Origin: Thalia democratica
Taxonomy: Eukaryota
Reading direction: 5' to 3'
NCBI GenBank assembly: GCA_965202585.1
Contig: OZ241828.1
Coordinates: forward strand, 35,588,001 to 35,652,000
DNA: 64,000 nt
A model generated the notes under the pieces. That model saw nothing but the letters and a program-made list of their open reading frames with translations. It made no database searches and was not told the origin of the DNA. Both the position numbers and the translations under genes were made by a program. Positions 1 through 64,000 of the stretch are shown here, piece after piece (within the stretch, counting starts at the first letter, position 1; each line of letters begins with the position of its first letter).

Positions 1-390
1 AACGCTGTGAATTTTGATTTTACTTTTAAGTTTTACTTTAGTAACTTGATACATTTCAAATACCATTAGTAATTAAAAGTTTTACTTTAGTACAAACTTT
101 TCAATTACTTTTATTCGTACTTCTCAACAATAAATATGCAAATGTTAATTACACTTTTTGTTTCTTACAATATATTCTACTTATTACCATTTTTTAGTGT
201 TTATTTAAAGTTCAAAATACATTAAATATTGAAAACTTTGTATTACTAGCTCAACTAATTAAAATTTGTTGTAGAACAATAGCCGCCCAACAAACTTTAA
301 ACATAAATATATTAAACGTATGAATAAACTATGTATACAAAATGAAATTACAGAAGTTATCTTTATTTATTCTTAGTCACATTCTAAGAT

Positions 391-658
391 TTAAATTTGT
401 GCACGATTCTCCTTATTTCGATTGTACAAAGTAAAGACAAAATAAGCGGCACAAACAATCAAGACTCCTGATCCAATACCAGCAAAGTAAACACTTCTGT
501 CGTCAGTTGTTCCAACACTAGTGTCGCCAACGAGAGCTTCTGAAGATGCGCAAGGCTTGTTTTTCGGCTTGAAGCAAATGTAATCGTAAAAATCGGTCTC
601 GCACCAAGTGTACTCTACAGCAAGTGCAGTTGGATCCATAGGCCATAGCAAAGCCAAT
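391..658 (-). pseudogene. 5'-truncated C-type lectin domain/TM gene (lectin 0); only the C-terminal ~89 codons remain
   Basis: Frame LALLWPMDPT...WCETDFYDYICFKPKNKPCASSEAL+TM matches the C-terminal half of 8814-9416. Homology stops abruptly at ~659 (AAAGCCAAT|TTAAACTAAG), where sequence also found at 7361 begins; there is an in-frame TAG two codons upstream. Confidence 0.8.
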
Positions 659-2020
659 TTAAACTAAGTTGTTTTAATTACAATTTTAGTTAAATTTAAA
701 AAAAATAGAAGGTTCATTAACATGTATTTTGAAAAGTTAGTCAAATTAAGTTTTCTGTTGAAGAAAGGTTCAACTTATACTTAGGTTTAAAAAAAATGTT
801 TGGTTTTTATGATGCTTTTAGATAATAATATTGTTTTAAACTTGTAATATAGACGCGTTTACAAACAAAGCATATAATAAATGAAATCAATGAAGTATAC
901 ATATTTGATTCATCTTGTAACCAATCACAGTTATATTTACGGAAATTAGTAATAAATATCATTTGACATTTTGTTTTGTGAAATTATATATATAAATTTT
1001 TGATATAACTTATATCAGAATAATCATTATCTAAAAACTAGTTTAAACTACTCTTAAAATTTGATGTTTTTGCTACTGTAGCTCTTATATTTTTATTATA
1101 AAGAAATTAATGTATTATACAGATTAAATATTTTATTTTTTTACGCTTGTTTCGTTTTTACATTGATTGTCTCTATCAAGTTGAAGTTACAATTATAAAT
1201 AATTACTTGTAGCTATAAAAACTTGACAACTTATAGTAAGTATAAAAGTATTCCTGAAAGTACTTATATTTTAACTTTTTAAATCGTACAATTTTTTTAG
1301 TATTTATCGTAAGTGTTTGAGTTTATTTTCATAACCAACTTTTTTTATTATAACTGAGGTAACATTAATTTCCATGTTCGTTATTACTGAAATCAGCATC
1401 TTATTTTACTTTGTATTTTAGTTGTAATTTTTGATACTCATTAACAAATCTTTACAAATAGTTGAAAAATAATTATGTAAGTATAAAATTTTTAATATTT
1501 TTAAAAATACGCACTATGTAGCTCAAACGCTTAAAGTCAATTAAACTGTTTTTTTTTTATAATGCCGTCAATATGTTTTTTTTTTTTCGTGTTCAGTAAA
1601 CATGTTTTGTTTTTTTACAGAATTACAATGTTGCCTTGAATTTTATTAGTTTTTATTTTCCCTATAACTAATCACAAAAAGTTGATAAAACGGTGAAATG
1701 ATTTAAAACTAAAGATAAAAATTGTTTTAAGTTGCCGTTTTAGCTATTTAAAGCATTTAGTAACATACACTAACTTTTTAGAACGTTTATTATTACACTA
1801 GTTTTGCAAGTGTAATGAAGTGTAATTTTGCAGTTGCTCCTTTTTTAGCAACTCCAGACGATTATTACAGCGTGCTATATGGTTAATTAAAACAGTTTTT
1901 GTTCTAGAAAACTAACTAAAATAGCTGACTAAATAATAAATTAGACGTCAACAAAAAAAAATTAAATACAGTTTATTTAAAATTACTCTATAAGTTCAGC
2001 GAAATATTTTAGTGAGCATC

Positions 2021-2623
2021 TCAGTTTTTTTTAACTCGGTTTAAAAATTTAACAACAAAGACAACTGCACAAATAATTAAAGCGAAAGCTCCAAAACCTG
2101 CAAGAAAAAGAATTTTGACATCAGTAGTTTTGAAACTTGCTTCACTAACAACAGCTTCTGATGATGCGCATGGCTTGTTTTTCGGCTTGAAGCAAATATA
2201 ATTGAACGGATGAGTCTCACACGACGTGTACTTTACAGCGATTGCAGTTGGATCCATAGGCCATAGCAAAGCCAATGGGCATCTACCATTCGCTAGTTCA
2301 TGATATTGGTCGTCTTTGTAAAAAGCACCGTGTTTTTCTTTGTCGAATTCAACGCCGTTCATGAAAACCTTTTTGCTGTTATCGTAAGCAACTTCTAGCC
2401 CTACCATGTATTGCGTAAAATCTCTACCAGTAAGAATGTTCTCTTCATTTTCAGCGCTCAAAACTTCAACAATCGCGTCGAAATCTTCTTTTTCAGTTAT
2501 TGGAGCCAATTATTGTCCTTGCTTCGCGCATTCTTTTTGAGCAGCTGTAAAATTTTGGTTAACCTTGAAATGAACAGTGAAGGTACCTGAAGGTCTTTCG
2601 ATGTCTACGTAGTATTTAACCAT
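2021..2623 (-). pseudogene. C-type lectin domain/TM gene (lectin 1) with premature stop
   Basis: Same 603-nt span as 8814-9416 with ATG at 2621-2623, but codon 38 is TAA (2510-2512) where the paralog has ATA (CAA TAA TTG vs CAA ATA TTG). Splice acceptor TTTTACAG at 2643-2650; AATAAA at 1972-1977. Confidence 0.85.
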
Positions 2624-3108
2624 TATTATAAGTTTATAAAGCCTGTAAAATAATTTTTTATAACGATTATAATAATAATTTTTAAAATAAAAAAAAAAAC
2701 ATTGTTTTTAGGTATGTCTAGGATTTTTTTTCAATTTTTACAATTTATAGTTCATTGACTTACCTAAAGAACAATAAATTAGATCTATCTAAAACTAATT
2801 CACATTAAAAGCTTTAATAAATAATTGAACTAATTATTTTACGTCTTTTTAATTTTTGTAACTTAGAAAGACATTATACCACTTATCTTCAATAAAAAAA
2901 TTTGAGCTGATTTACAATGAGGCAAGCGAGGTCAATATATATGAGCTTTATTTAAAAAGTTAATTTAAAATACATTAAATATTCGAAAAAAAAAATCAAA
3001 GTACTCTTCCGTAGTGTTTTTACAATTAAAAATTTTTAAGGGTAAAAACAATTTTTGAATTTTTTTATACAGAAAATAATTAAATAATCATTATTGTTTA
3101 ATTTTATA

Positions 3109-3392
3109 GGGTTATGGTTAACTTTAGGTGAGCACCAATACCAAGCTGAAATTCTAATACATTTGATGTCTTATTTAATCTTAACTTTAGGCTAAAAATT
3201 TATATTTTATAAATACATCTTATTTATGTAATTTCTTAGTTTATGATATATTAATTTAGCTCCCTCTAACTATTTATATAGCTTGTTTAAAACAAAGTAT
3301 CGTTTTTTAGCCTAAAGTTATGGTAAAAAAAGACATCGAACTTATTATATTTTCATTTTGATATTGGAGCTAACCTAAAGTTAATCATAACC
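3109..3392. mobile_element. MITE/foldback element, 284 bp, long imperfect terminal inverted repeats, TA/TATA target-site duplication
   Basis: Left arm GGGTTATGGTTAACTTTAGGTGAGCACCAATA vs reverse complement of right arm GGTTATGATTAACTTTAGGTTAGCTCCAATA. Inner arms (TTGATGTC...AACTTTAGGCTAAAAA) also pair. TATA at 3105-3108 and 3393-3396; absent at the paralogous site (~9950). Confidence 0.85.
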
Positions 3393-3399
3393 TATAATA

Positions 3400-5819
3400 G
3401 TGCATAGTGTTTTTATTGTTTATAATCTCTAAATACTTTAAAACTTTTAAACCCTATAAAATTGATTTCTTTTAAATACTTTCCTTGTTCTAATCCTCTT
3501 ATAAATATTTCTACTCGCAATAACTTTATATAATAATATAAAAAAACTGTTATGTTAAACAAGTTCTTATAAAAAATTATTAACAATAAAAACTGTAGAC
3601 GTGTTATTTCTTATTATAATACTGAAACTCAAAAAGTTATAGTATTTTATTTTTTAGTAATACTTTATTTTAATTAAAATACTTAAATTTTTGTTGAAAT
3701 GCTTCACGATAAAAAAAAAGCTATTTACAAGGTCTCGATTAAGATTAAAACTGTAAAAAGTTGCTAAAGCATACTTTAAAAAGTAATTTTAAAATTTTGC
3801 TTCATTTTTTAAAAGATATTAAATTTCTGTTAACACATACCTACAAATAAATCGTAAAATCAATGACTTTTTTGACAACACTATTGTGTATATCAGGCTA
3901 TAACGGCTATTTTCAGTAGCCGAAATACAAGTAACATTATTTCCAACTTTAACCTAGTTATGTTTGAAAACTTTAAAAGAACAGACTAACTAGGATGTCC
4001 AGAAATACCTTTGATGATTATAGTATTGAACATAATATTTTAAACGCTTTGTTATAAGATATTTGAAAAATAAATCTTGTTGTAAATTAAAATGCTTTAA
4101 CAGAAAACATTTTAACAATCGAACAAAACTATATTTTATTTAATTTTTTAAGCATATAATAAAATACTGATTCATTTGTGTGCCACAAGTATTGATGTAT
4201 AAAAAACTTATTCAAAAAGACTACCATTAAGCTGAAAGTCAAACTTTTTCGAAAGTGAAAAAATAAATGACTTGTATAATCAATACAACACTAGTTTTAG
4301 CGTTTTTAATAAACTTTTGTACTATAAAAGAATCTTATGTTTATTAATTACAATAAATATATGTCAATGGCAAGCTAACACGAATAATACTAACTTAAAT
4401 AATTTTGAAATCAATTTAGTACTTTGTTAGTTGTAATTGAAAAGTTTCTAAAAAACCTTGGTAGTGTTAATAAAACCAAAAGCTTATAATGATACAAAAC
4501 TTTTTCAATACGTCTTATATAGAAAGTATTTTAAAAAGCACTACTGTGTAATTTGATAGTGCATTGTGTTTATATTGTCTATAATCTCTAAATACTTTAA
4601 AACTTTTAAACACTATAAACTTAATTTCTTTTAAGTACTTCATTTGTGATAATCCTTATTTATTTAATACTACTACGATGTTCAATGTGTAGTTCTCTAC
4701 TTATTATTAATAATATTAAAAACAGTTATGGCAAACTAGTACTTACATAAAATGTTTTTAATAATAAAAACTGTATATGTGTTGTTTCTTGTTTTGGAAT
4801 AAAATGATAGTTCGATATTAGAACTTAAAAACTAATATGTTTTAAAGTTTTTAGTAATATTCTATTTTAAATAAAATACTTTTTTTTTTCGTTGAAATGC
4901 TTTACGATAAATGATATTACTACCATGATGTCGATTAAAGTTTAAGTAACTGTAATACAAGTAACACTTTTCTAAACTAAACCATATTTTTAGTGGGAAA
5001 CTTGGGTTAATAAACTAAACAGGTTGTCTAGATAAATGTTTAAAATGATTGACGTAGTAAACTAAACCTCATAAAGTAGATATTTTAAAAGATGTACAAA
5101 AATATTTGGAGTTTAATCAAAGTAATATATATTACTTTTAAATTACAAACTCTGACAAAATGGTTTTACAGAAATGTTATATCAATCGGAAAAGACTAAA
5201 TTTTTGTTCATTTTAAAAAAATACTTAATAAAAAACTGTTTCAACTATATTGTGACTTCTTCTGAGTTTCAATCAAACTTAAACAAAATGTTTACCGTTA
5301 AGCTTAAAGTTAAACTATTGAAAAATTCAACAGTTCGAAAAAGCAATAACTCGATCAGTTAGCATTGATAAAGACTTTAGTTATCCTCATAATAAACTAT
5401 TAGAATATTTTTGACTAAATGAAAATTAAGTTTAGTAGAATTTTTAAAGAAAGTATTCGCGAGGAATTCATGTTCTGTACGATATGTTTCACTGTTATCC
5501 TAATAATTTGATAATAAAGTTTTCAAACGTAAAGTTTATTCGTGTTTAAAAAAGTGAGTACAATCAATGTATAGTTGATTACAAAAAACAAACTTAAGTT
5601 TTTATTTTGAATATATCTGAATAAAGCTTGAAATAGTTTTTTTAAATGAACTTAGGTGGTTGCCTTTACAAATATATCAAAGTTCAAAAAAGTTTAGCTA
5701 AATGAAGAGTCATAATCTTTTTAATTTCTTGCTAAAAAGGCAGTTGAGTTATGTATGAGTACTAAAAAAAAATCACATTCTTTACTTTCAAAAAAATTAA
5801 TTAAATTTGTGTACAACCT
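3400..5819. repeat. Older internal ~1.15-kb direct duplication upstream of lectin 1 (3400-4550 / 4555-5819)
   Basis: GTGCAT..TATTGT(T/C)TATAATCTCTAAATACTTTAAAACTTTTAAA at ~3400 and ~4560, with further colinear blocks; mirrored at 9955/11155. Confidence 0.75.
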
Positions 5820-5828
5820 AATTAATAT

Positions 5829-5968
5829 GGGAACGGGTCACTTTTGCACGAGCGTCACTTTTGCACGAGGGGACACTTTTGCACGGCGACTCTTTTTCAC
5901 GAGCGTCACTTTAGTATGAGGGGACACTTTTAAACGGCGTCACTTTTGCAGGCAGGGTCACATAAAAG
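5829..5968 (+). repeat. GC-rich 17-bp minisatellite (G(C/G)GTCACTTTTGCACGA, about 7 units, 51-bp higher order) starting with GGGAACG; likely subterminal region of a non-autonomous DNA transposon
   Basis: Units readable directly. Absent at the paralogous site (after 12416). Related motif in reverse orientation at 33596-33635 and 54468-54523. Confidence 0.75.
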
Positions 5969-7219
5969 TGATTAATTAAAGATTATATTTCTTTTTAGTT
6001 TTAAATTTAATAACAATTAATTCCAAATTTGACGAAAAATTAAAGTTAACATTTAACTAAATATAAACTAACAAGTACTCTCTTTATTAAAAAATAATAT
6101 CACTGTATGTCTTACTTTTTTTATTAAACATTAAAACATTTACTGTACATGTAAAAAACTTTAGTGCTAAATGCGTTTATCTTCTTCTAATTTGTTTTTG
6201 TACAAAAAAGCTTTAAAATTAATTCACAACTGCTCTACTTAGTACTAAAAGTAAAATAATGAACAGAAAATAAAAGTTTACTTTAAACCTTGATTTATTT
6301 GCTTTAGCTAAGTTTTGTTTAGTTTTTAATCTTTTCTTGCATACCTATTTCCAGTTTAACGTGAAAACAAAAAAATTTAAAAACAAATGTATTCGTTATC
6401 ACAGTTACGTAAAAAAACTATGAAAATATAGTTTCAAATATTTTATATCTTTTCAAACTTTCTACGATCTAAACCAGAACATAAAAAGAAATTTAAAGTT
6501 TTTTAAATTAAAAATTTATAAAAACTATGTCTAATATTTATCTTATTCAAATTTGTGTGTTTAAATAGTAAAATAGCTTTTGACCTATTAAAACTGAGAA
6601 CTAATCGATTTTTGTAAGAAAGCATTAAGGAGGGATTTAAATTCTGTACGACATGTGTCAACATTAACCTGTTAATATACAGGAAAAAATTAAGTTTAAT
6701 GCTAACTTATTTTTTGGTAACAGTCAAACTAAAAGTGTAACTAAAGTAAAGTTTTACTCTTAATCTAGAATGATTTGCTTCAGTTAAGCTTTTATTTAAT
6801 ATTTAAAGTTTTTCATGCGTACTAAATTTAAAATTTTATGTGATAACAAAATATTTCAAAAACTATTTAAAACATTACCGCACTTATGTAAAAAACTGTG
6901 ATAGATTAATTTTAAATACTTTATCTCTTTTTAAGTTTTATACAATTCTAATACTGAAACTTAAATATATCTAAAGTTATTTATTTATTATTTAACTATA
7001 TATATATAAAAACAAAAAAAACCTATTTGTACAATTTTGTATGATAAAAGCGGTAAAGTAAGTTTGTTCTATTAAAGTCAAGTTTTAATTGAGTTTTTTA
7101 AGTATTCGCGAGGAAAAAGATTCACTGTATAGCATGTTTAAACATTTACTTAATACTTATCAGACAGAGATTAACTTACTATTAAATTGCATCCTTTTTT
7201 TGGTCAAAGTTAAAAATCA

Positions 7220-7350
7220 AGTATCTAGGTTAAAGACTATATGTACTTACTTAACAACACTTATAAGTTACTACTTAGTAACTTAAGTAAATTATCTAAC
7301 TAATAGAATCAGTCAAGCAGTACTTGCTTCAACCAAAAACATTTTTCTTA
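7220..7350. repeat. ACTTA/TAAGT-rich dispersed repeat at the lectin duplication junction
   Basis: Partial similarity by eye to 34465-34650 and 55870-56043. Confidence 0.4.
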
Positions 7351-8813
7351 CTCTAGTATTTAAACTAAGTTGTTTTAATTACAATTATAGTTAAATTTTA
7401 AAGAAAACTTTAAGAACATTTGTAAGTTCTCTAATAAATCTTTTTATTTATATATTTAAGTTTTAGATTTTAAAAAGATTTAATATAATTCTAAATTAGA
7501 ATGTTCATAAACATGTATTTTTGAAAAATTTGCCAAATTAAGTTTTCTGTTGAAGAAAGGTTCAACTTATACTTAGGTTTAAATAAAATGTCTGGTTTTT
7601 ATCATGTTATTAGATAATAATATTGTCTTAAAACTTGTAATATAGACACGTTTACAAACAAAGCATATAAAAAATGAAAAAAATGAAGTAAAAATATTTG
7701 ATTCATCTTGTAACTAATCACAATTATATTTACGGAAATTAGTAATAAATATCTTTTGATATTTTGTTTTGTGAAAGCAGATATATAGAATTTTTGATAT
7801 AACTTATATCAGAATATTCATTATCTAAATACTAACTTAAACTACTTTTAAAATTTGATGTTTTTGCTACCATAGCTCTTATATTATTTTACTATAAAGG
7901 AACTAATGTATTATACAGATTAAATATTTTATTTTCTTTACGCTTGTTTCGTTTTTACATTGATTGTCTCTATCAAGTTGAAGTTACAAGTATAAATACT
8001 TACTTGTAGCTATAAAAACTTGATACCTTATAGTAAGTATGAAAGTACTCCTGAAAGTACTTATATTTAAACTTTTTAAATCATACAATTTTTTTAGAAT
8101 TTATCAGAAGTGTTTGAGTTTATTTTTATAAGCAACTTTTTTCATTATAATTGAGGTAACATTAATTTCCATGTTCTTTATTACTGAAATGAGCACCTTA
8201 TTTTACTTTGTATTTTAGTTGTAATTTTTGATACTCATTAACAAATTTTTAGCAATAACTTAAATATAATCATGTGTGTATAAAATTTTTAATATTTTAA
8301 AAAATACGCACTATAAAGCTCAAACGCTTAAAGTCAATTAAACTGTTTTTTTTTTATAATACCGTCAATATGTTTTTTTTTTCGTGTTCAGTAAACATGT
8401 TTTGTTTTTTTACAGAATTACAATGTTGCCTTGAGTTTTAATAGTTTTTATTTTCGCATTAACTAATCACAAAAAGTTGATAAAACGGTGAAATGATTTG
8501 TAACTAAAGATAAAAATTGTTTTAAATTGCCATTTTAGCTATTTAAAGCATTTAGTAACAAACACTAACTTTTAAAACGTTTATTATTACTCTAATTTTG
8601 CAAGTGTAATGAAGTCTAATTTTGCAGTTGCTACTTCTTTAGCAACTCCAAACCATTATTACACCGTGCTATATGGTTAATTAAAATAGTTTTTGTTCTA
8701 GAAAACTAACTAAAATAGCTGACTAAATAATAAATTTGACGTCAACAATAAAACTTTAATACAGTTTATTTAAAATTACTCTATAAGTTCAGCGAAATAT
8801 TTTAGTGAGCATC

Positions 8814-9416
8814 TCAGTTTTTTTTAACTCGGTTTAAAAATCTAACAACAAATACAACTGCACAAATAATTAAAGCGAAAGCTCCAAAACCTGCAAGAAA
8901 AAGAATTTTGACATCGTAATTTTTGAAACTTGTTTTACTAACAACAGCTTCTGATGATGCGCATGGCTTGTTTTTCGGCTTGAAACAAATGTAATCGAAC
9001 AGATGAGTTTCGCACCAAGTGTACCTTACAGCAATTGCAGTTGGATCCATAGGCCATAGCAAAGCCAATGGGCATCTACCATTCGCTAATTCATGATATT
9101 GGTCGTCTTTGTAAAAAGCACCGTGTTTTTCTTTGTCGAATTCAACGCCGTTCATAAAAACCTTTTTGCTGTTATCGTAAGCAACTTCTAGCCCTACCAT
9201 GTATTGCGTAAAATCTCTACCAGTAAGAATGTTCTCTTCATTTTCAGCGCTCAAAACTTCAACAATCGCGTCAAAATCTTCTTTTTCAGTTATAGGAGCC
9301 AATATTTGTCCTTGCTTCGCGCATTCTTTTTGAGCAGCTGTAAAATTGTGGTTATACTTGTAATGAACTGTGAAGGTACCTGAAGGTCTTTCGATGTCTA
9401 CATAGTATTTAACCAT
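8814..9416 (-). CDS. C-type lectin-like domain protein with C-terminal transmembrane helix, 200 aa, single coding exon (lectin 2)
   Basis: CTLD pattern NFTAAQKECAKQGQILAPI...YMVGL...KVFMNG...GRC...TWC...YIC (four canonical Cys). No EPN/QPD or WND Ca2+ motifs. Hydrophobic ILFLAGFGAFALIICAVVFVV followed by a basic tail. Acceptor TTTTACAG just upstream. Confidence 0.85.
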   Translation of the reverse strand: MVKYYVDIERPSGTFTVHYKYNHNFTAAQKECAKQGQILAPITEKEDFDAIVEVLSAENEENILTGRDFTQYMVGLEVAYDNSKKVFMNGVEFDKEKHGAFYKDDQYHELANGRCPLALLWPMDPTAIAVRYTWCETHLFDYICFKPKNKPCASSEAVVSKTSFKNYDVKILFLAGFGAFALIICAVVFVVRFLNRVKKN

Positions 9417-9954
9417 TATTATAACTTTATAAAGCCTGTAAAATATTTTTTTAACGATTATAATAATGATTTAAAAAAAAAGGCTTTAAATTCAAGCATG
9501 TCTAGGAGCTTCTTCGAAAACTAATAATTTATTCTTCATTAACTTACCTAAAAAACAAAAAATTAGATTTAAACATAAAAAAATGATAGATACATAAAAT
9601 AATAACCAACAGTCGAAAAAAAAATCACATTAAAAGCTTGTATAAATAATTATACTGTTTATTTTACTTATTTTACGTCTTTTTAAGTTTTTGTAACTTA
9701 GAAAAAACATTATACCATTTATCTTCAAAAAAAAAATTTGAGCTGATTTATAATGAGGCAAGCGAGGTCAACATATATAAATTTTATTAAAAAAGATTAA
9801 TTTAAAATACATAAAAAAAAATTCTAAAAAAAAAAAAAAATTTCAAAGTATTGTTCTATAATGTTTTTATAATCAAAAAGTTATATTGGTACAAACAACT
9901 TTTAAAACATTTTATATAGAAAATGATGAAAAATAATTTTTTTAAATTAGCTAG

Positions 9955-12416
9955 TGCATTATCATTATGTTTCTATTGTCTATAATCTCTAAATACTTCA
10001 AAACTTTTAAACATTACAAAATCAATTTTTCTTAAATACTTCCTTTGTTCTAATCCTCTTTTAAATAATACTTCTTACAATAACTAAAGTTTCGTTTATC
10101 TCTACTCAACATTACTACGTTAAAGAAGTTCTTATAAAATATTGTTATCAATAAAAATTGTATACGTGTTATTTCTTATTAAGATTAAAAGTTTTAGGAT
10201 GATACTGAAACTCAAAAAGTAATATATACTACTTTTTTACCAATACTCTATTTTAACTAAAATACTTATTTATTTGCTAAAATGCATCACGATAAAAAAA
10301 TTAGTTTATTTAAATGATCTTGATTGAGATTAAAAGTGAAAGAAATCACTAAAACATAATAAAAAATAATATTTTAACAATTTGGCTATATCAGTTTATA
10401 AATAATTAAATTTCCACCAAAACATGCTTACAAATCAATAGTAAAACTAATGACCTTTTTGACAACACTATTGTGTTTTTCATTTAGAATAACCGTAATA
10501 TAAGTAACATTATTCTTTTCTGAAATCTAGTAATATTTGCAAACTTTAAAAAATAGACTAACTAGGTTGTCTTGAAAAATGTTAAAAATGATTAAAGTAG
10601 TAAATTAAATTTCATTAAGTAAATATTTTAAACGCGTATATTAAAGATTTTTGAAACTTTAATCTTGTTGTAAATGTTATTGCTTTTACAGAAGTATTTT
10701 TGACAATAGGACAAAACTATGGCTTAGTTAATTTTTTTAGTTATATAATAAAAGAAAATTTCAACTATATGTAACAATTATCAGAGTACAAATAAAACTT
10801 ATTCAAAAAGATTAACATTAAGCTAAAAGTTAAACATTTTTAAATTTAAAAAATAAATTGTAAAATAAATACAAAACTTCTAGTCTTAGCGTTATTATTA
10901 AGCTTCCGTTACATTTAAAAGATATATATATATTATCTATTTACAACAAATATATACTAATAGCAAGGTAAAAAACAATATACTAAATTATTTAGTTTTG
11001 AAAACAATTTATTCTTTTTTTAATTGTAACTGAAAAGTTCCAAAAAAAAAAAATTGGTAGTGTTAATAAAACCAAAAGCTTATAATGATACAAAACTTTT
11101 TCAGTACATTTTATATAGAAATTATTTTAACGAGCACCACTGTGTAATTTGATAGTGCATTGTGTTTATATTGTCTATAATCTCTATATACTTTAAAACT
11201 TTTAAACATTATAAACCTAATTTCTTTTAAGTACTTCATTTGTGACAATCTTTATTTATTTATTACTATACCGATGTTCAATGTGTAGTTCTCTACTTAG
11301 TTTTAACAATATTAAAAAAAACTATGGTAAACTAGTACTTACATAAAATGATTTAAATGATAAAAACTGTATATGTGTTGTTTATTTTTTTGAAATAAAA
11401 TAATACTTTGATACTTAAACTCAAAAACTAATGTGTTTTAACTTTTTTAATAATATTCTATTTTATTAAAAATACTTATTTTTTTCGTTAAAATTCTTTA
11501 CGATAAAAGAATTTACTAAGATGATGTCGATTAAAGCTCAAGTAACTGTAATATAAGTAACACTTTTCTAAACTAAACTATAGTTTAACTTAAAAACTTG
11601 GGTTAATATACTAAACAGGTTGTCCAGATAAATGTTTTAAATGACTGATGTAGTAAACCAAACCTCATAAAATAGATATTTTAAAAGATGTACAAAAATG
11701 TTTGGAAACTTGATCAAAGTAATGCACATTACTTTTTAATTACAAACGCTGACAAAATACTTTTACAGAAATGTTATATCAATCGGAAAACACTAAACTT
11801 TATTTCATTTTTAAAAATATTAAATAAAAAAAAGTTTTAACTATATTGTAACTTTTATCTGATTTTCAATAGAATTCAAACAAAAATTTTACCGTTAACT
11901 TTAAAGTTAAACTTTTGAACAAATTCAACAGTTCGTAAAAGTAATTACTCGTTCAGATAGCATTTATAAAGGCTTTAGTTATCTTGCTCAGAAACTAATA
12001 GAATATGTTTGATTTGATGAAAATTAAACTTAGTAGATTTTTTTTTAAATATTCCCGAGGAAGACATGTTTTGTACGATGTGTGTCACTATTATCCTAAA
12101 AATTTGATAATAAAGATTTTCAAATGTTAAGTTTTTTGTATTCAAAACAGTGAGTTTAATCAATGTATAATTGATTACACAAATGAAACTTAAGTTTTTA
12201 TTTTGAATACAACTGAATAAAGTTTAAACTATTTTTTATAAATGAACTTAGGTATTTGCCATTAGCGAATATTTCAAAGTTTAAAAAAATTTAGCTAGAT
12301 GATGAGTAACAATGTTTTTAATTTCTTGCTAAAAGGCAGTTGAGTTATGTATGAGTACTAAAAATAAAATCACATTATTTACTTTCAAAAAAATAAATTA
12401 AATTTATGTACAACCT
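9955..12416. repeat. Internal ~1.2-kb direct duplication upstream of lectin 2
   Basis: Counterpart of 3400-5819; subunit starts at ~9955 and ~11155. Confidence 0.75.
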
Positions 12417-13915
12417 GTTTGGTATATAAAGTAATTTTAAACTCGTTAAAAGTTTTTAGTTAACTAAAGACTAAAATAACTTTTTAATATTAAATTTAGT
12501 TAAAAAAAACAAAAAGTGTAAAGGTAATATAAAAAAATTTATCAATATTTGTCTTAGACATAAAGCTAACAAAGTGCTTGAAACAATAAAATGTAAACTT
12601 AATAAATAGTTTTATAGTATTAGTTGAGTACTATATGTAAAAAATCATAAGAGTAACCTTTAACCCATTGAAACAGAAATTTAATTAATTTTTGTGAGAA
12701 AGTATTCGCGAGAGGTTATAAACTTTGTACGACATGTGTCAACACTAACCTACTAATTTGCAGATAAAAAATCTTAAAGTATAATTTTTACTTTTAGTAA
12801 TAATATATTGTATATTATAAATAAAGTTTTAAGTTGATTAAAAACATCTTAGAAAACTATTTATTTTTTCTATTCTGATTAATTATTTTTAGTTGCAGAA
12901 CATAATTTTTGTACAACTTCTGTCAGCATTAGACTATTAATTCACAATTTCATTTATCAACACAATTGGACAATTATTATGCTTGACTCAAGATACCTAA
13001 CAAAATACAAAAAAATGTAAAACATTTTTTATGAAAGTTACCTAGCTAAACAGTTAATATTTTCTACTGAATGAATGCTTTATATCTTGTATAAATTGCA
13101 ACTTTAGTAATTTAGATTAAGAGTGCATAACATAAACTTAAGGTAGCATATTTAACTTTAACGAGTATAAGTACGTAATATGTACTTGATGTTTTTTAGC
13201 TTGCTTATGTCATCTTATTCGTTGATTTAAACGAGTATAAATTGACTTCAAAAACTTTTTAATAATTAACATATAAATCTTAAAACCAAATTTGCAACAC
13301 TTTCCTCTTACTTAAAAAAATCAAAACATAAAAACATTGCCTGAATTATTTTGTTTGTCTACCAAGTCATATTGATGCTTGCCATTCTTGTATAAGTTAC
13401 TATAAAAGATATTATTTAAAATATTTATACAAACTAAAACATTTAAAATTTTCATTCCAAAATATAAATGCAAAGTTACCCTCATTTGGGAAATCGTAGT
13501 TTTAACATTTTTTTTGTAGAGATATGTAAGGTAAGACACTTAAACAACATATATTTATTGTTCAAACTTAAAACTAATGTAATTTTTTGGATATTAAAGT
13601 TTAAGAACAAAACAAAATATTTGAATATTTCAATATTTAAAAAACTTTAGTTTTTATGATATTGCTTACCTAAATAGTTTTGAAATGAAGCTTATTTTCG
13701 GCAAAGCAATTCCTTTTTACACGAAAAAACATTATCTAATAGCTTAACTATCTAATAGCTGTTTTTATTTACAATTATGATATTTTACTATGAATAAACA
13801 CAAGTAGTGTTGTGTAAAACTGTAATTTAAGTCTCCACACACCCTTTTAAGACTTTAAGCTGTAATTCATTTTCATTTTGATATAATCTATACTAAAATT
13901 TATTTATTTAAACAA

Positions 13916-13953
13916 AGGCAACGTCGTTTCACCAAAAAGGGATGTTCAGGCCT
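13916..13953 (-). ncRNA. Degenerate minimal type I hammerhead-like motif in a copy-A-specific insertion
   Basis: AGGC CUGAACA UCC CUUUUU GGU GAAA CGACG UU GCCU: stem I AGGC/GCCU and near-palindromic helix III, but G8->C in the core and a broken stem II base pair. Confidence 0.35.
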
Positions 13954-14913
13954 GTAAAATGAAAATAAGACGATGGATAACTTAATAAATAGTGCAAAAC
14001 AATTAATATAAGAAAATTTATAAATTTAGAAAAATCATTACGTCAACTTAACATTATTGTTAAAGTGAAAGAAAATAATTAAATTAATTATATGCACCCA
14101 TTAATATAATATTGGTGTAGTTTTTGATTAATTTATACAAGTGGTCTTAACGGTGTGCACTTGTACTTCACAGTAGTGTGCATATATAACTTGGTTTAGA
14201 GAATGTTTTTTAATGATTTTTATGTAATACAAATGCTTATTCAAGACTTAAATTAACAGTACTTAAAACGTTATTTATATATTAAAGTATTTAAATAGTA
14301 AAAGTATAAAAGTATTTATACTGTTTGTAGTATTGTATTCACATGATTTTTTTGTTTAGTTACTTACTGTGTACAGCTTTTGAAAATGTCGAAGAACAAT
14401 GAACTAGAAACAAAAAAGTTAAACTATGTAAAAACAGTTTTTATCATGTAATTAATAGAATGTTAAAAATCGGATTAGTTTTACTGATAATATAAAGGGT
14501 GTTCTTAAAAACATTTTTCAGTAGTAACTATTTCAGTTTAAAGTTTTTCTGAGGTTATACATATCAAGCCTAACTAACATATTTTCAAAAAAAGTATATA
14601 CAGACTGCCAAAAAATGTTTGATTTTTTATGTAAGAAACATAAAACTTTAAATAAAAAAAGTTTCACAACAAAAAAACTTTGTCTAAACAAATAAATTGA
14701 TTAAAAAAAAATAATATTGCAGTATACCTTAATAAAAACTTTAAAGATTTTTTAGGAAAACAAACTATCACAAGATAAGAATTAGCTCAACATGAGATTT
14801 TATGAAAACTTTTTAAAGTTTGCATACAAGTTGTTCTAATCTTAATGGAAAGGCAGTGATAAACACAAGTCAGACACATATGAAACAATAAAGTTCGATA
14901 AATTCAATAGAAG

Positions 14914-15276
14914 TCATGTATCACTTTCTTCGTTTATCGGCGACAAGCTTTCTAATTGGTTAGTTTCAGCGGAAGTTTTATTCATCCGTTCTGACATCAA
15001 TAGAGGACTGACAACTGTGGTATCGATTTTGGGGCTTTTATCCTTGGCATCATTTACAAACTTTGTATTAGCAGTGTTCTTGTTGTACCTCATTGTAAAA
15101 TTAGGAAACCGGAAACATTTGTACAATTTTGAAACGATGTGCTTTCTTATGTACTTGTTAATGTCTCTCTGTGTTGTGACGTACACAATAGGGTTGAGTA
15201 AAACGCTGAAAAAACTTATAATTCGGACTGTTGTTATAATAGCATGGCAGTAGTTTAGGTCCTTTTCTTCCAAGCC
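14914..15276 (-). CDS. GPCR A exon 8: ECL3, TM7 (NPIVY), C-terminal tail
   Basis: Acceptor CTTTATAG|GGC, phase 0; ORF track 14914-15273. Confidence 0.9.
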   Translation of the reverse strand, partial: GLEEKDLNYCHAIITTVRIISFFSVLLNPIVYVTTQRDINKYIRKHIVSKLYKCFRFPNFTMRYNKNTANTKFVNDAKDKSPKIDTTVVSPLLMSERMNKTSAETNQLESLSPINEESDT

Positions 15277-18200
15277 CTATAAAGTTTATAAAGAATTAAA
15301 TAAAAGTTATTAAAATGTATCATATAAAATGTTTTAGTAATGTTGTATAAACAACGTTTGAAAACTAAACAAAATAAATAACGATATTTTTTATTTCCAA
15401 GGACAAAAATTTTTATACGTCTCTTGTTTATTTAAGTAATCATTTAAAACAAAAAATTTAAAAAAAAAAAAACTGCAACTAAGTATCAATAAAACTTGAC
15501 AGTGTTCAGGAAAGCTACTTTGATTTTCTAAAATTTCAATGTTTTGTAATTAAAATTAAATATTTTTTTCAAATATCTCTAGTCCTATTTAATATTTGTA
15601 TTGAAGTATGTTTTAAAAGTCATTTTTTTTAGTTCTAAAGTAACAACATATAAATTTGTTGTAACTTAGTTAATGTTTTTATTGAAAACAATCTGTTAAT
15701 TTAAAGCTGAAGTCCAATATATTTTCTCACTTTCAAACTTTAAACCTAATTTATATTTTTTAACAATAAAATAACTTATTTTTATGCGTTACCTACTTGT
15801 TAAACAGCCGCTCACATTAAATTAGTTACTTCTTTTTAAATTGTTACACAATAACCTGATAATAAAACCTTTTACCTATTTTAAATTAATTATTTTTTCA
15901 TTAAATAGCACTTTTTTAATGCGTAAGTATTATTGAAAAATACAATTCGCTATTATTAAGTTAGAACTTTTTTGCTACTATTTAACGTAAACGCTTTTAA
16001 AATTTTATGTTGAAAAATGTCTTTTTATTAAAATACGGTCCAAAAAAATTAATCAGAACATTGAGATTATTTAATACAACTTTACATGTCTTCATTTATA
16101 CTTTTAAATCGAAAAGCACACTTAAACAACTAATTATTGTCAAAAAAATTGTAATTCTAATTTTCCTACAAAGAGTTATAAAACTTTATGATATAAATGT
16201 TAATACTTCAAATTTAGCTGTAAAAGTCTATTTCATATTAAATAAATCTAAAAAACGAAGAAAAGGTTACCACATATTGAAAGTAAGTTTTGTAAAAAAC
16301 GTAAATTGTTTTCGTGTAATAAAACGTTTTGAATTAAAACTAAATATTTCAAGATAACAGAACATAATACTTATAGATGATAAAATATTTTTTCCTGTAT
16401 ATGTATTAAAAGTTTAATGAACCACAATAAAAACTTAACTGAAAAAAAAGTTTCAATTCTTTTAATTTACATTCGATTTGTATCAGAAAAATCTGTACTG
16501 CTTATAATGTGTAACTAATTTTATTTTAGCTGTTAAACAACTATTTGCTAACTATATTTAAAATCATAGAGTACTTAAAGCATTTTTTTTAGCTTTTAAA
16601 AGACATTTTATTTTAAGCTTAAAGGAGATAAATGTACTGTACAATAAACTATTTAAAGTAAGCAAAAAACATCGATAGACTTTATATATATGTACATGTT
16701 AATAAAGTGTTCTTAAAATTATGTTTTAAAATAAAAAAAATAGCCTAAAAAACTGCTAATATTGACATAAATGTTACCATCTTTTAAACTTATACGTCAA
16801 ATAATTAGAGTATTCTAACTTTTAAACAGAGAATTCTTTGTTAGACTGCCTTTTAAACTTAAAATTGAAGGTCAAATGAGTTAGAATTTTAAATAAGATG
16901 ATTTTTATAATATGTTTTGACATTACAAACCTGCATAATGTAAACAACCATGAATATTTTTTGTGGCAACCAGCATATTGAGAAGACAATCACGTAGGCA
17001 GTCATTGTTTTAGCAATCTTGATGTGTTTTTCAGCATTTTTGTAAGCTGCAGTTTTAACACTTAAATACCCATCTGTAAAATGAAAGTTTTAATTTTTAA
17101 CAAATATAAATTACTTTATTATACTGTTAGCGTTGTTAATGAATATTTTTGAAAGTTATATTTTTTGTAATACTCTAGTTTAGTACATTTACTTTTATAT
17201 ATGTTTAACTGCTGCATCTAACTAAACTTTAAATACACATATGTGACTTTTTAAATCTTAAAGTTATTGTCATATAAATAAATTAATGTACTAAGTTAAA
17301 TTCTTTTTTAACATAATCTTCAATTTATATTAAATGTTTTACATCAAAAAAAAAAAAAAATTGTTATACATACTTATAAACAATAGGATACTATAAAATA
17401 TGTGACCTTTTAGTTTTCAATAAGAAAACTTATTTTTATTTCTCAAATATCACATGACCACCTTATGCAAAGTTTTAGCTTTAAAGAAAATTTACAGAGG
17501 CTATTTTCGTTTTTATTTTTCTAAAATCAAGCCCAATAAACTGTATGGGAACCACATTATTTGACTTTAAATTTTTAGGTGAAATTTATTTAAAATGTGG
17601 CAACTGTCACCTTAAACATTGAGTAGAACAAAAAATGATTTAACAATTGAAAATTTTTTTGTTTTTCTTAAATAAGTTGAAGTTATCGAAAAAATTACAT
17701 AGAAAATAAAAATTGAAAAAGCAAAAATTATTGCTTACGCAAAATTTTATTCTAGTTCATTTAAACTTTAAACAACCTGTTTTAGTATTAATTGCCTTAT
17801 TAAAATAATTTACAGCTGAAAAACGCTAAGGATGAAATTTTTGGTCTCATGCAGTAAACATTTGGTTTGTTTTTAGAAAATCAAAAATAGGGTCTATGAA
17901 AAGGTTTTCAAATCAGCAAAAGGTTTGCTCAAGGTGTTTTTGTAAAGTTTGCCAAATACGAATAAGTTTTTTACATGAAGTTAAAAGATCACATAAGTTT
18001 TAACTAGTATAGTTCAACTATAAGTTAAACTATAAAAAAAGTTTGTATAAAGCTTAACTAAATAACCAAAAGTAATTAAAACAAAATACATGCAAGGAAT
18101 AAAAAAATTGTTTATACCAAAATAAATAGAATATTAAACATTTTTAACATTATCTTTTCAATAATTTTTCATAATGTCTGTTATAAATTTAGAATTAGGT

Positions 18201-19538
18201 AACTATTTAGGGTAGTCTTTTATATTTTATTTAGAAATACTTTAAATTTTAAAAATTATAAAGATAAGTAGTATTAGGCTTCAACAATTAAAACTAAAGA
18301 CGTACTTTTATTTTTAGTTCTGTCGGGTTTTTTTCCTTCAGATTTCGTTACGACTTCCTTGCTTCTACTTGGGCAGGTGAAACTGGGCGGAGTCATTTTT
18401 ATTCCTGGACTGACTTGAACGCAGGTCTGATCTGTGAAGAAGCTCTCAGTTGAACTTGCTGATGCGTTGCTCACCGGTCTCTTCTTCCGGTCCACCATCC
18501 TGTTCACCGGACTCAACTTCAGTTTTGACACCAAAGACTTGTTGAACTTGACAATGGGGCTCAACGTGGTTTCTTTCGCATCACTGTGCTTCATTGAAGA
18601 AACGTTGGAGTTGAACAAGCTCCTGTCAGTGTTCATTCGGCTCCTGGCTCTCTTGTTGATCATGTAGGCAATCCCTGAATAGCTGATTGCAATGGCGATG
18701 TAGGGAAGAAAAAATCCAATGACCACGTCGACTGCAATTCTGTATATTTTTGTTTTGTGTTCGTAGTTTGGGGCACAAGTGTAGCTACTTTCACTTTGTT
18801 TTGTTCCATTACTCTTAATCCATTCCCAATAGTAGTACAACAACACTTCATATTTATTTTCTCTGATATCTGGTACCTCGTCTTCTGTTGTTTTAATGAA
18901 AATTTTATTAATTGTTAAATTCGGTTTTAACAACTGTACTGAGTTTTAAAAAATTCCTTTGATTAACATGTATATGTAATAATTGAAACTTAAAAAAAAA
19001 AAATTACTGATTTTTAGTTTCTATAGCTAAATTTAACTGTATTTTAAGTACTGTAAAAAAAATTATCAAAGATTATAACAAAAAACATCAAAAAACAACA
19101 TTTTATTTACAAAAGCTTGAACTTGTCTTAATAATGATCAATAAACAAACCCAAACAAAAGATAAGAACAGATTTTATGAGTTTTTATCAGTTTATTATT
19201 AACTTCATATTAATTTTATAGCTTTTTAAAAATCTAACTTTCAAACTAATTGTTTGAATTTAAAATATATGTCATAGTTTTCAAAATGTATAGTGTATTT
19301 TTTTACATGCTTTTTTTTTACATAATATCTTTTATAAACATGTGTATGTATTAGTTTCTACCGATAAATACTAATTTATAAGACTAAACTGTTTTAACAT
19401 TATTATATGAATAAGAGATAGTGCAAATTAAATTTATTATAAATAAATACCAACTCATGATACTAGTGCATAAGCATCATAACTTTAATAATAAAAAAAC
19501 AGTGTTTGTTTTGTACTTAGTATACTATTTACAACGTA

Positions 19539-19573
<35 letters not shown>

Positions 19574-22500
19574 ATGTTTATTTATCTATGACGTAATTAT
19601 TAAGTTTTGTAGATTAAAAAAATTCAGTGCAAAAATTAATTTTCTATCTCAACAAACAACTAAGACTCACACAGCTAGAACTATGTGAATATTATATTAA
19701 ATGTTTTAAAATTTATTAAATATTAAGAGGAGCTTTTTCATATGACGACGTAATTCACTTATCTTATTTAAGTAACCCTATTTTTTTCATCGCATACACA
19801 ACGGCCGTTAGTTCTTTAACTCAATAGATTTTAAAGTATTTAATGTAATATTCACTTGTTTGTAATTTGGGAGTTTTAGTTGATTGTTTAGTCTTTATAT
19901 GGAAGATTAGTTTTTGAACTGAATATTTGTACTCTACAATAATTATAATTACGTCATAGTGTTTTTTGTTGTTTTGTATAACTTTTGTATTAATGTTTAG
20001 CAAAGTGCAATTAATTTCGAACCAACAGCTAACAATAAAACAATGATACTTTTTGTAAAACATATGTTCCGTTATTTTTAAACTTGAACTTTCTCAATAG
20101 TTTATTTAAAAACCCTTCATGTGGGCTCTGTGGAAGATGATTTAGTTTATTAATAGTTTTATAATAGTTATTCAATAATTTGTATTTTTAAAAATTAATA
20201 TTGATATCTAATATATATATTAAATTGAGTATATATATATATATTTATCAATTTCTTTCAAGTTATAAATAAGTTTAGTGGCTATAAAAAATCATAGCTT
20301 TAACCATTTGTGAGGAAAAACGTCTAAATACTAACAAGAATTAGTTTAACTAAAACTTACTATCATATACAATATTGTCGTTTTTTAATTGTTCGCAAGA
20401 ATAAATAGTTTTGAAATTATAATATGAATAAGCGATATTACACATGAAATTTGTGCAGTTTACAGCAGATATGTTATATCCTGGAACGCTTTCTATATTA
20501 ATGCTATCGAGTTTATACTTAGTTTTCCAATCAATTGCTTCTTTAAAAAGGAAATGGCAATCATTCCAATATTTCCACTTCGGTCCTTCGTTTCCAGTAT
20601 GTTCGTTGAAACTGAAAAAAAAGTTGAGTAAGTGAATTATGTAAAGACTAAATACTTTTGTATCTAAGCTAGGAAATCATTAAAAAAAATGTTGTTATAT
20701 AATGATTAGTAAAAAGTAAAAAGTATTCAAACTTTCTAACAGTTTATCATTCTTTGAACCAATTTCTTGTTGACCACCAAAACCAAGTTTTCCGTCAATG
20801 ATGCTAGGTAAAATACAAATAAAAGCAATTATCCACATCATTCCGCTTATAATGTATGTTAACTTTTTCTGTAAAAAAAAAAATTATTACTAACAAATAG
20901 TAATGTTATATTAGTCTTACGTATAATAAAACAATATTTTTTTAAATCTTTATTTTACTTTAGATTTTTAATAGTAATCCTTTATAATAACAGTAAACAA
21001 CTTAATTTTTTTTGTTTTAACTATAAATGAGCAAAAAAACTTGGTTAAAACAAATACTATGACATAATTATAAATATGCGAACGATGATAATTAAAATTT
21101 AAAAAGCTAAATAAGATCAAAAAATTTATTTTTTGATGTTTTATACAACATTTTATTGCTAAAACACAATGTTAATTTCAAAACATAATCCGTAAAACGC
21201 AGTTTAAGCTGTTTTATTAAAATGCTTCTTTTAGTTTGTGTGCCTAAATTTAAAAGTAACGGGTTATTTATACAAATTAACTTCTAAAAGTTTTAAATAA
21301 AGATCTTTTGAAAAAAAACTAATTCTTTTAAAAACTATTTTATCAAATGTTTATAAAAACGTTTGAAAATGTATATTTGTTTTTAATTTTGTTTTTTTTA
21401 TAACTATAGTAAATAACTTCAAAAGAAAAATAATTAACATAAAACACACAATTTTATAAAGGAAGCTTTAAACTTTTGTTTTAGTCGAGCAAAAATATGT
21501 TTAAGAAAAATAAAAAAATGTTTATAACATAAGTTTTGTTTTCTTTAAAAACTATTTGTCTCAGGAAACTGTATTATTTTCTAAGTAAATTTTCAAAACA
21601 TTTACTCAAAAAATAAATAGTTAAACAAAACGATTTTTTAATGATGAAAAAAAAAATTATTGATTTTTTTCACTTTCTCTTATCCTGTAAAAGTATTAAA
21701 AACTAACGTTAAACTGGTATCTTTGACATCTAATTGACTTCCAAACAGCTACAAATCTTTCTATACTCATTGCAGCCAGTAAAAATATATTTATATAAAA
21801 ATGAAAATTGTATACCGTCACCACAGAATTTATTAACTTCATATCGAAACTTGAATCAATTTGATCGCCTCCTTCTGTAGTAAGTAGTTATTGAAGAAAG
21901 TTTTGTTTGTTTATTTATTTCAAGCCATTTTTACTAGAAATTAAAGTTAATATTTTACAACATAAGTAATGTGTTTTTTTTTTTTTTCCTTGTATTTTTA
22001 AATTTATAATTAAACATTTTAGCCCACTATGTAAAATTTTCAAATCTTAATTAAATAATTTATACTCTTTCTTTACTTATTTTAGTCTATTAAAATAATT
22101 TAATAAAAAAAAATGTTTAAAAATTTTAACTTAAATATTTTGTATGATCTAATCAAATATTAATGTCAAATGTATTTACACTATTTGAAAAAATTTTACT
22201 TTGCAATTTGAGTTTTTTGTTTGTGTCATTAAAAGTTTTCCTTTTTTGTCCTGATTAGTCTGCAGATTTAAATTTAAAAAAAAGCTTAGTTTCAAACTAA
22301 AAATCGAAAGTTTTTTTCGAATTTATGAAATATTAATACCCGACATGTTTTAAAGTTTTAAAAATTATGGTTTTACATAGAAGTTTTAAAACATGTTAAG
22401 TGTTTTGAACTTGGCTTATTATAATCTTGTTATTGTAATATTTCAAACAGGTAAAGTTTTGTGTATGTAAAAGCTTCACTAAATTTGTCAAAGTGAACGT

Positions 22501-25500
22501 AATAAATAAAGAGTTTTTTATTAATTTTTTCTACATTACTAAAGTTAAAGACATGGAGAAGTGTAAAAGAAACATTGTCTAATTGCTAAACAATTAAAAC
22601 AAATATAATAATAGTTTAGTTTTAATTTTGAAAAGTTTAAATATAAATCAATGCCTAAAAATATCTAATAAGAAATGTAAAAATAAACAAAAAAAAAACT
22701 TTGATAATTAAAATTACAATAGCTCCAACCAATAAAACATGCTTTCGTAAGAAAAAAACATGATAATTGTGCAACATTTTCCGGTTTACTTCAAAAGAAT
22801 TATAACAAATTTTAGGTTAGTATGTTACCTTGTATGTTTTTAGTAAAAAAATTAGTAGAAAAATTTGACAGTGGTAGCCTGCTTCATACATAAACAACTG
22901 AGTATTGATTATGTAATATGACAAAATCAATAAATAGATCCAATGATCACGAAGTTTTTGCTTAAAAGGAAAGCTACTTAACAATGCTGTTTAAACATCC
23001 TTTTATTACAACTAAAAACACACTAATTTGCGTTTTTAATATTAGTTCAACCCTTGGTGAAATATATTTTAAAACAACATTGGGTTTCGCCTACTTAAAG
23101 AATTGATTTTTTTTGTCATGTTTAAACACTGTCAATCAGTATTAATTTAAAATAAGACAAATTTTACACAACATAAAATAAATTTATTCGGTCATTAAAC
23201 TATGTCAAATCAGTTTAAACTTCCTTTAAGTTTTATTTGTAACAGTTAGTCTACTTTTGATATTTTTGGTTATTTAGGGGGTTGGATTTTAAAGCAAAGT
23301 TGTTTCCCCTATTATTTGATGTATCATCAAAAAAAATTAAAAAAAAGTTTTTTAATATTTATTCCCTTAACCTTAACCCACTTTACCCAAACATATTAAA
23401 AACTAATTAATATATAAAAAAATTATAATTTTTTATGCTGACCCAGCAAATATTGTGGTATTTACGTCACATTAACAAAAGGACTCTTATTTAGGTTAAA
23501 AATTATTTACGTTATATAGAAAAAAAAACTTTAGATTTTTATTCAAAGTTTATTTAGCAAGTTAAAATGTTTTTTCACAGTTTTAAGTTGATCAAACGCA
23601 TATTTTCTTGAAAGTACGAATAATTTAACTTATTAAAGGTTTTATGAACAAAAAAATGAAAAGTTAAGAAATTAATTTATTTTAAAAAGATTTAACCTAA
23701 ATACAATATAAAACAAAAAGTAAAATGCTACTACTCTTGTAGCAAAACTAGTAACATTAAAAGAAAAGATAATAATCTTTTTATAAACATTATACACACT
23801 TATTCTTTTATTAACAAAATAAAAAGCACTTGTTATTAACTATACAAAATAAGTACGAAACTGTTTTTAGGTTTATAATAACTATAAAATGTCTAAACCA
23901 ATAATAGTTTTTGTATATATTCTTATTTTAACTATCCAAAGTAATAGTTAACTTTTTTTTTACATTTATTAAATTTAAAAACTAAAACTATTGTAGTTTC
24001 TGAAATTATTTTAGGTTACCTGACCTTTACACGTACAAAAATATCGATCTGAATACGATTTTTTAGTTTTAGTTTTAGATTATCAACTGGTGTGAAAAAT
24101 GTGAAAAACAGTGGCATGCAAGTAATCTTGTTTATGGTTAGTTTTTTGATGAAATTTGTATTGAAAATGTGTGAATCGAAACACATATGTTGTAATTATG
24201 CAACTAACAGGAATAAAAAATTGATAATAAAACCTCATACCCAAAAAAATATTTCGACAATCGTTTAAAGTAAAAATCAAGTAATTCTGATTATATCCCA
24301 TAAAAATATAAAAGTTGATAATAGTTGTTTGTAAGATAAAAAGTGCAAAGTATAATTTGCTTTATTGAAAAAATTGTTTAAACCACAAAAATAGTTATTG
24401 AATTTAACTATTTGAAATAAATCTTGATCTTGTTAGTAGAAAACTGAGAACTTAATTTTAATTAGAAATTAATTGTAAAGCTATATATATATGTTAAACT
24501 CTAAATCTATTAAGATTACTAAAAGTTAAATTTATCACTTCTAAGTAATCATTAAATAACAATTTTGAAAAATGTTTTAGATATTAACTTGTTTACAATA
24601 ATCTAAAACACTTGAGTTTAAAACTTAATTCTCTTTACAGTAAAAAGTTATAATTTTTTTTTAATTTGAAACTATATTTACGTTTTTATTTTTTGTACTA
24701 ACTATTCAAACGAACCGTTTAATATCTGGTTTTTGTAGCTGAATTGGTTTATGTGATAAATATTAAGTGAAGAAAACAATAACCACGTGATACAAACTAA
24801 TACGTCAGTGATTGCAATTTGAATCATGTAAGATGCGTACACTGATCCTCGAACCTAAAAACAGTTAATCAATTTCTTTGAAAAATAATAGAAACTACTG
24901 CTAATACAGTTAAGCTAAAGTATTCATCATTGAAATTTATTTATATTACAAAAATGTTCCTCTTTATTAAACAAAAACATTTTCTAAATTTTATTATATA
25001 AAATAAAAAACTTATACCTTACTAGTAATTAATGAATTTAGATTTTTTTAAATAACTAAGCACTAAAAGTAAAATATTCATATATAAAAGCTAATTTAAC
25101 TATAAATTGGTGTTTGATAAAACTGAAATTAAAACTATCTTAGACATCATATTGTAAGCTTTAAACCACTAATGATTAAAAGGTATTTTTATATGCCATA
25201 TATTTCGTATCGCGTGTATAACTTATAGTTAATTTTTTAAAGGTGAACTAAGTTATTATGATCTATTATTTGAAAATTTATAATATATCCTTTCAAAGAT
25301 AATGATTTATACTACAATTAACTTAATTTTACAAAATAAACCTTATAAAGTTTTTGTTTTATACCAGTTTAAAATAAATTTGGTAACTGAAAATAAAATT
25401 TATTACTTCATTAGGAAAATCGAAGTTTCTATAAAATATTAATTATCCAATAAAACAAGTCAACAGGCGAGTTTAAGTTTATTGTTACTTGGTTTCAGTT

Positions 25501-26272
25501 TGCTTTTTAAAACAATCACTAATGATAAATTTGCCCTTTCATATAAAGTTAGTTTTATATAAACATCTATGTAGTTTTATTTCTCTTTATTTCAAACTTG
25601 TTTTTGTAGTTCGCAATTATTAATTTTTGATTAGCATTTTTTCTACAAGTTGTGGAACAATTTGTTATATTTTTTATTTACAAAAGAGCAAAGTTTCTTT
25701 AAAAGTAAGTTTCACATAATAGTTTTTTATAAAAATCCGTGACAAAAATAGACCAATACTTGTTTTCAGAATGGCATTAACAGGAAAGGCTTATTAAGAT
25801 AGATTATTTAAATGAAAATACATGTAAGTTTGTAATTTTACTAAAACATGCAATACTTTGTATTTAAGAAGTTATGTAAATCGAAAACGAACAAAGTTTA
25901 ATTTTATTTATCTTAAAACAAATAAGATAATTGTAAAAAGTAACTTGCTACATAAAGTCATAGAACACTTTTACTAAAGAAAAAAAAGTATGTTTGTTTC
26001 AATCAAACATTAAAAGTTTGAATAAACGTTTTAAAAACTTTTTTTTTTTTAATCAAAAAAATAAAATAGTTTTAGACAAAAACTTGTGACTTTCTTTAGT
26101 AGTATAAAACTAATAAATAATTTTTAACCTGTTTCATTACAAAGAATACAACTAATATTCCAGTGTTAAGCAAAACTCCGAGTAGACACTGAACTATAAA
26201 AATAGAGTGACTTATAATTGAGTTTTTAATTAAAACATGTTCATTTGTCGAGTTCCACAATTCTGACGTCAT
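14914..26272 (-). CDS. Class A (rhodopsin-family) GPCR copy A, chemoattractant/C3a-receptor-like with giant ECL2; 8 coding exons, 655 aa
   Basis: Exons 26272-26129, 24854-24716, 21874-21708, 20868-20741, 20611-20361, 18938-18306, 17073-16931, 15276-14914 sum to 1968 nt with matching phases and GT-AG sites. Motifs: GVLLN (TM1), IAITD (TM2), ERF (TM3), W4.50, FFLPY/SY (TM5), CWLP (TM6), NPIVY (TM7). Confidence 0.88.
16931..17073 (-). CDS. GPCR A exon 7: end of ICL3 and TM6 (CWLP)
   Basis: TTTACAG|AT GGG TAT ... ATG CAG|GTTTGT. Confidence 0.9.
18306..18938 (-). CDS. GPCR A exon 6: distal ECL2, TM5, ICL3
   Basis: ACTCAG|TA CAG TTG ... AAA A|GTACGT; ORF track 18274-18933. Confidence 0.88.
19541..19569. 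repeat. (TA)n microsatellite
   Basis: About 14 TA units; shorter in copy C (~60600). Confidence 0.9.
20361..20611 (-). CDS. GPCR A exon 5: entirely ECL2 (FNEHTGNEGPKW...SCEQLKNDNIVYD)
   Basis: TTTTTCAG|T TTC ... GAT A|GTAAGT; open 251 nt in all three copies; missed by the ORF track. Confidence 0.85.
20741..20868 (-). CDS. GPCR A exon 4: TM4 and start of ECL2
   Basis: TTACAG|AAA AAG ... AAA CT|GTTAGA; KKLTYIISGMMWIIAFICILPSII. Confidence 0.82.
21708..21874 (-). CDS. GPCR A exon 3: ECL1, TM3, ERF motif
   Basis: CTACAG|AA GGA ... TTT AAC|GTTAGT; NFHFYINIFLLAAMSIERFVAV. Confidence 0.88.
24716..24854 (-). CDS. GPCR A exon 2: ICL1, TM2
   Basis: TTTTTAG|GTT CGA ... AAC G|GTTCGT; YMIQIAITDVLVCITWLLF. 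Confidence 0.85.
26129..26272 (-). CDS. GPCR A coding exon 1: N-terminus (NST sequon) and TM1
   Basis: ATG at 26270-26272; MTSELWNSTNEH...LLGVLLNTGILVVFFVMKQ|GTTAAA. UTR acceptor CTAACAAAG| at 26302. Confidence 0.85.
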
Positions 26273-27960
26273 AGTCCTAGCTTTGAACTTGACTAACACT
26301 TCTTTGTTAGTAAAAATTATTGAGATAAACTAAATTAACGTTTAGAAGCTGATAATTTATTTAAAACTGGTTAAAAAAAGCTCTCCTAAAAGCTTTTAGA
26401 AGTTCAGAGTTTGAATAATAGATAATAAACTATTTTAGGATTTTAAAGTACATAAAACAATGTAATATAATAGAATACTATTAGTGAGTATATAAAAGTT
26501 TAGATAATGGTATCAAATTTAAGTTAGTTTAAATAGTATTGATTTTACCTATTTAAAAAAAAAACAAGTTTTATACCAAGTGGAAACATTTAGTAAAATT
26601 CTCAAAAAATAATTATTCAAAGCTATTGTGTATAAACTTTGTTACTTTTAATTTGCAAGTACAATTGTAAAATACACTGACATCAAATAAGCATACAAAA
26701 CTTTAACACTAATAAAACATAGAAAACATTACAAACTAAATCAGTATTGTAAGCTATCACTAAACAAAACTTTTAATTTCTGAATACTTGCCACTTTTTT
26801 AATTTACATATCATAAGCAGCTAACAAAATTTAACTGATTTAGGTTTATTTTTTTAGATTTTCTAAACTCTTATGTATGTGTTACGTATAAAAATAATTT
26901 TTAGTGTTAAACTCTAGCGATATATTGCACAATTTAATGATTTAAACAAGTTTATTTTGAGGTACAATTTAATCATTTACAAAGAAATCCATTTCAAAAT
27001 TTTTGCTAGACTAATTTAAATAATAACATTGCTAAGAATATTCCCATTTTTAATTAGACTAGTCTTGGTAGACGTAAGATAGAAAAAAATATATTTTTAG
27101 TTTCTGTAAGTTGTTAATAGAAATACAACTGTTTTTTACGCTTATTAAGAGCTAAAAATAGATAACGAACTAAACAAATTCCTACATTTGTACGTATAAT
27201 GACAACTCGAAGTTATTTTTCAAAAGTAATAATTATAACGGTAATATTGTAACAAAATATGCCTTCCATTACTGAATGCCATATGGCATACATCATTTGC
27301 CATTAAGTCATATACACATTTTGCTCATGACATGTATGAATTAAAAAGTCTCTAAACTTTCAAAAACTTTTTAGAAAGTTGAAAAAAAAAATCTTTTTAT
27401 TTTCTTAAAACTTTTCTGTCTGTATTTGAATTTTTTAGTTGAGATTTAGTTATTTGAAAAACAAGAATTTTTGTGTTTCATTTTCAATTTTTACTTTTTT
27501 TATGTCTTCTTGTTCTTGATAAACTTTTTTATTTAAATTATATTTAGACCTAGCATAAAACTCTAAAACATAAAATTAAAAATTATTTTTTATGATGTAG
27601 TTTTATAAAAAAACAGATACGATGACAATGCCTTTAATTGTAATTCTAATAAAACTGTTTTACAAAAAAAAATGTATTACAGTAAGACTCAAATCACCTG
27701 GTCGTTTTATATTTGAATTAAAAAAAGAATCGAACAGAAAATTATATATTAAGTATAACTGGATACCTTACAAAGAAACTTCTATCAAGTGTAGACTGAA
27801 TGAAAAGCTGCCTTTAATCCCAACATAAATGCACACAACACACATATATTATTCTACATTTCTACCAAAGCTGCTACTTAACATGAAGTGTAAAGCTCTT
27901 TTGACTTTGAACTTCATTAAAATAAAAAAACAATCCATTGGTTTAAGTTTTCATGTTATA

Positions 27961-28059
27961 GAAAGTTTCAGTGAGCAAAACCTTCATCTTACATACCGCT
28001 GACCACTAACAATGCGCAAATGTCATATAAATTACAAATCGAATTTATATACAAACTTC
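27961..28059 (-). promoter_or_regulatory. Putative core promoter plus short 5' UTR exon of GPCR A
   Basis: 99 bp identical to 48501-48599. TATATAAA (minus) at 28044-28051; donor GCG|GTATGT at 27997/27996. Confidence 0.55.
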
Positions 28060-28659
28060 ATCCTTTCGATACTCACATGTTTCTTTTTACTTTTTCGTTC
28101 TCTCTTTTAAGGAAGCGTGGTTGGATAACGGCTCGGTTTGAAATTTTCAGCATTTAAACTTTGGTAAGTAAGCTTAAATGCTGACAGGCGAATAAAATTT
28201 AGAAAAGTTATAACTTTGAATTGTTTTTTGAAACGAAAGTTGAATAAAATTCGTTTTTTAGATTGTTGTGTGAACTAGAAAATTTGTACAAAAGTTTCTA
28301 GAAGTTTTGTAACTAAAACTAGAACAAAACTTCCAACTTGAATGAAAAACATAAACCATTTTACAAAACAAATTAAATTGATAGTTTAAACAAAGCATTA
28401 TGAGTTATTTACTTAAAAAAATATTTGAAAAATCAAATACGATTAGTTGTACGACACATCTTTTGAAATATTGTAAAATGTTAATAGGGTATTAATGCAA
28501 CGCCTTGAGTTATCTAAGTACTTTTAATCAATAGCAACAAAATTATATTGTCCATTATAAATTTACTAAAGAGTGATTACCTTTCATTTCATACAAAATG
28601 ATACAATTTACCACAAAAGTTTGTAAAAACACCTCTCAATATTTAAAATATTTGATTTA

Positions 28660-28830
28660 TCAGCAGCCCTACCCAAAAGCACGCGCGTCGCCAGTTCGCC
28701 TTGTAACCAGATTTTTTCACAAATTTCACGTAGAACGCATTTTTCAACAAACTCAATTTATAACACAAGTTGCGTTGAGAAAATTTCATAATTACAGTTT
28801 AGTAACGCTGCTTCTCGCTGGAAACATCAC
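28660..28830. promoter_or_regulatory. Conserved CpG-containing upstream element of GPCR A
   Basis: Indel-free, high identity to ~49190-49360 amid more diverged AT-rich flanks. Confidence 0.4.
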
Positions 28831-31189
28831 TTTTTCAATTATTCAAAAATAAAAGCATTTACATATTTTTTTACGATTTTCCTTTGAATTTTTTTATCTA
28901 AGTATTTTCTAAAAATTTTATCTAACCACAACCTTCCTTTTGCTATAATTTTTTTTTAAACTTAACATTACTCAGTTTTAATAGTTAGTTTTTTGCTTTT
29001 CACTTTTGTTTTCGAAACCACTAGTTTTAAGTTCTTTTGTTTTAATATTATTTTACTTATTTAGAAGTAATTAATAAAAAAAGTTTAAACGTTATTTTAG
29101 TAAAAGTTTTAGCAGTATAACTGACTTTGTAACTAAAATATAAAAAGTTATAATTGAAAATAAGACCGTTTATAAATTTAATAATAAGAATTATAAAACT
29201 ACTATTACTATTTTATTTCAAAAATATTTTCTAGTAATACTTATTTGTTGTTAAAATTTTCATAAACATTTTCTTTTGTGTTTGAGTTCATTATGTTTTT
29301 ATCAAGATGAAATTATTTAGGAAGTATTTTGCGGCCTGCGTTTTTGATTTTTGAATACTTTTTAAAACAGATTTAAAATAAATATAAGGTTTTTCTTTTG
29401 ACAACAAACGCTGCTTTAAAATATAATAAATATTTAAAATAACTAATAATCAGTAATTTTCCTACATTTTCAAAAAATTACAACAACAACTATTCCGTTA
29501 TTACAACAAACTTATATTTTATACATGTGTAAAGTTTATCCTTTTAAAGCACAAGTAATCCCTTTTATAATAATATTAAAATATGAATAAAAAACATAAA
29601 ACCATCTAAAACAACTTTACAATTGTTCATTTACATAAAAAATTTTGATTTAAGTATTTCTATTAAATTTTAAGAGTAATAAAAATGAATTCTGATCCTA
29701 CTATCTACACTATTAATTTAAAAATAACAGAAACCACTTATCATTATATGTTATATTAAAACTAAGCCAGAATTATGGTTCACTGTTTATTATTAGTGAT
29801 AAAACTAAATAATTGATAAATAATAATTAAATACTTACTAAAACAAAATTTCCTCATTTTTTGTTTTATAGTTATCGCTTTTATTTATAGTAAAAAATCG
29901 TATGTACGTTATCATGTACAGTACAAAAATCAAATAAAAACATAAATAGATGTTCAAACATCGTTGTAAAGTTTAATAATGTTCTTTCAACTTATGCTAC
30001 CGAAATTAATTCTGCCTAACATTAGGTTGCTGACTAAACCTCAAAACTATTAATAATTATTTATGTTTTACAGCTATTTAAACTAAGCATTTCATTTAAT
30101 ACCGTAAAACTCGTGACTTATTGATGCACAAATACAAAAATGTGCATAAACTTTCATAACCCGTTTGTATATACACACAAAAATTATAATTTATTTTGTA
30201 TAATGTTCCTTAGTACGTAATAAGATTGTACCAACACAATATCAACCAAACGTTAATTAAATTTAATTGTATACAACCATACAGTCTGATCGTTGACGCA
30301 TTAAAATTTTAATTAAAAAAATTGTGAACAGAAAACTTGTGTTAGGTCATATAATTTCAAACGGTAAACTATAACATATTTTAGTGTATAAAATCGAAAA
30401 AATGATTCAAATGATAAAATTCAATTAAAAATAACACTAACACTTTACTGTAGTATTGAATGTATCTAGCTCTCTTGTATTCAATATAGCTTATTTTTAC
30501 AAACAAATACTGTTACAAGTATTTTATAACACTATTACCTAAAGCTATTTTATAGTTTAAAAAGGTAACAAACATACACATTTTTATTTATATTAAACTT
30601 AACGTTATCTTGTTTACTCTAACAATTTTATTTTAGCAAGAAAATAAAACTCAATTTTTCTGCTGTAAAAGTGTTTTGTTTAACAAACGCTTTTTAATAC
30701 TAAGATTTTCATACACTTTTTTAATATTGTTTACTAGATTTCACAAAAGAACCTTTTAGTCTCTATATTAAAAGCATACTACCATATCGTTAAAATAAGC
30801 TCCCTTTTTTCTGCTGTCAATACAAACGATTTCTATGATAATAATCTGTAACAATTGTATGAATATCCTTGGCTGAAGTTTTGTTTTGAATTAATCCACG
30901 CGTTAGTACATGTCAACCACGAACAATATTTATCTCATTTTTGCGGCAGTTACAAGTATGTATCAAAAATTATTGAGCAAGTTTAATTCTGGTGTTGTTT
31001 TTTCTAAATGTATACTTTAGTTTTTTAAATTGTATTAGAACACAACAAGGTAAAAAATATTTTTAAAACCGGTTCACTTTTCGAATAGTTGTCACTACAA
31101 TTTAATTTTAAATAATCACACAATTGTTTGTTTAAAACAAGTGTACAGTTGAATTTTTTTATTCATAAAGCTTATTGTATGAGTTTTAA

Positions 31190-31245
31190 GATGTTTGTTA
31201 ATTTGTTTGTTAATTTGATGTTTGTTAATTGTTTGTTAATTTGAT
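31190..31245. repeat. Short GTTTGTTAATT minisatellite
   Basis: Four units; not expanded at the paralogous site (~52080). Confidence 0.7.
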
Positions 31246-33595
31246 CAAAGGAGGATAAAATAGTTACAATTTAGTCACTTTAGAAGTTAGTAATGCATGA
31301 ATTATGTTCACATGATCAAAAAAACTTAATCCATACCTTAAATTTAATAAGAGCAAGCATAAAACAATGACTTTTATAAGATAAATTTAAATAAGCTTTA
31401 ATCAAAGAACATGTGTAATGTTTAACCGATGCATAGATTAAAACGATGTTATGTTTAAAAGTACTTTAAAGATAATAAACGTAAAAAAGCATCGTTCTAA
31501 GTTTTAAAGCTAGCTTTGAAGAGATATTAAAAACTTTTAACGCACTTATTAAAGTTTCAGTAAGTTTGAATATTCATAAAATCAATACCTGATATTTCTC
31601 AGTGTATGATATTGTAAAGTTTTTTAGACGCGGATTATTATTTAAAAACAAGTAAAAGTATTGTTTGTGCCCTAAAATGTTTTATTATTTTATTTTAAAC
31701 TGTTTCAAATACCGTTTAAATTTTAAGAAATATAACCTAGGTTAAGCTTATAATTAATGACATTTTTGGATAACTTTTCTGGTGTTTGGAAGTGTATGAA
31801 CTGCTTATTTTAAAATATATTAGTGCATCATTGTAATACTGATAACAGTCTAATTAGAATACTTTTTCTATATTGAATATAGCTCATACTAAAACTATAA
31901 GAACTCATATAATTTTAAAGTTATAAAGATATTTGTTTAAGTAGTATCTTAGTAAAAACGTCAACAAAAAAGTTTCTTTTTTAGCTGAAACAATTGGTGA
32001 TCTAAAAAATGCATGTTTAATTTAACCTAGTTCTCATAGATTAACATAAAGCTAAAAACATTTTATGAAACTTTAGAAAGATTTTATTCCGCTATGATGG
32101 ACTATCCTCACTACAACAATAAATTGAATTTTTAGTGTTAATTTTTTCAATTGTTATCTGCATAACATGTTGTAACTTATAACTAAAATATTATATAAGT
32201 ATGAAATGTATTAAAAGATTAACAAAAGCTATACTGTTCAAAAGATTAAATTACCGAGCAATAGTTATTTTTGTTATAGATAGTCAGAATGTTAAATTAA
32301 GTATAGGAATAAATCTCAACTATCTAAAAAGCGTTTGTTGATAAATGTGGTTAATTAGTGTAAAAGTTTATTTTATATGTAGATCAATATGAACTGTCTA
32401 GTTATGTCAGAAAAAATACCTTAAATGTTCGTTTTTTATTGTATTTACTTTATATAACAATAATCTTTTTACCCTTTTAACAGTTTTAAGTTATAATCTA
32501 TAAAGGTTATAACATGGTCTTCTTTTTTTAAATACAATTTTATGGAGTAAATGCGCCTTTTAAGTTTACAACTTTTGAAATATAAATCTTTTTGTTTTAA
32601 ATAATAACTTAAGTTTGTTACAATTTTTACTTATTTTTGTACAATGTTGCACTTTTGATTTATTTAAAAACTTTAATATTAATGCAATAAGTTGAGAAAC
32701 AGCTGGATATTGATACATAAACAAAATTGAAACAAATTAGACTTTAGTAGTATAGATGTACTTACCACTGTTTTGTAAGCTGATGAAAACAGTTTTAAAA
32801 AACAACTGTTGGCTAATACTTTATAAAGAAAAACCAAGCGTTAATGTTGAAAACATAACTTTATAACATTTCGCTTAAAAAGAATTTTAGAGCTAATACA
32901 GTTATCAATTCCGATATTTTCTACTACGACATGTCCATTTATTTATATATAAAATGTTATCACAATAACACTTGTTTAATTTTGTATAAACACAACTGAA
33001 CCCTTTTAAACTTTGTTACGTAAATCTAAAGTAGCTTTACTAATATTAAATTACAAATAAACGTTCTTATACGCTATCAAAAAAAAAAAAACGAAACAAA
33101 ATATTTTGTGCATTTGAAACTATACTAGGATGTTTTGTTTTATTTCCTTTACACTTTTTTTTTGATTTTATCATAATATTTTACAAGTGCTAATTTTTAT
33201 GTTTTAGAAGAGTAACATCATATCTAGCCGCTTTTTTAAAATTTAAATGAGTTCTGACGGTGTATAATTTATTTAGCTGTTTTATCATTACAAAAGTAGT
33301 AATATATTTTGAAGAAGTATTATAAGAAATTGCCTTATTCTAAAAAGTTCTAAAGTATTCAAGTCTTTAAACAAAAGTGCTACTATTTAATATAGTGAAT
33401 CATGAAGTTATAGCTGTTTAGATTAAAAAAAAATTAATTTAAAGCATAGGTAATTTCGAATACACGTCGTAAAATAAAATTTACATAAGACTAAATATGT
33501 ATTATTATGTTTATTATTAATTATAAACATAAATGATAGAACTAAATCTAGAAAAATTATTTTGTAACTATAAATAAATTTCTAAACAAAACTAA

Positions 33596-33635
33596 ATTTC
33601 TCGTGCAATTTAGTTCCCTCGTGCAATTTGTCATA
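33596..33635 (-). repeat. TTGCACGA-repeat remnant (family of 5829-5968), terminus deleted
   Basis: TCGTGCAATTT twice; paralog of 54468-54523. Confidence 0.6.
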
Positions 33636-34089
33636 TGATTTAGAGTAAAACAAAAATAAAATACTATAAGATAATAAAAGTGTATTCTTAAATTATATGC
33701 TTCTATTAAAACTAGACAACATAAAGTCATTTTTAAGCAACACAGTTGGACAATTATTATGCTTGACTCAAGGTATCTAACAAAACACAAGACAGTATAA
33801 TTTTTTTTTAAGTATAGGTCGCTAAATAATTAATATTGTCTACTAAATGAATGTTTTATACCTTGTATGGTTTCAACTTTAATAACTCTAATTGAGAATG
33901 CATAACATGTACATAAGGTAGCATAGTATTTAACTAAACAAACTTTTAGGCTTTAAAATTTGGTTGATAAACTTGATATTTTTAAAAATTTTGTACTTCT
34001 TTTGGCTTATTTAAGTCATCTCTTCAATGACTTCAAAAATTTTTGTATAAATAACATGTAGTTCTAATTATAATAAAATCAACATTTCA

Positions 34090-34720
34090 TTTTATAATTT
34101 TAAAGCATGTGAATAAATATGGAATTTTTTTTAACAATATAAACATTTGATAAGCTTTCTCAAAACAATATTCCCTGTTTCCCACGATACCATTATTTAT
34201 TCAAAAAAGTTATTTTTTTTTCCAATGCGTAAATATCGGCGGGTGTCTTTCAAATACGCGTTAGCTGATTCTCTTTCTGCCGCTTTCAGTTTTCAAATTA
34301 CGATGATCAATTGAAGTCGACGTTTGAACAAGTTACATTCAACATCTAGTTTCAAGAATCAAGAATATCAATTATCGAGCATTAAAACGTCTACATCGTT
34401 AGTATTTTATAGAACTTTACGATTATTAATACTTTTTAATGATTTTATTTGTGTCTTGAACTAATAGTTTCTTTCTTGAGAACTAATAATCATTACTTTA
34501 AATAAAGTAGCTTGCATTGATTCAAAGTGTGTTTTATTCATAACTTAGGAATAAGTAACTTTAAGTAAGACCAAAATTTGTAAGCTCAGTACTGTAAGTT
34601 ACTATTAAGTAAGACACGTAGTTTAGCTAAGTAGTTGGAAACAACATATTTAAGATCATAAAAATAACCATTATCATAAATATATCTTTGTGGTTATTAT
34701 AAAACTAAATTTGCTATATT
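34090..34720. mobile_element. Copy-B-specific ~630-bp insertion containing a dispersed repeat
   Basis: Absent in A (~13300) and C (~55100). 34465-34620 matches the reverse complement of ~55900-56040 (AGTTTCTTTCTTGAG; TAACTTAGGAATAAGT). Confidence 0.6.
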
Positions 34721-36565
34721 TTACTCTTACTTCGAAAAAATTTCAAAACATACAAACATTGCCTAAATTATTTTGTTTGTCTACCAAGTCATATTGATGC
34801 TTGCTACTCTTGTGTAAATAAGTAAAAAAGATAACATTTAAAATATTTATACAAATTAAAAGAGTTAACTTTTTCATTTCAAAATATAAATGCAAAGTTA
34901 CCCCCATTTAGTAAATTGTAGATTTAAATATTTTTATATGACTTTTGTCATAAACTTAAAGTCAAAAGAGTTTTCATATCTCTTTAACCTATAAACTTTT
35001 TTTTTAAATTTTACTTGAATTCTAAATCAAAATCTAAGTTAGTAATACCATAGTGATTAAGGACAATAGTGAATAAAATGTTAAAACTGTGTTGTTTTTT
35101 TAATTACGAGTAGATGGTGTTAACATCTTAAGATTATACTATTGAAGTATTGCTGCTAAAGGCATAGTTTCATTTACTTAATAATTAATACATTAAACAC
35201 ACTTACTAATATATTACTGCCAGCTAGATATAAAATTAATGCAATTCTCAAGATAAACTGAATAACATATTTGATAACAAATGACGTAAGTCAATAATCA
35301 AATCTTAAAAAAAATTAGTCACTCATCTACTTAATTGTAACCTTCTAATAATTAAGTTTAAAAATAAGTTAGTTTATTTCTTACGCATTATTCAAAATAT
35401 ATAATATTCATTTTATTAAGATGTGAAAGTTAACACACTGAAACAATATATTTAACCATTGACCTTAAAACTAATGTAATTAATTAAGTCTTTAAGTTTA
35501 ATTAAACTATAGATATTTTAAAAACTTAAATTTTTATGATCTTGTCTAAGTAAATAACTATGAAGTGTAGCTTATTTTTAGGAAAACATTTCCTTTTTAA
35601 ACGTAAAAACATTAGCTAATAGCCTTTTAGTAATTATTTACGTTAATGATATTTTACCATAAATAAACAAAAATTATGTTTTTAGAACTGTAATTTGAGT
35701 CTCCATAAACCATTTTATAATTTTAAGCTGCAATAAAATTTTTTATTATATATAATTTCTGTGTAGTTTTTAAATTAATCGTTACCAGTGGTCATCACGG
35801 TGTGCACTTGTGTTAAGTAGTGCACATAGAAAATTTAGTTTTGCCAATCTATTTTATTGATTTTTGTTTTAATTTAATACAATTACCTATCAAAATATAA
35901 ATTAACAGTACTTAAAACTTTATTTATATATATAAATACTTAAAAAAAATATCACAGTTTTTATACTGTTTGTAGTTTTGTATTCACATGAAATTATTAT
36001 CAAGTTACTTAATGTGTACAGCTTTTGAAAAAGTTGAAGAAGACTGAACTAGATGCCAGAAACATAAGACTACGTTAAAACAATTTATATCATGCAATTA
36101 ATAGAATGTTAAAAGTCGGACTGAATTTTACTGATAGTGCATAGAATGTTCTTAAAAATATTTCTCAGTAGCAAGTTTTTCAATTTAAAGTTTTTTCTTA
36201 GCTTATACATATTAATCTTACAAAGAGATTTTCAAATAAAGTATATACAGTCTGTAAAAAAAATGATGGTTGTTTATGACAAAAATTTAAAAACTTAAAA
36301 AATAAAAAGATTTAGAACAGATGAAATTTGTCGAAACAATTTAATCGATAAAGAAAAATTAATAGTGCAGTAAACCTTAATAAATTTTTAAAGATTTTTT
36401 TAGGAAAACAAAATTATCACAAGATAAGTATTAGTTAAACATACTAATTTTTACTAAAACTTTTTAAAGTTTGCATACACTTTGCTCTAATCTTTATGAA
36501 AAAGGCAGTGATAAATACAAGTCAGAACGATATGAAACGATAAAGTTCGATTAATTCAAAAGAAG

Positions 36566-36928
36566 TCATGAATCGCTTTCTTCGTTTATCGGCGACAAGC
36601 TTTCTAATTGGTTCGTTTCAGCGGCAGTTTTATTCATCCGTTCTGACATCAACAAAGGACTGACAACTGTGGTATCGATTTTGGGGCTTTTATCGTTCGT
36701 TTCATTTACAAACTTTGTATTAGCAGTGTTCTTACTGTACATCATTGTAAAATTAGGAAATCGGAAACATTTGTACAATTTTGAAACGACGTGCTTTCTT
36801 ATGTACTTGTTAATGTCTCTCTGTGTTGTGACGTACACAATAGGGTTCAGTAAAACGCTGAAAAAACTTATAATTCGGACTATTGTTATAATGGCATGGC
36901 AATAGTTTAGGTCCTTTTCTTCCAAGCC
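36566..36928 (-). CDS. GPCR B exon 8 (TM7, C-tail)
   Basis: Paralog of 14914-15276. Confidence 0.8.
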   Translation of the reverse strand, partial: GLEEKDLNYCHAIITIVRIISFFSVLLNPIVYVTTQRDINKYIRKHVVSKLYKCFRFPNFTMMYSKNTANTKFVNETNDKSPKIDTTVVSPLLMSERMNKTAAETNQLESLSPINEESDS

Positions 36929-38447
36929 CTACAAAGTTTATTTAATTTAATTAAAAGTTGTTGAAACGTATCATATAAAATGTTTTAATAGTATTGTACA
37001 ATGAACATTTAAAAACCAGACAACATGATTAAATATATTTTTTTACAAGTATAAAGTTTTTATACGTCACATGTTATTCAAGTTATCATGAAAAATGTAA
37101 AATTAAACATAAAAGAATAAAAACAACAACTTAGTCTTATTAAAACTTGATAGTATTTAGAAAAGTTTAGCTGTTTTAATTTTACAAAATTTTAGAATGT
37201 TGTAATTAAAAATTAATATTTAGTTTTAATTCCTCTGGTCCTATCTTTTTTTTCTGTTGCAGTATGTTTTAAAAGTCTTTTTTTTATATTTCAGTTCAAA
37301 ATTAACATCTTATAATTTTGTTGTACTTTAAATAATGTATATATTGAAAATTATCTGTTAATTTACTAAGTTGAAATATCTTTGGTTTAAGTTCAGTATA
37401 TTTTCTAACTTTTGAACTTTAAACTTAATTTCTAAGCTTTGTCTATTTATTAAATAGCCGTTAATGTTAGATCAGTTACTACTTTTTAAGTTATTACACA
37501 ATAACTGGATAATCAAACCTTATACCTACATATAGATTAATTAGTTTTATAGTTGTATAGCACGTTTTTAATGTGTAAATGTTATATAAAAATAAAAATT
37601 GCTAGTTAGGAATTATTTGCTATTATTAAATATAAATGGTTTGGAAATTTTAAGTTAAAAAACTCTTATGCTGATCTATGGATCAAAAAAATTTATTAGA
37701 ATAATGAGATTATCAAATACAACTTACATGTTTTAATTTGTACTTTTAACTTTAAAAGCACTCTAAAAAAGTGAATAAAATGTTACTAGTTATAAAAGAT
37801 AAGTTTTGTAAAAAACGAAAACTGTTTTCATGTAATAAAAAGTTTTGAAGAAAAACAAAACTAAGTTTTTTATATAGCATAATAATCATAGATGATAAAA
37901 ATTTGTTTTAAATGTGTTTTAAAAATTTAGTTAAGCACAAAACAAAAAAGTATAAGAAAAAAGTTTCAACATTCGTTATGTTTCAGAAAATTCAGTACTG
38001 CTTATAATGTGTAATTAATTATACTTTAGCTATTAAATATATATTTGCTAAGTATATTTGAAGTTATAAAATACTCTAAACAGCTTTATCTAGCTTTAAA
38101 AAATATACTATAATAATAACTTAATTTAAGCTTAAAGAGAAAATTGTACTGTACCATAAACTATTTAAAATAAGCAATAAAGATCAATAGACTTAAAAAA
38201 TATATAAAGTGTTGATAGAGTGTTCTTAAATTTATGTCTTAGATAAAAAAATTAGACTTAAAAACCGCTAAAAACTAATTAAATGTTATCATTTATTAAA
38301 TTTATTCGTCAAATAGTTAGAGTATTTTAATTATTAAACAAATAGTTCTTTGTTAGACTGCCTAAACTTTTAAACTTAAAATCGAAGGTCAAAATAGTTA
38401 AAATTTAAAACGAGCTGATTTTTATAACTTGTGTTGACATTACAAAC

Positions 38448-38590
38448 CTGCATAATGTAAACAACCATGAATATTTTTTGTGGTAACCAGCATATTGAGA
38501 AGACAATCACGTAGGCAGTCACTGTTTTAGCAATCTTGATGTGTTTTTCAGCATTTTTGTAAGCTGCGGTTTTAACACTTAAATACCCCA
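38448..38590 (-). CDS. GPCR B exon 7 (TM6)
   Basis: TTTTGCAG|TG GGG ... CAG|GTTTGT. Confidence 0.8.
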
Positions 38591-39147
38591 CTGCAAAAGA
38601 GTGTTTTTTTTCAACAAGCATATAAGATATTATATTGTACTGGTAGCGTTATCAATAAAAGCTTAATAATGTTATTTTTTAAAGGTCTCTAATTTCATAC
38701 TATTTTTTTTGCTATTTCATTTTATTAAGTTTGAAAAAAGCCTATTTGATTTTTAAAATACTTTAAGTCATAGCTTATGTCAAGAGATAATTATAAAAAC
38801 AGTTTTACAAATTAATTTGTTCTAAATACGTAATTTATGCTTATATATACATACATCAAAAACTAGAAGTTTATATAATTATATACTAGCTAACTTAATG
38901 GTATAAACTAAATACAAATTTTGCAAAAACAATTTTGATTGTACTAAAAGTGTTAAAAAAATGAATATTCTTAATTTTTTTTATTAATAAATTATTATTC
39001 AATTCTATTTTACATATTAAACTCAATAGTGGCTATCCTAAGCAATATTCAACTATTGAATTGTTCTTTTACTATTTTACTATAAGATAAAGTTTTCAAA
39101 ATAAAAAATACTAAAATTTGTTGTAAGCTTCGTAGTTCAAAACGTAC

Positions 39148-39780
39148 TTTTATTTTTAGTTCTGTCGGATTTTTTTTCTTCAGTTTCTGTCACGACTTCC
39201 TTGCTTCTACTTGGGCAGGTGAAGTTAGGCGGAGTAATTTTTGTTCCCGGACTGATTTGAACGCAGGTCTGATCTGTGAAGAAGCTCTCAGTTGAACTTG
39301 CTGACGCGTTGCTCACCGGTCTCCTCTTCCGGTCCACCATCCTGTTCACCGGACTCAACTTCAGTTTTGGCACCGAAGACTTGTTGAACTTGACAATTGG
39401 GCTCAACGTGGTTTCTTTCGTGTCGCTGTGCTTCATTGTGGAAACGTTGGAGTTGAACAAGCTCCTGTCGGTGTTCATTCGGCTCCTGGCTCTCTTGTTT
39501 ATCATGTAGGCGATCCCTGAATAGCTGATTGCAATGGCGATGTAGGGAAGAAAAAATCCAATGACCACGTCGACTGCAATCTTGTATATTTTCGTTTTGT
39601 ATTCGTAGTTTGGGGCACAAGTGTAGCTACTTTCAATTTGTTTAGTTCCATTACTCTTAATCCATTCCCCATAGTAGTACAACAACCCTTCATATTCATT
39701 TTCTCTGATATCTGGTACCTCGTCTTCTGTTGTTTTTATGAAAAGCTCATTAAATGCTAAAATTGTTTTTAACTACAGTT
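39148..39780 (-). CDS. GPCR B exon 6 (distal ECL2, TM5, ICL3); TAG near the 5' end unless the acceptor at 39757 is used
   Basis: ACTCAG|AA CTG TAG; alternative TTTTAG|CA TTT in the same phase; donor A|GTACGT. Confidence 0.7.
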
Positions 39781-41113
39781 CTGAGTGTTAGAAAATTAAT
39801 ATGATTAATACATATGTGTAATAATTTTTGTGTTGTATCTTGATTAAAACTTAAAAGTAAAAGTTATTATTAATAATCTTTAGTTTCTAAAGCTAAAATT
39901 AACTGCATTTTAAATACTGTTAAAAAATGTCAGTTTAAGTGCAACAAAGATTAAAAAACAAGATTTTATTTACAACAGCTTACGTTCAACTTTAAAAAAA
40001 ATAGCTAAATCTGTTAAACACGCTTTTTATGACAACTATTCATTCATAAGTTCTTAATCATTACACAACAACAAGATAAATATTATAAAGATGCACTAGC
40101 AATTCCACTTTAAAAAAGATACTGGAATCATATAAAAGTGTGCATAAACAAAAAACACATCTAACAAAACTATCTACTGAATTATGGATTAAAAAGACAT
40201 TAATAAAAATTAAGACACAAATAGGACATTATGAGCTGAACTATAGCAAAACTAACTTATAAAATTGGCTGTAAACTACACAATATATTTACTTCGACAA
40301 GTAGAAGCTGCAAAAAAATTACAAATCTAAAGCTTTAAACTAAGATTAGCGATGTAGAAAACAAATATTCAATGCAAAAACTAATCTTCCATCTACTCAA
40401 ACAACTAGAATTTACAAAACTAGAAATATGTGGATATTACATTGAATACTTTAAAATTTATTGAATTTTAGAAGGTGTTTTTTTTTTATGAAGACAAAAC
40501 AATATGAATTTACTTCTCTTATTTAAGTAACCCTCTTTTTTCAACGCATACATAAAGGGCACTAATTCTTTAGTTCAATAACTTTTAAAGAGTTTAATGT
40601 AATAGTCACTTGTTTGTAGTTTAGTGAATTTTAGTTGTTTGTTAAAATGGAAAATTAGTTTGCACTGAATATTTGTATTCTACAATATTTCATAATTACG
40701 TCATAGTTTTTTTTTGTTCTTTTCTATAACGTTTGTATTAATGTTTAGCAAAGTGCAAATAATTTCGAACCTACAGCTGATAATAAAAAATAATAATATA
40801 TTTTATTAAAAATATGTTCCGTATATTTTAAACTCGAACTTTCTTAATAAATTATTTAAAAGCCCTTAAAGTGGGTTTTGTGGAAGGTAATTTAGTTTAT
40901 TAATAATTTTATAATAGCTGTTTATCAGTTTATATTATTAAATATTAATATTTATATCTAGTATATATTAAATTAAGTATATATATATATATATCAATAT
41001 TAAATTTCTTTCAAGTTATAAATAAGTTTAGTGGCTATAAAAAATCATGGTTTTAATTATTTTAGAGGAAGAACGTCTAAATACTAACAAGAATTAGTTT
41101 GACTAAAACTAAC

Positions 41114-41364
41114 TATCATATTCACAAATGTCGTTTTTTAACTCTTCGCAAGAATAAACTGTTTTGACTTTATAATATGAATAAGCGATATCGCACATGA
41201 AGTTTGTGCAGTTAAAAGCAGATATGTTATATCCTGGAACGCTTTCTATATTAATGATATCAAGTTTATACTTAATTTTCCAATCAATTGCTTCTTTGAA
41301 AAGGAAATGGCAATCATTCCAATATTTCCACTCCGGTCCTTCGTTTCCAGTATGTTCGCTGAAA
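41114..41364 (-). CDS. GPCR B exon 5 (ECL2)
   Basis: Open 251 nt; donor GTTAGT. Confidence 0.78.
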
Positions 41365-41493
41365 CTAAAAAAAATTTTTTATAAGTGAACTATGTAAAGA
41401 CTACATACTTTTGTATCTAAGCTTGGAAATCAACAAAAACAATGTTTTTGCATAAAGATAAGTGAATACTAAAAAGCATATAAATTTTCTAAC

Positions 41494-41621
41494 AGTTTAT
41501 CATTATTTGAACCAATTTTTTGTTGATCCCCAAAACCAAGTTTTCCGTCAATGAAGCTCGGCAAAACACAAATAAAAGCAATTATCCACATCATTCCGCT
41601 TATAATGTATGTTAACTTTTT
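41494..41621 (-). CDS. GPCR B exon 4 (TM4)
   Basis: 128 nt, paralog of 20741-20868. Confidence 0.78.
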
Positions 41622-42455
41622 CTGTAAAAATTTAATTGTTACTATTGATAATTAATGTTATATTAGTCTTACGTATAACAAAACAATACTTAATTGATTT
41701 ATTCTATTCTAAATCTCTAATAGTAATTCTTTATAATAACAGTATAAATTTGAATTGGTTCTTGTCTTCAATATAAATGAGCAAAAATAACTTGGTTTAA
41801 ACAAATAGTAAGACAAAATTGTAAATATGTGAACGATGATATTCAAAATTTAGAAAAACTATATAAGTTCAAAGAATTTATTATATGTTGTTTTATACAA
41901 ATTTTTTTTTTGCTAACACACAATGTTAAATTCAAAACATAATCCGTAAAACGTAGTTTAAGCTGTTTTATTAAAATGCTTCTTTCAATTTGTGTGCCTA
42001 AATTTAAAAATAACGGGTTATTATACAAATTAACTTCTATAAGTTTTAAATAAAGATCTTTTAAAATAATTTCTTATAAATTATTTTATCAAATGTTTAT
42101 CAAAACGTTTGAAAATATTTAAATATTTTAAATTGTGCATTTTGATAACAGTAGTTAACAATTTCGAAAGAAAAATAATTAATATAAAACACAAAATTAT
42201 ATAAAGGAAGCTTTAAACTTTTGTTTTAGTCGAGCGAAAAAATGTTTAAAAAATAAAAATTATTAACAAAATATGCTTATAACATAAACTTTGTTTTCTT
42301 TAAAAACTATTTTTAGAAACTATATTATTTTTAAAAAATTATTCAAAACATTTACAAAAAATATAAAAAGTTAAACAAAACGATTTTTTATAATGAAGAA
42401 AATAATAACTGTTTTTTTTTTTTGCTGATAACCTATAAAAGTAATTAAAACTAAC

Positions 42456-42622
42456 GTTAAACTGATATCTTTGACATCTAATCGACTTCCAAACAGCTAC
42501 AAATCTTTCTACACTCATTGCAGCCAGTAGAAATATATTTATATAAAAGTGAAAATTGTATACCGTCACCACAGAGTTTATCAACTTCATATCGAAACTT
42601 GAATCAATTAGATCGCCTCCTT
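42456..42622 (-). CDS. GPCR B exon 3 (TM3, ERF)
   Basis: 167 nt; ORF track 42339-42590. Confidence 0.8.
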
Positions 42623-45360
42623 CTGTAGTAAGCGCTATTAAAAAAACTTTTGTTTGTTCATTAGATTCAAGCTTTTTTTTTTTTTTGAAATTAAAGTTAA
42701 GATTTTATAACATAAGTAATGTATTTTTTTTCTCTTATTTTGTTTTAAATTTATGATCAAAAATATAAGCCCACTACGTAAAATTTTCAAATCTTAATTT
42801 GTACTCTTTCTTTACTTATTTAGTCTATTAATACAAAAAAAAATTGTCTGAAATTTTTAAGTCAAATACTTTTTATGAGCTAATTAAATGTTTATACCTA
42901 ACGTATTAACACTATTTTAATAATTTGTACTTTGCAATTTGAATTCTTCGTTTGTGTCATTAAAAATTTTCCTTTATTGTCCTGATGGGTCTGCATATTA
43001 AAATTAAAAAAAAAAACTTAGTTTCCAACTTAAAATCGAAAGTTTTTTTGGAATTTATCAAATATTAAACCCGACATGTTTTAAAACTTTAAAATTTTAA
43101 CTTCACATAAAAGTTTTATAACATGTTAAGTGTTTTGAACCTGGCTTATTATAATCTTGTAATTGTGTTATTTCAAACAGTAAATGTTTTTTGTAAGTAA
43201 ATGCTTAAACATATTTTTCAAAGTGAATGTTATAAATACAGATTTTTTATCAATTTTTTCTACGTTATTAAAATTTAAATAATGATGTAATGTAAAAGTA
43301 ACACTGTCTTATTACTGAATGAATAAATATATATATAATAGTAGTTTAAATTTAACTTTCGAAAAGTTTAAATATCAATCAATGCCTAAAAAAAACTAAT
43401 AAAAATTTCAAAATAAAAAGTAAACACAAAATTTGACAATTAAAATTATAATAGCTCGAATTAATAAAGCTACTTTTGAAAGAAAGAAACATTAAAATTA
43501 TGCAACATTTTCCGGTTTACTTCAAGAGAATTATAACAAATATCAGGCTTACGTATGTTGCCTTGTATGTTTTTAGTAAATAAATTCGAAGAAAATTTTG
43601 ACGGCGGTAGCATACTACACACATAAACAACTGAGTATTGATTGTATAATATGACAAAATCAATAAATAGATCTAATGCTCACGAAGTTTTTGCTTGAAA
43701 GGAAAGCTACTTAACAATGCTGTTTAAACATTCTTTTATTACGACTAAAAACACACTAACTTACTTTTTCAATATTAGTTTAACCCTTGGTGAAATATAT
43801 TTTAAAACAACATGGGGTTTTGCCTACTTAAACAATCGATGTTTTTTGTCATGTTTAAACACTGTCAATCACCGTTAATTTAAATTAAGACCAATTATAC
43901 ACATACAATAATAATTGAATTTATTCTGTCATTAAACTGTGGCAAATCAGTGTAAACTTCTTTTAAATTTCACTTGTAACAGTCAGTTTACTTTTGATTT
44001 TTTTGAAGATTTAATTTAAAAATATTTTAATATTAATTATAAAAAAAGTAAATTCATTCAAAAATTTACTGAGCAGTTTTAAATGGTTTTTTTACAGTTT
44101 TTAAGTTGATCAAACGCATATTTTCTCGAAAGTACAAAAAATGTTTAATAATTTTGTAAACAAAAAAATAGAAAAGTTTTGAAATATAGTTAATGTTATT
44201 AATTATTTCGAAAAAGTTTTGAACTAAAAGCAATAAGAAACAAAAAGTAAAATGCTATAACTCTTAAAAAAATTAGAAACGTTTTTACCAAACATTATAT
44301 ATTTTTTTTTCATAAACATTATACACACTTATTATTTTAATAATTATATAAAAAGCAATTTGTATCAGCTATACAAAATAAGTAGGAAACAGTTTTCTAG
44401 GTTTAAAGTATTTAAAAAATATCTAAATTAACAACAACTTCTATTTCTATTCATATTTTAACTTTCCAAAATAAGAGTTATCTTTTTATTCACGTTTAAC
44501 AGATTTAAATACAAAAACTAATATAGATTTTAAAATAATTTTTGGTTACTTGACCTTTACACATACACAAATATCGATCTGAGAATAACTATATTTTTTA
44601 GTTTTAACTTTAAATTATCAACTGGTAGCCTAAATGTGAAAAAACAATGGCATGGGAGTAACTTTGTTTAGGGTTAGTTTTTTGATGAAACTTATATTTA
44701 AAATGTGTGAATCAAAACACATACGTTGTAATTATGCAACTAACGGGAATAAAAAAATTTATGATAAAACCTCATACCCAAAAGAAAATTTAAGTATTTA
44801 AGCAAAAATTAAAACTTGTGTTTAAAGAAAGTTAAAAATTTGTAGGCTATTTAAGTCTGAAAACTAACTAAAAATTTTAGTATAAAAACTATTAGATAAA
44901 AAAAATATTTTACGACAATCGTTTAATGTAAAAACCAAGTACTTCTATTTTTTTTTGCAAGAAGACATAAAAGTTAATAAAAGTTGTTTTTAAGATAAAA
45001 ACTGCACAGTATAATTTGTTCCATTGAAAGTTGTGTTAACAACAAGGCTAATTGATAAAATCAACTATCTAAAAATAAATTTTGATCTCGTTAATAGAAA
45101 ACTGAGAACTTAATTTTAATTAAAAATTAATTTTAAACTTATTAATATATTTCAAATCTAAATCTATCAGGACAATTAAAAATTGAATTTATATATTTTT
45201 AGCTATTTCATAGTAAAAGTTTTTAAAAGGTTTTTTTTGGTATAAACTAGTTTATTATAATCTAAAACAATTGATTTTAAAGCTTAATTCTCCCAAAACT
45301 AAAAAATTATAAGTTTATCTTTTTACTTATGATTTTGTTGTACTAACAATTCAAACGAAC

Positions 45361-45499
45361 CGTTTAATATCTTGTTTTTGTAGCTGAACTGGTTTATGTG
45401 ATAAATATTAAGTGAAGAAAACAATAACCACGTGATACAAACTAATACGTCAGTGATTGCAATTTGAATCATGTAAGATGCGTACACCGATCCTCGAAC
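45361..45499 (-). CDS. GPCR B exon 2 (TM2); first ATG in frame at 45470-45472
   Basis: 139 nt with only 3 differences from the copy A exon. Confidence 0.78.
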
Positions 45500-46104
45500 C
45501 TAACAACAGTTAATCAATTTCTTAGATCAATAATAGAAACTACTGCTCATTTAGTAGAGCTAAAGTTTTATTCATTAAAATTAACTTAGATTACAAAACA
45601 TTTCTTCTTAATCAAATAAAAAAATTCTAACTTTTATAGTAAAAAATTTAAAACTTATAACACTAGTGATAAAAGCTCTTAGGTTTTTTTAAATAAATAA
45701 GCACTACAAAACAAAGCAATCATATAAAAAAGCTAGTTGAACTATTTGTTATTGCTTGATAAATGAAGTTTAGAACTATCTTAGACATCACTTGTAAACT
45801 TTAAATCACTAATGATTAAAAAATATTTTTATATTCCATATATTTTATATTGCATGTATTAATCATAGTAAATTTGTTCAAAATTAACTAAGTTATTATG
45901 ATCTAGTTATTAGGAAAACTTATAATATTTCCGTCAAAAGATAATGATTTATACTATAATTAACTAATTTTTTTAAATAAACCTATAAAATTTGCCTTAT
46001 ACCAGCTTAAAATAAAATTGGTACCTGAAAATACAATTTAAAATTTCATTAGGAAAATCGAAGTTTTTATAAAATTTTCATTATTTAATAAAACAAGTCA
46101 ACAG

Positions 46105-46808
46105 GCGGGTTGAAGTTTATTGTTACTTGGTTTTAGTTTGCTTTTTAAAATAATCACTTATGATAAGGTTGCCCTTTCATATAAAGTTCGTTTTATATAA
46201 ACATCTGTGTAGTTTTATTTCTTTTTAGTTAAAGTTTTTTTGTAGTTTGCAATATTTCAAATTTTTTAAATAGCGTTTTTTCTACAAGTTGTGTAATATT
46301 TTTTTTTCTAAATACAAAAAATTCAAAGTTTCTTTAAAATTAAGTATTTAACATAATAACTTATATAAAATTTCGTGACAAAAATAGACCACTACTTGTT
46401 TTAAGAATGCCGTTAAGAGGATAGGCTAATTAAGATAGATTTTTAAATGAAAATTTAAACGCGAGTTGAAGTTTATTGTTACTTGGTTTCAGTTTGCTTT
46501 TAAAATAGTCACTTATGATAAGGTTGCCCTTTCTAGTTTATATAAAGTTCATTTTATAAAAATATTTATGTGGTTGTAGTTTTTTTTTTGTAGTTTGCAA
46601 TACTAAAATTTTTTTAAATAGCACTTTTTCTACAAGTTGTATAATAACTTATTTAATTTTTTGATTACAAACAGTTCAAAATTTCCTTAAAAATAATTTT
46701 TTTACATCAAAATTTATATAAAAATTCGTGACAAAAAAAGGCCACTACCTGTTTTCAGAATGCCATTAACAGGAAAGGCTAATTAAGATAGATTATTTAA
46801 ATGAAAAT
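46105..46808. repeat. Copy-B-specific ~350-bp tandem duplication in intron 1
   Basis: 46105-46452 and 46461-46808; single copy in A at ~25467-25818. Confidence 0.85.
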
Positions 46809-47100
46809 ACATGTAAATTTGTAATTTGACTTAAAAACATGCAATACTTTGTATTTAAGAAGTTATGTAAATCGAAAACGAACAAAGCTTAATTTTATTT
46901 TTATCAAAACAAACAAGATAGTTGTTAAAAGCAACTAAATACTTAAATATGTAAAAAAAATTAATAAAAAAGTGGTACGCCTGTTTCAAACAAACATTAA
47001 AAGTATAATTACACGATTTAATAACTATATATAAGACAAATATATAAAAATAAAGTTGTTTTTGACAAAAATAGTTGTTTTACTTACTAGTATAAAACTA

Positions 47101-47264
47101 GCCAGTATTTATTTCGGCCATCATCAACAAGTTGAGATGTTTTATGCCATTTATAATAAACAATGAACTTTACCGCAAGATCAACAACAACAGCATCCGA
47201 GACAATCCTACGACCGGTTTCGTCCTCATTAGGACTCATCAGGCAGGAATAGTCGCGAGTTTTC
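47101..47264 (-). mobile_element. ~165-bp Penelope-like/retrozyme-like insert replacing ~620 bp (A 26112-26733), including the ATG/TM1 exon
   Basis: Homology to A ends at TAGTATAAAACTA (47100) and resumes at ~47265 (AAATTAGTATTGTATGCTATCAC). Contains a hammerhead and AATAAA (minus, 47108-47113). Confidence 0.7.
47197..47258 (-). ncRNA. Minimal type I hammerhead ribozyme (predicted cleavage between 47212 and 47211)
   Basis: GAC UAU UCCUGC CUGAUGA GUCCU AAUG AGGAC GAAA CCGG UC / GUAGGA UU GUC: perfect core, 5-bp stem II, palindromic ACCGGU helix III, GUC triplet, 6+3-bp stem I. Confidence 0.92.
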
Positions 47265-48500
47265 AACTTAAATTAGTATTGTATGCTATCACAAAACAAA
47301 ATATGTATGCTTAATACTATTTTATCTACCTACCATGAGCAGCTTACTAAACTTAATTGATTTAAGTTTATTTTTTAATATTTTCCAAAATCTTAAGTAT
47401 GTTTTATGTATAAAAATAAATTAAAAGCGTTAAACTCTAGCTATATATTGCACAATTTAATGATTTTAAAAAGTTCAGTTTTGAAGTACACTTCTACAAT
47501 TCATTTCAAAATGTTTACTGAACTATTTTAAATAATAACATTGCTTGTAATATTCCTATAATAGTTTAAATTAGTCTTGATAGACATAAGGTAGTAAGAT
47601 AGACAAAACTCTATTTTTAGTTTCTGAAAGGTGTTAATAGAAATACTGCTGTTTTTTACGCTAATTAACAGCTGAAAAAATGATAAAGACTAAACTAATT
47701 CCTACATATGCATGTAAATAACATTTTGAAGTTATTTTCTAAAAGTAATAATTATGACGGTAACATTGTAACAAAATATGCCTTCCATTACTGAATGCCA
47801 TATGGCATACATCATCTATCATTAAGTTATTTACACATTTTTGTTTGCTCATGACATGTACAAATTAAAAAAGTCTCCCGACTTTCAACTTTTTTTTTTA
47901 AATGGATTTTTTTTTTCCAAAATTTTATCTGTCTGCAACTGTTTTTTTTAGTTAAGGTTTAGCTGTTTAAAAAAAAGGAATTTTTTAGTTTCAATTTCTA
48001 GTTTTTGTTCTATTTTATGTTTTTTTTTTGTTATTGTTATACTTTTTTTTATTTAATTTATAAACATACCAAGTATAAAACTATAAAAACATAAAATTTT
48101 GAAATTAATTTATATAATATAGTTTTATAAAAAACAGATGCAATGACAATGCCTTTAACTATAGTTTCTACAAAACTGTTGTACAAAACAAAACTTTTAT
48201 AACACAGTAAAATTTAAAACACCTGGTCGTTTTATATATTATTTAAAAAAAAGTCAAACAACATAATATAAATCAAACATAACCAGATACTTTACAAAGA
48301 AACTTTTATCAAATGTAGACCACATTGTAATGAAAAGCTACCTTTAATCACAACATAAATGCACACGACGTACATATATTATTCTACATTTATACTAAAG
48401 CTGCTACTTAACTTGAAGTGTAAAGCTCTTTTGACTTTGAACTTCATTAAAATTAGAAAAAATAACAAACAATCCATTGGCTTAAGTTTGTCATGTAGTA

Positions 48501-48599
48501 GAAAGTTTCAGTGAGCAAAACCTTCATCTTACATACCGCTGACCACTAACAATGCGCAAATGTCATATAAATTACAAATCGAATTTATATACAAACTTC
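48501..48599 (-). promoter_or_regulatory. Putative core promoter plus 5' UTR exon of GPCR B
   Basis: Identical to 27961-28059; donor at 48537/48536. Confidence 0.55.
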
Positions 48600-49189
48600 G
48601 TCGTTTCGATATAATTACTGTTTCTTTTTACTTTTTCTTCTCTCTTTTTGGAAGCGTGGTTGGATATCAGCACGATTTGAAATTTTCAGTATTGAAACTT
48701 TTTTGAGTAAGCTTAAATGCTGACAGGCGGAGATACTCAAGAAAAGTTGTAACTTTAAATGGGTTTTTGAAAAAAAGTTGAGTAAATTTCTTTCACTAGA
48801 TTGTTCTGTGAATTAAAACTTTTGTATTGAAGTTTTGTAACTAAAACTTGTAAAAAACTTTCAACTTGCTTAAAAGACTTAAATCATTTTACAATCCAGT
48901 TTAAATTGATAACTTAAACAAAGCACTATGAATTATTTAAATAAAAAAATATAAAGAAAAAATCAAATCTGTTTAGTTGTAGGACACATCTTTTGAAATA
49001 TCGTAAAAAATTTTCGGGCTATTAATGTAACGTATTGAGTTATCTAAGTTATTTTAATTAATAGCAACATAAATATATTGTCCATTATAAATCTACCAAG
49101 AGTTATTATCTTTCATTTAATACAAAATCATTTAATTTACCAAACAAGTTTGTACAAACACCTCTTAATATTTAAAATATTTGATATAC

Positions 49190-49360
49190 AAGCAACCTTA
49201 CCCAAAAACACGCGTGTCGCCAGTTCGCCTTGTAACCAGATTTTTTCACAAATTTCACGTAGAACGCATTTTTCAACAAATTCAATTTATAACACAAGTG
49301 GCGTTGAGAAAATTTCATAATTACAGTGTAGTAACGCTGCTTCACGCTGAAAACATCACT
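49190..49360. promoter_or_regulatory. Conserved upstream element of GPCR B
   Basis: Paralog of 28660-28830. Confidence 0.4.
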
Positions 49361-49856
49361 TTTTCAATTTATCCAAAAGTAAAAGCGTTTATCTTTTATT
49401 TCAATTTTTCTTTGAAAATTTTCAACTTACGATTTTCTATAAATTTTATCTAACCACAACCTTCCTTTTGCTTTAACATTATATAAATTTAACATTACTA
49501 AATAAAATCTTTTTGTTCTTCACTTTTATTTTCGAAACTACTAGTTTTAAGTTCTTTAATTTAAATATTATTTTACTTCGTTTGAAGTGATCAATTTATA
49601 AAAGTTTAAATGTTATTGTAAGCATTAGCAATATAACTAACTTTAAAACTAGAATATAAAAAGTTATAATTGAAAAACCGACCGTTCATCAATTAATGAT
49701 TGAAAATATAAAACTGTTTTTACTATTATTTTTCAGAAACAAATTTTAGTAATACTTATTTTGTTGTTAAAGTATTTATAAACTTTTTCTTTGCTGTTTT
49801 AGTTCATTATGTTCTTTTCACAATGAAACGATTTAGGAAAAGTTTTGCGGCCTGCG

Positions 49857-50190
49857 TAATATTATTGTTATCTAAACTTTGGCCGACCACAAATTTTTGA
49901 ACATTCCAATGTTATAAGAATATTTAAAAAACAAAATTTTTTCTAGGTATTTAAGCCATTTTTTTGAAAATTGTTCTGAAAAAGTTTTAATTACTCTATT
50001 CAAAAACTAAGATTGTAAATAGGAAATAGAATTAATTAATTAGTTAAGATTTTAAGTAAGAAAAATATTTAATCATCTTTTTTTATATTCATAGACCATT
50101 TTGATAAAGTAAAATAATAAAAAGAAAATACAGTTTCCGTTGTTTTTTATTTTTAGTTATATTTCTAAGTTCTATGCTATAAAAAGCAAA
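49857..50190. other. ~335-bp insertion in the B-C spacer that is absent from the A-B spacer
   Basis: A reads GCGGCCTGCG|TTTTTGATT (29340); here unrelated sequence intervenes. No clear TSD. Confidence 0.55.
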
Positions 50191-53100
50191 AACTAACTTT
50201 TTATGTTTTGAATACTTTTCTAATCAAATTTAAAACAGGAAAATGATTTTTTTTTCTATAACAAACGCTGCTTTCAAAAAAAAAAAACTAATAAATATTT
50301 TTTTCTTACTGCAAGTTTAAAAATTTACAACAAAGTTTATTCCGTTGTTACAACAAATTTCACTTTTATACATGTGTAAGGTTTATCCCTATAAAGTACA
50401 AATAGTCCTTTATTTATTTAATAAAACGTGAATAAAATCAAAAAAATATCTAAAACAAATTTAAAATTGTTCATTAATATATAAGTTTTGTATCAAGAAT
50501 TTTTATTAAATTTTAACAGTAATAAAAATGAAACCTGAACCTACTGTCCCTACAATATACACTATTAAACTAAAAATAACAGACCACACTCATACATATA
50601 TATGTTTATTTAAACTAACCTAGAATTTTGGTTCACTGTTTAGTTATTGTTGATAAAACTAAATAATTCATAAATAATAACAAAATACTTATCAAAATAA
50701 AACTTCCTCCTTGTTTATTTTATAGTTATCGCTTTTATTTATAGTAAAAATTCGTGTGTATGTTATTATATCATATGTACGTTATCATGTACAGTACACA
50801 AAACAAATAAAAACATAAAAATATGTTCAAACAGCGTTGTAAAGTTTTATAATTTTGTTTCAACCTATTATACAGAAATTAAAGCTAACTAACATCAAAT
50901 TGCTGATTAATTCTCAAAACAATCAATTTAAAAAAATATTTTATAGCTAATAAACTAAGAATTTCATTAAATACCGTAAAACTCGTGACTTATTGTTGCA
51001 TTAATACAAAAATGTGCATAAACTTTCATAACCCGTTCGTATATACACAAGAAAACTATAATTAGTTTTGTATAATAATCTTTAGTACGTAATAAACTAG
51101 TACACAATATCAACCAAACTTTAATTAAAATTTTTATTGTATACAACCATACAGTTTGACTGTTGACGCATTTGAAAAAAAAAAAAATTGAATTAAAAAC
51201 TAATTTAAGATTATTATAATTCCAAACGGTAAACTATAAAATATTTTTATGTATAAAACTGAAAAAATGTATCAAATAATAAATTGCGATAAAAAAGAAC
51301 AGTAACACTTTAACGTAGTATTGAATGTATTTAGCTCTCTTATATTCGATATAATTTACTTTCAAAAAATACCAATGTTACAAATAATTATAGCACTATA
51401 AACTAAAGCTATTTTATAGTTCAAAAAATAACAAACATCCACATTTTTATTTGAATAAAACTTTATTTTATCTTGTTTACTATAACAACTTTTTTTAGTA
51501 ACAAATTAAAACTTTGTTTTTCTGCTGTTAAACTGTTTTGTTTAAAAATACTTTAAATACTAAGATTATCATACACTGTTTTAATATTGTTTTTTAGAAT
51601 TAACAAAAGAAATGTTTAGTCTCTGTTTAGGAATTTCATTAAAAAATTAAAAAACATGCAACCATGTCTTCAAAATAAGCTTTTTTTCCTGTTGTAAATA
51701 CAAACGTTTCTATGATAATATTCTGTCACAATTGTTTGAATATCCTTGGCTGAAGTTTTGTTTTGAATTAATCACCGCGCTAGTACATGTCAACCACGAA
51801 CAATATTTATTTCGATTTTGCGGCAGTTACAAGTATGTATCAAAATAATTGAGCAAGTTTAATTCTTGTGTTGTATTTTCTAAATGTTTACTTTAAGTTT
51901 TTTACAATGTATTTAAACAAAACAAGCTAAAAAAATGTTTTTGATACCGGCTAACTTTTTGAATGGTTTTTAGTGTTAATTAGAATTAAATTCTAAATAA
52001 ACAAACATACAACAGTTTGTTTAAAACAAATGTATAGTTGCACTTTTTTTATTCACGAAAGCTTATTGTACCAGTTTTAAGATGTTTATTTTTTTTTAAT
52101 TCAGTCAAGTAGGATTAAATAGTTACAATTTAGTCACTTTAGAAGTTAGTAATGCATAAATTATGTTCACATGATCAAAAAAACTTAATCCATGCCTTAA
52201 ATTTAATAACAGCAAGCATAAAACAATGGCTTTTATAAGATACATTTAAATAAGCTTAAATTAAAGAACATGTGTATTGTTCAACCGATGCATAGATTAA
52301 AACGATGTTATGTTTAAAAGTACTTTAAAGATACAAAACGTAAAAAAGCATCATTCTAAGTTTCAAAGCTAGCTTTGAGGAGATATTGAAAACTTTTAAA
52401 GCATTAATTAAAGTTTCAGTAAATTTTAATATTCATAAAATCAATATCTGACATTTCTCAGTGTATGATATTGTAAAGTTTTTAAGACGCAGATAATTTA
52501 AAAAAAAGTAAAAGTATTGTTTGTACTTTAAAAAGTTTTCTTAGTATTTTTTAAACTGTTTCAAATACCGTTTAAATTTTGAGAAATTTAAGCTAGGTTA
52601 AGCTTATAATTAATGACATTTTTGGATAATTTTTCTGGTGTTTGGAAGTGTATGAACTACTTATTTTAAAATATATTAGTGCATCATTGTAATACTGATA
52701 ACAGTCTAATTAGAATACTTTTTCTATATTGAATATAGCTCATACTAAAACTATAAGAACTCATATAATTTTAAAGTTATAAAGTTATTTGTTTAAATAG
52801 AATATTAGTAAAAACTTCAACAAAAAGGTTTCTTTTTTAACTGAAACAATTGTTGATCTAAAAAATACATGTTTAATTGAACCTAGTTCTCATAGATTAA
52901 CGTAAAGCTAAAAGCATTTTATAAAACTTTAGAAAAATATAATTCCGCTATGAAAGACTTTCCTCACTACAACAATAAATTGATTTTTTAGTGTTAATGT
53001 TTTCAATTGTTATCTGCATAACATGTTGTAACTCATAACTAAAATATTACATAAGTATGTAATGTATTTAAAGACTAACAAAAGCTATACTGTTCCAAAG

Positions 53101-54467
53101 ATTAGACTACTGAGCAATAATTGTTTTTGTTACAGATAGTCAGAATGTTAAAGTAAGTAGAGGAATAAATCTCAACTATCTAAAAAGCGTTTGTTGGTAA
53201 ATGTGGTTAATTAGTGTAAAAGTTTATTTTATATGTAGTTCAATATGAACTGTCTAGTTACTATGTCAGAAAAAGTATCTTAAACGTTCGTTTTTTATTG
53301 TGTTTACTTTATATAGACATAAAAACAATCTTTTTACAATTTAAAAGTTTTAAGTTAAATTCATAAAGTATATAACATGATTTTTTTTTTTTTCAAATAC
53401 AATTTTTATGGAGTAAATGCGCATTTTAAATTCACAACTTTTGAAATATAAGTGTTTTTGTTTTAAAAATAACTTAAAGATGTTACAATTTTTACTTATT
53501 TTTGTACAATGTTGCTCTTTTGTTTTATTTAAAAGCTTTCATATTAATGCAATAAGTTGAGAAACAGCTGGGAATAGATACATTAAAAAAAAAGAAACAA
53601 ACTACGCTTTAATAGCATGTACTTACCACTGTTTTGTAAGCTTATGAAAGTAGTTTTAAAAAACCAAGTTTTGGCTAACACTTTATAAAGAAAAACCAAG
53701 CGTTAATGTAGAAATCATTACTTTATAACATTTCGCTTAAAAAGAATTTTAGAGCTAATACAGTTAACAATTCCAATATTTTCTACTTTGACATGTCCGT
53801 TTATTTATATTAAAAAAGTTATCACAACAACATTTGTTTAATTTTGTATAAACACAACTGAACCCTTTTAAACTTTGTTACGTGAAACTAAACTAGTATT
53901 ACTAATATTAAATTACAAATAAACGTTCTTATACCCTTTCCAAAATATAAAACAAAAAGAAACAAAATCTTTTGTGCATTCGAAACTATATAAGCTTGTT
54001 TCATTTTATTTATTTTATTTTTTTTTCGATTTTACCATAGTATTTTGAGTGCTAATCTTTTGTAAAGTATTTATGTTTTGAAACAATAACATCATATACA
54101 GCCGCTTTTTAAAAATTTAAATGAATTTTAGCGATGTATAATTTATTTAGCGGTTTTATTATTAAAAAATAAGTAATATATTTTGAAAAAGTATTGTAAG
54201 AAATCACCTAACTCTGAAAAGTTCTCAAATCTTTGAACAAAAAAGCTACAAACAATATAGTGAATAATGAAGTTATAGCTATCTAGATTTAAAAAAAACT
54301 ATAGTTTAAAGCATAGGTAATTTCGAAAACACGTCGTAAAATAAGTTTTACATGAGACCAAATATTTATTATTATATTTATTATTAACTTAAAACATAAA
54401 TGATAGAACTAAATCTTGAAAAATAATTTTGTAACTTTAAATAAATTTCTAAATAAAACTAAATTTC

Positions 54468-54523
54468 TCGTGCAATTTAGTAACCTCGTGCAATTTTGTC
54501 TTCGTGCAATTTAGAGTCGTTCC
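54468..54523 (-). repeat. TTGCACGA subterminal repeats ending in a GGGAACG terminus (family of 5829-5968)
   Basis: Reverse complement GGGAACGACTCTAAATTGCACGAAGACAAAATTGCACGAGGTTACTAAATTGCACGA. Confidence 0.65.
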
Positions 54524-55869
54524 CACTTAAAATGACTCGCTATTGTAAACTTTAAATAAAGTTTGGTGTGTTTATTGTTAATAATTGGACTGAAGTCTTG
54601 TACGTTGAATGTACAATATATCTTAACCCTTAGTATAACAAACCTTTTTTTTTGATTTAGACTAAAACAAAAATAAAATATTTACATAAAAAAAGTATTC
54701 ATAATTCTTACTTCTATAAAATCTAGACAACATAGAATCATTTTTAATCAACACAGTTGGACAATTATTATGCTTGACTCAAATATCTAACGAAATACAA
54801 GGTAGCATAAAATTTTTTTTTTTTGAAACTTTACGTAGCTAAACAGTTAATATTGTCTACTTAATGAGTGTTTTTTATCTTGTATGGTATTCAACTTTAG
54901 TAATTCTGATCAAGAATGCATAACATATACTTAAGGTAGCATAGTATTTAACTTTAACATACTTTTAGGCTTAAAAATCGAGTAATTACTTGATATTTTT
55001 GAAACTTTTGTACTTCTTTTAGCTCGTTTAAGTCATCTACTTCAATGATTTAAAACATTTTCATATAATTAAGATATAGTTCTTGACACTTAGTTATCAA
55101 CATTTTCCTCTTACTTTGAAAAAATCAAAACATACAAGCATTGCCTGAATTATTATTTTTGTCTAAGTCATATCGATGCTTGCTTTTCTTGTATAAATAA
55201 GTATAAAAGATAACATTGAAAATATTTACACACATTAAAGCATTTAAATTTTTCATTCCAAAATATAAATGCAAAGTTACCCCATTTGGCAAGTCGTAGA
55301 TTTAAATATGTTTGGATGACTTTTATCATAAACTTAAATTCAAAATAATTTTCATTATTTTTAAAATGAAAAACTTTTTTTTGAAATTTTTACTTGAACT
55401 CTAAATCAAAATCTAAGTTAGTTATACCATAGTGCTTAAGTACAATAGTGAATAAGATCTTAAAGCTGTGTGGTTTTAAATTAAGAGTAGATGGTGTTAA
55501 CATTGTAAGATTATACTATTAAAGTTTTGTTGCTGAAGGTATAACTTTATTTATCTAACAATTGATATTTCAAACACACTTAGTAATATATTACTTTCGG
55601 CTAAATATAAAAATAATGCAATTCTCATGATAAACTGATTAACATAATTTGTAACAAATTGAGTAAGTCGATAAACCAATTAAAAAAAAAGTTAGTCACA
55701 CACCTACTTAATTGTCAGGTATATACTGTTTTGTGATCTTATCAGATGGAAAAAATGTAAATATTTACAATACTAAAAAATTTATTTTTCAACTGAATTT
55801 AATAGGTTTATACATTTTGCATACAAACTATAACCACAGTAATATATTTATAGTTCTCGTTATGTTATA

Positions 55870-56043
55870 TGTGGTCTCCAAGTACTTACTAAACTGACTG
55901 CTTAACTAACGAGTAGCTTACAGTACTAAAGTTGCTTACAAAACTTAAAGTAACTTATTCCTAAGTTATAAATAAAAAACACACTTTAAATTAATGTTTA
56001 TTATGAGTATTTACTTTCAAAACTCAAGAAAGAAACTGTAACA
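55870..56043 (-). mobile_element. Dispersed ACTTA/TAAGT-rich repeat in a copy-C-specific replacement
   Basis: Inverted match to 34465-34620; C 55710-56043 replaces ~640 bp present in B. Confidence 0.55.
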
Positions 56044-56656
56044 GTATCACAGTGTTTATACTGTTTGTAGTTTTGTATTCACATGATTTTATTATTTAGT
56101 TACTTACTGTGTACAGCTTCTGAAAAAGTTGAAGAACACTGAACTAGATGCCAGAAAAATAAAACTACGTTTAAACAATTTATATCATGTAATTAATAGA
56201 ATGTTAAAAGTCGGACTAAATTTTACTGATAGTACAAGAGTGTTCTTAAAAAATATTTTTCAGTAGTAAGTTTTTAAATTTCAAGTTTTTTCTAAGCTTA
56301 TACATATAAATCTTACAAAGAGATTTTCAAATAAAGTATATACAGACTGTCAAAAAAATGTTGGTTGTTTATGTCAAAAAGTTAAAAACTTTAAATAAAA
56401 AAGATTTAAAACAGATGAAATTTGTAGAAACAAATAAATCGATATAAAAAAATTAATAGTGCAGTAAACCTTAATAAATTTTTAAAGATTTTTTTAGGAA
56501 AAAAAATTATCACAAGATAAGTATTAGTTCAACATAAGGCTTTACTAAAACTTTTTAAAGTTTGCATACACTTTGCTCTAATCTTTATGAAAAAGGCAGT
56601 GATAAATACAAGTCAGAAAGATATGAAACGATAAAGTTCGATTAATCAAAAAGAAG

Positions 56657-57019
56657 TCATGTATCACTTTCTTCGTTTATCGGCGACAAGCTTTCTAATT
56701 GGTTCGTTTCAGCGGCAGTTTTATTCATCCGTTCTGACATCAAAAGAGGACTGACAACCGTTGTATCGATTTTCGGGCTTTTATCGTTTGCATCATTTAC
56801 AAACTTTGAATTAGCAGTGTTCTTACTGTACCACATTTTAAAATTAGGAAATCGGAAACACTTGTACAATTTTGAAACGACATGCTTTCTTATGTACTTG
56901 TTAATGTCTCTCTGTGTTGAGGCGTACACAATAGGGTTTAGTAAAACGCTGAAAAAACTTATAATTCGGACTGTTGTTATAATGGCATGGCAGTAGTTTA
57001 GGTCCTTTTCTTCCAAGCC
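56657..57019 (-). CDS. GPCR C exon 8 (TM7, C-tail)
   Basis: ORF track 56657-57016; acceptor TTGTAG|GGC. Confidence 0.87.
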   Translation of the reverse strand, partial: GLEEKDLNYCHAIITTVRIISFFSVLLNPIVYASTQRDINKYIRKHVVSKLYKCFRFPNFKMWYSKNTANSKFVNDANDKSPKIDTTVVSPLLMSERMNKTAAETNQLESLSPINEESDT

Positions 57020-60000
57020 CTACAATGTGTATTTAGACTCAATTAAAAGTTATTAAATTTTTATCATGTATTATATTTTATTAATAATGTAGAAAAAACG
57101 TTTGAAAACTCGACAGTATGAATAACGATAGTCTTTTTCACAAGTACAAAAGTTTTTACACGTCACATGTTTATTTAAGTAATCATGTAAATTTTATAAT
57201 TAAACAAATAAGCAAAAAAAAAACAACTTAGTCTTAATAAAACTTGATAGATTTTAGCAATGCTTAGCTATTTAAATTTTTTTTAAGCTGTAGTATTCTA
57301 TAATTAAAAATAAACATTTATTAAAAATACCTCTAGTCTAGTCCTACATTTTTTTTTGTTGCAGTATGTTTTAAAACAGATTTTTTATGTTTCAGTACTA
57401 AAGTAACAACTTATAAACTTATTGTAACTTAAAAAACGTTTATATTGAAAATTATATGTTAATTTTAAGTTAAAAACTCTTTGACTTAAATCAGATATAT
57501 TGTCTCACTTTTTAACTTTAAACATAATTTATATTCGTTGTCTATTTGTTAAACAGCCGCTAACATTAAATAAGTTACTATTTTTCAAGTCATTAAACAA
57601 TAAACTGGTAATAAAACGTTATACCTATATTTAGATCAATTAGTTTTATAGTTGTATAGCATGTTTTTATGTGTAAGTGTTATTTAACAATATAAGTTGC
57701 TAACTAGAAACTAGTTGCTAATATTTAGAAAAAATTAATTGAAGATTTTATTTTTAAAAATAACTCCTTTACTAAAGTAATGATCAAAAAAAAAATTAAT
57801 ATGAATAATAAGATTATTAAATACAACTTATATGTTTTAGTTTGTACTTTTAATTTTAAAAGCATTAAAAAAACGAAGAAAAAATTACTAGTTACAGAAA
57901 TTAAGTTTTGTAAAAACGAAAACTATTTTCTTGAATATAAAATTTTGAAAAAAAGCAAAACTAAGTTAAAAAAAAAACAAATATAACATAGTAATCATAG
58001 ATGATAAAAATTTGTTTTATATGTATATTAAAAATGTAATTAACCCAAAACAAAAGAAATTATTATAAAAAAATTTCAACTCTTTAATTTTACATTCGAT
58101 AATTATCAGAAAAATTGCTTCTTCTTATAACGTTTAGTTAATTATATTTTATCTATTAAATAAATATCTGCTAAGTATATTTGAAGTAATAGAATACTTT
58201 AATAGCTATATTTTGCTTTTAAAGAATTCAATAAAAAACATTTAATTTTAAGCTTAACAAGGAAATTGTACTGTATAACTATTTATTTAAAAGAAGCAAT
58301 TAAGATAAATAGGCTTAAAGTATATATAACGTGTTGATAGAGTGTTCTTAAATTTTTGTATTAGATAAAAAAAATAAACTTAAAAACCGCTAAAAACGAA
58401 TTAAATGTTATTATTTTTATAACTTATTCGTCAAATTATTAGAGTAGTCTAATTTTTAAACAGAGATTTCTTTGTTAGACTGCCTTTTAAACTTAAAATC
58501 GAAGGTCAAAATAGTTAAAATTTAAAACGAGCTGATTTTTATAATATGCTTTGACATTACAAACCTGCATAATGTAAACAACCATGAATATTTTTTGTGG
58601 CAACCAGCATATTGAGAAGACAATCACGTAGGCAGTCACTGTTTTTGCAATCTTGATGTGTTTTTCAGCATTTTTGTAAGCTGCGGTTTTAACACTTAAA
58701 TATCCCACTGTAAAAAAGATGTTAATTGTCAACAAGCATATAAGTTGCTATATTGTACTGTTAGCGTTGTCAATAAAAACTAGATAATGTTACTTTTATC
58801 ATTCTCTAATTTAATACGTTTTTTTGCTACTTCACTTAGTTAAGTTTAAAAGAAAATTATTTTATTTTTAAAATGCTTCAAGTCATACGTTATGTTAAGA
58901 GATAATTAAACAAATAATTTTGCAAGTTAGAAATATTAAAATAGGTAATTTATTGCTTATATATACATTTAACAAAAACTAGAATATATTGCTTTACTAG
59001 TTAACTTAATGTTAAAAACAAAATACAAACTTGTCAAAAATATTATTGTTTATATCAAAATTTATTTGACAAGGTCAGCTAACACACACCGAAACCAGGT
59101 AATAGACCAAAGCAGTATATAAACATTTGTTTTATTATATCAAAAATGATAGAAAAATAAATATTCTTAACTTTCTCATTTTATAAATTATTAATAATGT
59201 CTGCTTCAAAAACTAAACTCAACAGTGGCTATCTTAAGCACTATGCAACTGTTAAACTGTTATTTTAAATATTTTATCATGAGATAAAAATATTCAAATT
59301 ACAAAAGGCTAAACTTGTATTAAGCTTCGATTTTAAAAGCTAAAGACATACTTTTATTTTTAGTTCTGTCGGATTTATTTTCTTTAGTTTTTGTTACGAC
59401 TCCCTTGCTTCTACTTGGGCAGGTGAAGTTAGGCGGAGTGACTTTTATTCCCGGACTGACTTGAACGCAGGTCTGATCTGTGAAGAAGCTCTCAGTTGAA
59501 CTCGCTGATGCGTTGCTCACCGGTCTCCTCTTCCGGTCCACCATCCTGTTCACCGGACTCAACTTCAGTTTTGGCACCGAAGACTTGTTGAACTTGACAA
59601 TGGGGCTCAACGTGGTTTCTTTCGTATCGCTGTGCTTCATTGTGGAAACGTTGGAGTTGAACAAGCTCCTGTCGGTGTTCATTCGACTCCTGGCTCTCTT
59701 GTTGATCATGTAGGCGATCCCTGAATAGCTGATTGCAATGGCGATGTAGGGAAGAAAAAATCCAATGACCACGTCGACTGCAATCTTATATATTTTTGTT
59801 TTGTGTTCATAGTTTGGGGTACAAGTGTAGCTACTTTCAATTTGTTTAGTTCCATTACTCTTAATCCATTCCCCATAGTAGTACAACAACCCTTCATATT
59901 CTAGTTCTCTGATATCTGGTACCTCGTATTCTGTTGTTTTAATGAAAATTTTATTAATTGTTAAATTCGGTTTTAACAACTGTACTGAGTTTTAAAAAAT

Positions 60001-62895
60001 TCCTATGATTAACATGTATATGTAATAATTATTTGATGATAATTGAAACTTAAAAAAAAAATACCGATTTTTAGTTTCTATAGCTAAATTTAACTGTTAT
60101 TTAAGTACTGTAAAAAAAATTAACAAAGATTATAACAAAAAACATCAAAAAACAACATTTTATTTACAAAAGCTTAAACTTGTCTTAATAATAATCAATA
60201 AACAAACCCAAACAAAAGATAAGAACAGATTTTATGAGTTTTTATCAGTTTATTATTAACTTCATATTAATTTTTTTAGCTTTTTAAAAATCTAACTTTC
60301 AAACTAATTGTTTGAATTTAAAATATATGTCATAGTTTTCAAAATGCATAGTGTATTTTTTTACATGATTTATTTTGTTACATAATATCTTTTATAAACA
60401 TGTGTATGTACTAGTTTCTACCGATAAATACTAATTTATAAGACTAAACTGTTTTAAAAATATTATATGAATAAGAGATAGTGCAAATTAAATTTATTAT
60501 GAATAAATACCAATTCATGATACTAGTGCATAAGCATCATAACTTTAATAATAAAAAAACAGTGTTTGTTTTGTACTTAGTATACTATTTACAACGTATC
60601 TATATATATATAATATTTATCTATGACGTAATTATTAAGTTTTGTAGATTAAAAACATTCAGTGCAAACACTAATCTTCTATCTCAACAAACAACTAAGA
60701 CTCACAAAACTACAAATATGTGACTACTATATATTTTAAAATTTATTGAATATTAAGAGGAGTTTTTTAATATGGCGACATAATTCATTTATTTTATTTA
60801 AGTAATCCTATTTTTTTCAACGCATACACAACGGCCGTTAGTTCTTTAACTCAATAGCTTTTAAAGTATTTAATGTAATATTCACTTGTTTGTAGTTTTG
60901 TGAATTTTAGTTGATTGTATAGTCTTTATATGAAAGATTAGTTTTTGCACTGAATATTTGTACTCTACAATAATTCATAATTACGTCATAGTGTTTTTTG
61001 TTGTTTTGTATAACTTTTGTATTAATGTTTACCAAAGTGCAATTAATTTCGAACCAACAGCTAACAATAAAAAACAATTATATTTTTTATAAAACATATG
61101 TTCCGTTATTTTTAAACTCGAACTTTCTCAATAGTTTATTTGAAAACCCTTCAAGTGGGCTCTGTGGAAGATGATTTAGTTTATTAATAGTTTTATAATA
61201 GTTATTCAATAATTTGTACTAAAAAAATTAATATTGATATCTAATATATGTATTAAATTGAGTATATATATATTTATCAATTTCTTTCAAGTTATAAATA
61301 AGTTTAGTGGCTATAAAAAATCATAGCTTTAACCATTTGTGACGAAAAACGTCTAAATACTAACAAGAATTAGTTTAACTAAAACTTACTATCATATACA
61401 ATATTGTCGTCTTTTAACTGTTCGCAAGAATAAACTGTTTTGAAATTATAATATAAATAAGCGATATTGCACATGAAATTTGTGCAGTTCACAGCAGATA
61501 TGTTATATCCTGGAACGCTTTCTATATTAATGCTATCGAGTTTATACTTAATTTTCCAATCAATTGCTTCTTTGAAAAGGAAATGGCAATCATTCCAATA
61601 TTTCCACTCTGGTCCTTCGTTTCTAGTATGTTCGCTGAAACTAAAAAAAAGTTTAATAAGTGAATTATGTAAAGACTAAATACTTTTGTATCTAAGCTTG
61701 GAAATCATTAAAAAAATTTTTGTTATATAATGATTAGTAAAATGATTCAAACTTTCTAACAGTTTATCATTCTTTGAACCAATTTCTTGTTGATCACCAA
61801 AACGAAGTTTTCTGTCAATGATGCTAGGCAAAATACAAATAAAAGCAATTATCCACATTATTCCGCTTATAATGTATGTTAACTTTTTCTGTAAAAAAAA
61901 ATTATTACTAACAAATACTAATGTTATATTAGTCTTACGTATAATAAAACAATATTTTTTTAAATCTTTACTTTACTTTAGATTTTTAATAGTAATCCTT
62001 TATAATAACAGTAAACAACTTAATTTTTTTTTTGTTTTAACTTTAAATGAGCAAAAAAACTTGGTTAAAACAAATACTATGACATAATTATAAATATGCG
62101 AACGATGATAATTAAAATTTAAAAAGCTTAATAAGATAAAAGAATTTATTTTTTGATGTTTTAAACAACATTTTATTGCTAAAACACAATGTTAATTTCA
62201 AAACATAATCCGTAAAACGTAGTTTAAGCAGTTTTATTAAAATGCTTCTTTTAATTTGTGTGCCTAAATTTAAAAATAACGGGTTATTTATACAAATTAA
62301 CTTCTAAAAGTTTTAAATAAGGATCTTTTGAAAGAAAAACTAATTTAAAAAAAAACTATTTTATCAAATGTTTATAAAAACGTTTGAAAATGTATATTTG
62401 TTTTTAATTTTGTTTTTTTATAACTATAGTAAATAACTTCAAAAGAAAAATAATTAATATAAAACACACAATTTTATAAAAGAAGCTTTAAACTTTTGTT
62501 TTAGTCGAGCAAAAATATGTTTAAGAAATATAAAAAAATGTTTATAACATAAGTTTTGTTTTCTTTAAAAACTATTTGTCTAAGGAAACTGTATTATTTT
62601 CTAAATAATTTTTCAAAACATTTACACAAAAAATAAAAAGTTAAACAAAACGATTTTTTAATGATGTAAAAAAATAATAATTGATTTTTTTCACATGCTC
62701 TTATCCTTTAAAAGTATTAAAAACTAACGTTAAACTGATATCTTTGACATCTAATTGACTTCCAAACAGCTACAAATCTTTCTACACTCATTGCAGCCAG
62801 TAAAAATATATTTATATAAAAATGGAAATTGTATACCGTCACCACAGAATTTATTAGTTTCATATCGAAACTTGAATCAATTTGATCGCCTCCTT
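56657..62895 (-). CDS. GPCR copy C, exons 3-8 (5' exons beyond the window), intact frame
   Basis: Exons 62895-62729, 61888-61761, 61640-61390, 59984-59352, 58707-58565, 57019-56657 have the same lengths and phases as in A. Confidence 0.85.
58565..58707 (-). CDS. GPCR C exon 7 (TM6)
   Basis: TTTACAG|TG GGA ... CAG|GTTTGT. Confidence 0.87.
59061..59106 (+). ncRNA. Minimal type I hammerhead-like motif with U3:A8 core variant, in an ~85-bp insertion flanked by TATATCAAAA direct repeats
   Basis: UUUAU UUGACAA GGU CAGCUAACACAC ACC GAAA CCAGG UA AUAGA; repeats at 59051-59060 and 59136-59145. Confidence 0.55.
59352..59984 (-). CDS. GPCR C exon 6 (distal ECL2, TM5, ICL3)
   Basis: ORF track 59320-59979; donor A|GTATGT. 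Confidence 0.87.
61390..61640 (-). CDS. GPCR C exon 5 (ECL2)
   Basis: Open 251 nt; donor GTAAGT. Confidence 0.83.
61761..61888 (-). CDS. GPCR C exon 4 (TM4)
   Basis: 128 nt; ORF track 61676-61858. Confidence 0.82.
62729..62895 (-). CDS. GPCR C exon 3 (TM3, ERF)
   Basis: 167 nt, paralog of 21708-21874. Confidence 0.85.
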
Positions 62896-64000
62896 CTGTA
62901 GTATGTAGTTATTGAAGAAAGTTTTGTTTGTTTATTTGTTTCAAGCATTTTTTACTTGAAATTAAAGTTAATAATTTACAACATAAGTAATGTGTTTTTT
63001 TTCCTTGTTTTTTTAAATTTATAATTAAACATTTTAGCCCACTATGTAAAATTTTCAAATCTTAATTGAATAATTTATTCTCTTTCTTTACTTATTTTAG
63101 TCTATTAAAACAATTTAATAAAAAAAATTGTTTGAAAATTTTAACTCAAATATTTTGTATGATCTAATCAAATATTAATGTCAAATGTATTCACTCTATT
63201 TGAAAAATTTGTACTTTGCAATTTGAGTTTTTCGTTTGTGTCATTAAAAATTTTCTTGATTAGTCTGCAGATTTAAATTAAAAAAAAAAGCTTAGTTTCA
63301 AACTAAAAATCGAAAGTTTTTTTTTCGAATTTATGAAATATTAATACCCGACATGTTTTAAAGTTTTAAAAATTATGGTTTTACATAGAAGTTTTAAAAC
63401 ATGTTAAGTGTTTTGAACTTGGCTTATTATAATCTTGTAATTGTAATATTTCAAACAGGTAAAGTTTTGTGTATTTAAAAGCTTCACTAAATTTGTCAAA
63501 GTGAATGTAATAAATAAAGAGTTTTTTATTAATTTTTTCTACATTACTAAAGTTAAAGACATGGTGTAGTGTAAAAGAAACATTGTCTAATTGCTAAACA
63601 ATTAAAACAAATATAATAATAGTTTAGTTTTAATTTTTGAAAAGCTTAAATATTAATCAATGCCTAAAAATATCTTATAAGAAATGTAAAAATTAAACAA
63701 AAAAAAACTTTGATAATTAAAATTACAATAGCTCCAACCAATAAAACATGCTTTCGTAAGAAAAAAACATGATAATTGTGCAACATTTTCCGGTTTTCTT
63801 CAAGAGATTTATAACAAATTTTAGGCTTAGTATGTTACCTTGCATAATTTTAGTAAAAAAATTAGTAGAAAATTTTGACAGTGGTAGCCTGCTTCATACA
63901 TAAACAACTGAGTATTGATTATGTAATATGACAAAATCAATAAATAAATCCAATGATCACGAAGTTTTTGCTTAAAAGGAAAGCTACTTAACAATGCTGT

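Follow-up and report, generated by a model that had tools for sequence, protein, structure and literature searches.

A truncated hammerhead retrozyme in place of the first exon of a receptor paralogue in Thalia democratica

One paralogue (copy B) in a tandem receptor array of Thalia democratica carries, where the other copies of the cluster have the exon with the start codon, half a unit of a non-LTR retrozyme with its hammerhead ribozyme. We consider it very probable that this is an ordinary transposon knock-out, in which a truncated, dead-on-arrival retrozyme was inserted, exon 1 was deleted and the ribozyme was a passenger. Copy B is a young gene without a start codon and has most likely just become a pseudogene; its family numbers at least seven. 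The insert reveals neither a new kind of element nor a new regulatory mechanism.

Receptor cluster and loss of the first exon

The window (the whole 64,000-nucleotide stretch analysed here; 24% GC) contains a tandem segmental duplication with a period of ~20.9 kb (Table 1). Each copy holds an 8-exon gene, and the exon pieces of copy A match Pfam 7tm_1 in profile order. Comparison of the window with itself paired A 25467–26112 with B 46461–47100 and A 26729–29341 with B 47261–49857, so that ~160 bp in B stand in for ~617 bp of A; junction alignments against A, C and a further paralogue, D, placed the replaced stretch at 47099/47101–47263. The counterpart segment measures ~617–670 bp in A, C and D and includes the ATG/TM1 exon: C (L031:2408–4405), which is 95% identical to A over 2 kb, keeps it, and D has its exon 1 at C4:35679825–35679968 in a segment of ~670 bp. 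Besides A, C and D, the three cluster members on the opposite strand also retain exon 1; B is the only one without it. No spare or alternative exon 1 was found upstream of B by tblastn with the exon peptides of A. The remaining exons of B contain no stop codon in the stretches read as coding, with exon limits placed by eye.

In the upstream flank, D is the nearest relative of B (94% identical). As D retains the ~670-bp segment, the comparison of paralogues indicates that the exon-bearing state is ancestral and that B underwent deletion and insertion. Downstream of exon 1 the flank of D is only 77% identical to B, and the difference from the 94% found upstream suggests a mosaic or gene conversion. 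Among the copies in the window, A and C are 93–95% identical, and A–B and B–C ~84%; a unit of two genes seems to have been duplicated as the receptor array expanded. The former intron 1 of B also contains a 350-bp tandem duplication (46105–46454 and 46461–46808, 81% identity) of a sequence that occurs once in A. In another paralogue of B, a composite inverted and direct insertion of the sister retrozyme family described below, with the target duplication CTAATAAAATATA, separates exon 1 from the upstream flank (L039:905–1465; G000:C191, ~42850–43410). Two copies of the receptor family have accordingly been struck near exon 1 by two different retrozyme families.

Table 1 Positions of the receptor copies, the insert and the ribozyme parts in the window
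Feature	Position	Strand	Remarks
Duplication copy A	~12953–33646	gene minus	
Duplication copy B	~33738–54517	gene minus	
Duplication copy C	from 54744 on	gene minus	
Segment of A without counterpart in B	26113–26729	minus	457 bp of 5′ flank, exon 1 and 16 nt of intron 1
Exon 1 of A (TM1)	26272–26129	minus	ATG, 48 codons, MTSELWNST...VMKQ, then GT
Exons 2–8 of B (TM2–TM7)	36569–45499	minus	81–98% amino acid identity to A (tblastn)
5′-truncated, hammerhead-bearing non-LTR retrozyme copy	47099–47259	minus	161 bp; unit positions 1–162 of 327
AAAA, filler or remnant at the 5′ junction	47260–47263	minus	unlike the repeat unit and paralogues A, C and D (junction alignments)
Type I hammerhead motif	47189–47258	minus	Rfam HH9 match and pairing check
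CUGAUGA core	47242–47236	minus	
Helix II, GUCCU-AAUG-AGGAC	47235–47222	minus	5 bp, 4-nt loop
GAAA	47221–47218	minus	
Palindromic helix III, ACCGGU	47218–47213	minus	
C17	47212	minus	predicted cleavage 47212/47211, before G47211
AAUAAA hexamer	47108–47113	minus	inside the 55-nt 3′ tail of the element; 98 nt past the cleavage site

The insert and its ribozyme

The two ends of the insert differ in character. Its 3′ end is the usual 'tail' terminus of the family, ...AAAUAAAUACUGGC(UA), which was also found in 13 other arms; target sequence follows, the terminal two bases TA being common to element and target. For a break at random, the chance of landing no more than 3 nt from either usual family end is ~4%. 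This end adjoins intron 1, 16 nt past the lost donor site. The 5′ end lies 8 nt upstream of helix I and is joined through AAAA to ancestral sequence ~617 bp upstream. Junction alignments against A, C and D revealed no target duplication but a target deletion instead, and the insert has no second arm. With 42% GC against 22% in the flank, the insert stands out from its surroundings; it is 97.5–98.8% identical to copies on at least nine chromosomes, with 2 mismatches in 161 positions to its closest relatives. Since this 98–99% identity exceeds the 94% of the B–D flanks, the insertion, judged by divergence, is recent, and its recency accounts for exons 2–8 of B being still intact.

The RNA quoted in an earlier sequence-only reading of the window is present exactly as given on the minus strand, where it forms a type I hammerhead that is complete and runs in the same sense as the receptor gene. 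The replacement of ~620 bp of A by ~165 bp in B, the removal of the ATG/TM1 exon from one paralogue by an insertion–deletion and the AAUAAA ~100 nt downstream were likewise read correctly (~617 versus ~160 bp, one copy of the cluster and 98 nt, respectively). Direct reading and alignment to the HH9 consensus showed the conserved core (CUGAUGA, GAAA and the U-H cleavage dinucleotide), which is surrounded by three helices. Helix I (5′ strand GACUAUUCCUGC, 3′ strand GUAGGAUUGUC) is open-ended and consists of 6 bp, an internal loop and a distal stem, and helix III of the lone copy amounts to 1–2 bp within the palindrome ACCGGU. At gathering scores, the whole window gave no Rfam matches. The hammerhead search that had been proposed as a check thus succeeded only at relaxed settings: a scan of 601 bases matched HH9 over the full model length (1–77) with 29.8 bits (E = 1.9e-5), 22 bits below the gathering score of 52, because loop 3 is missing and helix I departs from the consensus. 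A chance motif was ruled out by copy number (722 exact copies, against none for the reversed control). The 'minimal' form named by the sequence-only reading, that is, a Penelope-type hammerhead, was rejected as well, as a 6-bp helix I with internal loop is the canonical metazoan type I (PMC4209133), the form found in non-LTR retrozymes.

Folding predictions separate the monomer from the dimer. For the 66-nt region of one copy, the lowest-energy fold (−21.2 kcal/mol) is not a hammerhead, and the canonical hammerhead fold reaches −7.1 kcal/mol. Two copies co-fold as a double hammerhead with a 6-bp ACCGGU helix III at −46.5 kcal/mol, compared with −42.4 kcal/mol for two separate monomers (2 × −21.2). 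The lone ribozyme of B is therefore predicted to need a second copy for the double-hammerhead form. Metazoan type I hammerheads with a 1–2-bp helix III and a palindromic loop cleave poorly as monomers and well as dimers (PMC4209133, PMC7229834), and the predicted dimer preference agrees with this published dimer cleavage. By these models the single copy in B should not cleave well alone, from which we infer that it is inactive here.

The retrozyme family and its insertion pattern

On first look, the 164-bp stretch had 1829 candidate sites in the 802-Mb genome, with matches that are 97–99% identical. The matches belong to a tandem repeat with a 327-bp unit, and within an array the units are 99–100% identical; L016:1501–1827 served as the reference unit onto which the insert of B was mapped (Table 1). 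The exact 35-nt ribozyme occurs 722 times in the assembly and its reversed pattern 0 times. The unit has 42% GC and no meaningful open reading frame (longest stop-free stretch, 94 codons in a trimer). Short tandem repeats with a type I hammerhead in each, no ORF and low GC are the marks of a retrozyme, and the 327-bp family is an animal non-LTR retrozyme, a known class that is very common in this genome. The retroelement origin proposed for the insert is thereby borne out, in the form of retrozyme/Penelope-type tandem arrays throughout the genome. The AAUAAA occupies the identical unit position in all copies of the family; by this position it is element-borne and not host-acquired.

A sister family (799 exact copies) has the same helices II and III and a different helix I, GACUGA/UCAGUC followed by a distal UUUCGGU/ACCGAAA. 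Of the six proximal pairs of helix I, three have both bases changed between the families and one has a single base changed; the distal stem still pairs with an entirely different sequence, and the arrangement is retained. This pairing was compared by direct register, as a MAFFT alignment had put gaps in helix I. The changes with pairing kept lend modest but real support, from two compared lineages, to a constrained hammerhead fold.

The mode of insertion was read from 19 non-overlapping loci mapped to the reference unit. The 5′ ends are scattered anywhere in the unit, whereas the 3′ ends lie at two fixed sites about 55 bp apart (unit ~104–108 or ~160–168). Many insertions are composite (L002, L012, L016, L019, L024, L028 and L030): an inverted arm abuts a direct arm with both 3′ ends outward, and target duplications of 9–11 bp flank them (AGAAAATAAAG at L016); for the family as a whole, the range is 9–13 bp. 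In every two-armed insertion examined (for example, L016, L019, L024, L028 and L030), one arm ends at ~107 and the other at ~162. The 55-bp tail is strictly one-sided, a regularity that may bear on second-strand priming. The 19 loci display the Penelope-type insertion signature; the copy in the window shares the truncation and the usual tail end and lacks the second arm and the duplication.

A Penelope-like parent for the family was sought among GIY-YIG loci, of which a Pfam search gave at least 136 hits. In 35 sampled loci, BLAST, an Rfam scan and a hammerhead descriptor found no hammerhead and no similarity to the unit, while the positive control L016 was recovered. Of the outcomes that the sequence-only reading had offered for a genome-wide BLASTN of the insert, tandem retrozyme arrays were found, and a GIY-YIG parent was not among the 35 loci. 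At L075 (G000:C7:24117000–24125000), a tandem 3580-bp element with an intact 964-aa ORF and a GIY-YIG domain is probably a Penelope-like element of recent age, and the hammerhead search was negative here too.

Origin and fate of copy B and comparison with known systems

We propose that the family spreads through RNA and integrates by target-primed reverse transcription, leaving Penelope-like scars. In B, a nick within intron 1, 16 nt from its start, would have primed reverse transcription from the usual 3′ tail end, and 162 nt would have been copied; the 5′ end would then have been joined ~617 bp upstream with a 4-nt filler, with loss of the DNA between the joined ends (457 bp of 5′ flank, the ATG/TM1 exon and the donor site). 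The promoter of B has probably gone with the 457 bp, so that B has presumably lost its function, although a cryptic promoter is possible. Treating insertion and deletion as one event is the simplest account, and a later, separate deletion fits equally well. Two steps, or the capture of retrozyme cDNA during the repair of a chromosome break, would fit the absence of a target duplication and the 4-nt filler at the 5′ junction, and the 350-bp tandem duplication at 46105–46808 is a further local rearrangement in the intron 1 of B. In one version, a normal retrozyme insertion, perhaps a longer array or a two-armed one, entered intron 1 or the promoter region, and a later, unrelated deletion took its 5′ part together with exon 1. 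We consider these routes unlikely, though not far-fetched: the 3′ end is exactly the usual tail end, as expected of primed reverse transcription and not of random capture, and one event is simpler, even though a single allele cannot separate them.

Other readings concern what B does now, or whether the assembly is correct. A cryptic promoter, or one brought in by the element, might still drive B and yield a 6-TM protein with an altered N terminus, as the AUG within CUGAUGA (47239) opens 22 codons to GCG|GUAAAG at 47173, where a candidate GT donor lies in phase 0 like that of the lost exon 1, and the downstream exons are intact. This reading comes from the sequence letters; A at +5 and G at +6 make for a weak donor, this half of the unit has no known promoter and intact exons are expected anyway after a recent hit. 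A run search with the 3-kb stretch around the insert returned no RNA runs. Two marine metatranscriptome runs (2016) contain 22–24% of the 31-nt words of exon 6 of B (39143–39790), but 38% of these exon-6 words are common to A or C and the runs cannot be assigned to B; they hint that some member of the receptor family is expressed. An altered protein is accordingly very unlikely. We give still less credence to the proposal of the sequence-only reading that ribozyme and AAUAAA form a built-in attenuator in intron 1, or a re-wiring device, that cleaves sense RNA entering B. In its favour, the ribozyme lies in the sense orientation with an intact core and intact helices, exons 2–8 are still open and thousands of family copies could provide partner RNA in trans for a dimer. 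Yet the deletion of exon 1 and 457 bp upstream, with no alternative exon 1 further upstream, leaves B without intron 1 and probably without a promoter; the activity of a lone ribozyme of this type is low by published reports (PMC4209133, PMC7229834) and by prediction; the supposed poly(A) signal belongs to every copy of the family, being simply the 3′ tail of the element; the insert is too young for any signal of selection; and retrozymes are depleted from genes in the single study that looked (bioRxiv 10.64898/2026.07.22.740005). A trans-active ribozyme, to which RNA of the ~700 sister copies would pair through ACCGGU and helix I for cleavage of read-through or cryptic RNA entering B at 47212/47211, seems to us fainter again as a prospect; if true, solo copies of a dispersed retrozyme family would be sites of sequence-guided termination throughout the genome.

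The least probable of the accounts is an artefact in which a repeat-induced misjoin dropped exon 1 of B from the assembly. In favour of it, the insert is a repeat of high copy number within a tandem duplication, and none of the short contigs from four runs that align to this site spans the whole of it. Support for the junctions comes from the assembly and from short contigs of possibly the same sample: a 266-nt contig of run X1 matches 46858–47123 with no difference, covering B-specific flank and 23 nt of the repeat, and the B-specific flanks on both sides are at single-copy depth. The junctions are clean, as in a genuine insertion that ends at the usual 3′ terminus, and the paralogue flanks are only 77–94% identical, which makes collapse unlikely. 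Many apparent joints in contigs were discarded, as their sides were ~20 nt long and derived from other copies of the repeat. Run X4, whose organism or sample label is different, gave a contig that covers 46871–47101 with 96% identity to the downstream flank of B and stops exactly at the junction. Its stop, set against the continuation of the X1 contig 23 nt into the repeat, makes a presence/absence polymorphism of the insertion possible.

Taken as a retrozyme knock-out, the event in B is a clean, datable insertion of a hammerhead retrozyme that removed a first exon and a likely promoter. It would mean that retrozymes, which usually lie outside genes, can cause the loss of a paralogue in a tandem receptor array, and the insert offers a natural single-copy ribozyme suited to probing the need for a dimer.

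Animal non-LTR retrozymes were described in 2020 by Cervera and de la Pena (PMC7229834) and a recent preprint argues that they derive, as non-autonomous forms, from Penelope-like elements (Li et al. 2026, 10.64898/2026.07.22.740005). As in these sources, the 327-bp family consists of tandem repeats of ~170–400 bp with one type I hammerhead each, no ORF and GC below 50%, has target duplications of more than 4 bp and reaches thousands of copies per genome. It also resembles the axolotl HHR_Amex1 in a short palindromic helix III that favours cleavage as a dimer. The window copy departs from this class in comprising half a unit, with one ribozyme and nothing arrayed in tandem with it, and in having a target deletion in place of a duplication. 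With Penelope-like elements (PMC4209133, PMC8557442) the family shares strong 5′ truncation, partial tandems, an adjacent inverted, 5′-truncated arm and AT-rich targets, and a tail at one end only (~55 bp, compared with 30–40 bp in Penelope-like insertions; PMC8557442). Unlike those elements, the 327-bp unit has no RT or GIY-YIG ORF, and its ribozyme is the canonical form with a 6-bp helix I, whereas the repeats of Penelope-like elements have min-HHR.

The amniote intronic hammerheads HH9 and HH10 (Rfam RF02275, RF02277), of which HH9 is the best Rfam match of the B ribozyme, are sense-strand hammerheads within genes, which an attenuator in B would resemble. They have a stable helix III and keep the same gene positions across species; the B ribozyme, by contrast, is without loop 3 and belongs to a single, young repeat copy. 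For retrozymes or Penelope-like elements, we found no description of target deletions of this kind in the literature examined. Human L1 insertions (Gilbert 2002; Symer 2002) have reportedly produced target deletions of hundreds of base pairs, in which the 3′ end is canonical, the 5′ end is truncated and a target duplication is absent. The event in B resembles these deletions in outcome and differs from them in the element and the enzyme.
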